Shown: piece by piece, positions 1 to 47,477 of the stretch
Layout: every line of letters starts with the position of its first letter
Numbering within the stretch: position 1 is the first letter of the stretch
Origin: a virus
Lineage: Duplodnaviria > Heunggongvirae > Uroviricota > Caudoviricetes
IMG/VR virus record: IMGVR_UViG_3300025913_000024
Span: 1 to 47,477 of that record
Length of the DNA: 47,477 nt
Reading direction: 5' to 3' (one strand)
Made by a program: the position numbers and the translations under genes
Notes under the pieces: model-generated
What the model saw: the letters and a program-made list of their open reading frames with translations, nothing else
What the model was told of the DNA's origin: nothing
Databases searched by the model: none

Positions 1-1214
1 AAGTTGTTCAGAACTTCTGAGTACAAGAGGTACAAAGGAGCTTGGATAGGAATAGGATCACTGCTTCCATCAAGAACCAAGGTTCCTGTCGAGGTAGTTA
101 GGTTAACCCAATCTCCTCTGGTGTTCTTCACATAGATAGGAGTTGTGTGTCCTGAACCTAACCACATGAAGGCATCAGGGTCAGTAACCCAAGGAAGAGT
201 AGGATCTGATGGATCTTGTCCTATGTAACTTCCTAGACCACCGCCTGTTCCACCAACTCCGTTCTTAGGGAAGAAGGCACCTGTGATGAGAAGGTCTAGA
301 GTAACGTACCATCTTCCAGTGTCAGAATCTTGAAGAACGAGAGGCGAACCAGCGTTAGACTGGAACTGAGCTTGAAGATCTTCTTGAGGAGCCAAACTGT
401 ATGTCTGGTGCACAGACTCGAACCCTGGGTTAGTACCAGTGGAAGGAACTGGTGCAGGAACAAGAGCCCCAGAGTACTGAGGGATCTGGTAGAAGACTTG
501 TCCGTTATCAACCAAAGCTGCCAAACCGAGGTTTCCTGAGGTGGTCTCTTGTTCATAGTGAGGAATTCCAACCAAAGGAACGGCCACAGGAGTTTGTGGT
601 AAGAAGGTCATTCTGATAGCTTGTTGGTCTGGGTTGGCTGAAGGAGTCAATCCTTCTGTCAAGATCAAGTAAGGAGGATCATCTGTTTGAAGGTTGTGGA
701 TCTCGGCGATTTGGACCGTGTTGAGATCTCCACCTCCATGAACGGCAGGAACTGCTCCTTGAATCTCTTGGAAGTCTGCTCCAGACTCCAACCAAGAAGC
801 GTAGGTCTCATAGATTGGGGTGTAAGACAAGACTCTTGGGTTTGAGACACCTGTGATAACTCCAGCTTGTTGTACAAGGTCAAAGTCTGTAACAGAGAGT
901 TCAGCAAAAGAGTTGTCAATGTAGTTTCCAAGACCATCACACAACCAAATGTTTTGGAGAGCGCTGTTCTGGTTTCCAACCAAAGCTCCAGTCGGATCTA
1001 TCTTGTAGAGATTAGCGTTCTCTGAAGGAAGAGGATATCCATTTTGGTGGATATAGAACGGAGAGTCTGGGTTGGTCAAGGACAAGTTGGTTCTTGGCAA
1101 GTAGATTCTGTTAGCGTAGGTCTTGCTATCTACAGGAAGAACAAACTGGATTGGGAACTGTCCAGAGACGGGGTCTGAGAAGGACTGAAGCTTGAGAGAG
1201 GGATTCCAGACCAT
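1..1214 (-). CDS. Partial virion/baseplate protein, runs off the window edge; probably the true C-terminal continuation of 1130..6745
   Basis: Manual translation: about 404 stop-free codons from ATG at 1214 to base 1 (MVWNPSLKLQSFSDPVSGQFPIQFVLP...), with the same codon bias as neighbouring genes. Absent from the ORF track, presumably because it has no stop in the window. No SD before the ATG. Confidence 0.8.
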   Translation of the reverse strand, partial: MVWNPSLKLQSFSDPVSGQFPIQFVLPVDSKTYANRIYLPRTNLSLTNPDSPFYIHQNGYPLPSENANLYKIDPTGALVGNQNSALQNIWLCDGLGNYIDNSFAELSVTDFDLVQQAGVITGVSNPRVLSYTPIYETYASWLESGADFQEIQGAVPAVHGGGDLNTVQIAEIHNLQTDDPPYLILTEGLTPSANPDQQAIRMTFLPQTPVAVPLVGIPHYEQETTSGNLGLAALVDNGQVFYQIPQYSGALVPAPVPSTGTNPGFESVHQTYSLAPQEDLQAQFQSNAGSPLVLQDSDTGRWYVTLDLLITGAFFPKNGVGGTGGGLGSYIGQDPSDPTLPWVTDPDAFMWLGSGHTTPIYVKNTRGDWVNLTTSTGTLVLDGSSDPIPIQAPLYLLYSEVLNN

Positions 1215-4200
1215 TCTTTATCGATAGGTCTAATTGTGTTGAAGGCAATGAGAAGGATCTTAGAGAGCTCTCCAGGTGCAAAAGCGTCGGTCGTGATCAA
1301 GCTCTCTGACAAAGTGATTCTTGTGCTTGAGATGTTCACAGCGTAGTGATCTCCAACCACGAACTCTGTTCCACCTGTGACTGAGGTACCTGCGAAGAAG
1401 CTGTGACTCAAGGTGTCAATCAAGATGATCTCACCCATGAAGACAGCAGATGAAACGATGTTTCCAGAGGTGGCCAAAGTTCTGCTTTGAGGGTCGGTGT
1501 CTGTGAGAGGGTTGAAGACGTACAAGGTTCCGGTATTACCGTAGTAGTACCACGTTCCTAGAGAATAAACCATCCCCAAGATGGTCAACGTCGTGTTGAC
1601 AGCATCAATGGATGATCCTGTCCAAGTAGCTCCGCCGTCTGTGGAGGTCAAGAGCTGCTTAGTAGCATCTGTAGTGACACCAGAAGCAACCAAGTTGATA
1701 CCGTCGGTGGCAAGAGCGTTGATCTGTCTGTTTGTAGCTCCAAGCTCATCAGTGATGACACCAAAGATTGGAGGAGTGATCAAGTCAGTCGTGAGAAGAA
1801 TGGCTGCGTTAGATGATGGAACGTTACCAGCGATGGTCCACTTTCCATTCAAGAAGATCACCTCTGTGAAACTAACACTGGTCCAAGAGAAACCTCCTGG
1901 AGCTCCAGGTGGCAAGAAGGAAGAAAGATCATAGACGTTGAAGACCAGAGCTGAGGAAGATCCTTCAGTGTAGTCAAAGTACATGATCTGTCCACCGTCT
2001 CCAACAAGCATGACTCTCGTGGTCCATAGTCCAGAGGTTTGGACTGAGCTTTTTCCAAGAGAGTTGATGGCTTGTCCTGGAGTCCAACTTCCTGTCAAGA
2101 GGATCTCATTGACAGTTGGAGTTCCACTACCTGCGACCGAGGTCACAGAGTAGAGTCGGCCTGCTTGAGTAGAAACGATCCATGAGAGAGTAGCTTCTGA
2201 GTAGATAAGTCCAGTAACAGCTGTACTTTCGTCTGAAGCCAAGATTCCTGTTACCCAAACTCCTGGAGTAGCTTGAGATGGATCAACTCCACCTGCCAAG
2301 ATAGCGAACTCACCAGTTGCGTTACCTAGGAAGTAAGTTCCTTGGTAGTCATCAATGATGGTTGGAGCCGTAAGAGGAAGATCACTTGTTGCTGTGGTGA
2401 AGATCGTTCCTTTCTGGAACATGAACTGTTGAATCGTGTCACCAGAACTAAGCAACTGAGATGCCAAGGTAAAGGCGTGTTGGTCTGAGGTAGAGGTTGA
2501 AAGAGGAAGAAGAGTGTTCAAAGTTGAAGGGTCTGAACCGTCATAAACGATCTGAGCTGCAACCAAGAGAAGGTTCTTGAAGTAAACTCTCTCAAAGGAA
2601 CCGTCGTAAAATCTATCGTAACCGTACGCTGCTGAGTTGATCAAGTCTCCAACGATAGGAGGACCATCACTGTTAGCAAGCAACGTCAAGAGAGACGTTC
2701 TGAACTGGTCAACTCTTGTAGGATCGGAGCTGATCGGAACCAATTTCGTTGGAGCAGGATCAGAAGGATTAACTCTTTCCATGACACCGACCAAGTCAGT
2801 GTATTGGTTGGTGTACAAGGTCTCTTCAGAAGGAAGATAAGCATTTCTGAAAAGAACCTCTTGAGCAGTTTTGACCTGGTCGAATAAGGAAACTTGAGAG
2901 ATGTCGAAAGGAACACCAGAAGCAGGAATGATGGTTGTTGAGTTATCATCAATCTTAGAGATCGTTCCGGCTAGAGGTAGAAGGTTCTTGAAGTACTTAG
3001 GTTCCTTGAAGTCCAAGGTGTGCTTGATGTCAGAAGCGTCAGTCAAGACGTAAGAGACGTTTCCAAGTTGATCTTTCTCTTGAAGAACCGGACCTGATGA
3101 AAGGTCAAAGGTTGTTCCGTGGTTGTCAACACCCTGAGCTGGAAGAACTAGAGGGATCAAGAAGTCACCAGAACCTTGAGCGATCAAGGTGTGAGGAAGA
3201 TCAAAGATGGTTGAGAACTCATCAAGAGCATTAGCTCTCATGGCTACCAATGCTTGAAGGATAGCTCCAAGCGTTACCTCAGTGTAGTTGATAGGAATGT
3301 TGAAGAGATCTGTTTGGTGAGCCCAAGTTGCTTTCCAAGAAGGAGAAACTTCACCATGTTCTTGGGAGTAGATGATCCAGTCGTATTTATTGACCTCTGT
3401 TCCAGGAGGAAGACCTGATGGAGTTCCAGAGACATCTCCGTTTGCAATGAAGTAGTAAGTATCTCCTGCTGCGACCATGTCTGGAATGTTAGATCCTGAA
3501 GGAACTTCAATAACTGAAGAGAAGTTGAACGTGGTTAAATCTGGAGGAGATAGAACGTTGTAGATTCCAAGAGGCTTCCACTTCTTGTAAGTCCAAGCAG
3601 AACCAGACCAGATGATCCAATCTCCAGCGAAGTAAATGATGCTGTCAATCTCAACAGAGTTGCTGAGAGAGTAGTATTGGTTGATTGCTGTTCCATCGTC
3701 TGGGAAGATCGGTCCAGAGGTTCCAATCAAGAGGTTCCATGTTCCAAGAGAAACAAATGGAGTGAAGGATCCTGTCTTGTAGGTGATGTCTTGGTAGATG
3801 TGTTGGTCTGCAACGTTAACTTCATTTGGAAGTGGGATCGTGACGTCAATCGTTCTTTCTTGGAAAGTTGGAGTGATTGCTCTAACGGTGTTGGAGTTGG
3901 AGTTAGGATCCGTGAGTTTAGTAAACTCATACTCCCCAATCAAGGTCTCAAAAAGAGGAATTTCAAGGCTGCTGTTCGAGGTAGAACCTCCACCACCAGA
4001 ACTTCCACCAATCAAAGCCTTTGGAGAGGCATACATACCTCTGTTTAGGATGTTTCCATCAATAGGTTGGTTTATGTCGAAGTGAGAAGCTCCATACATT
4101 GGAGGTCTAACCGTGTCAGAAGAAGAAACGAACAAACTTGATCTGCTGAAACTTCCAAATCCACCAGAACCAATCTTAACAGAAGCTGGGATTGAATCGA

Positions 4201-6745
4201 TGGCGTAGATCTCAGGGAAGACAATGAAAGAGGCCTGGATGTTAGGGTCCGAGAAGGTCTGGCCAGGGAAGATGCTTGAGTAACCGCTGTTGTCAGTGGA
4301 CAAGTTGATCTGGGCTCCAACAGAAACAACCTCAGACGCTTTTTGAGCATTCACAAGGTCTGTGTAAAGGTGATCCAACCATGGAAGATCCATCAAACAC
4401 AGATAGATACCAGCAGACTTTAAGTTCAAGCTGTTCTTGTGGTAAAGCATTCTGTTGATGCCCACGTCAAGGAACAACTCTCTTTGGTACTGAACCGTAG
4501 CGTAAGGACGATCCAAGTAATCTGTGGTCATCAAAGGATGGATGAGACTTCTAGGGTCGTAAAGGTTGAGGTCTTTGAAACCATCAACGTAATCCAAGCT
4601 TGGAGTCTTCCAATCTTGACCTGCCCAAAGGAACACAAAGGCATTGTTGATCAGGTTAGGGAAAGCTGAGAGGAAATCAGACTTAAATTGGAAAGGAGGA
4701 ACTTTTCCGTTAGGAAACTCTCCTAGGACGAAAGCAGTGAAGTTGTAGGTTCCATCAGGATAGGCAGACAACTCATTTTGGAGTCCACCAAGAACGATCA
4801 CGTTGTCTTGGATGGTCTGAATGTAAACTCCAGTTCCTCCAAGAACAATGGACTGAATCTCTGTACCAGGCTTGAAGTTATTTGCGATGTTTTGATTCAG
4901 AGCATCAATAAGAGTGATGGTTCCGCTGGAGAAGTAACCAGAGAATGGAACTTGAGAGATAGTGAGAGGCGCGGTCTCAAATGCTGTAGCAACTCTGGTC
5001 TTCCAATCAAGGAAGGTCTCAGGCGTGAAAGGATCTGGGATCGTTCCACTGATCAAGTTGTCTAGGCTTTGAGTCATCAAATATCCTAGATTAAAATCAA
5101 GTAATCTAGCACCTGTGATGGAGGTCATCGGAGACCAAGCACCGGTCGTACCATTGATGTTGTAGAAGCTAAGTTGGAAACCTCTTTGAACCGGAGTTTT
5201 AACACTGATAATAGGGTCTCCGATGCAAATCTTCTGGTAGTTATCTTCTCCGGTGACCGGGTTAACAGCTGGGATTGCACCAAACATGAAAGTAGCAGAG
5301 TTCTTGATATTTGGGTTGATCTGAAGCGCACCTTGAATGGCGATGGTGGCATCTACTGAAACAGCAAGACCATCAGAGTTCTCAACGTACTCATAGAAGG
5401 TGATCAAGACTCCCCTAGAAGCCGTGACCTCATTGATGGTGGATCCTAAGTACTCGTTGAACTCAAAAGATAATCTACCTGTGACCTTTTGGATGATCTG
5501 AGCAAACTCTGTGGTCAAAACTCCTGTATTAGGAGGAAGGAAACTGTCTGCCACAACTCCGTTTAAGGTGAACAAGGTGTTCAAGGAAGACGTGGTAACG
5601 AAGTCTCCGATTGGGATAACTTGAGGGTAAAAGTCAACAATATCAGAAGGCGCAAGAGTAAAACCACCGATGATCTTTCCAGATGGTGTAAGCTGAGCAA
5701 AGCCTGGACTAGAGTCACTGATCGTTCTATAGATCGTGTAAGATCTGACAGAAGGCTCAATGTAGTTGTCGATGTTCACAGCTCTTACACCTTGAGTGGT
5801 GTTCTCAATGATGCTAAAACCGCTTGAATCAAATCTGATGTAAGGAGTGTACTCGTCTGTGGTGATCGAGGTATCTTCTATGTCAGAGAATAGATAGACT
5901 CCTCCCTTAGGGAATTGCGCTACTTGAGAAGATGCATCGAACTCGTTGAGAGTTGGAAGCTCATAAACGATATCAGAAAGTCCTGGTTCGACAATTCCTG
6001 AGAACATGACCTTTTGGGTTTGGGTGTAGTGTTTGTCACTATCACCGTAAAAGTCAATTGCTCTGAAGACCTTTCCTTGGATAGGATTGGTAGGATCATT
6101 GAGTTGGTAGGTTGAGACTGGGAAAACAGAGCCGATCGTGTAAAGACCTGAGAACAAGCCTTTGTACCCTGCATGAGATCCAAAGAACTTTCTCTTGTAA
6201 GCGATGCTTCTGATATCTCTGATCTTCCACTTGAGTTCTTCTCTCAAGTCTTCCATGCTTCCTGCAGAAAGAGAAGCTGCCCATTTCTCAGAGAACTTGT
6301 AGTCTGGAGAGTAACCAAGCAAGGTTGCAATGGCAACAAAGCTGTCGTCAATCTCAACTTGAGTCAGAAGTTGTGTGTAGTCTGGATGGTCTGGATAAAG
6401 ATTGTCTAGATATCTATAAGGTTCGTGTAGGAACAAGTCCAACTCTGGTTGAGTGACACCTTCAACGTCCATGGAGTAGAAGGTTGGCATTGGACTGGTC
6501 GTTGGAGGTACCAATGATGGGCCATAGACTGGAGCAACAACACCGTTGACTGTTTTGGTCGGATGAATTGATGCTGACGATGAAAGGGACAGACCTGGGA
6601 TCGTCTTTGTCTTTCCCATCAAGAACTGCCAAAAAGGGTTTTGGAGAGCAGATGGAAGAAGATTGTTTAAAGAGATGGATGGGAGTTCATTGGTGATCTG
6701 AACTCGTTTTACTAGATTGAACTCGGAATCTGAGGTGTATCCCAT
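1130..6745 (-). CDS. Very large baseplate wedge/tail-associated structural protein with C-terminal beta-propeller-like (Asp-box) region
   Basis: 1871 aa, S/T/G/D-rich, directly after the gp6-like wedge gene; Asp-box STDGGATW near the C-terminus; last ~28 aa look out of frame. Confidence 0.6.
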   Translation of the reverse strand: MGYTSDSEFNLVKRVQITNELPSISLNNLLPSALQNPFWQFLMGKTKTIPGLSLSSSASIHPTKTVNGVVAPVYGPSLVPPTTSPMPTFYSMDVEGVTQPELDLFLHEPYRYLDNLYPDHPDYTQLLTQVEIDDSFVAIATLLGYSPDYKFSEKWAASLSAGSMEDLREELKWKIRDIRSIAYKRKFFGSHAGYKGLFSGLYTIGSVFPVSTYQLNDPTNPIQGKVFRAIDFYGDSDKHYTQTQKVMFSGIVEPGLSDIVYELPTLNEFDASSQVAQFPKGGVYLFSDIEDTSITTDEYTPYIRFDSSGFSIIENTTQGVRAVNIDNYIEPSVRSYTIYRTISDSSPGFAQLTPSGKIIGGFTLAPSDIVDFYPQVIPIGDFVTTSSLNTLFTLNGVVADSFLPPNTGVLTTEFAQIIQKVTGRLSFEFNEYLGSTINEVTASRGVLITFYEYVENSDGLAVSVDATIAIQGALQINPNIKNSATFMFGAIPAVNPVTGEDNYQKICIGDPIISVKTPVQRGFQLSFYNINGTTGAWSPMTSITGARLLDFNLGYLMTQSLDNLISGTIPDPFTPETFLDWKTRVATAFETAPLTISQVPFSGYFSSGTITLIDALNQNIANNFKPGTEIQSIVLGGTGVYIQTIQDNVIVLGGLQNELSAYPDGTYNFTAFVLGEFPNGKVPPFQFKSDFLSAFPNLINNAFVFLWAGQDWKTPSLDYVDGFKDLNLYDPRSLIHPLMTTDYLDRPYATVQYQRELFLDVGINRMLYHKNSLNLKSAGIYLCLMDLPWLDHLYTDLVNAQKASEVVSVGAQINLSTDNSGYSSIFPGQTFSDPNIQASFIVFPEIYAIDSIPASVKIGSGGFGSFSRSSLFVSSSDTVRPPMYGASHFDINQPIDGNILNRGMYASPKALIGGSSGGGGSTSNSSLEIPLFETLIGEYEFTKLTDPNSNSNTVRAITPTFQERTIDVTIPLPNEVNVADQHIYQDITYKTGSFTPFVSLGTWNLLIGTSGPIFPDDGTAINQYYSLSNSVEIDSIIYFAGDWIIWSGSAWTYKKWKPLGIYNVLSPPDLTTFNFSSVIEVPSGSNIPDMVAAGDTYYFIANGDVSGTPSGLPPGTEVNKYDWIIYSQEHGEVSPSWKATWAHQTDLFNIPINYTEVTLGAILQALVAMRANALDEFSTIFDLPHTLIAQGSGDFLIPLVLPAQGVDNHGTTFDLSSGPVLQEKDQLGNVSYVLTDASDIKHTLDFKEPKYFKNLLPLAGTISKIDDNSTTIIPASGVPFDISQVSLFDQVKTAQEVLFRNAYLPSEETLYTNQYTDLVGVMERVNPSDPAPTKLVPISSDPTRVDQFRTSLLTLLANSDGPPIVGDLINSAAYGYDRFYDGSFERVYFKNLLLVAAQIVYDGSDPSTLNTLLPLSTSTSDQHAFTLASQLLSSGDTIQQFMFQKGTIFTTATSDLPLTAPTIIDDYQGTYFLGNATGEFAILAGGVDPSQATPGVWVTGILASDESTAVTGLIYSEATLSWIVSTQAGRLYSVTSVAGSGTPTVNEILLTGSWTPGQAINSLGKSSVQTSGLWTTRVMLVGDGGQIMYFDYTEGSSSALVFNVYDLSSFLPPGAPGGFSWTSVSFTEVIFLNGKWTIAGNVPSSNAAILLTTDLITPPIFGVITDELGATNRQINALATDGINLVASGVTTDATKQLLTSTDGGATWTGSSIDAVNTTLTILGMVYSLGTWYYYGNTGTLYVFNPLTDTDPQSRTLATSGNIVSSAVFMGEIILIDTLSHSFFAGTSVTGGTEFVVGDHYAVNISSTRITLSESLITTDAFAPGELSKILLIAFNTIRPIDKEWSGIPLSSFSPSQTPSLDSSQSSLFFL

Positions 6746-6750
6746 AAAGA

Positions 6751-6757
6751 AATTAGT
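6751..6757 (-). promoter_or_regulatory. ACTAATT candidate late promoter
   Basis: 5 nt upstream of ATG 6745, no SD. Confidence 0.65.
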
Positions 6758-6763
6758 GGGATT

Positions 6764-9244
6764 TTAGTTAGCCGTAATTTGTTGAACAGTAACGGTTATG
6801 TCGTTAGAAGCAACTGCTACGATGTCATTCCAGTTAGATGGTGCAATATCGTTCAACAATGGAATGGCTGCGACCTCTACTTGCACGATCGTTGACAAGT
6901 AACCTGCAACTTGAGAAGCGTTGGTTGGATCGATTCCAGATGGTACGTTGAAGTAACTAAGAGGAAGAGTCAAGATTCCTGTTGCATAGTCTGGGTTCGA
7001 GGTGTCATAGATCTCAGAGAAGGTCAAGTTGAAGTTGTTGATGTATCGTGTGTCGATCTGGTAACACTGAGCTCCACCAGGAAGAGGAACTTGGAGGTTG
7101 GTAGGGACATCTGAAAGAGCGAAGATCTTCTTGTTACCTTGAGAGTCTGTAACATAAGGTCTGATCTCAAAAGGAGACTGGTTAGAAGATCGTGCCCTGG
7201 TCAAGACGAAAGAAGGAGTTGTTACCTCAGAGATCTGAGGATACTGAGCAAGACGAATTAAACGAGTGTTGTAGTTGTCACCAGTTTCTTGTGGCATCTC
7301 CCAAGCGGTGTTAGGATTGTCCACTGGGAAGGTCTGTCCAGCCAAGTTCTCAGAGTAACCATCGTTGAAAGAGACAGTAGAAGGGTTTCCACCCGTGAAT
7401 AAGTTTCTCTGATCGTAAACCAAGAAGGTTCTGTTAGATTGAGCTGCAGCACTTGGGTTGTTCAAGAAGTTGAGTTCGATCCTGAAGATGTAAGGCGTGT
7501 TCTCCTTGTAACTCTGGAAACCAGAGGACAAAGGAGTCTCTCCATAAACCTTGTCGAAGGTGAAAGGAATGTTAACCAAGGTAGGTAGAACGTTTCCAGA
7601 GTCAATCGTCAAGGTGATGTTTGAGAGAGGTGTATCTGCTAGAGCTTCAAGAAGTGTCTCAACATCATCAGCGAAAGCAAAGGACTTGGCAAGGAAGTTA
7701 AACTCAGAATCTCTGAAGATGGACTTGAAATCTGCAGCAAAGATAGAGAAGTTGTCCAAGAGAAGTTGTTGCTCCATGGCTACGATCTCAGACTCAGAGG
7801 TATCTGTGCTCGTTGTTGAGACAACAACACCTAAAGCGAGAGAGATGATGTTAGGATCAATGTAAGTAAGAACGTCTGTAGGACTCATGAGGTCAGCCAT
7901 AGCTTGAGCAACTGGTCCAACCAAAGTAGCTTGACCATTGGCAAGAGCTGTACCATCACTTGAGATGGCTGTGACATTAACAGTAGAGTACTTTTGATCG
8001 CTAGATGCAATGGTGCCAGGGAAGACCTTGACCTTGTTCAAGCCGACTTGAGAGTAAGTCTTGATTTGAGACTCGTAAGCTCCGATTGTTGCGATAGCGT
8101 AAGAATCTAGATAAGAAGAAGGTGCAGTTTCTCTAAGAGTTGAGATATTGTCAGCGTCAGACCCACCCAAGATTGAGTTGATGTTGGAAGCTTGAAGGAA
8201 CTTTGACACTGCTCCAGTTCTTGGGTCAATGATTGATCCGTTGTTTGGAGGGATGATTCCGGTGATCTGATACTTGGTGTCTAGGTTTCCAAGAGAACCT
8301 GCTGTCTGCAAGTACTCCATGGTGATCTTTGCTCCAGGAGGCAGGGTTGCTCCTGTAACTCCGTCACCTGTCTTGAATAGAACTCCAGAAAGATCTGGTA
8401 GATTCACGGCCTCGAAGACTTGATCTATTGGACCTGCCAACAAGATGTTGTCAGTTTGAAACCACTCGACCTTTTGGTTAGGATCATTCGTGGTGTTGAC
8501 GAAGTACTTTAGAAACTGTCTTGAGATGTTGTTTGAAGCATCTTCGCAGTTATTGACTGGAAGAAGAAAAGACTCAAACTTTGTTCCTTGGGCCATTCCC
8601 AAGTCGTAGCTTTGAATCTTTCCTTGGATGACTGGGATCTCAAGATACTTTATGCCTGACCATCCACCTTGCTGATAGAAGTCTTCAAGTTTTGTTGGGT
8701 CAGATGAGATGTTGCTCCAAGCTTCTTTCAAAGTTCTTGATGCAACGTTCGTTGTTGCTATGTATTGGTATCCGTTAGAGGCCGGGAAGACCGTACCTTC
8801 GATGACCGTGTAACCTTTTGGAAAGGTCCATGGAACCAAGGCTTGGGTTCTTGACAAGACCTGAGGATCTGGGTCTTCTGAGATATCATCAAAGTTGGAT
8901 TGATCATCTAGACCGAAGAAGGTTCGACCAAAGTTAGGAAGTCTTGATGTTCCTTGAGGGTCTGTGTGAGAAACAATGATCACTCCGATGGCACTTCTTG
9001 GTCTGTGAGCTTTGTAAGCGATCAACGGAGCCATGGTCATCAGAGATGAAAGGTTCTGGGCAGCGTTCCACTTCTTCTCAGCGAGCAAGTACTCCATGTA
9101 TCTGGAGATCTCGGCAAGGCCGTCAGAGAATGTTCCGAAAAGAGCTTGAATGGTTCCATTCTCAGAAAGAAGGGCCCAATCAACGTCTGTTCTCATTCTT
9201 GAGAGTAGTCTTGCTAGAATTGCTGAAGGGTCAAAGCGTAACAT
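6764..9244 (-). CDS. Baseplate wedge subunit (T4 gp6/baseplate J-like)
   Basis: 826 aa; N-terminal helical region ending AQNLSSLMTMAPLIAYKAHRPRSA and GGSDADNISTLRETAP..AIAT..Y segment typical of gp6/J-like wedges; follows a gp25-like gene. Confidence 0.75.
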   Translation of the reverse strand: MLRFDPSAILARLLSRMRTDVDWALLSENGTIQALFGTFSDGLAEISRYMEYLLAEKKWNAAQNLSSLMTMAPLIAYKAHRPRSAIGVIIVSHTDPQGTSRLPNFGRTFFGLDDQSNFDDISEDPDPQVLSRTQALVPWTFPKGYTVIEGTVFPASNGYQYIATTNVASRTLKEAWSNISSDPTKLEDFYQQGGWSGIKYLEIPVIQGKIQSYDLGMAQGTKFESFLLPVNNCEDASNNISRQFLKYFVNTTNDPNQKVEWFQTDNILLAGPIDQVFEAVNLPDLSGVLFKTGDGVTGATLPPGAKITMEYLQTAGSLGNLDTKYQITGIIPPNNGSIIDPRTGAVSKFLQASNINSILGGSDADNISTLRETAPSSYLDSYAIATIGAYESQIKTYSQVGLNKVKVFPGTIASSDQKYSTVNVTAISSDGTALANGQATLVGPVAQAMADLMSPTDVLTYIDPNIISLALGVVVSTTSTDTSESEIVAMEQQLLLDNFSIFAADFKSIFRDSEFNFLAKSFAFADDVETLLEALADTPLSNITLTIDSGNVLPTLVNIPFTFDKVYGETPLSSGFQSYKENTPYIFRIELNFLNNPSAAAQSNRTFLVYDQRNLFTGGNPSTVSFNDGYSENLAGQTFPVDNPNTAWEMPQETGDNYNTRLIRLAQYPQISEVTTPSFVLTRARSSNQSPFEIRPYVTDSQGNKKIFALSDVPTNLQVPLPGGAQCYQIDTRYINNFNLTFSEIYDTSNPDYATGILTLPLSYFNVPSGIDPTNASQVAGYLSTIVQVEVAAIPLLNDIAPSNWNDIVAVASNDITVTVQQITAN

Positions 9245-9251
9245 CGTGTTT

Positions 9252-9258
9252 AATTAGT
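9252..9258 (-). promoter_or_regulatory. ACTAATT candidate late promoter
   Basis: 7 nt upstream of ATG 9244, no SD. Confidence 0.65.
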
Positions 9259-9263
9259 GTTTC

Positions 9264-9704
9264 TTATTGAAGATGGGAAATTCCCTGATAAAGGTTTCCA
9301 ACGTATCCTGTTAGAGTATCCTTAGCCACGATCTTAATCCTCCAGCCAACATTGGCATAGTCAGGATCAACGGACAAAGCAAGAATAGCGATAGAAGGGA
9401 ACTGAGCAGAGATAGCATTGAGAAGATCTGCACCGAGTTGTTGAGCACCTTGAGCACTCAAGGTATACTTTCTCAATCCATCAAAGAAACCACCAAAACC
9501 TGGTCGTCTGTAGTAGTCTCCACCTGTTGATTGAAGCCAGATTTCTAGATCGTTGACGATAACTTGACCATATTGGACATCAATTGTCAAAGCTCCAGAA
9601 GGAGGAGTTGAGTACTTGACGTCGAGATAGTTGACAGACTGCTTGTATTGAGAGTTGAGGTTCTTAACACCTTGGCTAATGATAGATCCGACAGAGACGC
9701 TCAT
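9264..9704 (-). CDS. Baseplate gp25-like sheath initiator
   Basis: Start revised to ATG 9704 (TAATG coupling with the upstream stop); NDLEIWLQS..G.YYRRPGFGG motif, size and position typical of gp25/GPW. Confidence 0.7.
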   Translation of the reverse strand: MSVSVGSIISQGVKNLNSQYKQSVNYLDVKYSTPPSGALTIDVQYGQVIVNDLEIWLQSTGGDYYRRPGFGGFFDGLRKYTLSAQGAQQLGADLLNAISAQFPSIAILALSVDPDYANVGWRIKIVAKDTLTGYVGNLYQGISHLQ

Positions 9705-10321
9705 TACATGTACCCCTGAAGAACCCAAGTTTGACCTTGATCTGGTGTAGCATCAAACTGGACCATTCTATACTTGTAGGTGATTGAGTAGTCTGCTCCA
9801 TCTTTGTTCCAACCAAGTTCAAGATCTGGAATAGATGTAGGTTTGAGTCCCCAGAATGAGAACCTAAACTTTGGGATCATTTGATCCCAAAGATAGTCGT
9901 AAACTATGATCTCTGCGTGCTTAAGTTTTCCGACCTTTCCACTGATGAAGGTGTCTCGAACTCTGTCGTAATATCTAGCTAACCATCCTTGATGAAATGT
10001 CCAAACTGGAAGATAGTTTCCTTCATACCATGTGAAAGTGACTTCATTAGGGACATCAACTCCCGTGACAAAGGAATCTCTGTATGAGACGTGAACGTCA
10101 GAGAACTTAAGAGTTGGATTCTTGATTTGAACTCCGTTGCAAAGCAACGCGATGGTCTGAGTGTTGTCTGCGTTGGTGCTATCTTCATATCCGACTTCAT
10201 CGGTTATCTGAACTTGAAGAAGGTTCGGATTGAATGTGGTTCTAAAGACTGAACCATCAACCAACGGGGATGTAAAGGTTCCACCGTTAGCGCCTGCAAT
10301 CGTTAAAATGTCGTTAGCCAT
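9704..10321 (-). CDS. Tail tube-like paralogue (gp48/gp54-type tube initiator)
   Basis: 205 aa; VTFTWYE...W and FSFWGLKPTSI...ITYKY pattern of the gp19 fold; most divergent of four tandem paralogues; SD AAGGA. Confidence 0.55.
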   Translation of the reverse strand: MANDILTIAGANGGTFTSPLVDGSVFRTTFNPNLLQVQITDEVGYEDSTNADNTQTIALLCNGVQIKNPTLKFSDVHVSYRDSFVTGVDVPNEVTFTWYEGNYLPVWTFHQGWLARYYDRVRDTFISGKVGKLKHAEIIVYDYLWDQMIPKFRFSFWGLKPTSIPDLELGWNKDGADYSITYKYRMVQFDATPDQGQTWVLQGYM

Positions 10322-10331
10322 CTAACTTTCC

Positions 10332-11117
10332 TTATGGTGCTGGGACAAATGGAAGTCTTTGTCCTGGGATGCCTGTAGCTGGTGCATCTGGTGGATTTTG
10401 TGCTACGGAGTGTCTGATCATATCTTGCATCGCAGTAGAGTCATTACTGGTCGTGTCTTGTTGGAAGGTCTGGAAAGAAGCATCAGGATCTTGGTTGTCC
10501 AAGAATTGATAAGGGTAAGAGCTAGTGTAAGGATCGAAGTAAAACGTAACCTCTGTTTCTAGAACCGAGGCTTCTCCAGTGGTGTAAGTAGGAGGAGTTA
10601 CTTCTGTGACATACACGTTTCTGAAGATCCAAAGGTATCCAGCAGTCGTGTCAGACGTGTCTGTTGCGTCTTCTAAGTACTCTAGAACTCCAAGTCCTGA
10701 CTTATAAATCGCAGATGAACTTTGGCCTTGAATAGGAACCTTGATGTCAATCTCACTGATCGGGTTTCCATATTGGTGTCCAGCTTCTGGACCTAATGTT
10801 CCTGAGAAGTTTCTTTTTGCTCGTTGAAGAAGCAAGAAGAGTTGATAGTTGGCGTCTACTCTGAACCTGATCTTGAATGTTGGGTCTCCTTCTTGTCTAG
10901 AACCTTGTCTAGGAAGGTTTGTTGCCCAGTACTTTACCATCTGAGTGTCTGTTTTGAACTCAGGAGGGGTGAAGTCCTTTAATCTCCATCTGAAATCACT
11001 GGATAGGCTAGCCGTAAGTTGTTCCTCAACAAAGTTGGGGTTCCACTTAATCGTAGCCACAAAGAGATTAGAGAAGGCATCAGGAGTGATTGGAAGTCTA
11101 GTGTTCAGGGTTCCCAT
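10332..11117 (-). CDS. Tail tube-like paralogue
   Basis: DFTPPEFK...FKIRFRVDANY and WIFRNVYVTEVTPPTY motifs shared with neighbours; start revised to ATG 11117. Confidence 0.65.
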   Translation of the reverse strand: MGTLNTRLPITPDAFSNLFVATIKWNPNFVEEQLTASLSSDFRWRLKDFTPPEFKTDTQMVKYWATNLPRQGSRQEGDPTFKIRFRVDANYQLFLLLQRAKRNFSGTLGPEAGHQYGNPISEIDIKVPIQGQSSSAIYKSGLGVLEYLEDATDTSDTTAGYLWIFRNVYVTEVTPPTYTTGEASVLETEVTFYFDPYTSSYPYQFLDNQDPDASFQTFQQDTTSNDSTAMQDMIRHSVAQNPPDAPATGIPGQRLPFVPAP

Positions 11118-11121
11118 GAAC

Positions 11122-11128
11122 AATTAGT
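11122..11128 (-). promoter_or_regulatory. ACTAATT candidate late promoter
   Basis: 4 nt upstream of ATG 11117. Confidence 0.65.
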
Positions 11129-11143
11129 AATTAGCTAGGGCTC

Positions 11144-11971
11144 TTAAAATGTTCCACCAGCTACGCCTAGACCAGACTGAGCTTGTTGTTCAGTTTGGAT
11201 GTTGTCGTCTAGATCATACTCTGGCGTGTCAAAGTCCTGGAAGATAAAGTCAATCTTGATCTTTTGAGGTGAATCAGCTTCACCAGTCTTAAAGGCAACT
11301 GGTTCGATACCAACAATTCCTACGTTGAAGAACACCCAAGTAAGAGGAGCAGGTCCTCCACCAAGAAGAGCTGTTAGAGTAGAGGTGTCATTGGATGTGA
11401 TGATCCCATCAGAGACACCTTGACTATCATCCTGCCATCTTGTTCTTTGACTTGTGTCAGAACCACCAAATTGATGAAGAGGAGCAGATGCTGCAGACAC
11501 AGTAACAGTTCCCAAGAACTGAGGATCATTGAATCTGGTATAATCTACAAGTCCAGTTTCAGGACTGAAGAAAGCGTTTCTCCAGATCACGAATCTCTTG
11601 TAAACCTGATAGAAGGCGTCGATTCTGAACTCAAGAGAAAAGAACCTGTCACCTTCAATCTGAGGCTTTACCAATGTGGCACCTCCTGTGAGGTACCTGT
11701 TCATGTAAGTCTCCATCTTGAATTGAGGTGGAGTAAAACCATCTACACGAATGGAGTCGGTTTGAAGAGTGAGTGGGTCTGGAATGTTAAGGACAGTTGG
11801 ATATTGAATCGCAAGGTCAAAAAGATTGGCCTGAGCGTCTCCACCTTCAGCGTAAAGAGATTGAGCTTGTGTGACTAAAGGTGTGTTACCTTCACCGATA
11901 GACCCAATGATGCTGCCGATGTTTCGAACAGCACTAGATGCACCGGTGAGGGCAGTGACAAAGTTTGCCAT
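11144..11971 (-). CDS. Tail tube-like paralogue
   Basis: NLFDLAI, VDGFTPPQFK, FSLEFRIDAFYQVYK..W and TWVFFNV motifs shared with 11989..12705. Confidence 0.7.
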   Translation of the reverse strand: MANFVTALTGASSAVRNIGSIIGSIGEGNTPLVTQAQSLYAEGGDAQANLFDLAIQYPTVLNIPDPLTLQTDSIRVDGFTPPQFKMETYMNRYLTGGATLVKPQIEGDRFFSLEFRIDAFYQVYKRFVIWRNAFFSPETGLVDYTRFNDPQFLGTVTVSAASAPLHQFGGSDTSQRTRWQDDSQGVSDGIITSNDTSTLTALLGGGPAPLTWVFFNVGIVGIEPVAFKTGEADSPQKIKIDFIFQDFDTPEYDLDDNIQTEQQAQSGLGVAGGTF

Positions 11972-11988
11972 CTAAGGCCTACTTCTAA

Positions 11989-12705
11989 TTAGAATGAGTT
12001 TCCGTAAAGAGGGAAGGTAACAGGATCAAGCCAGTCACCGAAGTTCAAGGTAACCTTGGTCATGATCTTACCATCTTCTCCGTTCTTAAAGGAAGGAGGA
12101 TCGACTTGCTCAACCCAAACGTTTCTGAAGGCCCAAGTATCAACTCCATCAGCATCGGTGAAGGAACCAGAAGTAACTCCATCTGCTGTGAAGATCGCAG
12201 CGCCGTCTGCTGAGTAGATTGGTCTGTTTAGAGCTCTGACGTAAACATATCCAAAGACGTTGTTAACGTCTGGAGCACCAGAGGTAGCTGGATCGTTAGC
12301 TCCGGCTCCCCAGAGTGCAGAAGTTGAGTAACCCGTTGTTGCGTTAGAAACCAGAGACTTCCAAGCGTTGAAGAACTTGTAAACTCTGTAGAAAGCATCT
12401 ACACGGAAAGAAAGCTCAAACGTTCTCTCCATGTCAACCTTGGTTGAAGGCATCTTGACAGAAACAGTCTTGTAAGAGTTTTCGTAAGTCTTGATCTTTG
12501 GGTTAGGAGGAGTGAAACCTTCAACACGGACTAGCAAAGAGTCTAGGAAGGCAGGATCTCCTGAGAAGCTGTTAGCTGGGTCGCTGATTGCGGCAGCAAC
12601 ACCTGCGAGACCAGCTGGAGGAATGATAGCAATGTCGAACATGTTCTGCATTGCATCTGCGCCGGCTCCATAGAGTGCTTGTACTTGAGTGTTTAACGAT
12701 GCCAT
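11989..12705 (-). CDS. Probable major tail tube protein (gp19-like)
   Basis: NMFDIAI, VEGFTPP, FELSFRVDAFY and TWAFRNVW motifs; strong SD AAGGAG plus upstream ACTAATT suggest high expression. Confidence 0.7.
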   Translation of the reverse strand: MASLNTQVQALYGAGADAMQNMFDIAIIPPAGLAGVAAAISDPANSFSGDPAFLDSLLVRVEGFTPPNPKIKTYENSYKTVSVKMPSTKVDMERTFELSFRVDAFYRVYKFFNAWKSLVSNATTGYSTSALWGAGANDPATSGAPDVNNVFGYVYVRALNRPIYSADGAAIFTADGVTSGSFTDADGVDTWAFRNVWVEQVDPPSFKNGEDGKIMTKVTLNFGDWLDPVTFPLYGNSF

Positions 12706-12726
12706 TGATTCATCTCCTTAACGATT

Positions 12727-12733
12727 AATTAGT
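12727..12733 (-). promoter_or_regulatory. ACTAATT candidate late promoter
   Basis: 21 nt upstream of ATG 12705 with an SD in between. Confidence 0.6.
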
Positions 12734-13121
12734 GAGAAAAATCTAATGGACTTTCGTCAAGTGGGTCATCAGGTGGGAGACTAACATCCCAGCCTATTTG
12801 ATGAAAGATCATGGCTACCTCAGACTCTGTAGTAGCTTTTTTCACTAGCTCCATCGCAGGACTCTTTTTCTTCTTTCCCTTAAGAGCTTCTGTGATCATC
12901 TTTCCAAGAACTTCAGTCTTTACTTCTTCGGCAAGAGACATAGGAAGAGCAGAGAGCCAACCGTTCAGCACAGCATCAAAGATGAGTTCCTTTTGAGTTT
13001 CAGCCAAATCAGGATAAAGAACCTTGTCTTCTAGCATGTTAGTGACAGCGCTAATAGTGAACTTTACAGCAAAGAGAAAACGTTCTTTTAGTTGTTTTTG
13101 AGTTTCATCGTAATTTGACAT
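12729..13121 (-). CDS. Hypothetical protein
   Basis: 130-aa ORF that tiles the intergenic space; no recognised motif. Confidence 0.6.
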   Translation of the reverse strand: MSNYDETQKQLKERFLFAVKFTISAVTNMLEDKVLYPDLAETQKELIFDAVLNGWLSALPMSLAEEVKTEVLGKMITEALKGKKKKSPAMELVKKATTESEVAMIFHQIGWDVSLPPDDPLDESPLDFSH

Positions 13122-13122
13122 G

Positions 13123-13488
13123 TTAATTAATCAATGGTTGAACGTTGAAGATAGGAAACATTTGTTTGACTCCATCGTCATCTAGATCAAAAGTATAGTC
13201 TTCAGAGAAGATTTCTTTCATTGGCCTCAAGTAATCTCCAAATTTGTCAAACACTGATGTGTCTGGACGATCTGAGAACAAGTTGTAATTTCCCCATCCT
13301 TTCTTGTTTAGATTTTCTAAGTACATAGATCTTTGAGATTCATCAAAAGATGAGCCAAATTCAAATTTTGTAGATAAATATCTGTTAATTCTAGTATTGG
13401 AGTCAGACACTAAAGTTCTGACTCCCTTAAAATGAAGAAGTGGATAATGAAGAGTGAGTTCATTGATTGAACTAAACTTAAAAAACAA
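13123..13488 (-). CDS. Hypothetical protein (AT-rich island)
   Basis: 121-aa ORF with TTG start, tiles between neighbours; start uncertain. Confidence 0.5.
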   Translation of the reverse strand: MFFKFSSINELTLHYPLLHFKGVRTLVSDSNTRINRYLSTKFEFGSSFDESQRSMYLENLNKKGWGNYNLFSDRPDTSVFDKFGDYLRPMKEIFSEDYTFDLDDDGVKQMFPIFNVQPLIN

Positions 13489-13518
13489 TTCATGGGCAGC
13501 TAAGGTATAATTTGAGTT

Positions 13519-14343
13519 CTATTGTTTTCCATACACAAGACAAAACTTTGGGATCAAACTACTGTCTATACTATAGCCTATAAGCTCTGATCGTAGATAC
13601 GTGTAAAAAGTGTAAGGATTTCCATTTTCTCGTATAAAGAAGGACTCTATGGGAGTCTTTGTTTTTGTTACGTCATCGAACAAAGATATCCACATTCCTT
13701 CTTCAACCTTCTCTGAACTTAAGTTGTAAGGTTTACTTTCAATGTAGTACTCATATTCTTTTTCTTTCATTAACTCCCAAACATCCCACATGTTTGATTG
13801 AAGTTGATAGATCTCTTTAGACTTTAATAATCCACAAAACTCTTTGAAGGTTTTATGACTCTTAGGAAGAGGAATGAACTCATCTAAATCTACAAATAGA
13901 TTCCAACATCCTTTACCTATTTTATTCCAAAGAGAACGAAAGATTCCTAATTGAAAGAAGTTAAAAGGCATTCCTAACTCAACAGGGTTTTCGATAAAAA
14001 AACAATCGAAATGAAGACTAAACAATTGTTTAGCTACATCTGCATCTGGAAAATTATTGTCAAGAAGGACTACAGCTCTAGTCTTTGATGGAAGTCTAAG
14101 ATGATAATATTCAATGAACCTTGGAAGATCGAGTACTGAACCACAAACCACCCAAAGAATAAACTCAGTCTTTGGTAGATTAAAGAAAGGATCGTTTTTA
14201 TTGATCAATCCTTGAGTTCTTGAGTTCTTAGGAAACTTTGAGAATTTATCAGTAGATAAAGGTTGAAGAACCTCTAGAGGTTTAGAGTGATGAACTTCTA
14301 ATCTTTTTTGAATCAGGTTTTGGTTTAAATTTTTGGTAAACAT
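13519..14343 (-). CDS. GT-A fold glycosyltransferase (GT2-like)
   Basis: RFIEYY...VLLDNN...WNLFVDLDEFI: DxD motif in GT2-like context; may be the 3' part of a frameshifted gene with 14282..14650. Confidence 0.65.
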   Translation of the reverse strand: MFTKNLNQNLIQKRLEVHHSKPLEVLQPLSTDKFSKFPKNSRTQGLINKNDPFFNLPKTEFILWVVCGSVLDLPRFIEYYHLRLPSKTRAVVLLDNNFPDADVAKQLFSLHFDCFFIENPVELGMPFNFFQLGIFRSLWNKIGKGCWNLFVDLDEFIPLPKSHKTFKEFCGLLKSKEIYQLQSNMWDVWELMKEKEYEYYIESKPYNLSSEKVEEGMWISLFDDVTKTKTPIESFFIRENGNPYTFYTYLRSELIGYSIDSSLIPKFCLVYGKQ

Positions 14344-14650
14344 ATCTTATGTTGTCTTTTAATTTATCATAGTCTGGAAATACGAGTTTGTTGTCTCTTA
14401 CTGCACCGATTGGATCGTTTAATCCATCCAATCCTATAATATAGGAAGTATAAAAGATCTCAAGGTTAGGATAGTTCTTATGAAGAGAGAATAAAGGTGT
14501 CAGAAATCGTTTAGGAGAGTCCCAAAATGAGAAAACATACACACATAAATGTATGTCTGGATCATACTTTTTGACCTCTCTCTTAACCCTAGAACAAATG
14601 TCTTTCTCTCCATAAGGAAAGAAAAAGAAACCTAAGTTGATGGTTGGCAT
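14282..14650 (-). CDS. Hypothetical protein or N-terminal part of the glycosyltransferase
   Basis: 122-aa ORF overlapping the next ORF by 62 nt across an A6 run; ACTAAGT 4 nt before the ATG. Confidence 0.55.
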   Translation of the reverse strand: MPTINLGFFFFPYGEKDICSRVKREVKKYDPDIHLCVYVFSFWDSPKRFLTPLFSLHKNYPNLEIFYTSYIIGLDGLNDPIGAVRDNKLVFPDYDKLKDNIRYVYQKFKPKPDSKKIRSSSL

Positions 14651-14654
14651 GTTA

Positions 14655-14661
14655 ACTTAGT
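14655..14661 (-). promoter_or_regulatory. ACTAAGT variant late promoter
   Basis: 4 nt upstream of ATG 14650, just past the sheath terminator. Confidence 0.5.
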
Positions 14662-14669
14662 ACAAATGA

Positions 14670-14695
14670 AAATGGGTCCCTTTCGGGACCCATTT
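14670..14695 (-). terminator. Intrinsic terminator after the sheath gene
   Basis: 11-bp stem AAATGGGTCCC/GGGACCCATTT with GAAA loop on the minus strand, followed by a T-rich tail. Confidence 0.85.
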
Positions 14696-14709
14696 CTTAA
14701 TTAGAGCTA

Positions 14710-17175
14710 TTAGACCGAGCTTGTTTGAGCTACGTTTCTGAAGATCAAGGTGACCGTTTCAGAGTAGACGTAAACCTTAACGTCAACTTGGAGTCTGAAG
14801 TCTCTTGCTGCCATAACAGCAGGAGTGTTGACTGCTCCAACGATTGCTGTAGCAGACTGCCAAGCAGGGCTTGATCCGCTAGTCCATTGGTTAAGGATAG
14901 CGTTGGTCTGTTGCTGTCTAACTCCCTGGTAGTAAGGGTTGTTAGGCTTACCAATCTGAGGGAACATGACGTTGTCTCTGATCTGGCGACGTGCCTTGTC
15001 GAAGGCCATGGTGTGGCCGAAGTAAGACCAGTCAGTCAACTGAGTTGGGTCTTGTGTGGTCTTTTGACCAGCAAGCATAACTCCGTTGGTTGGGTCCAAG
15101 ATGAGAGGGATAAGTCCGATCTGATCAAGAGTTTGCTCAATCTGTTGTCCAAGACTGTCCGTGATGGAAAGATCGTACTCTTGGTCGATGACCACTGCGG
15201 CCAGCTGTCCACCATAACCACCAGAGATGTTCTGGTACATAGGAGCCCAAGCTCCAAGCTTGTCCTGGATGATCTTGGAGTACTGAACACCAGCGAAACC
15301 AACAAGGGTTGCGAAGTAAGTCTTTCCAGTGTTAACGTCCTGACGAAGCATTCTGTTAACGATCTGTCCAGTACCAGTCAATCTTGCAGAAACAACTATC
15401 GTTTGGTCGTTAGCATACTCAGAAGGCTGAAGAATTCTGGCAGAGAGGAAGGAGCAAAGTGGTCTGTTTCCAGCTCTCAAGTTGAACAAGAGAGGCTTAA
15501 GATCTTCGATTCCTGTGACTTCCATTGCAACAGAAACCTTATCATAGTTGGACTTAGCGAACTCGTTCCAACCAAGAGTAAGGATTGGGGTGAAGTTGTC
15601 ATCCAAGGTTCCACCGAGATCTCCTTCAGAAATCAAAGTATCAACAACGTTCTGAGTGTATCTCTTTCCAACGATGTTGTAGATAACTGGAGAAGGACTG
15701 GTAAGAGGATCAACGAGCTTGAGACCAGTGTAGAAGCCATCGGCTCCAACATCGGCATCGAATGGTCTAAGAACGAAGACCTGAACTAGGCTGGTTGCAT
15801 CATCAGGAAGGATGTTAGGGAAGAAGATGTTTCCTCCAGAAGCATTCTGTCCCTTAGGTAGAAGAGAACCGGTGAAAGATCCGCCATTAAGAACGGTTCC
15901 AGTGATAGGAGTGGTCTCCTGAACACTGAAGGTGATCTGGTTGTAGTTAGGGTTGGCCTTAAGAGTCGTGGTTTGAGCAACAACTCCTGTGATGTCAACG
16001 TAGTAAACTGTTCCAATGATTGGAGGATCTGCTGCGGAGATTCCAGTGTCGATACCACCAACAGTAGAACCAGCACCAGAGATCTTAATGTACTTCGTTC
16101 TATAATTGGCCGTAACATCTGTGATCACGGAACCAACAAGGGTGTAAACTCCTTGTGCCCAGTAAGATGGGTTGTTGTTAGCGTTAAGAGCAACGAAGTG
16201 AGTACCGCCGATCAAGAGAGTCGTAAGAGCGGCTCCAACTGGAAGGTTCTTGTAAGCAGGCATCTGGGTGTCGATGGTCCACTTGTCATAACCAAGAGCA
16301 GATAGGGTGATCTGAGTTGGGATCTCGGTAGGAGACTTCTGAGTAACTACCATGTAGGTACTTGGCTTGATGTCGACGATCCACTTGAGTCTCTCAAGAA
16401 GTGCAGTAGTTAAAGCTGCCTTGTAAGAAACCTCATCAAGGGTGTCATCTGTGGTGTAATTAGCCGTAGGAACCAAGGCATTGAAGTCAAGATACAACCA
16501 AGTTCCAGAACCTGCGGTTCCGGTGATGGTAAGAGTTGTTCCAGAAAGAGCACCAACCTGCTGAGGAGTGGCGATCGCTGTAGGAGCTCCCATGAGTTGA
16601 CCATTAGAAAGAGTCAACTTGTAAGTTGTTCCAGAGTGTGAACCAGTCCAATAGGTAAGGTCAACCCCGGTGATCAACTCAGCAAGATCTGCTCCGATTC
16701 CAGAGATAACGATTGCGTTAGCTGTGATGCCAACGTCGACACCTGCAAGCTGCTCGGTTAGAGCTGTGTTGGCTGCGACGTTAAGTCCGGCTTTCTCACC
16801 GGTGATTGGTGAGTTAACAAGGAAAGTAACAGCCTTTATGTGTTGAAAGACTCGTTTTCTAAATTGGAAGACACCACGGTTAGTGATGTAAGATCCACCA
16901 AAGTAAGAAGGATAGTTCGTTGAACTTCCTGGAGGGGCGGAGACCCAGCAACCGAATTGGCCGTTGTAGTCAATCAACTCCTGAATATCTGGCCAGTCAG
17001 GGCTAGATTCGCCAACCATGGCTTGGATGACATTGGGAGAAGCCTTAGGGATGTACAACGCTGAGGTGTTTCCCTTTGGAGCTCTGATGGACATGAATCC
17101 TACTTCCTTAGAATCTGGGACGGAAGTGTTGAAAGATTCATCGCTAGTGATGAAATTTAAACGCCATGAAGTCAC
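14710..17175 (-). CDS. Contractile tail sheath protein (gp18-like)
   Basis: About 820 aa; GFMSIRAPKG at the N-terminus and GQKTTQ...WSYFGHTMAFD...F.QIGKPN C-terminal sheath domain; start revised to GTG 17175 (GGAGG 8 nt upstream). Confidence 0.85.
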   Translation of the reverse strand: MTSWRLNFITSDESFNTSVPDSKEVGFMSIRAPKGNTSALYIPKASPNVIQAMVGESSPDWPDIQELIDYNGQFGCWVSAPPGSSTNYPSYFGGSYITNRGVFQFRKRVFQHIKAVTFLVNSPITGEKAGLNVAANTALTEQLAGVDVGITANAIVISGIGADLAELITGVDLTYWTGSHSGTTYKLTLSNGQLMGAPTAIATPQQVGALSGTTLTITGTAGSGTWLYLDFNALVPTANYTTDDTLDEVSYKAALTTALLERLKWIVDIKPSTYMVVTQKSPTEIPTQITLSALGYDKWTIDTQMPAYKNLPVGAALTTLLIGGTHFVALNANNNPSYWAQGVYTLVGSVITDVTANYRTKYIKISGAGSTVGGIDTGISAADPPIIGTVYYVDITGVVAQTTTLKANPNYNQITFSVQETTPITGTVLNGGSFTGSLLPKGQNASGGNIFFPNILPDDATSLVQVFVLRPFDADVGADGFYTGLKLVDPLTSPSPVIYNIVGKRYTQNVVDTLISEGDLGGTLDDNFTPILTLGWNEFAKSNYDKVSVAMEVTGIEDLKPLLFNLRAGNRPLCSFLSARILQPSEYANDQTIVVSARLTGTGQIVNRMLRQDVNTGKTYFATLVGFAGVQYSKIIQDKLGAWAPMYQNISGGYGGQLAAVVIDQEYDLSITDSLGQQIEQTLDQIGLIPLILDPTNGVMLAGQKTTQDPTQLTDWSYFGHTMAFDKARRQIRDNVMFPQIGKPNNPYYQGVRQQQTNAILNQWTSGSSPAWQSATAIVGAVNTPAVMAARDFRLQVDVKVYVYSETVTLIFRNVAQTSSV

Positions 17176-17219
17176 TGTTATTTCCTCCAAAGGCTACATA
17201 TGAAGAGCCTGTGATGGAT

Positions 17220-17226
17220 AATTAGT
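17220..17226 (-). promoter_or_regulatory. ACTAATT candidate late promoter
   Basis: Intergenic, 44 nt upstream of the sheath GTG with an SD in between. Confidence 0.6.
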
Positions 17227-17238
17227 AGTGAGAAAATA

Positions 17239-18537
17239 CTAACGTTCTACGGGTTTAGATCCCCAAGTTGTGCCTTTTAGAGGTCCAAGTCTTCGACGCT
17301 GAGGAAGATCTGGAGTCTCGTGTTGACCTGGTACGGCTAGAGTTGTCACAGTAAGGTGGAAGTCAGTGATTCTTCCACCGATGGAGTAGAACAACATGAC
17401 AACACTGTATTGAGAGTTAGGATAAAGTCCAGTGATCCAGACCTCTTTGATTGAAGGATCATCAATGATGATAGGATCTCGGCCTTGAATCAAGATCTTG
17501 ACTTGTGCTAAGTTAGGCAAACTCTCTTGAGAGACCTCCCACTTAAGCAAGAAACCGCTCTCTGTGATGGTGTCTGACGGAACCACAGCCAAATCAAGCA
17601 TGATGTCGGTAGAGGCTTCAAAATAACCTTGAATGACGTCTTGGAGCTCTGTTGTTCCAGTTGAGTCTAGAACAGGTTGAGATGGTATGATGTCACCATT
17701 GATCTCTTCTGGGTTTCCAGAAAGATCCGTAGGTCCATCTGCTCCACCAGTTGTAGAAGCATCTGTCCAAGCCTTTGACTCAGCAAAGGCCAAGAGAACT
17801 CTTTCGGTGATATAGACTGCATTATCTGCATCAGACTTTGCTCCTGTGTTCCAAACAGATGTTTCTGGGATCTGGTTGGTAAGAAGATCTACTTGATACG
17901 GATAATATAGAATGTAGGTTCTTAGCGTGATCTTGAGGTTGATTGGAAGAATTCGTTGCTTCTTAAGCCAATCTCCCTCTTTGTACTCTGGATTGTACTG
18001 AAAGCTCTCGATGGTGAAGAACGTAGGAATTGAGATGTCCGTGTTCTTCCAAGTAACCGAGCTAGTAAACTGAATTGGACCCTTTGGGTTGTATTCCCAA
18101 AGAAGTTTCTCAAAACCAATACGAGCATCTTGGTCACTGTCATAGAAGATGGTGATGTCAAAGGTTGTCTTGACAGCCATGGCTTTCATGGCAGTTGGAA
18201 GACCTGCTTGCCAAAGACCTCTTACCATTTGAGAGGTGTTTTGAACGTTAGGCCTGTCATCTAGCTCCCAAAACTTTCCATTCTCGTACCAATATGTGAT
18301 GAAAGGAAAACCTAGAGCAGATGCTTGAATGGTCTTGAAGTTAACACCGTTGTTGGTGTCGTTTTGTTGCATCCTTCTTCTGAAGGACATGTCTGGTGAA
18401 GTCCAGACAACTCTAGTCAGGTCTCCTCTTAAGAACGCCTGACTAAGAAAGAACTCTAGTGGGATTAGAGCTGCATTGAATGAGTCACTATAGTATTTTC
18501 GAGAAAAGAAGAACTTCTGTGCGAACTCTTGAGCCAT
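17239..18537 (-). CDS. Tail terminator/sheath stabiliser (gp15-like) with C-terminal FN3-like domain
   Basis: Immediately upstream of the sheath gene; LKITLRTYILY tail-terminator-type strand; FLLKWE...ITGLYPNSQYSVVM FN3 signature. Confidence 0.55.
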   Translation of the reverse strand: MAQEFAQKFFFSRKYYSDSFNAALIPLEFFLSQAFLRGDLTRVVWTSPDMSFRRRMQQNDTNNGVNFKTIQASALGFPFITYWYENGKFWELDDRPNVQNTSQMVRGLWQAGLPTAMKAMAVKTTFDITIFYDSDQDARIGFEKLLWEYNPKGPIQFTSSVTWKNTDISIPTFFTIESFQYNPEYKEGDWLKKQRILPINLKITLRTYILYYPYQVDLLTNQIPETSVWNTGAKSDADNAVYITERVLLAFAESKAWTDASTTGGADGPTDLSGNPEEINGDIIPSQPVLDSTGTTELQDVIQGYFEASTDIMLDLAVVPSDTITESGFLLKWEVSQESLPNLAQVKILIQGRDPIIIDDPSIKEVWITGLYPNSQYSVVMLFYSIGGRITDFHLTVTTLAVPGQHETPDLPQRRRLGPLKGTTWGSKPVER

Positions 18538-18543
18538 TATAGA

Positions 18544-19587
18544 TCAATTAGTCTGAACCACAGGCGTGGGAGGAACAATAAGTTCTCTCACGATCTTCAA
18601 AGTTTGTCTTGAGATAGGAGTTTCTCGGGTCTTCAAATACTCTGTGAAAACATCAGCGATGTTCTCGGCATAGAAATCATCAGACGATAAAGCAAGTTGA
18701 GAGTTTCTGACTTTCTTGACCATAGAAACAGACCTGATGAAAACCCCAGGATAAGCTTGTTCAGCAATGGACTTGGTCTCAACTCCCAACACAGTCCAAA
18801 CTGAAACTTTTGCATCTGTTTCAGGAAGAGGTTTTGGATATTCTACAAAGTAGTAACCGCAAAAGACTGGAAGCTCCAACTCTTCTTTAGAGACTCCAAC
18901 ATCCGTTTTCTTGATCTTCCAAATTGCTCTAGGAAGAAGAGTCTCGTGTTCGGAGATCTTGCAAGCATAGGCAGATCCGGTGTAGTGATCATTCCATCTT
19001 GAGTGGATGTCACCTAAACAAACTAGGTTTGTCTTGATTGGGTTCAAGTTGATCTGATGAGCGTAGATCTTATCTGAGGAGTTGTCTGCAAAGTGGCCAA
19101 GGACAACGTCATACTCTTGGTCTAAGATGTTCTGAGGTAAGTTGGAGTAGTAAAGATTCATTGGAGGAAGATCTACTCTGTAGTTATAGTGAGGAAGAGA
19201 CAAAAACTTCAGGCCAGAGATGTGAAGAATCTCTGCAGGCTCACGAAGAATGGTGATCCTATCTCCAGACAAGAAGCTAAATGAAAGATGTGGCTTTCCT
19301 TTGAAAAGCTTCAGGTCATGGTTTCCTACCATGAGAAAACTATGGGTGAACTTGTCCAGAAGAATCTTTCTGAACCTTTCTAATTGATCAAGAACTCCAC
19401 CTACGTTTGAGGCATCGTCCATCAAGTCACCAAGACAGATGAAGATTGAATCTGGTTCAACTTCAAACTCAAACTCAAACCAATCTAGGAAAGCATCACC
19501 TACAGCCGGTCGCCATTCTTGGTTAGCTGAAAGGTGAAGATCACCTAAGATATAAACAGATCTGTTTTTATCAATTATTGACGACAA
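18544..19587 (-). CDS. Mre11/SbcD-like metallophosphoesterase nuclease (T4 gp47-like)
   Basis: GDLHL, LGDLMD, VGNHD, LGHF and GDIH motifs. Confidence 0.85.
   Translation of the reverse strand: MSSIIDKNRSVYILGDLHLSANQEWRPAVGDAFLDWFEFEFEVEPDSIFICLGDLMDDASNVGGVLDQLERFRKILLDKFTHSFLMVGNHDLKLFKGKPHLSFSFLSGDRITILREPAEILHISGLKFLSLPHYNYRVDLPPMNLYYSNLPQNILDQEYDVVLGHFADNSSDKIYAHQINLNPIKTNLVCLGDIHSRWNDHYTGSAYACKISEHETLLPRAIWKIKKTDVGVSKEELELPVFCGYYFVEYPKPLPETDAKVSVWTVLGVETKSIAEQAYPGVFIRSVSMVKKVRNSQLALSSDDFYAENIADVFTEYLKTRETPISRQTLKIVRELIVPPTPVVQTN
18546..18552 (-). promoter_or_regulatory. ACTAATT candidate late promoter
   Basis: 8 nt upstream of ATG 18537, no SD. Confidence 0.6.
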
Positions 19588-19996
19588 TTAAGGTTTCCAA
19601 CTTGTTTGACACATTTTCTTCGAGCTCTTTCCTGTTCTTCACGTTCATGAGAGCTCGCCATTGTTCAGGACCGCAGATCCTTTCCCACCAAGCCAAGTTT
19701 TGTTCCATCGTCATGATCTTTCCTGTGATTGGATCTTTCATATTGTCGATACACTCATGGGCATATCTATCCAAGAGAACAACATTTGAGATCTCATAGC
19801 ACATCTCTGGATGTGCACCCACAGGAAAGATATGAGCGACGTCTAATCTTTGAAGCTGAGAGGGGGTTGCGTTTTTCTGTAAGATAAGAGCTTCTTTCAT
19901 AGAAAGAACTCGCATGATGCGATCTTTGCCAAGGTCCCTTTTTCGAACCTTGGCTTTTAGCTCTTGCCACTTGAGATCAGAAGAATCTCTTCTCAA
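19571..19996 (-). CDS. HNH/NinG-like nuclease
   Basis: LDVAHIFP...SNVVLLDRYAHECID, a degenerate HNH core without zinc-knuckle cysteines. Confidence 0.5.
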   Translation of the reverse strand: MRRDSSDLKWQELKAKVRKRDLGKDRIMRVLSMKEALILQKNATPSQLQRLDVAHIFPVGAHPEMCYEISNVVLLDRYAHECIDNMKDPITGKIMTMEQNLAWWERICGPEQWRALMNVKNRKELEENVSNKLETLIVVNN

Positions 19997-20002
19997 GAAT
20001 TA

Positions 20003-20578
20003 TCACTCCGTTTGTGGATCGTCAGTCTCGTCATGGTTAAGAGTACTCAATAGTTGACTGTTCTTGAAAAAGTACTCTGCGGCTGATTCAAGGGTGAATC
20101 TTCCTGCACGATAGTTCTTTAAGAAATGAATACAACTTTTATTCATCTTATAACGAAGCTGTTCCTCCGAACCTTCCTGTTGAATAAGGAAGATGTCCTT
20201 GTAAACCAGGACACGGGTGATGGTCCAAAGTATCTCTTCCACCTGAGTCTTTGTGGCTGGAATCTGATCTGGTTCTAGACCAGACTCTAGAGCAGCGGCG
20301 ACTTCTTGTGGTGTTAGAGCTACCTCAGATTCAATCTGTTGAAGCATTCTAGGATAATGCACCAAGATCTTCATCTTGATGTCATAAATGAAAGTTTTAA
20401 CTGGAGTCTCAAAATCCCATGGGAACTCGTACCTTGTGTTCGAGTTAGAATGGATGATGGTCACTCCCTTATCTGAAGTTATGAACTTCAGAAGAATCGG
20501 AGCCTTGTCACAGAAGTTTGATAACTTCTTGATCAAGATTCCTTTGTACGTTTCTGCGGAGATCTTTTGATGAAGCAT
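20003..20578 (-). CDS. Hypothetical protein
   Basis: 191-aa ORF, typical codon bias. Confidence 0.65.
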   Translation of the reverse strand: MLHQKISAETYKGILIKKLSNFCDKAPILLKFITSDKGVTIIHSNSNTRYEFPWDFETPVKTFIYDIKMKILVHYPRMLQQIESEVALTPQEVAAALESGLEPDQIPATKTQVEEILWTITRVLVYKDIFLIQQEGSEEQLRYKMNKSCIHFLKNYRAGRFTLESAAEYFFKNSQLLSTLNHDETDDPQTE

Positions 20579-20639
20579 TTATTCGCTTATATCCTTTGAG
20601 TAGAACTCATGATGTTTGATTAGGTTTTACTACTCACAA

Positions 20640-20646
20640 AATTAGT
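20640..20646 (-). promoter_or_regulatory. ACTAATT candidate late promoter
   Basis: Intergenic, upstream of 20003..20578. Confidence 0.45.
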
Positions 20647-20654
20647 GATTAGTC

Positions 20655-20942
20655 TTATTCTCCATCGCCTTCTTCATCAGCGAAGGCCTCATCGACAGTA
20701 GCCATAAGGGTGTAGAAGTCCTCGTCGTTTACATCAATGGTTCCCTTCTTGAGTTCCTTGTAACGACCGTAGGCCTTGTTGATCAACTTGACTTCAACCT
20801 CAGCATCAGAGGCAAAGGACTTGAGTCTTTCTGCACGAGCCTTGGTCAACTCGCTAGCCTGAGACTTAAGCTCAGAGGCCTTGCTATCTTCTTCATATGC
20901 AGCTTCAAACTCTGCAATGATCTCATTTTTGGTAACCTTCAT
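20655..20942 (-). CDS. Small helical dsDNA-binding protein (T4 DsbA/GapR-like, tentative)
   Basis: 95 aa; coiled-coil then EVKLINKAYGRYKELKKG, resembling the DsbA/GapR architecture; acidic tail. Confidence 0.45.
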   Translation of the reverse strand: MKVTKNEIIAEFEAAYEEDSKASELKSQASELTKARAERLKSFASDAEVEVKLINKAYGRYKELKKGTIDVNDEDFYTLMATVDEAFADEEGDGE

Positions 20943-20943
20943 G

Positions 20944-22044
20944 TTACTCTCCTTCTAATTCATTTTCTCCGAAGTTAAATGCTTCGGAGTATCTTTGATG
21001 CAAACTTGATCTAATTGTGTCTAACCATTTTCGTTTTCTAAAGGACTCAACGGTCTTATTTAACTTTTTGGTTATGTCGCCAACATCCTTAATATACATG
21101 GTTTTAACTACGTGGGTTTTAGGATCAATACCTTGATATTGAATCTTTGGGATCTCAAGAATTGAGAAAGAAAATCCTAATTCTTCTTTTAGTTTTTTGA
21201 CTACTTTCATCCCAGCGATGTCTCTATCTGGAATTAGAATGATTTGAGAAAATCTTTTTAGCAGATGAATCTGCCTACGAGAAATTGATGCGCCAAAGAT
21301 GGCTGTGCTGTTCTTGAAAAAAGGATCTGTTCTAAGGATCGCTAGGTCCATTAATCCTTCAACAACATAAAGGGGTTTTGTTGGATCTAAGTTCTCAAGA
21401 TCATAAAGAGAAGAAACTGTTGTGCCAACAGGATATAGAACCTTTTTATCTTGATCACCAACTACGTCTCGACCTTCAATCGAGATTAGTTTATCGCCTT
21501 CGTAGATGGGTATGACCAATCTGTTAGTAAAATGAGTGTAGTAATCTAGTTCTTTAGAACCCTTGATCTTGATATTAGATGCCCAACCCATTTGCATGGC
21601 ATGTGCCACTTCAAACGGGATGCCTCTAGATCGTAGGTACTTAACAGCTAAGGGACTACTTGAAAATGGTTCAATCGAGCCTTCTTTCATCTCAATTTGA
21701 ACATCTTTATCCAGGATATCTAAGTTTTCTTGTTCGTAATTAGAATGATACTCCATCGCTTGTTGATGGAACTCATCGTTCGAAAGGCCGAGATCTTGGT
21801 AAAGAGATCTCTCTGTGAGATCCCAATACATACCTGCAATTGTTCCAGATTTACTGCAACCAAAACAGTGATAAATGCCGAGATCTACGTTGACTGCACA
21901 AGAAGCAGTCTTCTCATCATGAAATGGGCATCGAATAAAGATGCGATGGTGCCAAGAACGTTCTGGCGTGGCACAATGTAAGTGTAATCTATGAACGGCT
22001 TCAGATACCAAAACTTTTGGATCTATCGTGTGTTGGAGAGGCAT
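20944..22044 (-). CDS. dnaG: DNA primase (CHC2 zinc finger + TOPRIM)
   Basis: RCPFHDEKTAS...YHCFGC zinc finger; RLVIPI, VVEGLMD and IPDRDIAG TOPRIM motifs. Confidence 0.92.
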   Translation of the reverse strand: MPLQHTIDPKVLVSEAVHRLHLHCATPERSWHHRIFIRCPFHDEKTASCAVNVDLGIYHCFGCSKSGTIAGMYWDLTERSLYQDLGLSNDEFHQQAMEYHSNYEQENLDILDKDVQIEMKEGSIEPFSSSPLAVKYLRSRGIPFEVAHAMQMGWASNIKIKGSKELDYYTHFTNRLVIPIYEGDKLISIEGRDVVGDQDKKVLYPVGTTVSSLYDLENLDPTKPLYVVEGLMDLAILRTDPFFKNSTAIFGASISRRQIHLLKRFSQIILIPDRDIAGMKVVKKLKEELGFSFSILEIPKIQYQGIDPKTHVVKTMYIKDVGDITKKLNKTVESFRKRKWLDTIRSSLHQRYSEAFNFGENELEGE

Positions 22045-22061
22045 ATTTAACCCTTGATGTG

Positions 22062-22077
22062 TGTAATATAAGTTACA
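22062..22077. promoter_or_regulatory. Palindromic operator-like box 1 (TGTAA-N6-TTACA)
   Basis: TGTAATATAAGTTACA in the primase upstream region. Confidence 0.5.
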
Positions 22078-22102
22078 TTACTATGAAATTCTAACACCAA
22101 TG

Positions 22103-22118
22103 TGTAACTTGTGTCACA
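22103..22118. promoter_or_regulatory. Palindromic operator-like box 2 (CRP-like)
   Basis: TGTAACTTGTGTCACA; minus strand reads taaTGTGAcacaagTTACA, one core mismatch from TGTGA-N6-TCACA. Confidence 0.5.
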
Positions 22119-22601
22119 TTATCTTCTAGCGAATGGAAGTGAAGGGCTCGTATTAGTCGATGGTGATTTAACGCTTATGTCTAGAGGGTTGGGAATAGCT
22201 TCTAGAGCAGGAATGGTCGGAACTACTCCAGCCAAGTTCTCTGCAGGGTTAATAGATTCTTTATCTTTTTGTGCTCTAGCCTTAGCTTGAATGTTAAGTT
22301 CCTTCTGTCTATTGATGATCTGTTCGGACATGGGTCCTAATCGTTCCAATCGAAGCCTTTCTCTATCAAGAAGCCAGAACACACCGTAGCTATTCAAAGC
22401 TTCTGAGATTCTAGAGCCATATTGAGGTCCGATTGTTTCATTGGTCAACTTCAAGAATTCTTCAAATGAAAGTAGTCTGTAATCTTCGTCCCCGTCTGGT
22501 TGAACCTTAACCATCTCTCTGGTAGGATCACAGGAGAAAGTCAAAAAGTAATAGCTTAGGAGAGATGGGTTCGATAACTGAACCATGGGAGTCTTAGTCA
22601 T
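22119..22601 (-). CDS. Hypothetical protein, probably late-expressed
   Basis: 160-aa ORF; ACTAACT 4 nt upstream of the ATG. Confidence 0.65.
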   Translation of the reverse strand: MTKTPMVQLSNPSLLSYYFLTFSCDPTREMVKVQPDGDEDYRLLSFEEFLKLTNETIGPQYGSRISEALNSYGVFWLLDRERLRLERLGPMSEQIINRQKELNIQAKARAQKDKESINPAENLAGVVPTIPALEAIPNPLDISVKSPSTNTSPSLPFARR

Positions 22602-22605
22602 GATC

Positions 22606-22612
22606 AGTTAGT
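22606..22612 (-). promoter_or_regulatory. ACTAACT candidate late promoter
   Basis: 4 nt upstream of ATG 22601. Confidence 0.6.
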
Positions 22613-22760
22613 CTCTATCTTCAACCTCTTCTCAATTTGGGCTGGCCCTAAGTATTTCTATTCTTATTATGTTAGATTCTTATATATGCTATCTGACTTG
22701 CACACTGTTCATAGTAGTCAATCTAACAAACTATAGACTAAATAGATAAAACATAATTCA

Positions 22761-22803
22761 TTTACGGTGAACAGGTTCTCGAGTATACTCTGTCAATAAG
22801 GAG
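22761..22803 (+). promoter_or_regulatory. Sigma70-type promoter and SD of the polymerase fragment
   Basis: TTTACG (22761-22766), 17 nt, TATACT (22784-22789); AT-rich upstream tract; AAGGAG (22798-22803) 7 nt before TTG 22811. Confidence 0.65.
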
Positions 22804-22810
22804 TACGGGG

Positions 22811-23767
22811 TTGTTAAAGATTACACCACGAACTGTCAGACGCCAAATCAAAGACGCTGCCGAGTTCATCCAGTACAAAAACATCTCTCCAATGGAAGAG
22901 ATGAGACAAGACGCAAAGCCTGTGAACTTCGGACTTATGTTCGGGTCCAGTGCCAGAACGTTCGTTAACGCTGTTCTAGAAACCCGTTGGACAGAACAGC
23001 AGTGTGACGATTACATAGAGTCCAACAACCTCTATGACTTAAAAGACCAAATCATCGCTAGGAACCCAAGAGACACCCCTGTGTTTTGGAAGTACTTGAC
23101 CTGTGCCTCAGACATTCGAAACAAGTTCTTCAACACCTACAAAGGACTGAAGGAAAGAATCGACCGAGAAAGGGTCTTTGCTTATCAGCACGGATACGTC
23201 AGAAGTTGGCATGGCCAGGTAAGAAGAATCCCAGAGCTCTTCATCATGGACCACACTGATGCAGGTCGACCATCTGGAGACGACAACTCTCTTTACTCTA
23301 GGGTCATCTGAAACCTTCAGAACATTGCTTCTAACACCTCTATTCAGAATTTCGAAGCAAGCATAGTCATGCCTGCCATCATTGAACTTCATATGTGGTT
23401 TCATGAGAACAAGATGAAGAGCTTCATCTGGAACTCTGTTCACGACTCTATTGACCTTTGCATCTATCGACCAGAGTTGGACATCGTGGCAGCTAAGATC
23501 AAAGAAGTCTGTACAGACTCTAAGATCTACAAGAACCTTGGTCTTTTCAAAGATTGGGGACTTAACATGGATATCGACATGATGGTAGCTGACTTGACAG
23601 ACCCCAATGAGTACTACAAGGGTGGAAAGAAGTACAAGTTCAAGGACGATGTCGAGGTTACTCCTTCTACGAAGATCAAGATAGACCCAAAGCTTAGAGA
23701 GATGGAAGAAGCTTGGTTCCCAAAGAAGAAAGTTCCAACCCGTAAAGTACGGTCTCAAAAGTCTTGA
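22811..23767 (+). CDS. polA: Family A DNA polymerase, C-terminal half (motifs B and C), interrupted by in-frame TGA at 23309-23311
   Basis: RQDAKPVNFGLMFG (motif B), GYVRSWHGQVRRIP, NTSIQ and WNSVHDSI (motif C). ORFs 22811..23311 and 23369..23767 are in one frame separated only by one TGA. Motif A and exonuclease domain absent. Confidence 0.85.
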
Positions 23768-23777
23768 GATATTGTAG
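23765..23777 (+). promoter_or_regulatory. TGAGATATT-type motif (candidate early/middle promoter)
   Basis: TGAGATATTGTAG just before the ligase ATG; identical 13-mer at 46845. Confidence 0.4.
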
Positions 23778-23779
23778 CC

Positions 23780-25159
23780 ATGCTTGAAGCCTCATTTCCC
23801 AGCTTGCGCTCCTTCGTTCAGGAGTGCCAGGCGAATACTTCCTCGAACGCTAAGAAAGAGATTCTTACCAGGTACCCTGACCTGAAAGAGATTTTTCAGT
23901 ACGTTTACAATCCGTACATCAAGTTCTACACCACCTCTGACAACGTGAAAAAACAGAGCAAGGCTCTTCAGAGTGAAGGTCCGAACCTCTTTGGAGGGAA
24001 GGGATTGCCTCTTGGAAATCTCAACGTCCTTCACGGAGCTCCTGCTCCTAAGGACTTCAAGGAAGTCTTGGATCAACTCTCAGCCAGAACCTTGTCTGGT
24101 TTTGAAGGAATCAAAGCCATCCTCAAGGTTGTCAAGAACAACAAGCTCTATGAGGATCTGATCTACATGATCCTGGACAAGGATCTGAAAGTTCGAATCG
24201 ATGTCAAGTCGATCAACAAGGTCTATCCTAAGTTGATCCCGACCTTCAACGTGGCTTTGGCCAACAAGTACAAGGACGTTGAGGATAAGGTTGACTTCGG
24301 AGCTGATGAGTGGTTCGCCTCTCACAAGCTGGACGGTTTCCGTTGCATCACGGTTGTGGATGGAAACGGAAAGGTCACTTGTTACACTAGAACAGGAAAT
24401 GAGTACAAGACCTTAGGTCGAGTGATCGAAGAGATCAAGCGTCTTTATCCCACCTTGAGAAACACCGTGTTTGATGGTGAACTCTGCATCGTGGATGAAA
24501 AGGGAGCTGAGCACTTCGACTGGATGCAAAAAGAGTGGAACAAAGACAACCACACCATTGCCTTCCCAAGGTATAAACTCTTTGACATGTTGACCCTCGA
24601 CGAGTTCACGACTGAAGAATCTACCAGAGATCTTCTTACCCGTCTTGAGGCCTTGAATGACATGCTTCTTCCTTCCAAGATCCTTAACATGCTCGAACAA
24701 AAGATAGTTATGAGCAAGATTCATCTTGATGATATGGCCAAAGACGCCGATGATAAGGGTTGGGAAGGTTTGATCATCAGAAAGAACGCTCCTTACCTTG
24801 GAAAGCGCAGCAACGATCTTCTCAAGGTCAAGACGTTCGAAGATATTGAAGTTGTAGTTGAAGGTATTGAAACCGGACCCTTCAGGTACGTCAAGAACAA
24901 AGCCGAAGCCGAAGAAGAGATGATGACCTCCATTTACTTCACATTCTTTAGCGAAAAGCTTCAGAAGAGTAACCGTGTGGACGTCGGCTCTGGTTTCTCA
25001 ATCGAACAGCGTCAAAGGTTCTTTGCTCACCCTGAGGAGATCATTGGAAAGACCATCACGGTTAAGTACTTTGAAGAAACAATTAACTCAGATACAGGAC
25101 TTCCTTCTTTGCGTTTTCCAGTGTTGAAGACCATCTGGGAAAATGGGAGAGATGAATAA
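23780..25159 (+). CDS. lig: ATP-dependent DNA ligase
   Basis: KLDGFR (motif I), FDGEL, KLFDML, EGLIIRK, KVK, VGSGF and LRFP motifs. Confidence 0.93.
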   Translation: MLEASFPSLRSFVQECQANTSSNAKKEILTRYPDLKEIFQYVYNPYIKFYTTSDNVKKQSKALQSEGPNLFGGKGLPLGNLNVLHGAPAPKDFKEVLDQLSARTLSGFEGIKAILKVVKNNKLYEDLIYMILDKDLKVRIDVKSINKVYPKLIPTFNVALANKYKDVEDKVDFGADEWFASHKLDGFRCITVVDGNGKVTCYTRTGNEYKTLGRVIEEIKRLYPTLRNTVFDGELCIVDEKGAEHFDWMQKEWNKDNHTIAFPRYKLFDMLTLDEFTTEESTRDLLTRLEALNDMLLPSKILNMLEQKIVMSKIHLDDMAKDADDKGWEGLIIRKNAPYLGKRSNDLLKVKTFEDIEVVVEGIETGPFRYVKNKAEAEEEMMTSIYFTFFSEKLQKSNRVDVGSGFSIEQRQRFFAHPEEIIGKTITVKYFEETINSDTGLPSLRFPVLKTIWENGRDE

Positions 25160-26058
25160 TGGGCTGCTGGAGTGAAACTTGCGGATTCTCACATCTGCCG
25201 ATCAACCACGGCGACAAGGTCATGTGCTTTGTTATTCGAGAGAACAGATATGGAGATCCTTCAAAAAGAAAAGCTACTCAGAACTACTGCTACCCCTATG
25301 ACCCGTTTGAGCCGTATCTCCTTCCTGTTATAGGAAAGTACGATGATTATGGGTGTGTTGAAGAAGTAAAAGACAATGTTGCCTCAGCTTTTCTTTTAGA
25401 ACACTTTGAACAAAAGTTGTCTTCTGGAAAATTTGACAATGCTGGTTGGTCAGAATATTACCCTAAGCCTGAGAAGTTCGAGACGATTGAAGTTCTTCTT
25501 AATCATATTGAGAGAGGACATCTTTACGAAAATTCAGGGTCTATTTTTTATGGGTATCGATTGTACATGGTACATTTTGATATCTTTAAGACCTTAACTA
25601 AGATCTCAGTTAAAAAATCTGAGATGGCAAAAGCTTCTTGGAAAAGATCTGAAACAGATGTTGATGACCGAATGTTTGGGTTGTTATTCTCCAATGAAAA
25701 AAATAAGATCATATTGGAGATGAGAACTCCTGAAGAAGAAAAACTGGTCGAAAAGCTTAGAAGTAAGTGGAGTGATGATCGACTGGACTTAGGAAGAAGT
25801 GTAGATCACAGATTTAATGATCTGGGAAAACTTCTTCCTTTTCTTCCTACAGAATCCTACTACCAAGATCTCCAAAATCTGATGCAATATGTCGTGGTTG
25901 TATCTAGGACTCGTCGAAGCTTTGCTCCTACTGCTGGTACTGGTAGTCAGGATAATGATCTTGTTTGGCATAAGAAAGCTCAAAAGGTCATCAACGCACA
26001 AATCAAGAAAAGAGAAGACGAGATAGAACAATGGGAGTACGAAAATGAAGATGCTTGA
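25159..26058 (+). CDS. Hypothetical protein
   Basis: 299-aa ORF coupled to the ligase stop (TAATG); MGCWSETC..S.LPI N-terminus of a type seen in phage hypotheticals. Confidence 0.7.
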   Translation: MGCWSETCGFSHLPINHGDKVMCFVIRENRYGDPSKRKATQNYCYPYDPFEPYLLPVIGKYDDYGCVEEVKDNVASAFLLEHFEQKLSSGKFDNAGWSEYYPKPEKFETIEVLLNHIERGHLYENSGSIFYGYRLYMVHFDIFKTLTKISVKKSEMAKASWKRSETDVDDRMFGLLFSNEKNKIILEMRTPEEEKLVEKLRSKWSDDRLDLGRSVDHRFNDLGKLLPFLPTESYYQDLQNLMQYVVVVSRTRRSFAPTAGTGSQDNDLVWHKKAQKVINAQIKKREDEIEQWEYENEDA

Positions 26059-26539
26059 TAAGAGCGTTCTTGAAAGTTTAGGAATGAAGTATCCCACTTT
26101 TCTTCCTTACGGAACTGACATTCGAGGATTGAGTTTCCTCAACGGTTTTTCCTTCTACCATCGAAACTATTATTACGTCATGCAAGGAAAATTTCCTTAC
26201 ACTGACGCCAGAAAATTGTTCGATTCTGGAATCAGTAAGAGACTTGCCATCCGAGAAGCTGGGATGGGAAATGGCATTGATCCTGAAAAGTGGATCACCT
26301 CCGACGCTTATCAAGCCATTATTGAAAAAGAAGTGCTTGAATGGTGGCAAGCAGATCCTAAACCCAAATCTCATGACGAGTTTGAAGCAGAGATAAACGA
26401 TCTCAAAGACAAGATGATGAAAGAAGACATCTCCCTTTGGTATCTCAAAGAGTATCACATCGATACTGATGAGGGATTGATGTACATGATCAACTATCTG
26501 AAAGAAAAAGACATCCATTCTGTTTGGAGCTTTGAATGA
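26045..26539 (+). CDS. Hypothetical protein
   Basis: 164-aa ORF, ATGA coupling to the next gene. Confidence 0.7.
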   Translation: MKMLDKSVLESLGMKYPTFLPYGTDIRGLSFLNGFSFYHRNYYYVMQGKFPYTDARKLFDSGISKRLAIREAGMGNGIDPEKWITSDAYQAIIEKEVLEWWQADPKPKSHDEFEAEINDLKDKMMKEDISLWYLKEYHIDTDEGLMYMINYLKEKDIHSVWSFE

Positions 26540-26772
26540 AAGTCAAGTACGTGATGTTTCCTGAGAATAGGTTCATCATACTTCCGTTGAACATGTCTCA
26601 CGACAGCGTTGGAATGGGAGTTAGACCTGTTTCAGCAGGGTTCGTATGGCTAACAACCACCGAAGACGGAAATTGTGAGGCAGAGGTCGCTGGTGAAAGC
26701 GTTTCTCTTGGGATCAAGTCAAGGCCAGAAGACGCGAAGACCATTGCTTGGTACTTTTCTACATGCAAGTAG
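26536..26772 (+). CDS. Hypothetical protein
   Basis: 78-aa ORF with coupled start. Confidence 0.65.
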   Translation: MKVKYVMFPENRFIILPLNMSHDSVGMGVRPVSAGFVWLTTTEDGNCEAEVAGESVSLGIKSRPEDAKTIAWYFSTCK

Positions 26773-26957
26773 AATTAGACGAAGAAGACAACCCAGAGTG
26801 GCCTAACATTCTTCAAGAAGTTGGAAGATTGGCAAGTCAAGAAGCTAGAAAGAAGGCCTTTGAGAAAGGTCTTTCTGTAGTTTATGCTGAAGGTGGAAAG
26901 CTTCTTAGAGAACATGCAGATGGAACCATTGAGGTTCTAGGAGACACAACAGCATGA
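26748..26957 (+). CDS. Small hypothetical protein
   Basis: 69-aa ORF (true start possibly the internal ATG at 26763); ATGA coupling with the GT gene. Confidence 0.55.
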   Translation: MVLFYMQVELDEEDNPEWPNILQEVGRLASQEARKKAFEKGLSVVYAEGGKLLREHADGTIEVLGDTTA

Positions 26958-28105
26958 AGATCGCCTACGGTTGTAATGGAGAAGGTTTTGGCCATGTCTC
27001 TAGATTGACCACACGTCTTAACCATCTTGAGAACAAACACGAAGTAGGTGTTTTTCTTCCTCACTCTGTCTTAGATTATTTCCACTCTAAGACCTACGGG
27101 TTTCATAGAGCGATCCATAAAATTCCAGGACTTCACTTTGTTCAAGTCCATGGTCGAATCGACTTCTTCAAGTCCATCATTCTCAATCTTCCCTTTATTC
27201 TCACGTTTCCTCTTTCTGTTTTTCGCTTGTCGAAACACCTGAAGAAAGAGAAGTATCAAGTTGTCATCTCTGACTTTGAACCTCATATGGCTTGGGCAGG
27301 TTTTCTTGCTGGTATTCCTGTGATTCAGCTAAATCATCCTGGAGTCATGAAGAAGATTCAAGATAAAGAACCTGTGGATCTCACAGCTCTCTTGGTTGCT
27401 TACCTGATGGAAGGACCTTGGAACTATCGAGTCATTGTTTCTTTCTTTGATGGAGATGTTGGTCCTCTGATTCGTCCAAGTCTTCTCTTCAAGAGGCACA
27501 AGACCAAAGACAAGGGTTTTCTTGTCTTCAATCTGAAAGAGTCTTACAAGCACAAGGTCATGAAGGTCTTGAAGAAATTTCCTGATCTCAAATGGAAGCT
27601 ATTTCCTTCTAAGACAGAAGATTTTGATAAGGCTTTGAGACACTGCACAGCGGTTGTTACCTCGGCTGGTCATCAGATCATCGCCGAAGCTCTCTTTTTG
27701 AAGAAACCTGTTTTGGCCATTCCTCAAGAAGGTCAAGCAGAACAGGTTCTTAACGCCAACAAGCTTGAAGAATCCGGAAAAGGCATAGTAGGGTCTCTTC
27801 AGACCTTAGATCAAGATCTAAGACATCTCTTGATGAATCTTAAGCATCTCAAAAAGAACAAGCTTCCTAAGTGGTGTATCGTCGAAGATGGAACCATGGA
27901 TCTTCTTAAGAAGCTTGAGAAGTTCTTTTCTAAGATCCAGTCTTCTGGAACTCAGGCAAATCTGGGTAATGAGCCTTTATCCAAGCGATGGCATCAGTCT
28001 TCTCCTGTTCCGTCAAGTCCTCGAACGCAGGTAGACGATCCTTCTCTTCTCTCTGGTAGTTCGAACTCTCTTGTATCTGTTCTAACGTCTGTCCCCGGTA
28101 TGTGA
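26954..28105 (+). CDS. GT-B fold glycosyltransferase (GT28/MJ1255-like); true end probably 27933
   Basis: GCNGEGFGHVSR, VISDFEP and TSAGHQIIAEAL..KKPVLAIP..GQAEQVLNA motifs; the last ~57 aa are antisense to the HNH gene. Confidence 0.8.
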   Translation: MKIAYGCNGEGFGHVSRLTTRLNHLENKHEVGVFLPHSVLDYFHSKTYGFHRAIHKIPGLHFVQVHGRIDFFKSIILNLPFILTFPLSVFRLSKHLKKEKYQVVISDFEPHMAWAGFLAGIPVIQLNHPGVMKKIQDKEPVDLTALLVAYLMEGPWNYRVIVSFFDGDVGPLIRPSLLFKRHKTKDKGFLVFNLKESYKHKVMKVLKKFPDLKWKLFPSKTEDFDKALRHCTAVVTSAGHQIIAEALFLKKPVLAIPQEGQAEQVLNANKLEESGKGIVGSLQTLDQDLRHLLMNLKHLKKNKLPKWCIVEDGTMDLLKKLEKFFSKIQSSGTQANLGNEPLSKRWHQSSPVPSSPRTQVDDPSLLSGSSNSLVSVLTSVPGM

Positions 28106-28526
28106 TGACGTCCTGACGAACATTAAGGTTAGCGCACTTGAAGTTCATCAAGTGACCAAGAGCTAAGTGATGGTTCTCTTCTGGTTTTCCAGACTCTGTT
28201 TCGCAGAGAGTGATTAAATTTGGTGCCCACTCTTCAAGAGAAGGAAAACCAAGGTTGATAGCGTAGTCAAACGGAAACACATGGTGGACTTGAACTGCGT
28301 CGGTCTTTCCACAAGCTTCACAAGCTGGATGGTCTTTCAAAAACTTGTTCTTGAAAGCTCCCCAAGTTGAACTCCTCTTTACATTATGAAGAACAACTCC
28401 ATGATCTTCAGATTGAGGTTCCTGAGAAGGAACTGGAGTTTTAACGACAGGCGTTGAAACAGTTGGTTTTGGAGGAGTAGAAACACTTTGTGTTTTTCTT
28501 CCTCTTAAAAAATCTAGAATACCCAA
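27930..28526 (-). CDS. HNH endonuclease with Pro-rich N-terminal extension
   Basis: CEACG...VHHVFP...NLITLCE...NHH; GGAGG 7 nt before the TTG start. Confidence 0.75.
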   Translation of the reverse strand: MGILDFLRGRKTQSVSTPPKPTVSTPVVKTPVPSQEPQSEDHGVVLHNVKRSSTWGAFKNKFLKDHPACEACGKTDAVQVHHVFPFDYAINLGFPSLEEWAPNLITLCETESGKPEENHHLALGHLMNFKCANLNVRQDVITYRGQTLEQIQESSNYQREEKDRLPAFEDLTEQEKTDAIAWIKAHYPDLPEFQKTGS

Positions 28527-28545
28527 AATTGGACCTCCTAAGGTG

Positions 28546-28555
28546 TATACTAACT
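28546..28555 (+). promoter_or_regulatory. Overlapping TATACT and ACTAACT upstream of hsp20
   Basis: TATACTAACT about 95 nt upstream of ATG 28649. Confidence 0.45.
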
Positions 28556-28648
28556 AGTAAGGAAAAAATCAAAAGAAGTTTCGTTGTACTCTTCTTTTGA
28601 AGTCGTGGTCGTTGACCAGGCTAGTTATTCCATACTAGGAGGTTCTAT

Positions 28649-29281
28649 ATGAACCCTACGTTTAACTCTCTGTCTAAGTGGACAGATGATCTTTTTTCAG
28701 CTATTGATACAGTAGCTAATGATTTCAACAACTCTATTGTTGGAAACAACTCTAACAGTGGATATTGGGTAGGAGATTATCCTCCTTCTTTTCCTGTTGA
28801 TCCGTGGCCCACAAAGTGGATCTACGAGCCTTACATCAAGTTCTATCCTCAGATCATTGAGGTCATCACGACTGTGGTGAAGGACCAAGGCTCTCCATGG
28901 AGAGATTCTCCAAACTTCCCTCCTGTCAACATTGATCTAAACCCTGTCACGAAGGAACTTCGTTTCACTTGGGCTCTCGCTGGTGTCCGTAAGGACCATG
29001 ACGTCGAGATTGAGTTTGATTCTGATAAGTTGATCCTTCATATTAAGGCCAAGGAAACTGATACTGAAACTAAGGATTCAGAAGAAGTAACCGGAGAGAT
29101 CAAATGGGCTTCTCTAAAACAAGGAATCAAGACCAAGGTCGTTGGAGACTACTCTTACGATGTGGCTGGTTCCAGATATGATGTAGCCAAGGCTGTTGCT
29201 AAGTGGGATGATGGTCTCTTGACTGTTACTCTTCCTCTTAGAGAAGAGGCTAAGCCCTTCAAGGTTCAGATCCAGAGTTAA
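28649..29281 (+). CDS. Small heat-shock protein (Hsp20/alpha-crystallin domain)
   Basis: NFPPVNI...LAGVRKDHDVEIEF...AKWDDGLLTVTLP; SD AGGAGG. Confidence 0.85.
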   Translation: MNPTFNSLSKWTDDLFSAIDTVANDFNNSIVGNNSNSGYWVGDYPPSFPVDPWPTKWIYEPYIKFYPQIIEVITTVVKDQGSPWRDSPNFPPVNIDLNPVTKELRFTWALAGVRKDHDVEIEFDSDKLILHIKAKETDTETKDSEEVTGEIKWASLKQGIKTKVVGDYSYDVAGSRYDVAKAVAKWDDGLLTVTLPLREEAKPFKVQIQS

Positions 29282-29298
29282 CTAGATCTCACAAAAAG

Positions 29299-29324
29299 AA
29301 AAAGGTCCCGAAAGGGACCTTTTT
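29299..29324. terminator. Bidirectional intrinsic terminator
   Basis: AAAAAGGTCCC-GAAA-GGGACCTTTTT between convergent genes. Confidence 0.9.
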
Positions 29325-29523
29325 TATTCAAAAGTGATCTCGATGTGCCACTTGGCATCATTCTTCTCTACAAAATCGGCTGACCAAGACTTTCCATCAA
29401 AGATTCTATTGATACAGGAGAAAGCCCATCTTAATGGGTCCCACTCACCTTCGTATGTGGTCAGTTCAAAACCGTTCTTCTTGAGATCGCCTAAAGAGAC
29501 TAGAGTTCCAATAAGTTGGGTCT

Positions 29524-30654
29524 CTAGTTCATCGTAGAATTTTTTTTTACCTCTGATGTAGACTCGGTCTTCCTACCATGGTAAGAAGGACCGACCTGAT
29601 CTCGATAAGCTTCGTAGGCTTCTTTCTTTGAAAAACCGTACTTCATCAAGTGTTGGATGATATCGTCAGTTGTTAGGTCTTTGTTAGCCATCATGTGGAT
29701 GGCATGTTTGATACCAAAAGATCTCGCGTCAGACTCGTTCAAGTTCTCTCCTTCTCCGGTATACCAATCTTCGTCCTTTACATCTTTGGCAGAGTCAGAC
29801 TCGGTCAAAGGTTCTTTAGGATTTAGACTCTTGATTCTAACTTGGGTGTAAGGAACTCCAGTCGCCTTAGAGAACTCAGACTTAGCATGTCCAGCTGTGG
29901 AGTTATTGTAAACGATTGGAGTGATGTCTTCTCGGCCAAGAGCTCTTGCTTCGTAAGAACCGACCTTTCCGACTGGTGTCTTAGGAGTGGATCTGCTGAC
30001 AAGAGACTTGTAGGACTTGTCAACAACGTCTAGAGCTGAGAGTCTGATGAAGTCGTCTTCTGTCTTTCCATACTTTGAGGTAAAGATGTCGAAAAGATCT
30101 TCGTCTGAATATCTGTTTGTGATCCAGAAGTAAGCTTTCTCTTGGTCGATTCCAAAGTCGTTGGTAAGATAAAAAGAAGCAAGTCTTGCGATCTTGTCTG
30201 CGATCTCCATGTCTCTGTTCTTTAGGATAGCTTCTTCGATTCTAGGAAGAGGAGATTGTTCTAACCACTCTCCAAGAAGTTGGACAGCAAGCCCTTTGAT
30301 GAACTCTTGGTCTTCTGGGTCTTCTATCTTTTTACCGTCACCGACAGCTTCAACAGCTCCAGTGATGACAGCGGACATGTCGTCTTCATTCTCGATCTTA
30401 TCGGGATCGAGCATACCAAGGAGATTGGTGATCTTTTCTTGAGCTTCTTCACGAAGGTCTTTTCCAATGATCTCGAAGTCTTTGACTTGAGAAAAATCGA
30501 CGAACTGTCCTCTTTCGTTAACGATGACCAATCTGTCATCTTTCTTTCTAAGAAAGCCAACAAACTCCTTTTCAGTAAGAAAAGTTTTGTCAGTGTAAAC
30601 AGCTTCTAACAATTGACCTATCATGAGACGGTGGTTCATAGGGACTCCCTGCAT
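29524..30654 (-). CDS. Putative internal head protein; coding-like sequence continues to about 29324 in other frames
   Basis: Start revised to ATG 30654 (ACTAACT 6 nt upstream); acidic, with repeated (L/I)-x-E-[S/A/E] sites; ends just after an A9 run. Confidence 0.55.
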   Translation of the reverse strand: MQGVPMNHRLMIGQLLEAVYTDKTFLTEKEFVGFLRKKDDRLVIVNERGQFVDFSQVKDFEIIGKDLREEAQEKITNLLGMLDPDKIENEDDMSAVITGAVEAVGDGKKIEDPEDQEFIKGLAVQLLGEWLEQSPLPRIEEAILKNRDMEIADKIARLASFYLTNDFGIDQEKAYFWITNRYSDEDLFDIFTSKYGKTEDDFIRLSALDVVDKSYKSLVSRSTPKTPVGKVGSYEARALGREDITPIVYNNSTAGHAKSEFSKATGVPYTQVRIKSLNPKEPLTESDSAKDVKDEDWYTGEGENLNESDARSFGIKHAIHMMANKDLTTDDIIQHLMKYGFSKKEAYEAYRDQVGPSYHGRKTESTSEVKKNSTMN

Positions 30655-30660
30655 ATGAAT

Positions 30661-30683
30661 AGTTAGTGTCGAAACCACTAATT
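30661..30683. promoter_or_regulatory. Back-to-back divergent ACTAAYT motifs
   Basis: Minus ACTAACT (30661-30667) 6 nt from ATG 30654; plus ACTAATT (30677-30683) 4 nt from ATG 30688. Confidence 0.7.
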
Positions 30684-30687
30684 TCTC

Positions 30688-31620
30688 ATGGCTGAACAAC
30701 AAGGCTCTATCAGATTCAACGCGACTTCTCTTCTATGGGAAGCTTCCTCAAATACGGCAGGAGGCGATGGTTCATTCGTCAACATCTCATTGTTTGGCCA
30801 CCAACACACATCAGCAGACATAACTGATGCTACCAACGCCCCTACTCCAGAAGTCATAGCCGAGAGAGACAGTTTGGGTGGTATCTCTTTTTCCTATATC
30901 AACATAGGAGCAACAGCAGAGAACCTTTCTACGGCTTCCATCGGTCCAAATAGGTTAACGTTAGGACCTCAAGACCCTTCCATGATCACCCAAAACCAAC
31001 AGGGACTCTCCTTGAGAGTGGGTGGAACAACGCCTCCCCTAAAGACCTTGTTGAACGATGGTTCTAACATCACTCAAGTCTTGAACGCCACAAGAGGAAC
31101 CACTGTTGTTGTTGGTACCTCGACTTATAACCCTCAGTACGTAGTCACAGGGACAGCAGCAATGATTGAGTTTGGCCCTACTCTTTGGAGATTCTCCACA
31201 GCACCTTCTGGAACTGCAGGAAACCCAATCACTTGGACCTCTCAGATGAGTTTTGAGTCTGGTGGCTTTAACATTGGACCGGTTGGTTCTCCTACCTTCG
31301 CAGTAGCCGTAGGTGGAGATGCAGTCTTTGCTAACAACGTCACCGCTGTTGCATTCAAGACAGTTTCTAAGATGTCTTTGAAGGAGAACATCAAGAAATT
31401 TGAAGAGTCTGCTCTATCTGTTATCTCAGATCTTAAGATCGTCTCCTTCAATTACAAAAAAGACAAGAAGAAGGTTCCAAGAGTCGGTATCATCGCTGAC
31501 TGGACTGATGATACTAGAATCTCAGGCCCTAAGAAAGACTCTTTTGACCTTGCCAACACTGTTGGTCTTCTTCTCAAAGCAGTTCAAGAACTTAATGAAA
31601 AGATCGAGACAAGGAGATAA
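30688..31620 (+). CDS. Tail fibre/spike protein with C-terminal intramolecular chaperone (Peptidase S74-like)
   Basis: G/T/S-rich body; TVSKMSLKENI...IVSFNYK...GIIAD...VGLLLKAVQELNEKI. Confidence 0.8.
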   Translation: MAEQQGSIRFNATSLLWEASSNTAGGDGSFVNISLFGHQHTSADITDATNAPTPEVIAERDSLGGISFSYINIGATAENLSTASIGPNRLTLGPQDPSMITQNQQGLSLRVGGTTPPLKTLLNDGSNITQVLNATRGTTVVVGTSTYNPQYVVTGTAAMIEFGPTLWRFSTAPSGTAGNPITWTSQMSFESGGFNIGPVGSPTFAVAVGGDAVFANNVTAVAFKTVSKMSLKENIKKFEESALSVISDLKIVSFNYKKDKKKVPRVGIIADWTDDTRISGPKKDSFDLANTVGLLLKAVQELNEKIETRR

Positions 31621-31623
31621 ATT

Positions 31624-31893
31624 ATGTCAGATTCCGATAATACTACACCACAGCAGCCTACTAAAGCTCATGAGGTCTCACCTGGAGTGATCTCCATGAT
31701 GAGAGTTCAGGTTCGTAAAGCTGTGAACGTAGGTATTTTTCTATCAGTTGCAGGAGTAGCTTTGGCAGGAGCCTTAGCTATCATCGGTTCTCGTTTTGAA
31801 CTTGTTCCTGTGGCCTTAGCTTTGATCGCAGGAGGACCAGCTCTTATATCAACCGCTCTTGCATGGAAAGCATGGCAAGCTCAGGCTGAGTAA
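31624..31893 (+). CDS. Two-TM membrane protein (holin candidate)
   Basis: 89 aa with two hydrophobic segments; SD AAGGAG. Confidence 0.45.
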   Translation: MSDSDNTTPQQPTKAHEVSPGVISMMRVQVRKAVNVGIFLSVAGVALAGALAIIGSRFELVPVALALIAGGPALISTALAWKAWQAQAE

Positions 31894-31905
31894 GAAAGGA
31901 ACTTT

Positions 31906-32130
31906 ATGGGTGAATGGATGATTCAGTCGGATTCTGGTGAGTTCGACGAAGCTTTTATAGACGCGGTGAGAGACATAGGAAGCATCGACGAGTTATACTC
32001 TATGACAGATGGAGACATCGATGATGCTGCAGAAACCATAGTTGGTACTGCTCATTTCCTCAGCAACATCCCAACTGATAGGTCTGTTGTAGAACAGGCC
32101 ATCGATTTTCTTCTAAACAATGGTTTTTAA
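31906..32130 (+). CDS. Small acidic hypothetical protein
   Basis: 74 aa, 17 D/E versus 2 R and no K; SD AAGGA. Confidence 0.65.
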   Translation: MGEWMIQSDSGEFDEAFIDAVRDIGSIDELYSMTDGDIDDAAETIVGTAHFLSNIPTDRSVVEQAIDFLLNNGF

Positions 32131-32143
32131 CGGAGAATCTTTA

Positions 32144-32163
32144 TGAGATATTATCTATAGATA
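32144..32163 (+). promoter_or_regulatory. TGAGATATT-type motif overlapping a 12-bp palindrome
   Basis: TTATGAGATATT shared with 46842; TATCTATAGATA palindrome at 32152-32163; upstream of the HNH gene. Confidence 0.4.
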
Positions 32164-32186
32164 CGTAAACATGACGGAGGTAGGAC

Positions 32187-32813
32187 ATGACAGACATTCT
32201 CAACACCCCTGTGCTTGTCTTGAACAAGCACTACGTTCCTATTGATACCACCACTGTCAAGGATGCCTTCGTTAAGCTCTGGGGCGAGATCGCCGAGGCC
32301 GTCATTGTTACGGAGCACGGAGCTTACGAGAGCTACGACTTCAAGTCTTGGGCTGATTTGACAGCTTACAGGGAGATGTTCGACGAGGCTGAGTTCATCT
32401 CAACCCCTTCGATCGAGTTGATGATCCCCAGGATCATTCGTACGATTCACTACGATCGTATGTCCCAGAAGAAACTTCAGCCTTCTCGTAGGAACATCTA
32501 CGAGCGAGACGGATACACTTGCCAGTACTGTGGAAAGAGGAAGCCGACCAAGGAACTCAACTTGGACCACGTTCTTCCTCAGGCTCAGGGTGGAAAGAGC
32601 ACTTGGACCAACTTGGTCTGTGCTTGTATCAAGTGTAACTCCAGGAAGGACTGCAGAACTCCTGCTGAAGCTCACATGCCTTTGCTTCGTCAGCCCTTCA
32701 TGCCTCACGTTTCTTTCAGGATCGGGGTTCCCCTTACTGCAAGAAAGCACTACAAGTCCTGGGACCACTTCATCAGTACGATGTACTGGGAGACTCCTCT
32801 CAAAGAGGATTAG
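32187..32813 (+). CDS. HNH endonuclease (McrA/HNH_5-like)
   Basis: VLVLNK.Y.PI, RRNIYERDGYTCQYCG, LDHVLPQAQGGKSTWTNLVCACIKCN; SD GGAGG. Confidence 0.9.
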   Translation: MTDILNTPVLVLNKHYVPIDTTTVKDAFVKLWGEIAEAVIVTEHGAYESYDFKSWADLTAYREMFDEAEFISTPSIELMIPRIIRTIHYDRMSQKKLQPSRRNIYERDGYTCQYCGKRKPTKELNLDHVLPQAQGGKSTWTNLVCACIKCNSRKDCRTPAEAHMPLLRQPFMPHVSFRIGVPLTARKHYKSWDHFISTMYWETPLKED

Positions 32814-32837
32814 GTTTCAGATAAGGAAGGTCCATAA

Positions 32838-33347
32838 ATGGGATCGATGTCGGACAGCCATCTCCAGTTTCTTCTTCACGAAGAGCTGGAGACCTCACCC
32901 GGCCACATGTTGATCGTGATTCGTGGTCTCCCTGGTTCAGGGAAGTCCACTCTGGCTAAGAAGCTGAAGAGCTACTTCGACGGAGCCGCTGTGAGTGGTG
33001 AAGATGCCTTCCACAAGGCCGAACACTTTGAAGCTGACATGTTCTTCACCAAGCCTGACGGTTCGTACAACTGGACGCCTCAGGCCGTGGGCTACGCTCA
33101 CAAATGGTGTCAAGAATCCGTGTCCAAGGCTCTTGAAGATCATCAGGTCGTGATCGTGAGCAACACCTTCACTCAGATGAAGGAAATCAATCCTTACTTG
33201 GAGATCGCGAGCAAAGCTTCGGCTAAGGTCGTAGTTCTGTCTAAGGACTTGAACGTCAACTACGGTAACGTTCATGGAGTTCCTTCTGAGACCCTGACGA
33301 AGATGAAAGAGCGTTGGGTTCCGTTCAAAGGGGAGATCATCCTCTAA
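32838..33347 (+). CDS. P-loop polynucleotide-kinase-like protein (AAA_33/N4BP2-like)
   Basis: LIVIRGLPGSGKSTLA, FEADMFF, VIVSNTF and HGVP..TL.KM..RW motifs. Confidence 0.8.
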   Translation: MGSMSDSHLQFLLHEELETSPGHMLIVIRGLPGSGKSTLAKKLKSYFDGAAVSGEDAFHKAEHFEADMFFTKPDGSYNWTPQAVGYAHKWCQESVSKALEDHQVVIVSNTFTQMKEINPYLEIASKASAKVVVLSKDLNVNYGNVHGVPSETLTKMKERWVPFKGEIIL

Positions 33348-33369
33348 ACAAAGTTTTCTTTGTTACCAT

Positions 33370-33393
33370 AAAGGTCGTCGAAAGACGACCTTT
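33370..33393 (+). terminator. Intrinsic terminator
   Basis: AAAGGTCGTC-GAAA-GACGACCTTT followed by a T-tract. Confidence 0.88.
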
Positions 33394-33411
33394 TTCTTTT
33401 ATATTACCTAT

Positions 33412-34533
33412 ATGCAAAATTGGACAATTTCAAAACGACCCACAAAACTCTCAGAGCTTTGGGGTCTCGAAGGTCTGAAGACTTATCTATCAGACAATAA
33501 ATTTCCAAAAGCCCTACTGTTCCGTGGACAGTTTGGGTCAGGAAAAACTACCGTAGCAAAGATCATCGCTTCAATGTTGGTCTGTCAAAACCCTGGTGAT
33601 CATGGAGATCCTTGTTGTGAGTGTGCCTCGTGTAAGGCAGTTATCAACGAGACTTGGGATCGTGACGTTCAGATGATCGACGGAGGAAACTCCGGAAAGT
33701 CTGATGTTCAAGATAGGATCTCAGAGTTCGTAGCAACTGGACCTTTCTATGATCGAAACAAGGTCATGATCATTGAAGAGATTCAAGAGCTATCAGACGC
33801 AGCAAGGAACTCTTTGCTCAAGTACCTAGAAGCTCCAAGAGAGAAGATCTACTTCATCCTCTTGTCCATGGAACTCTCTAAGAGTTCAGGCTTCAACTCA
33901 AGAACAGTTCCTTTCAACTTTAACCCTGCTCCTGTCAAAGACATCATGCTCTACCTTAAGACCATGATGGAATCAGAAGGTCTTTGGAACGACGAGAACA
34001 TTCCAAAAGAGTTCAAGATCAAAGGTCTTGCTACCATCGCCCAGACTTCGTCTGGTAGTTATCGACAGGCTCTTCAGACTCTTGAGCAAGCTCTTAAGGG
34101 AAAGTTCTACACACCTGAGTCCATCAGAGACAACATGGGATTGGTGGACGATGAAGAGGCTGTCGAGGTTCTTCTTCAGTTGATGGATCTTGATGTTGAG
34201 GTCTTCACCAAGATCTACAAGAACAAGAACCTCTTCCAGTTCTTTGGAATCGCTATCAGAATTCTTGGAGATGCCAAGGTCTATAAGACTCTTGACTTCC
34301 TCCCATACGAGGACAACACTCCTTTTGCTGAGAACACCAAGAGAGTTGCTGGACACAAAAACCTAAATGCTTTGGTCAAGACCTTTATGGATCTTGAACC
34401 TCTTTCAAAGCCCTATCTCAGAGATGCCGAGTTCATTCTCCATCTTGTGAAGTTCTTTGAAGATAACCAAGGACCTTCTGGAGTTACAAGAATCCAAGAA
34501 CCTGTGGTTAGAACAAGGGCGGTAAAGCAGTAA
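33412..34533 (+). CDS. dnaX: DnaX (gamma/tau)-like clamp loader ATPase
   Basis: KRPTKLSELWG, GQFGSGKTT, zinc-site cysteines (VCQNP...PCCECASC), IIEEIQEL and SRT motifs. Confidence 0.85.
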   Translation: MQNWTISKRPTKLSELWGLEGLKTYLSDNKFPKALLFRGQFGSGKTTVAKIIASMLVCQNPGDHGDPCCECASCKAVINETWDRDVQMIDGGNSGKSDVQDRISEFVATGPFYDRNKVMIIEEIQELSDAARNSLLKYLEAPREKIYFILLSMELSKSSGFNSRTVPFNFNPAPVKDIMLYLKTMMESEGLWNDENIPKEFKIKGLATIAQTSSGSYRQALQTLEQALKGKFYTPESIRDNMGLVDDEEAVEVLLQLMDLDVEVFTKIYKNKNLFQFFGIAIRILGDAKVYKTLDFLPYEDNTPFAENTKRVAGHKNLNALVKTFMDLEPLSKPYLRDAEFILHLVKFFEDNQGPSGVTRIQEPVVRTRAVKQ

Positions 34534-34841
34534 TGAAGACCACAGTCAAGGCTCTTGAGAAAGAACACCAAGAATCTGAAGAGATGGATCAATCGTTCGA
34601 GAAGAATCCGGCCAAGAGAGCCATTCAAGAACTCTTCTCAGGTCCATTTCATGGAAATGCTTACAAACGATACTCTTTGGCACAGATCAAGGACAGAGTT
34701 GTAGAAGCTCTAGACAAGGCCATTGAGGATCCAAAGATCATGATCTACAAGGCCACAGCAACCCGTCTTCTTGCTAAAGTCAAGAAGATCAAAGACTCCA
34801 ATGAGCTCCTACTCGTATTGAACGAGTATCTGTTTACCTAA
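34533..34841 (+). CDS. Hypothetical protein
   Basis: 102-aa helical ORF coupled to the dnaX stop. Confidence 0.65.
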   Translation: MKTTVKALEKEHQESEEMDQSFEKNPAKRAIQELFSGPFHGNAYKRYSLAQIKDRVVEALDKAIEDPKIMIYKATATRLLAKVKKIKDSNELLLVLNEYLFT

Positions 34842-34842
34842 A

Positions 34843-35700
34843 ATGTCAGAAAAAATAACCAAATATTCCTCGTCCAGGTTGGGAACCTTTGAATCCTGCA
34901 AGTTGAAGTATGATCTTTCATACAATCAAGGTTTGTACGCAGATGATTCCCAGCAAGCTTTAGTCACCAAAAAAGGAACAGCGTTCCACGATTTCGCAGA
35001 ACGTTACACACCAGATTGGACCGAAGAGAAGATTGAAGCAGAGAGACTTGCCATCGAGACAAAGTTCTCTCTTCCTCCAGAGTTCTCTCTTAAAAACCCA
35101 GTCAAGAGGTTCATCGAGTTCTACAATCTTGTGATCCAACCAGTCATCGATTCGGGTGGAAAGTTCCACAGAGAGATCGCATTTGACTTCAGCTTGGATG
35201 GAAAAAGTTTCACAGGTCGATTGGACATCTTGCTTGAGAAAGCAGATGGAACCTTTGTGATCCTTGACCACAAGACCAAGAAATCTACTTCTACCTCGTA
35301 CTACGCAGACCAGATGCTTCTTTACGTCTGGGCTCTTCATAAGCAATTTGGGATCCCAGAGAACGAACTCGCTAGACGAGTCTCTATCTCGATCTTCTTC
35401 CCCTTTGCAAACCCTGATGAACCTGAGGTTTCAAAGTTGATCAAGGCCGTGAAGTTCACGGATGTTCAACTTAATCAAACCAGAGAAAAGAAGAAAGAGT
35501 TGATCCAGATCATTGAATCTGGAGAATGGGAACCAGAACCTACCATCTCTAAGATCTGTGAGTTCTGTTCCTTTGCAGGTATGAAGAAGTACTGCAAACT
35601 ATCCGCCGACGTAGGAATTGTCCCTACTAGGGGAATCATCATAAAGACAAGAGAGTGGGCTCTAAATGTTGAGAAGACTATACCTGTTCGACGTAGATGA
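34843..35700 (+). CDS. PD-(D/E)XK exonuclease, RecB/AddB/Cas4-like with four-Cys (Fe-S) signature
   Basis: S.SRLGTFESC, KGTAFH, GRLDIL, ILDHKT, QMLLY and C-terminal CEFC...YC. Confidence 0.82.
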   Translation: MSEKITKYSSSRLGTFESCKLKYDLSYNQGLYADDSQQALVTKKGTAFHDFAERYTPDWTEEKIEAERLAIETKFSLPPEFSLKNPVKRFIEFYNLVIQPVIDSGGKFHREIAFDFSLDGKSFTGRLDILLEKADGTFVILDHKTKKSTSTSYYADQMLLYVWALHKQFGIPENELARRVSISIFFPFANPDEPEVSKLIKAVKFTDVQLNQTREKKKELIQIIESGEWEPEPTISKICEFCSFAGMKKYCKLSADVGIVPTRGIIIKTREWALNVEKTIPVRRR

Positions 35701-36241
35701 TACTTTAGTCATCTCTAAATCTCAAGTTCTTGTTAAAGTCAAGGGAGAAACCTTAAGACTTCCAACAACCAGATGGAGACATTTCAAAGCAGAGAACCCA
35801 GATGCTGAGGTCTCTTATGAAGAGTTCATGGGTGTAGAGTCTTTGACAGAAGGTGAGTTCGGTCCTGCTTTTTCTCTCTTTACCTATTGGTGTTCAAGAA
35901 AGTACGAAGATATTGATGTCGGGATCTTGACAAATAGGTCTACAGAACCTGGAGTCATCTTCCAAGGTCTTACTGAGTTGTGTCAAAAGTTTAATGATTC
36001 TGAATGTCATGTCAATCCAAACTTGATCTTTGCAACCAATAGTGCTTTCTACTATCCTCTGTTAAAGCACATGTCTCCATCTGAACAAAAGGCAGAGATC
36101 GTAGAAGCCATGATTCCTGAATATTCTACCATTTTTTTCATTGATGATGACCATGCTAACTTGGCTGCAGTTGGAAAGCTTCATCCTAAGATCATCACGG
36201 TTGATCCTCATAGGTATGCCAAAGATTACTTGGCGTCTTGA
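35666..36241 (+). CDS. HAD-superfamily phosphatase
   Basis: FDVDDTL (motif I), ILTNR, K and FFIDDD (motif IV). Confidence 0.75.
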   Translation: MLRRLYLFDVDDTLVISKSQVLVKVKGETLRLPTTRWRHFKAENPDAEVSYEEFMGVESLTEGEFGPAFSLFTYWCSRKYEDIDVGILTNRSTEPGVIFQGLTELCQKFNDSECHVNPNLIFATNSAFYYPLLKHMSPSEQKAEIVEAMIPEYSTIFFIDDDHANLAAVGKLHPKIITVDPHRYAKDYLAS

Positions 36242-36261
36242 GACGTAATCGTGGATTTTCC

Positions 36262-36268
36262 ACTAACT
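36262..36268 (+). promoter_or_regulatory. ACTAACT candidate late promoter
   Basis: Intergenic, 25 nt upstream of ATG 36294. Confidence 0.6.
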
Positions 36269-36269
36269 A

Positions 36270-36286
36270 TCCTATCAAAGATAGGA
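36270..36286 (+). promoter_or_regulatory. SD-occluding hairpin
   Basis: TCCTATC-AAA-GATAGGA pairs most of the AGGAG SD of 36294; ACTAACT lies at 36262-36268. Confidence 0.6.
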
Positions 36287-36293
36287 GATCTTC

Positions 36294-38189
36294 ATGGCAG
36301 AATTGAAGCCCGGCATTTGGCCTGTCAAACCCACTCAGTTTAAGCAAATTGACCCCAACTATCCTCATAGTGGTTTTCTACCAGCAGAACCTGGCGAGCA
36401 AGAAGGCTTTGTAACTCCTTTCAAACACAGGTATCCATCTGATGGTGGTTCTCAGAACATCCATCCTTCCCAAACCAGCGAGATCTGGAAGAACAGAGGA
36501 AAGGACAAGTATCGAGACATCAACCCAACTGAAGCTCCAGACTTTGACCGCTATTCAACTCCTCAGAGTGCCATTCAGGCTGCTAACAAAGGTGTAGCGG
36601 GAATGGGAAACCCTAACGAAGCTGATGCCTCAAACCTAGGAGCAATTGTGCAAAAGAACGATCTAGCTGTAAGGTCCAAGAGACCATCCGGTTCCTTCAA
36701 GGAAGCCATCGACATCGCCTTAGAGTATGACTCTGAACAAGACGATGAAGACTCAGAAGGTCTTGATACCCTTGAGCATGCTCACGAGCATCCTCACACT
36801 GAGACTGAAACCACCGAAACTTACAAAGAAAGAGTTAAGAACACCGCCATCAGACTTGTTGAAGCTACCGCAAAACAGGAATCTGTTGCTGAGTTCGTTA
36901 ATATGAACCCACAAGGAACTCTTGACGACTACTTGGCTTGGGCCAAGAAGAACGGAAAGCCTCCTGTTTCTTACGTCTCTTACAGAGTCATGAGACAGAA
37001 CATTCTTTCTGGAATGGCTAGTTACTTGACTCCAGAAGCTCAAGCAGCTTCTCAGAGACCTGAGTTTGACAGATCTAAGGCAACCGGTCCTCTTGCTGAC
37101 CTTTTGAACCTAGTTGACACAGCAACTGATGAAGAACTCAGAACCGAAGCTTCGGTTGCTGAAAAGTTCTCTTCTATCTGGGCAACTGCTTACAACTGTG
37201 CTAGAGGAAAGTCCATCAAGAGACACGCCTTCATCTGTGGTGCTCCTGGTGTTGGTAAGACCTTCACCTTGAAGACCGCTATTGAGAAAGGTCTTGCTCA
37301 AACCTCCGATACTCTAGTCAAGAGACGCGGTTCTATCGGTAAAGCACAATCAGACATCCTAGCCTTCCTCTATGAGAAGAAAGATGGCCACGTTATCGTT
37401 CTTGATGACTGTGACGGCTTCCTTACCGGAGCTGATGACGACGTTATCAACATCCTCAAGGCCGCAATGGACCCAGACGATCCTGAAGTTTCCATCTCCA
37501 GCACGATGAGAAGAATGGTTGCTAAGAAGCTTGGTCTTCTTGGTGAGTCTACTCGTCATGATGGTGTTAAGTTTCTCCAAGACAGACTTTATGGTCGTAG
37601 ATTCACCGAGGACGAAGATGACCTTGCCGGCGGTGATGAGGAAGAAGAAACCCCAGAACAACCAGAGAGCGAAGACATCGAGGCAGAAGGAGAAGAGGAC
37701 TTTGGAGAACTTCCAGAGACTTTCAAGTTCCTTTCTAGGATCATCTTCATCTCTAACCTCCGCAGAGCAGACGTTCCAGAAGCCATCATTGACCGTTGTA
37801 AGGTCGATGAGCTTGTTCTTTCTAGAACTGAGATCATGGAAAGAATCCGAGAGGTTCTTCCTGAGCTCTTGAAGAACGAAGACAAGTATACTCCAGAAGA
37901 ACTTGATTGGGCAAAGACCAACGTTTACAAGTGGTTAGCTGCTACCGTTCAGGCAGATGCTGAAGGTGCTTCTATTCCAACTCCTCAAGGAGCTATCGCT
38001 CCGGACATCAAGGTCAGCATTACCTTCCGACTCTTTATTGACTTGGTTGATACCTGGTTGTTCATGTCTACTCAAGGCTACCAAGAAGGATTAACTCTTG
38101 AAGCTCTTGAGAAGAAGATGACCCTCCCATTTATCATCAGAGTTATCTTCCCAGCTCTTAAGGGTGACGCAAGACCAAAAAGGCGCTAA
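36294..38189 (+). CDS. AAA+ ATPase with long N-terminal extension and internal acidic insertion
   Basis: GAPGVGKT (Walker A), VIVLDDCD (Walker B), ILKAAMD, IIFISN and IIDRC. Confidence 0.8.
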   Translation: MAELKPGIWPVKPTQFKQIDPNYPHSGFLPAEPGEQEGFVTPFKHRYPSDGGSQNIHPSQTSEIWKNRGKDKYRDINPTEAPDFDRYSTPQSAIQAANKGVAGMGNPNEADASNLGAIVQKNDLAVRSKRPSGSFKEAIDIALEYDSEQDDEDSEGLDTLEHAHEHPHTETETTETYKERVKNTAIRLVEATAKQESVAEFVNMNPQGTLDDYLAWAKKNGKPPVSYVSYRVMRQNILSGMASYLTPEAQAASQRPEFDRSKATGPLADLLNLVDTATDEELRTEASVAEKFSSIWATAYNCARGKSIKRHAFICGAPGVGKTFTLKTAIEKGLAQTSDTLVKRRGSIGKAQSDILAFLYEKKDGHVIVLDDCDGFLTGADDDVINILKAAMDPDDPEVSISSTMRRMVAKKLGLLGESTRHDGVKFLQDRLYGRRFTEDEDDLAGGDEEEETPEQPESEDIEAEGEEDFGELPETFKFLSRIIFISNLRRADVPEAIIDRCKVDELVLSRTEIMERIREVLPELLKNEDKYTPEELDWAKTNVYKWLAATVQADAEGASIPTPQGAIAPDIKVSITFRLFIDLVDTWLFMSTQGYQEGLTLEALEKKMTLPFIIRVIFPALKGDARPKRR

Positions 38190-38193
38190 TTCC

Positions 38194-39495
38194 ATGCAAG
38201 AAAACGGTGCCATCCTCGTCACAGACGTCAGGTACAAGTCTAATCCTTTCCTAGTTAAGCAACTTAACTGGTGGAAAGAAAAGACCTTGTACGACGTTCT
38301 GGTGAATGGAGACCTAAACTCATTGGTGTCTCATGCCTTCAAAGAAGGATATGAGCACCTCATTGTCTTGTCTCCTGAGAATGACATTGATCTTCAGGAA
38401 CAAACCATTTACAGATCCTATGATAGGATGTTCGAGTCCATCAGGTTTGTAGAAGAGGTTGGACCAAGAGTTCACATGAGAGAAGCAGACCCTGCTCAGG
38501 CTCAACAACCTGGAACTCAGCAAGCTGCTCAGCCACAGCCTCAACCAGCTCCTGCCAACAGTCCAGCATCTCTAACTCTGTTTGCTATGAACGCCAACCC
38601 TCCATTGAAGGGTTTTAAGAATGTCATCAGTTCTTTCTCTGGTTTGAAACTAGCACAAGGAACCAAACTTCTTAAGGTCTTGATGCCTCCTGAGGCTAAC
38701 ACCCTTGGAGCAGACTTCAGATTCAGCATCCTTCCAGAGTTCTATCCAGACGCAGCAAAGTCAAAAGCTTTTGATGAAAAGGATTGGTTTCCACTAGGAA
38801 CTGATCAACCAATAGCCACAACCATCCAGGGAATACTCACAGCCATGAAGGTGGCTAACCCAGCGGCCTTCCCAATCTATGTAGGTGGTAGCCAAGTTGC
38901 TGCAGCCAAGTTGATTCAGGCTCTTCAAGCTGGAGGGTTTGCTCTTCAACAAGGTCCTCAAGTCAACGGTTCTGACAATGTAGACACGACCATTGGACCA
39001 GCAGCTGTTAAGATCTGTGACCAAGCCAACATCACTGGAAAGAAACCAGAAGAGGCCAAGAAGATCAGAGACACAGCTACCAAAGGTAAGGCTGTTAAGA
39101 TCGATGAGAAGCAGAAACTTGCTGTTAAGTTGTTCTTAGGATATTGGTCTTACGCCAACAACCTCATTGACCTCAAAGCTAACCCAAGATCTGGTAAGAA
39201 CCTTGCTTACTTCAAGAACCTTCTTTCTGCTGAAGACAAAGCTGTTGTGGATGAAGTGTCTGATGCCATTGGTATCAAGAACGCTGTTACTGCTGCTCAG
39301 AACATTGGTAGATTGGTTGGATTGGGTCCTAACGACGAAAAAGATAAGGACAAGGACAAGAATAAAAAAGAGGAAGACAAAGCTCCCTCTCAAGATACCA
39401 CCATCTCTCCAGATGGCGGAAAACACGTATTCGATGTTGCTGCTATTGTTCTTGCTCCAGAGTTTCAATCACTCTACTCTAAGCTTGACCTTTAA
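38194..39495 (+). CDS. Putative internal virion protein
   Basis: Start revised to ATG 38194 (GCTAATT just upstream); MRE-A site followed by a Q/P linker; A/K-rich. Confidence 0.55.
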   Translation: MQENGAILVTDVRYKSNPFLVKQLNWWKEKTLYDVLVNGDLNSLVSHAFKEGYEHLIVLSPENDIDLQEQTIYRSYDRMFESIRFVEEVGPRVHMREADPAQAQQPGTQQAAQPQPQPAPANSPASLTLFAMNANPPLKGFKNVISSFSGLKLAQGTKLLKVLMPPEANTLGADFRFSILPEFYPDAAKSKAFDEKDWFPLGTDQPIATTIQGILTAMKVANPAAFPIYVGGSQVAAAKLIQALQAGGFALQQGPQVNGSDNVDTTIGPAAVKICDQANITGKKPEEAKKIRDTATKGKAVKIDEKQKLAVKLFLGYWSYANNLIDLKANPRSGKNLAYFKNLLSAEDKAVVDEVSDAIGIKNAVTAAQNIGRLVGLGPNDEKDKDKDKNKKEEDKAPSQDTTISPDGGKHVFDVAAIVLAPEFQSLYSKLDL

Positions 39496-40169
39496 AGCTT
39501 GAATCTGTTGGAGATCTCTTCAACTAGAGACTCTAGAGCTTTGATCTCTTTGATCCCCAAAGTATACACTTTCTCAAAAGACTCTTTCCAATTCTTGAGT
39601 CTAGGCTTTCTGATGTACATCAAGATGTAAGGTCTAGCTATCATCCTTAGATGATAAGGAGCGATCTCGTCAAAGTCCTTCAAGGTCTTTTGAACCACTT
39701 GAAAGAAGTCTTGTTCTGAGTTGTGATCAAACTCAGGTTCGTAACTCTCATTGTGAGAGTTCACAGCACTCAAATGGAACCGCTCTGTCAACTCGCCTAA
39801 CTCTGTGCTATGGTCTGTGCCATCTCCAAGAGCTGCATTGAGTGATAGTTCGCTATCCACATTTCGTTGCTTACTGCTGTAAAGAGTCTCAAGAACCTTC
39901 CACTTTAACAGACCACCAAATGATGCTGTGACGATGAAGTCATCCTGTTCTAGATACCTAGACATGAACTTGCTGGCAGCATCGATAGCGACAGCCTGAA
40001 CGTGGTCAGGATCAAGAAATTTCCTGTTCTTCGTCATCTTCAAAGCCAAAGATCTTGCGTACAAGATCAAGACCTCATACATCTTCTTCCAGGCATCAGG
40101 ATCCTTGGTTTTGAGATAGATGGTTTGGAGATTTTCTAGATCAACTTCAGTCTTAGGCTTAGCTGCCAT
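39492..40169 (-). CDS. Sigma-factor-like protein (candidate late sigma, gp55 analogue)
   Basis: Helical N-terminus ...MYEVLILYARSLA...DHVQAVAIDAASKFMSRY....ASFGGLLKWKVLETL...SLNAAL, resembling sigma region 2 and the following SLD/N element. Confidence 0.5.
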   Translation of the reverse strand: MAAKPKTEVDLENLQTIYLKTKDPDAWKKMYEVLILYARSLALKMTKNRKFLDPDHVQAVAIDAASKFMSRYLEQDDFIVTASFGGLLKWKVLETLYSSKQRNVDSELSLNAALGDGTDHSTELGELTERFHLSAVNSHNESYEPEFDHNSEQDFFQVVQKTLKDFDEIAPYHLRMIARPYILMYIRKPRLKNWKESFEKVYTLGIKEIKALESLVEEISNRFKL

Positions 40170-40171
40170 CT

Positions 40172-41380
40172 TTACTCCGTCAACTTTGCAAACACAACGT
40201 CAAGGTCTCTTTGTCCTGAAGAGTTCTCAAGATAGAATCTAACACCCGCTCCGTTCTGTTCATCTGGTTTTGCATCGTTAAACTCAAGAGTGACTTGGTC
40301 ATCATCGCTGAGTGGTTCAATAGTTGTCTTGAGTGCATCACTGATGAGGATGAACTCTGCGTTCTCAATCTCTGGTTGAGTCTGTTCAATGATCTCTTCT
40401 ACATCAAGAACCTTGTTGATGTCTGTGGTAGGATGTTGATACTTGAGGTTCAAGATCTTTTGATCGGTCCACTCAAACGTGATTGGCTTCCAGATGCTAG
40501 CCTCGTACATGCCTGAGAAGAACTCAATAGCTTCCTTGAGCTTAGAAACCTTGATACCTAGTCTGGTTCGTCTAAGAGCATCAGGTGTGATTGCTTCAAG
40601 GTCTGAGTCACTAGGGATTGAGATGTTACAGGTTTCCACCATGATAATGAACCTGAAGTTCTTCACATAAGGGTGTTCCCAACAAACTGTTCTAGTAGCT
40701 TCGTCATAGTAGACAACGTCTGTCTGCTCTAGAAACTCGAAAAGACTGAGAACGTTCTTATGTAGAGAAAAGAAATCCAACTTGGAGTTTCCATAGTTAG
40801 CTGTCCCGTTCTCTCTGTAGATGATCGTTCTGTCAGCGTAAATCAAGTGATCCGGATAAACAGCGATCGAGTTGTTCTTGATGTTCACCCCCATGAAAGA
40901 CATGGCTTTCTTAGAGAAGGTCATGAACTCAGGAGAGAGTTGAAGCTGAACACCCTTGTCCTTGATCGCAGGAGATCTGTTGTCATAGAATGACATCAAC
41001 TCCACTAGATCTGGATTGGTGAGTTCAATGTTGTTGACACTCAAGGTGATCCTATCATCCACAGCACCCTGAAGTCTCAGGGTGGTAGGAGTGAAGGTAT
41101 AGATCATTTGAAGGTCGCCTTGTCCTGCGGTCTTCTTTGCTGCGTTGACAAACTTAGAGATGTCACACAATACAGCGAAAGGAGTCTCTACCTTTTCCTT
41201 GAGAGGGATCTCATAGGAGAACATGGACTTCACTCCCTTCAAGTAAACCTTGAGGGAGGTGTCCTGTAGAACGAGGTAAGATTTAGAAAAGGATGACATG
41301 AGGTAACTGAAAAGCTTGTTCTTGAGGACGATAGCTTTTACAGAATCATTTGATAGAGTTGTTCGTACTATGTTAGCCAT
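40172..41380 (-). CDS. Sliding clamp-like protein (beta-clamp size)
   Basis: 402 aa with three repeated alpha/beta units, IYADRT segment and ISDALK..IEPL.DD.QVTLEF C-terminus reminiscent of DnaN; a DnaX-like loader is present in the window. Confidence 0.55.
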   Translation of the reverse strand: MANIVRTTLSNDSVKAIVLKNKLFSYLMSSFSKSYLVLQDTSLKVYLKGVKSMFSYEIPLKEKVETPFAVLCDISKFVNAAKKTAGQGDLQMIYTFTPTTLRLQGAVDDRITLSVNNIELTNPDLVELMSFYDNRSPAIKDKGVQLQLSPEFMTFSKKAMSFMGVNIKNNSIAVYPDHLIYADRTIIYRENGTANYGNSKLDFFSLHKNVLSLFEFLEQTDVVYYDEATRTVCWEHPYVKNFRFIIMVETCNISIPSDSDLEAITPDALRRTRLGIKVSKLKEAIEFFSGMYEASIWKPITFEWTDQKILNLKYQHPTTDINKVLDVEEIIEQTQPEIENAEFILISDALKTTIEPLSDDDQVTLEFNDAKPDEQNGAGVRFYLENSSGQRDLDVVFAKLTE

Positions 41381-41400
41381 TTGATTAATATAAGATCTAG

Positions 41401-42492
41401 TTAGTCTTCAGATGAAGCATCACTTAGAACTTCTTCAGGGTTGATCTCAGGAGGAAGTGTTTCATCCTCGTCATCGTAACCAGTAGCTCCCTCAACGTCA
41501 AGAATCGTGGTTCCCATCAACATCTGGTTGATTTGATCCTTGATCTCTTTGTACTCTGCTGGGTGAGCATTGAGCCAATCTTGAACCTTCTCAAGTCCAT
41601 TTAGGTTGAATCCGTACTTCTCAGACTTGTACCAAGCACCTGCACGAGTGATGACTCCTAACTGAGTAACAAAGTCAATGTACTCACTGTCGACATCAAA
41701 ACCAGTTTTGAAGTTCAAGTTGAGTTCAGCATCTCGGAATGGAATGCCTGCTTTGTTCTTACCGTTTCGAACACGAATGACGATACCAACGATCTCACCC
41801 TTGTCCTTGATGGTATCGATCTTGGTGATTCGGTTTCTAACTGAAGCGTAGAACTTGATGGCCTTTCCATCAGCAACTCTGAAGTCTGGTCCTGGTCCAA
41901 AACTCTGGTTCTCACGTTCCTGGCTGACGATGATCATTCCAACGTCGTATCGTTCCAGAATAGGGTTGAATTTCTTAAGTCCAGCTGCGAACAGACGTGC
42001 CGTTCCGCCGAAGTCAGCTTTTCCAAACTCTGCTGCCATAACTGCTGCAGAAGGAGTGGTAGAAGCACTGTCCCAGATGATCAAACCAATGTCGTTAGGG
42101 TTGGCTTTTAAGATCTCTTCAACAACTGCGAAACCCTCCTCTCCATTTTCAGGACGAATGAAGACGAACTTGTCTTCACTGATATCAAGACCTAACTTAA
42201 CAGCAAAATCCTTGTCAAAGGTTCTCTCAAAGTCAACATAGATGATGACATTGTGGTCTGGCTGCTTCTGAATCTCAGCTGCGATGTAGGTAGAGAGAGT
42301 AGACTTTCCAGAGGACTCAGGTCCGTGAAACTGGAAGATACGTCCAATAGGAAAACCACCACCGAACAAGAAGTTCAATCTAGGTGAAGATAAGAACATT
42401 CTCTTGACAACACCTGAGACATTAACGTCTCGAATGGTAGACTGGTAGTTCTTTTTAATTTTTGCTAGGCTTGCCTTAAGATTCGAGGCCAT
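41401..42492 (-). CDS. recA: RecA/UvsX recombinase
   Basis: GGFPIGRI...GPESSGKSTL, YVDFE, IIWDS and GKAIKFYASVR motifs; SD AAGGAG. Confidence 0.95.
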   Translation of the reverse strand: MASNLKASLAKIKKNYQSTIRDVNVSGVVKRMFLSSPRLNFLFGGGFPIGRIFQFHGPESSGKSTLSTYIAAEIQKQPDHNVIIYVDFERTFDKDFAVKLGLDISEDKFVFIRPENGEEGFAVVEEILKANPNDIGLIIWDSASTTPSAAVMAAEFGKADFGGTARLFAAGLKKFNPILERYDVGMIIVSQERENQSFGPGPDFRVADGKAIKFYASVRNRITKIDTIKDKGEIVGIVIRVRNGKNKAGIPFRDAELNLNFKTGFDVDSEYIDFVTQLGVITRAGAWYKSEKYGFNLNGLEKVQDWLNAHPAEYKEIKDQINQMLMGTTILDVEGATGYDDEDETLPPEINPEEVLSDASSED

Positions 42493-43279
42493 GGATTCTC
42501 CTTAATAATAGATCCGTGTATGCGTATTTTTGTTCTGAGTAGTGAACCTCAGGAGTGGTCTTTGAGTTAGACAAGAACGAAGAGATGAACTTGTCAAAAG
42601 AATGGTAATTGAAACCGTGCTTAAGAACGTCGATGTCAAGAGTTCTTGTGACTAGAGAAAAGTCAAGAACCTTTCCTGTCGTTCTGTTTCTCACCCAATT
42701 GATGATCTGTCCAGTGAGCTTAGAATCCCACTTCAGTGGGTTCTTAGACTGACTCAACCATGAGTGGGAGAGAAGAGTGATAACTCCACGAGCGTCTGTT
42801 CTCATCTTATCAAAGAGTGCATCGAGAGTAGGAACTGGATCAACCATCTCAAAGGCCATGGCCATTCCAAGGTTGATCTTCTCATAGAAGGACTCTTTCT
42901 TGTAAGCTTCAAGTTGAGCCACCTGCTTGGCGTTAGCAAAGACACTTAACATCGTATCAAAGTTGATCTTGATGTATCGAGCTGCTGGGAAGCCACGAGT
43001 GGATGAGTTGATTAGACTTTTCTTTTCAAGGAGTTCGAAGGCTCTCTTTTGACGAGCAGCTGGAATTCCTAACTGCTTTTGAAAGAGCCTAATTGGACAA
43101 GGAAAAGCACCATCAGGCTCAAGTTGGTCCTGATTCTTGTTCATCTTGTGGAGGCCAATTAACTCTCCAAACAAGATTGCTGCTGTGCCAGAGTTAACAT
43201 AGCACAGCAGCTTTTTATTTACCTTTGTGAAAGCATCTTCATCAAACGCTAAAACGATATCTTCGACGTCTGTTACCAT
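42476..43279 (-). CDS. Winged-helix protein (replication initiator/replisome-organiser-like, tentative)
   Basis: AILFGELI...FQKQLGIPAARQKRAFELLEKKSLI...GFPAARYIKINFD; TGTTATACT extended -10 7 nt before the ATG. Confidence 0.5.
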   Translation of the reverse strand: MVTDVEDIVLAFDEDAFTKVNKKLLCYVNSGTAAILFGELIGLHKMNKNQDQLEPDGAFPCPIRLFQKQLGIPAARQKRAFELLEKKSLINSSTRGFPAARYIKINFDTMLSVFANAKQVAQLEAYKKESFYEKINLGMAMAFEMVDPVPTLDALFDKMRTDARGVITLLSHSWLSQSKNPLKWDSKLTGQIINWVRNRTTGKVLDFSLVTRTLDIDVLKHGFNYHSFDKFISSFLSNSKTTPEVHYSEQKYAYTDLLLRRIHGLES

Positions 43280-43302
43280 TCAAAGTAGTATAACAGACGC
43301 GA

Positions 43303-44250
43303 TTATTCTTTCATTGAAGAGACACTTCCGAAAACAAATGACTTTTGAGCTTGTTTAATTCCAAGTGCTATCTCGACAGAGTTTGTGATAATTGATGAGT
43401 TTCTACCAATACAAACTCGAGATAAGAAATGTTTCTCGCCAATAGGCTGAGCTTCAACAAGTTGCAAGTTAATCTGGAATTGACTTGGATCATTTTTAAT
43501 TGCAGATAAGATCTTGTAAGAATCAGCATCTTTGTGAGATGCAATCTCTAGATAAGTCTCTGCAAGAGGGTTTCCATAAAGTTTGATCAACTCTTTGAAC
43601 TCTTCAACATTGTTTGTGTTATGAGGAAGAAGATGAGGAATGTTGTCCGCGTCATCTCCAAACACAGACTTGTAAAAAGTCACGCTGTTCAAACTTGGAA
43701 GATACCCTTTTTCTTCTAAGAAATCTGAAGGAGTCTTTGGTTCTCCATCTAAGTAAGGGAGATAATGAACTTGACTAGACAAGTATCTTGTCCAATCTGA
43801 GTCATTTGTCACCAACAACGCTGACTGTTCTTTCTCTAAGTAAGAGAACACTGGAGCAACAAGATCGTCAGCTTCTCTATTCTGAATCTGGATGGTGATG
43901 TAATGAGGATCTTGGGCCAAGAAATAGTAACGAAGAATCGACAAAGAGTTGATGAACTCTTGTGATGCTAATCTTCTATTTCCCTTATAGTTCTCATAGA
44001 TCTGTTTTCTTCCAGAGAAGTTCTTAAAAGGTTTCTTTACAGAGGTGGAAGGCGAGAAGTAGTCAAAAAGAAGGTAAACCTTGGACTTTTCATCTCCAAA
44101 CTTTTCTTTAAGTTCTTTGATCTTTTGGATGATCTTTCCAACCAAGATTGGATAGATCTCCTTTGGTCCTACGGTCTCACTAGTCTCAGTTCTGTCATAC
44201 AGTTTGTGAGCTAGGTTAAAAACATCGAGAAGAAGACAACTATAGCGCAA
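43303..44250 (-). CDS. 5'-3' exonuclease/flap endonuclease (T4 RNase H-like)
   Basis: LLLDVFN, YKGNRR, READD, LVTNDSDW and GDDADNIP motifs. Confidence 0.88.
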   Translation of the reverse strand: MRYSCLLLDVFNLAHKLYDRTETSETVGPKEIYPILVGKIIQKIKELKEKFGDEKSKVYLLFDYFSPSTSVKKPFKNFSGRKQIYENYKGNRRLASQEFINSLSILRYYFLAQDPHYITIQIQNREADDLVAPVFSYLEKEQSALLVTNDSDWTRYLSSQVHYLPYLDGEPKTPSDFLEEKGYLPSLNSVTFYKSVFGDDADNIPHLLPHNTNNVEEFKELIKLYGNPLAETYLEIASHKDADSYKILSAIKNDPSQFQINLQLVEAQPIGEKHFLSRVCIGRNSSIITNSVEIALGIKQAQKSFVFGSVSSMKE

Positions 44251-44251
44251 G

Positions 44252-44437
44252 TTAACCTCTTATTCTGGTCAAGACTTTGTTAACGCCTGGTGACACTTCC
44301 ATGATCTTTTGGTTGCCAGCTAAGTTCTTCTTAGCTTCTTCTAGCTGCTCAGGTGTAAGACCTGGCTTGCTAGGAGCTGGAGCTTCTACTGGCTTGTGTT
44401 GCTCTCCAAACTTTGGAGTAGCAGTGGGTTCGCTCAT
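44252..44437 (-). CDS. Small hypothetical protein
   Basis: 61 aa; SD AGGAGG. Confidence 0.7.
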   Translation of the reverse strand: MSEPTATPKFGEQHKPVEAPAPSKPGLTPEQLEEAKKNLAGNQKIMEVSPGVNKVLTRIRG

Positions 44438-44450
44438 ACGTTCCTCCTAA

Positions 44451-44588
44451 TCAATATGGATGGTGATCTTCCTCACCATCATCATAAAAGTCATCGGTAT
44501 CAATACCGAAAACATCCTCGACATAGTTATCATCCCAGATCTCAGAAGGATCTAAGGTTTCATCTATATCTTTTTCTTGTTCACTCAA
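44451..44588 (-). CDS. Very acidic 45-aa protein (missed by the ORF track)
   Basis: GGAG 7 nt before TTG overlapping the upstream TGA; MSEQEKDIDETLDPSEIWDDNYVEDVFGIDTDDFYDDGEEDHHPY fills the gap between flanking genes. Confidence 0.65.
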   Translation of the reverse strand: MSEQEKDIDETLDPSEIWDDNYVEDVFGIDTDDFYDDGEEDHHPY

Positions 44589-45046
44589 GACTTTTCTCCA
44601 AAGCATTCCTTAGGACCAATGAAGTTGGTAACCGGAGGGTCCTTAGGGTTCAAGAGATTTAGTAGCAAACCGTATCTGGAGAGATCTTTTCCCTTTTTCA
44701 CAGTGATAACGTACTTTTGCTTGTACCACATGACATCGTGGTAGATGATTGGTATGACCGCAGAGTACACGGTTTGATTCAGAAGAAGGGGCTTCTTTAC
44801 TTTCTTGTTCTCATTGGTGACCCAAATTTCTGAAGTTGGATCAAAAGAACCAGGATGCAATGTGAAGACAGCTTGTTCGTATCTTTTGTCTCCTGGAAAG
44901 TCAATAGAGGAAGGGTAATCTAACTTAAGTGTCTTGAATAGATCCAAACTGAGGTTTGAACTTTCAGATCCACTTACGATTAATTCTTGGCCATCTTTAG
45001 ACTGAAGCTCTATGTAACCTAGTGTCAGATCCACTAAAAATGGCAC
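44585..45046 (-). CDS. Hypothetical protein
   Basis: 153-aa ORF; start uncertain. Confidence 0.6.
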   Translation of the reverse strand: MPFLVDLTLGYIELQSKDGQELIVSGSESSNLSLDLFKTLKLDYPSSIDFPGDKRYEQAVFTLHPGSFDPTSEIWVTNENKKVKKPLLLNQTVYSAVIPIIYHDVMWYKQKYVITVKKGKDLSRYGLLLNLLNPKDPPVTNFIGPKECFGEKS

Positions 45047-45992
45047 GTCTTTCCCCTTTTGTAAAGAATTTGAGTCCTTCTGGACAGATACTTAGTAGGA
45101 ACCTACCCCAATACTTCATGTACCGATTCCACTTAAATCGGTTCACGAGGTTCCACCACTTCGTTCTCTCCCACTTTTCAACATCTACCTTTCTCATCCA
45201 AAGGTGAAACAAGTATTGAGTTTTTGTGACCCTGAACTCTTCTGGACCTTCATTTCTCCAACTAAGGAGAGTGGTGATCGGAAGATTGTGAAGATCAGCG
45301 ACTTGACACATCAAACCCTGTTCTGCATAAACAGAAGGCCAACCACCTAAACCGTCTCTTTCTTTTTGGGTCAAACTGGCCTTTGAAACAACCGTGTTGT
45401 CCTTCACAAAAGAGTCGAACAAATAGAAGAAGTGTTCTCTAGCTGAACCAGGAGGGAAATAAAAGAGAGCTGTGTTTTGTGGGTTCACCGACCAATCTAA
45501 CTTCACATCCATAGGAAAGTGTGGACCGAATGGGATTCCATTCTTTCTAGGATACATTCCTCTAGGGTCTTTGTGGAGAAAGAACGGTGGTTTTGGAAAG
45601 AGGAAAGAGGTCTCGAAGTCTTGGAGAAGCCAAAGGTCTGTGTCCAAACCAATGGACTCTCCATTGTTCTTAAGAGAATCTCTCCAGGCTTCAATCTTAG
45701 GAGCTCCCCATAACCCGTTAGGATATTCAAGATCTCCAGTGAACTCTTTTTTGTACTTTGTAAGAACATCGGAGTCAATCTTATCCCAAAGCTCTAAAAG
45801 ACCAGCTTCGGTGATTTGACTCAACGACTCTTTGTCAGTGTAGAGAAAGACATCACCGATCCCAAACTTCTTCCAAGATATAACAGAGAGAACATAGCCA
45901 AGCTTGGTGTTGAGAAGAAGCTTCTTTGGCCTGTTGTGGTACTTGTTCTTTTTGCTGTTTGGAATCTTGTAGATTGATTGTGTTGCGTTCAT
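44997..45992 (-). CDS. Putative GT-A-like nucleotide-sugar transferase
   Basis: LSVISW...VFLYTD...LW..PKI..W...IGLDTDLWL (DxD)...NTALFYF...YAEQGLM pattern. Confidence 0.5.
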   Translation of the reverse strand: MNATQSIYKIPNSKKNKYHNRPKKLLLNTKLGYVLSVISWKKFGIGDVFLYTDKESLSQITEAGLLELWDKIDSDVLTKYKKEFTGDLEYPNGLWGAPKIEAWRDSLKNNGESIGLDTDLWLLQDFETSFLFPKPPFFLHKDPRGMYPRKNGIPFGPHFPMDVKLDWSVNPQNTALFYFPPGSAREHFFYLFDSFVKDNTVVSKASLTQKERDGLGGWPSVYAEQGLMCQVADLHNLPITTLLSWRNEGPEEFRVTKTQYLFHLWMRKVDVEKWERTKWWNLVNRFKWNRYMKYWGRFLLSICPEGLKFFTKGERRAIFSGSDTRLHRASV

Positions 45993-45998
45993 TTTATT

Positions 45999-46805
45999 TT
46001 ATGAGAGTTTCTCTTCCAATGCTGGGAAAAGTTCCTTAAATCTAAGAGTTCCTTTTGTTCCAAAAGCTAGCTCAATCTTTTCTTTCAGTTGACTATCTTT
46101 TAACAGATACTCTTCTACGATAAAAGTTACCTCTTCTTTAGTAAGTTGAGCACCAAAGAAGACAGCGTTTTCCCAAGCAGTCACAGCAACTGGAACAATA
46201 GGCTTGATGAGTTCCAAGACCTTTTTGGCCAAGTCTCGAATCTCCAACTGAGCATGGTGATGCAATCTCAAACCTAAGAAGTGAAGCAAGTTATGAAGGT
46301 CAATTGTCCACATCATCTCTGTCATCGTTGCGACAGGAAGGTTGATTCTAGACAATTCCTTAGCAGCGTTCATCGCTGTCATCTTCTTGTACAAGGAGAA
46401 AGACTCTGCCATGTTCTCATTGTACTCTGCAACCATCTCGTCAGAGTTTTCTAAGAACTCTTCTTTTCTCCCTTGCTTATTCTTGTCGGACTGAATAGGG
46501 AACGAGTCTGGAAGAAAGTAATCCTCAGGAAGATCTACGTAACGTCCGCTGATCTCATTGAAAGAACTTGTCCTGTGTCTCATCAACTGACGAGCTACAA
46601 AGATAGGAAGCTTTACTCGGAAAGTAAATTTCACACTCTCAAAAGGAGTGGTGTGTCTGTTTCTCATCAAGTAGTTGATGAGACCCTTGTCTCCCTCGGT
46701 CAAAGAGGCAGAGTGTTTTCCATAAGAAACTCTTGCACAATTGACAATTCGAAGGTCATCGCCCATGTGATCTACGAGCTCGACCTTGATCTGATCTAAT
46801 CCCAA
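45999..46805 (-). CDS. thyX: FAD-dependent thymidylate synthase
   Basis: ARVSY, HTTPFE, RHRTSSFNEISGRY (RHRx7SxR) and LRLHHHAQLEIR motifs. Confidence 0.96.
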   Translation of the reverse strand: MGLDQIKVELVDHMGDDLRIVNCARVSYGKHSASLTEGDKGLINYLMRNRHTTPFESVKFTFRVKLPIFVARQLMRHRTSSFNEISGRYVDLPEDYFLPDSFPIQSDKNKQGRKEEFLENSDEMVAEYNENMAESFSLYKKMTAMNAAKELSRINLPVATMTEMMWTIDLHNLLHFLGLRLHHHAQLEIRDLAKKVLELIKPIVPVAVTAWENAVFFGAQLTKEEVTFIVEEYLLKDSQLKEKIELAFGTKGTLRFKELFPALEEKLS

Positions 46806-46841
46806 AATTTTCTCCTTAATTCTTTAGTATAAAAAGAAAAG

Positions 46842-46857
46842 TTATGAGATATTGTAG
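46842..46857 (+). promoter_or_regulatory. TGAGATATT-type motif upstream of the rIIA-like gene
   Basis: TTATGAGATATTGTAG. Confidence 0.4.
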
Positions 46858-46885
46858 TCATACCTATCAGGAGTCCTATACTCGT

Positions 46886-47477
46886 ATGAAAGACCATGTG
46901 ATCACCGACAACGTCATTACAAACATGCCTTCGTCAGGTCGAAACTTTACCATCAAGGCATCGAGAAAATCCTTCCAGGTTTTGTCCAGCGGTCTTTATG
47001 AAGACAAGATCAAGGCCATCATCAGGGAGATCTCTTGTAATGCTATCGATGCACACGTTGCCGGTGGACAAACAGAAAAGAGATTTCAGGTCCATCTTCC
47101 TACCAACTTTGAACCTTGGTTCTCGGTCAAAGACTTCGGTATCGGAATGGATGAAAACACCGTGAATGATGTTTTTACTTCTTATTTTACATCCACCAAA
47201 AGTACTTCCGATGATTACATCGGAGCTATGGGACTCGGTTCAAAGAGTCCCTTTTCTTACACGGACTCCTTTACTGTCACGTCAATCAAGGATGGGATCA
47301 AGGTCAAGTTCGTAGCCGTTATCAACAATGAAGGCGTCCCTGATCTTCTTCCTCCTTTGGAGAATGGTCCCACGGATGAGCCTTCTGGAACGGAACTTTC
47401 CTTCCCTGTTGATACCACAGATTGTGAGACTTTTGCTGAAAAAGCTGTTAGAGTCTTCATGCACTTTGATGAAGATA
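46886..47477 (+). CDS. rIIA: rIIA-like GHKL ATPase (partial, runs off the window edge)
   Basis: Manual translation: LYEDKIKAIIREISCNAIDAH, VKDFGIGM, STKSTSDDYIGAMGLGSKSPFSYTD and PSGT motifs. Confidence 0.85.
   Translation, partial: MKDHVITDNVITNMPSSGRNFTIKASRKSFQVLSSGLYEDKIKAIIREISCNAIDAHVAGGQTEKRFQVHLPTNFEPWFSVKDFGIGMDENTVNDVFTSYFTSTKSTSDDYIGAMGLGSKSPFSYTDSFTVTSIKDGIKVKFVAVINNEGVPDLLPPLENGPTDEPSGTELSFPVDTTDCETFAEKAVRVFMHFDED

Follow-up and report, generated by a model that had tools for sequence, protein, structure and literature searches.

Family-A DNA polymerases are textbook single-chain polymerases (Klenow, Taq, T7), and the locus studied here raises the question of how a phage gene that encodes solely the motif B/C part of such an enzyme might take part in DNA synthesis. 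The window, i.e. the whole stretch of DNA that was analysed, covers positions 1 to 47,477 of an IMG/VR virus record that is 111,477 nt long and has a CheckV completeness of 35%. The gene in question, here referred to as the C-half gene, is located on the plus strand at 22811..23767; it has 318 codons, from a TTG start at 22811 to a TGA stop at 23765-23767, and its ORF, its PF00476 match, its alignment with Klenow and AF2/Foldseek identify it as one part of a split family-A DNA polymerase (fingers O-helix/motif B plus palm motif C). We report that this stand-alone motif B/C gene is real and that its anatomy is confirmed. Its product probably represents the C-terminal subunit of a two-piece family-A polymerase, which most likely replicates the genome of a ~300-kb jumbo phage and whose halves would associate without being joined.

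The initial annotation described an ORF that opens approximately 30 aa ahead of motif B and lacks motif A, the thumb and the exonuclease domain. Motif B (22904..22945; R32, K36, N39-F40 and F44-G45, aligned to Klenow RRSAKAINFGLIYG) does begin at residue 32, and in the family profile R32, K36, F40 and F44, which follow the pattern RxxxKxxxFxxxYG, align with Klenow SEQRRSAKAINFGLIYG. Motif C (HDSID, with D212 as the catalytic Asp) is located at 23441..23455, where H211-D212 align with VHDE of Klenow. Among 40 C-halves with 29-61% identity, R32, K36, H211 and D212 are invariant while N39, F40, F44, S213 and D215 are conserved at 90% or more, and throughout the C-half clade the Glu that follows the motif C Asp in Pol I is replaced by Ser (HDS and not HDE), which is a point against the two-piece reading. 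The PF00476 match covers profile positions 192-358 of 381 only, i.e. the motif A Asp, the thumb and the 3'-5' exonuclease are not on the same polypeptide; none of the frames of the polymerase ORF in the record shows a motif A pattern, and the search of the record gave no PF01612 match. The AF2 model of the C-half has a mean pLDDT of 84.9, with the first 15 residues predicted as coil, and it shows the fingers/palm fold: the PDB matches listed by Foldseek (Bst, Klenow, KlenTaq and Pol theta) all belong to family A and have a probability of 1.00.

The start of the gene is equally well defined. An AAGGAG Shine-Dalgarno sequence is present at 22799-22804 (plus strand), 6 nt ahead of the TTG, and AAGGAG or GAGGAG occupies the same place in L007 and L008; the ATG codons of L010, L007 and L008 align with the TTG at 22811, and homologues begin with MLKI, in agreement with the ribosome binding site and the start codon proposed earlier. 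The basic leader noted at the same time corresponds to approximately residues 1-11 (MLKITPRTVRR, 22811..22843); it carries a conserved MLKIxKxTV start, is extra relative to contiguous PolAs (absent from contiguous relatives free of the insertion described below), and is proposed to act as a docking strand. Upstream, the expected non-coding stretch of about 200 nt followed by an opposite-strand gene was found to be 209 nt (22602-22810), beyond which a 160-aa gene is located at 22119-22601 on the minus strand. All upstream frames are closed over these 209 nt, and the missing part can indeed not be recovered by repair of indels.

The C-half gene lies among replication genes, with a DnaG-type primase gene nearby (20944-22044, minus strand), an ATP-dependent ligase gene directly after it (23780-25159), and genes for a clamp-loader-like ATPase, a PD-(D/E)XK nuclease, RecA, a 5'-3' exonuclease and ThyX in the surroundings. 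The clamp-loader-like gene (33412-34533; DNA_pol3_delta2, E 1e-28) is found in a phage record that has no Pol III alpha or PolB match. We also observed that the C-half stop codon constitutes the first three bases of a 13-mer, TGAGATATTGTAG (23765-23777), which ends 2 nt ahead of the ligase ATG at 23780; if TGAGATATTGTAG were to act as an extended -10 promoter, the ligase mRNA would have almost no leader.

In the record, the gene is interrupted by an in-frame TGA (23309..23311, plus strand), which the initial annotation does not mention and which stands in place of the codon for a conserved Gly. A 74-kb Logan contig of sequencing run X1 (depth 12.7) differs from the record over 22400-24000 at this site only, where T>G at 23309 gives GGA, i.e. 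Gly. Likewise, P0002, which is encoded on a 305,833-nt contig and is otherwise 100% identical over its 291 residues, has Gly at the TGA position, as do most homologues, and every homologue reads through. Hence the C-half gene is intact in another assembly, and the TGA at 23309 is likely a base error or minor variant and not a signal. Reading of TGA as a residue (translation table 4 or 25) was considered and rejected, since TGA is a true stop for 40 of the 124 ORFs in the phage record and readthrough would fuse the C-half to the ligase gene. The sequencing runs listed as containing the sequence include no RNA run.

With respect to expression, a sigma-70-like promoter (TTTACG-17-TATACT) had been proposed immediately upstream. 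The match exists (22761..22789, plus strand; 9 of 12 positions), but such sites occur at chance frequency (three found versus 3.1 expected) and this one is not conserved in L010. A candidate for the real promoter is a conserved AT-rich element, GTATTT...ATTCTTATATA, at 22640..22690 (no strand assigned), which is common to the regions upstream of the C-half gene (window and L010) and upstream of the N-half gene in L023. Part of it, a 30-nt stretch at 22660-22689, has a second context in run X1, at equal depth (~12) and with flanks that resemble the first ones without being identical, and the Logan contigs of this run end at the repeat (assembly-graph branch at 22660-22690). No second copy was detected in the 111-kb record and IMG/VR gave no match; the two contexts suggest that the regulatory region upstream of the C-half gene is present a second time elsewhere in the same phage genome.

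We then considered how widespread the split is. A word-index search gave 29 C-half relatives, nearly all of 234-311 aa, on contigs of up to 305 kb (some 274-305 kb), and an exhaustive HMMER search gave 6,468 relatives; among its best 150 cluster representatives, 66 are shorter than 400 aa and 71 have 600 aa or more. At least 55 of these best 150 representatives (clustered at the 50% identity level) start at profile positions 1-15, many with MLKI, such that the same break is seen across a large clade of related genomes. By comparison, a close C-half relative is absent from 50,697 GenBank phage records, in which the best match has 26% identity. In a quick tree, from which rows classed as 'unclear' were left out, the window C-half pairs with P0003 (support 99) within a 56-row clade (support 98) comprising 49 split and seven contiguous rows, and no fewer than 9-11 switches between the two states are required to explain the tree. 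The DNA pairs available for the C-half are only 51-58% identical in protein, and synonymous sites are therefore saturated.

Genes that complement the C-half were found in relatives. In G001 and G002 the C-half gene, one ORF and a 671-aa N-half gene follow each other on the same strand, and in G004, G005 and G006 the PF00476 profile is divided between two ORFs, one of each, with positions 2-199 in the N-half ORF and positions 200-376 in the C-half ORF, at distances of 4, 38 and 31 kb, respectively. The G004 genome (284.7 kb) is 96% complete and that of G005 (170.6 kb) has terminal repeats; the partner gene occurs once each along with the C-half gene in G004, G005, G006, L013, L024 and L032. The N-half family members range between 540 and 790 aa and are encoded on contigs of up to 334 kb, and their nearest sequence relatives are from T5-like Vibrio and Proteus phages (~27% identity). 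P0096-type N-halves retain motif A, the Asp of which (D599) is invariant among 12 N-halves and contiguous relatives; in alignments of both halves to P0235, a contiguous relative, these N-halves stop exactly at the point where the C-halves begin. Searches of G000, G004 and G005 with PF00136 (PolB) and PF07733 (Pol III alpha) gave no match, nor was PolB or Pol III alpha matched in the window's record or the near-complete relatives; in the latter, each half is present once and no further polymerase was detected. Because there is one of each half, the break is conserved and the N-half ends are complementary, an active site formed by two polypeptides, which the initial annotation had listed as one option, is favoured.

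For the window's own phage the N-half was sought in the 111-kb record with PF00476 and PF01612, with the L013 N-half, P0235:230-720 and P0256:330-491, and with profiles A2 and A5, and it was not found. Since the record represents ~35% of the genome, leaving ~195 kb outside it, this is not evidence of absence, and we infer from the relatives that the gene is located outside the 111-kb record. In L023 the N-half (P0096) fills the syntenic slot that in the window is occupied by the C-half, next to a block of 191-aa, 95-aa, primase and 160-aa genes. A metagenome scan with A3, which is one narrow pattern, gave no contig carrying both an N-half and a window-type C-half. For the window's subclade an N-half is postulated on the basis of relatives that are 35-40% identical.

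The break site itself carries additional sequence. Most contiguous relatives have ~60 aa from motif A to motif B, whereas those nested in the split clade have 112-122 aa and the combination of P0096 with the window C-half has 127 aa; the break thus carries ~55-65 extra residues, of which ~45-50 are on the N-half tail and ~10 on the C-half leader. Tails are present at two break sites, and hhalign indicates that the two are homologous (96%). Each has as its best PDB match residues 85-105 of the NrdJ-1 intein, which we take to be the end of its N fragment, with E values of 0.029 and 0.0025 over ~21 residues, i.e. a borderline match. The leader profile (26 positions) gave no intein and only chance-level matches against PDB, the leader being too short to place, and Pfam scans of single tails were at chance level (Hint_2 at E 0.16 for one member). 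As judged by these sequence matches, tail and leader together possibly represent a non-splicing relic of a split intein that acts as a clasp.

The initial annotation had called for an AlphaFold-multimer type check of the two halves. For this, residues 400-694 of P0096 (from L023, and therefore a stand-in for the N-half from another phage) were modelled together with residues 1-285 of the window C-half. The palm was rebuilt with a score of 0.72, compared to 0.02 for the best of three controls; of 80 solved complexes 58 attain this mark, as do two of 110 mismatched pairs, counts that are approximate given that own alignments were used. The runs agree in at least 88% of the contacts, and the partner pLDDT is at least 77. 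In the model, N-half residues 592-597, which form the motif A strand, pair with C-half residues 215-220, just after HDSID, while the DxHSxT helix touches K36 and C-half residues 1-13 touch N-half residues 669-693. The score may reflect likeness to solved single-chain PolA structures and not binding.

Taken together, the following arrangement is proposed. The C-half would supply the O-helix (motif B with R32, K36 and F40) and the motif C Asp D212, and a separate N-half of ~680-720 aa would supply a UDG-like domain, the 3'-5' exonuclease, the thumb and the motif A Asp. The two proteins would associate and never be joined, with the palm sheet completed by pairing between the motif A strand that the N-half provides and the C-half's motif C hairpin, and with the N-half tail (~45-50 aa) clasping the C-half leader (~10 aa). 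Tail and leader would represent an insertion that ordinary contiguous relatives do not have, possibly a split-intein relic that has lost splicing. An N-half in the window's phage, binding between the halves, activity of the complex and an intein origin of the clasp are inferred.

This two-piece form is one of several architectures among the relatives, which also include a contiguous form (L044 and L049), adjacent genes in the order N then C (L032), a break only before motif A (L037), three pieces with a motif A mini-protein of 129-148 aa (L038 and L042), a permuted order (L013), and a C-half with a motif A segment at its C-terminus (P0256). In P0256 (491 aa) the motif A segment (SDFNSLEAR...GDLHSQTA) follows motif C, such that piece 3 is fused to piece 2 in permuted order. 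The permuted relatives have a 243-aa ORF rich in Lys, Ala and Glu, without a family match, between their C-half and N-half genes (L013:5896-6627). Moreover, a 255-aa ORF (L042:8539-9306) that separates the gene for piece 1 from that for the 148-aa motif A mini-protein has a weak SegE-type GIY-YIG match (E 0.0056, below the Pfam cut-off), and in L008, a relative with 51% identity, a TnsA-like/NUMOD3 endonuclease ORF (9160-10020) overlaps the C-half start by 20 nt. In the window the C-half gene is flanked by the 160-aa gene and the ligase gene and does not show the homing-endonuclease 'genes in pieces' arrangement. Intein-like inserts, for which Intein_splicing is below the Pfam cut-off, were detected in the contiguous PolAs P0265 (~580-880) and P0344 (residues 269-613); one of them is in a PN/QNIP motif ~30 residues ahead of the first break site, and the other, with a LAGLIDADG match, is in the exonuclease domain. 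A wider reading, about which we are somewhat more doubtful than confident, is that this clade of jumbo phages has an obligate heterodimeric family-A polymerase, with the Asp residues on separate chains encoded up to tens of kb apart and an intein-relic clasp, and that the same relic at a second break, before motif A, has given rise to the two-piece, three-piece and permuted forms.

The proposal of a two-piece enzyme has to be weighed against several alternatives. That the split is an artefact, i.e. a misjoin within 22600-22850 or two ORFs divided by a true stop at 23309, would fit the ends of the Logan contigs of run X1 at the 30-nt repeat with its second context and the TGA that the record itself reads. 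We consider this very improbable since L010, which is 58% identical and whose genes are 47-65% identical to those of the window, has the same order, with Metallophos, small genes, the primase and the 150-aa gene on one strand and the C-half and ligase genes on the other; this confirms the join, and at least 55 cluster representatives begin at the same residue. Two separate ORFs are also difficult to reconcile with the N-T-x-I-Q segment after the TGA, in which no start codon appears before 23369, and with the homologues, all of which read through this position. A decaying remnant or pseudogene, in a phage that replicates with another or a host enzyme, had been named as an option; it is decidedly unlikely, even if the in-frame TGA, the N-half not found on the 111 kb and the nearby clamp-loader-like gene, which could hint at another replicase, can be cited in its favour. 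Against it stand the GGA of the independent assembly and of the otherwise identical P0002, the catalytic residues that are invariant across the 40 homologues, the conserved start position, and the PolB and Pol III alpha searches without match in the record and the near-complete relatives.

It is also conceivable, if rather unlikely, that the C-half in the window's subclade works without a PolA N-half, for example with another partner or as a regulatory or DNA-binding factor. In L007, L008 and L010, which are the closest relatives, the 10-kb flanks of the C-half contain no N-half, and none from the 274-305 kb contigs of the subclade was among the matches listed in the word-index searches for N-halves. 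Those searches were incomplete (one of them scored only 8000 candidates, and sequences from its own query alignment such as P0096 were not among the matches listed), a flank of 10 kb says little when the halves are 31-38 kb apart in relatives, and the retained dNTP- and metal-binding residues make sense only beside a motif A strand. Joining of the halves, by a split intein after translation or by RNA trans-splicing before it, trans-splicing being a further option raised initially, has the smallest probability of all. The N-half tails do resemble the end of the NrdJ-1 split-intein N fragment, and the related P0265 and P0344 appear to have intact inteins; yet the tail alignment lacks a Cys1/Ser1 block and TxxH, the leader lacks a terminal HN followed by a Cys, Ser or Thr nucleophile, and contiguous relatives keep tail and leader in frame in the mature protein. 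Moreover, no Rfam match, and hence no Rfam intron, was found in 21900-24100, and the C-half gene has its own Shine-Dalgarno sequence and conserved start. We therefore retain two polypeptides that associate without being joined as the preferred reading.

Other phages have divided polymerase genes, and some T4-like phages encode a split family-B enzyme, gp43A/gp43B. The split family-B polymerase of PhiKZ (DNAP-N/DNAP-C) has been demonstrated both in cryo-EM structures and in activity assays (Basu et al. 2026 preprint, PMC13648687). These systems resemble what is proposed here in that a stable jumbo-phage complex is built from two polypeptides, but they belong to family B and not A; while the PhiKZ complex has been demonstrated experimentally, the C-half system is known from sequence and a model. 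In group 2.2 jumbo phages the catalytic module of a minimal Pol III alpha is divided between two stand-alone proteins whose genes are far apart (Iyer et al. 2021, PMC7824862); that enzyme has a Pol beta-like fold and accompanies a family-B polymerase, whereas in the near-complete relatives no polymerase was detected other than the split enzyme described here.

For family A, the PolA of S-SBP1-like T7-like cyanophages is split into exo and pol genes, which was called the first case for PolAs (Czernecki et al. 2023, PMC10201439). Both are two-gene family-A phage polymerases and the S-SBP1-like products are likewise predicted to reassemble unjoined, but there the break is at the exo/pol boundary, the genes are adjacent and arose through a 1-nt deletion. 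The C-half does not have a break of this type: here it is inside the polymerase domain (PF00476 ~199/200) between motifs A and B, such that the two catalytic Asp residues are on different chains, the genes are up to tens of kb apart, and ~55-65 extra residues are present at the break. The literature that we found has family-A splits at the exo/pol boundary only and no description of a split-PolA clade of jumbo phages; 'split DNA polymerases' are mentioned without biochemistry for a cyanophage lineage (10.1101/325100) and OM43 phages (PMC10580990). UDG-PolA and T5-like polymerases, the nearest sequence relatives of the N-halves, are contiguous and not close, and some relatives carry an N-terminal UDG (P0166).

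With respect to how such a break might arise, homing endonucleases have produced 'genes in pieces' in Aeh1 (nrdA-a/mobE/nrdA-b; PMC2988022) and split inteins 'fractured genes' (Dassa et al. 2009, PMC2677866; NrdJ-1 intein, PDB 8ubs). In these cases, as here, an essential enzyme is broken near its active site, and further parallels are the weak GIY-YIG match at the break in L042 and the N-tails that resemble the end of an N-intein. In contrast to them, the break in the window has no endonuclease gene, the halves are not adjacent and the splicing residues are absent; any intein would thus be a relic.

As a practical consequence, genes of 270-320 aa that appear as 'partial DNA polymerase I' should not be annotated as pseudogenes, the TGA in the present record being a likely base error. 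If the proposed two-piece enzyme is true, a natural and conserved break within the catalytic domain would demonstrate that two proteins can together reconstitute the palm sheet and the fingers, and this in the apparent sole replicase of a large phage clade. Such an enzyme would constitute a natural template for the engineering of split polymerases, and the clade would provide a test case for how mobile elements such as inteins and homing endonucleases fracture essential genes and leave association modules behind.
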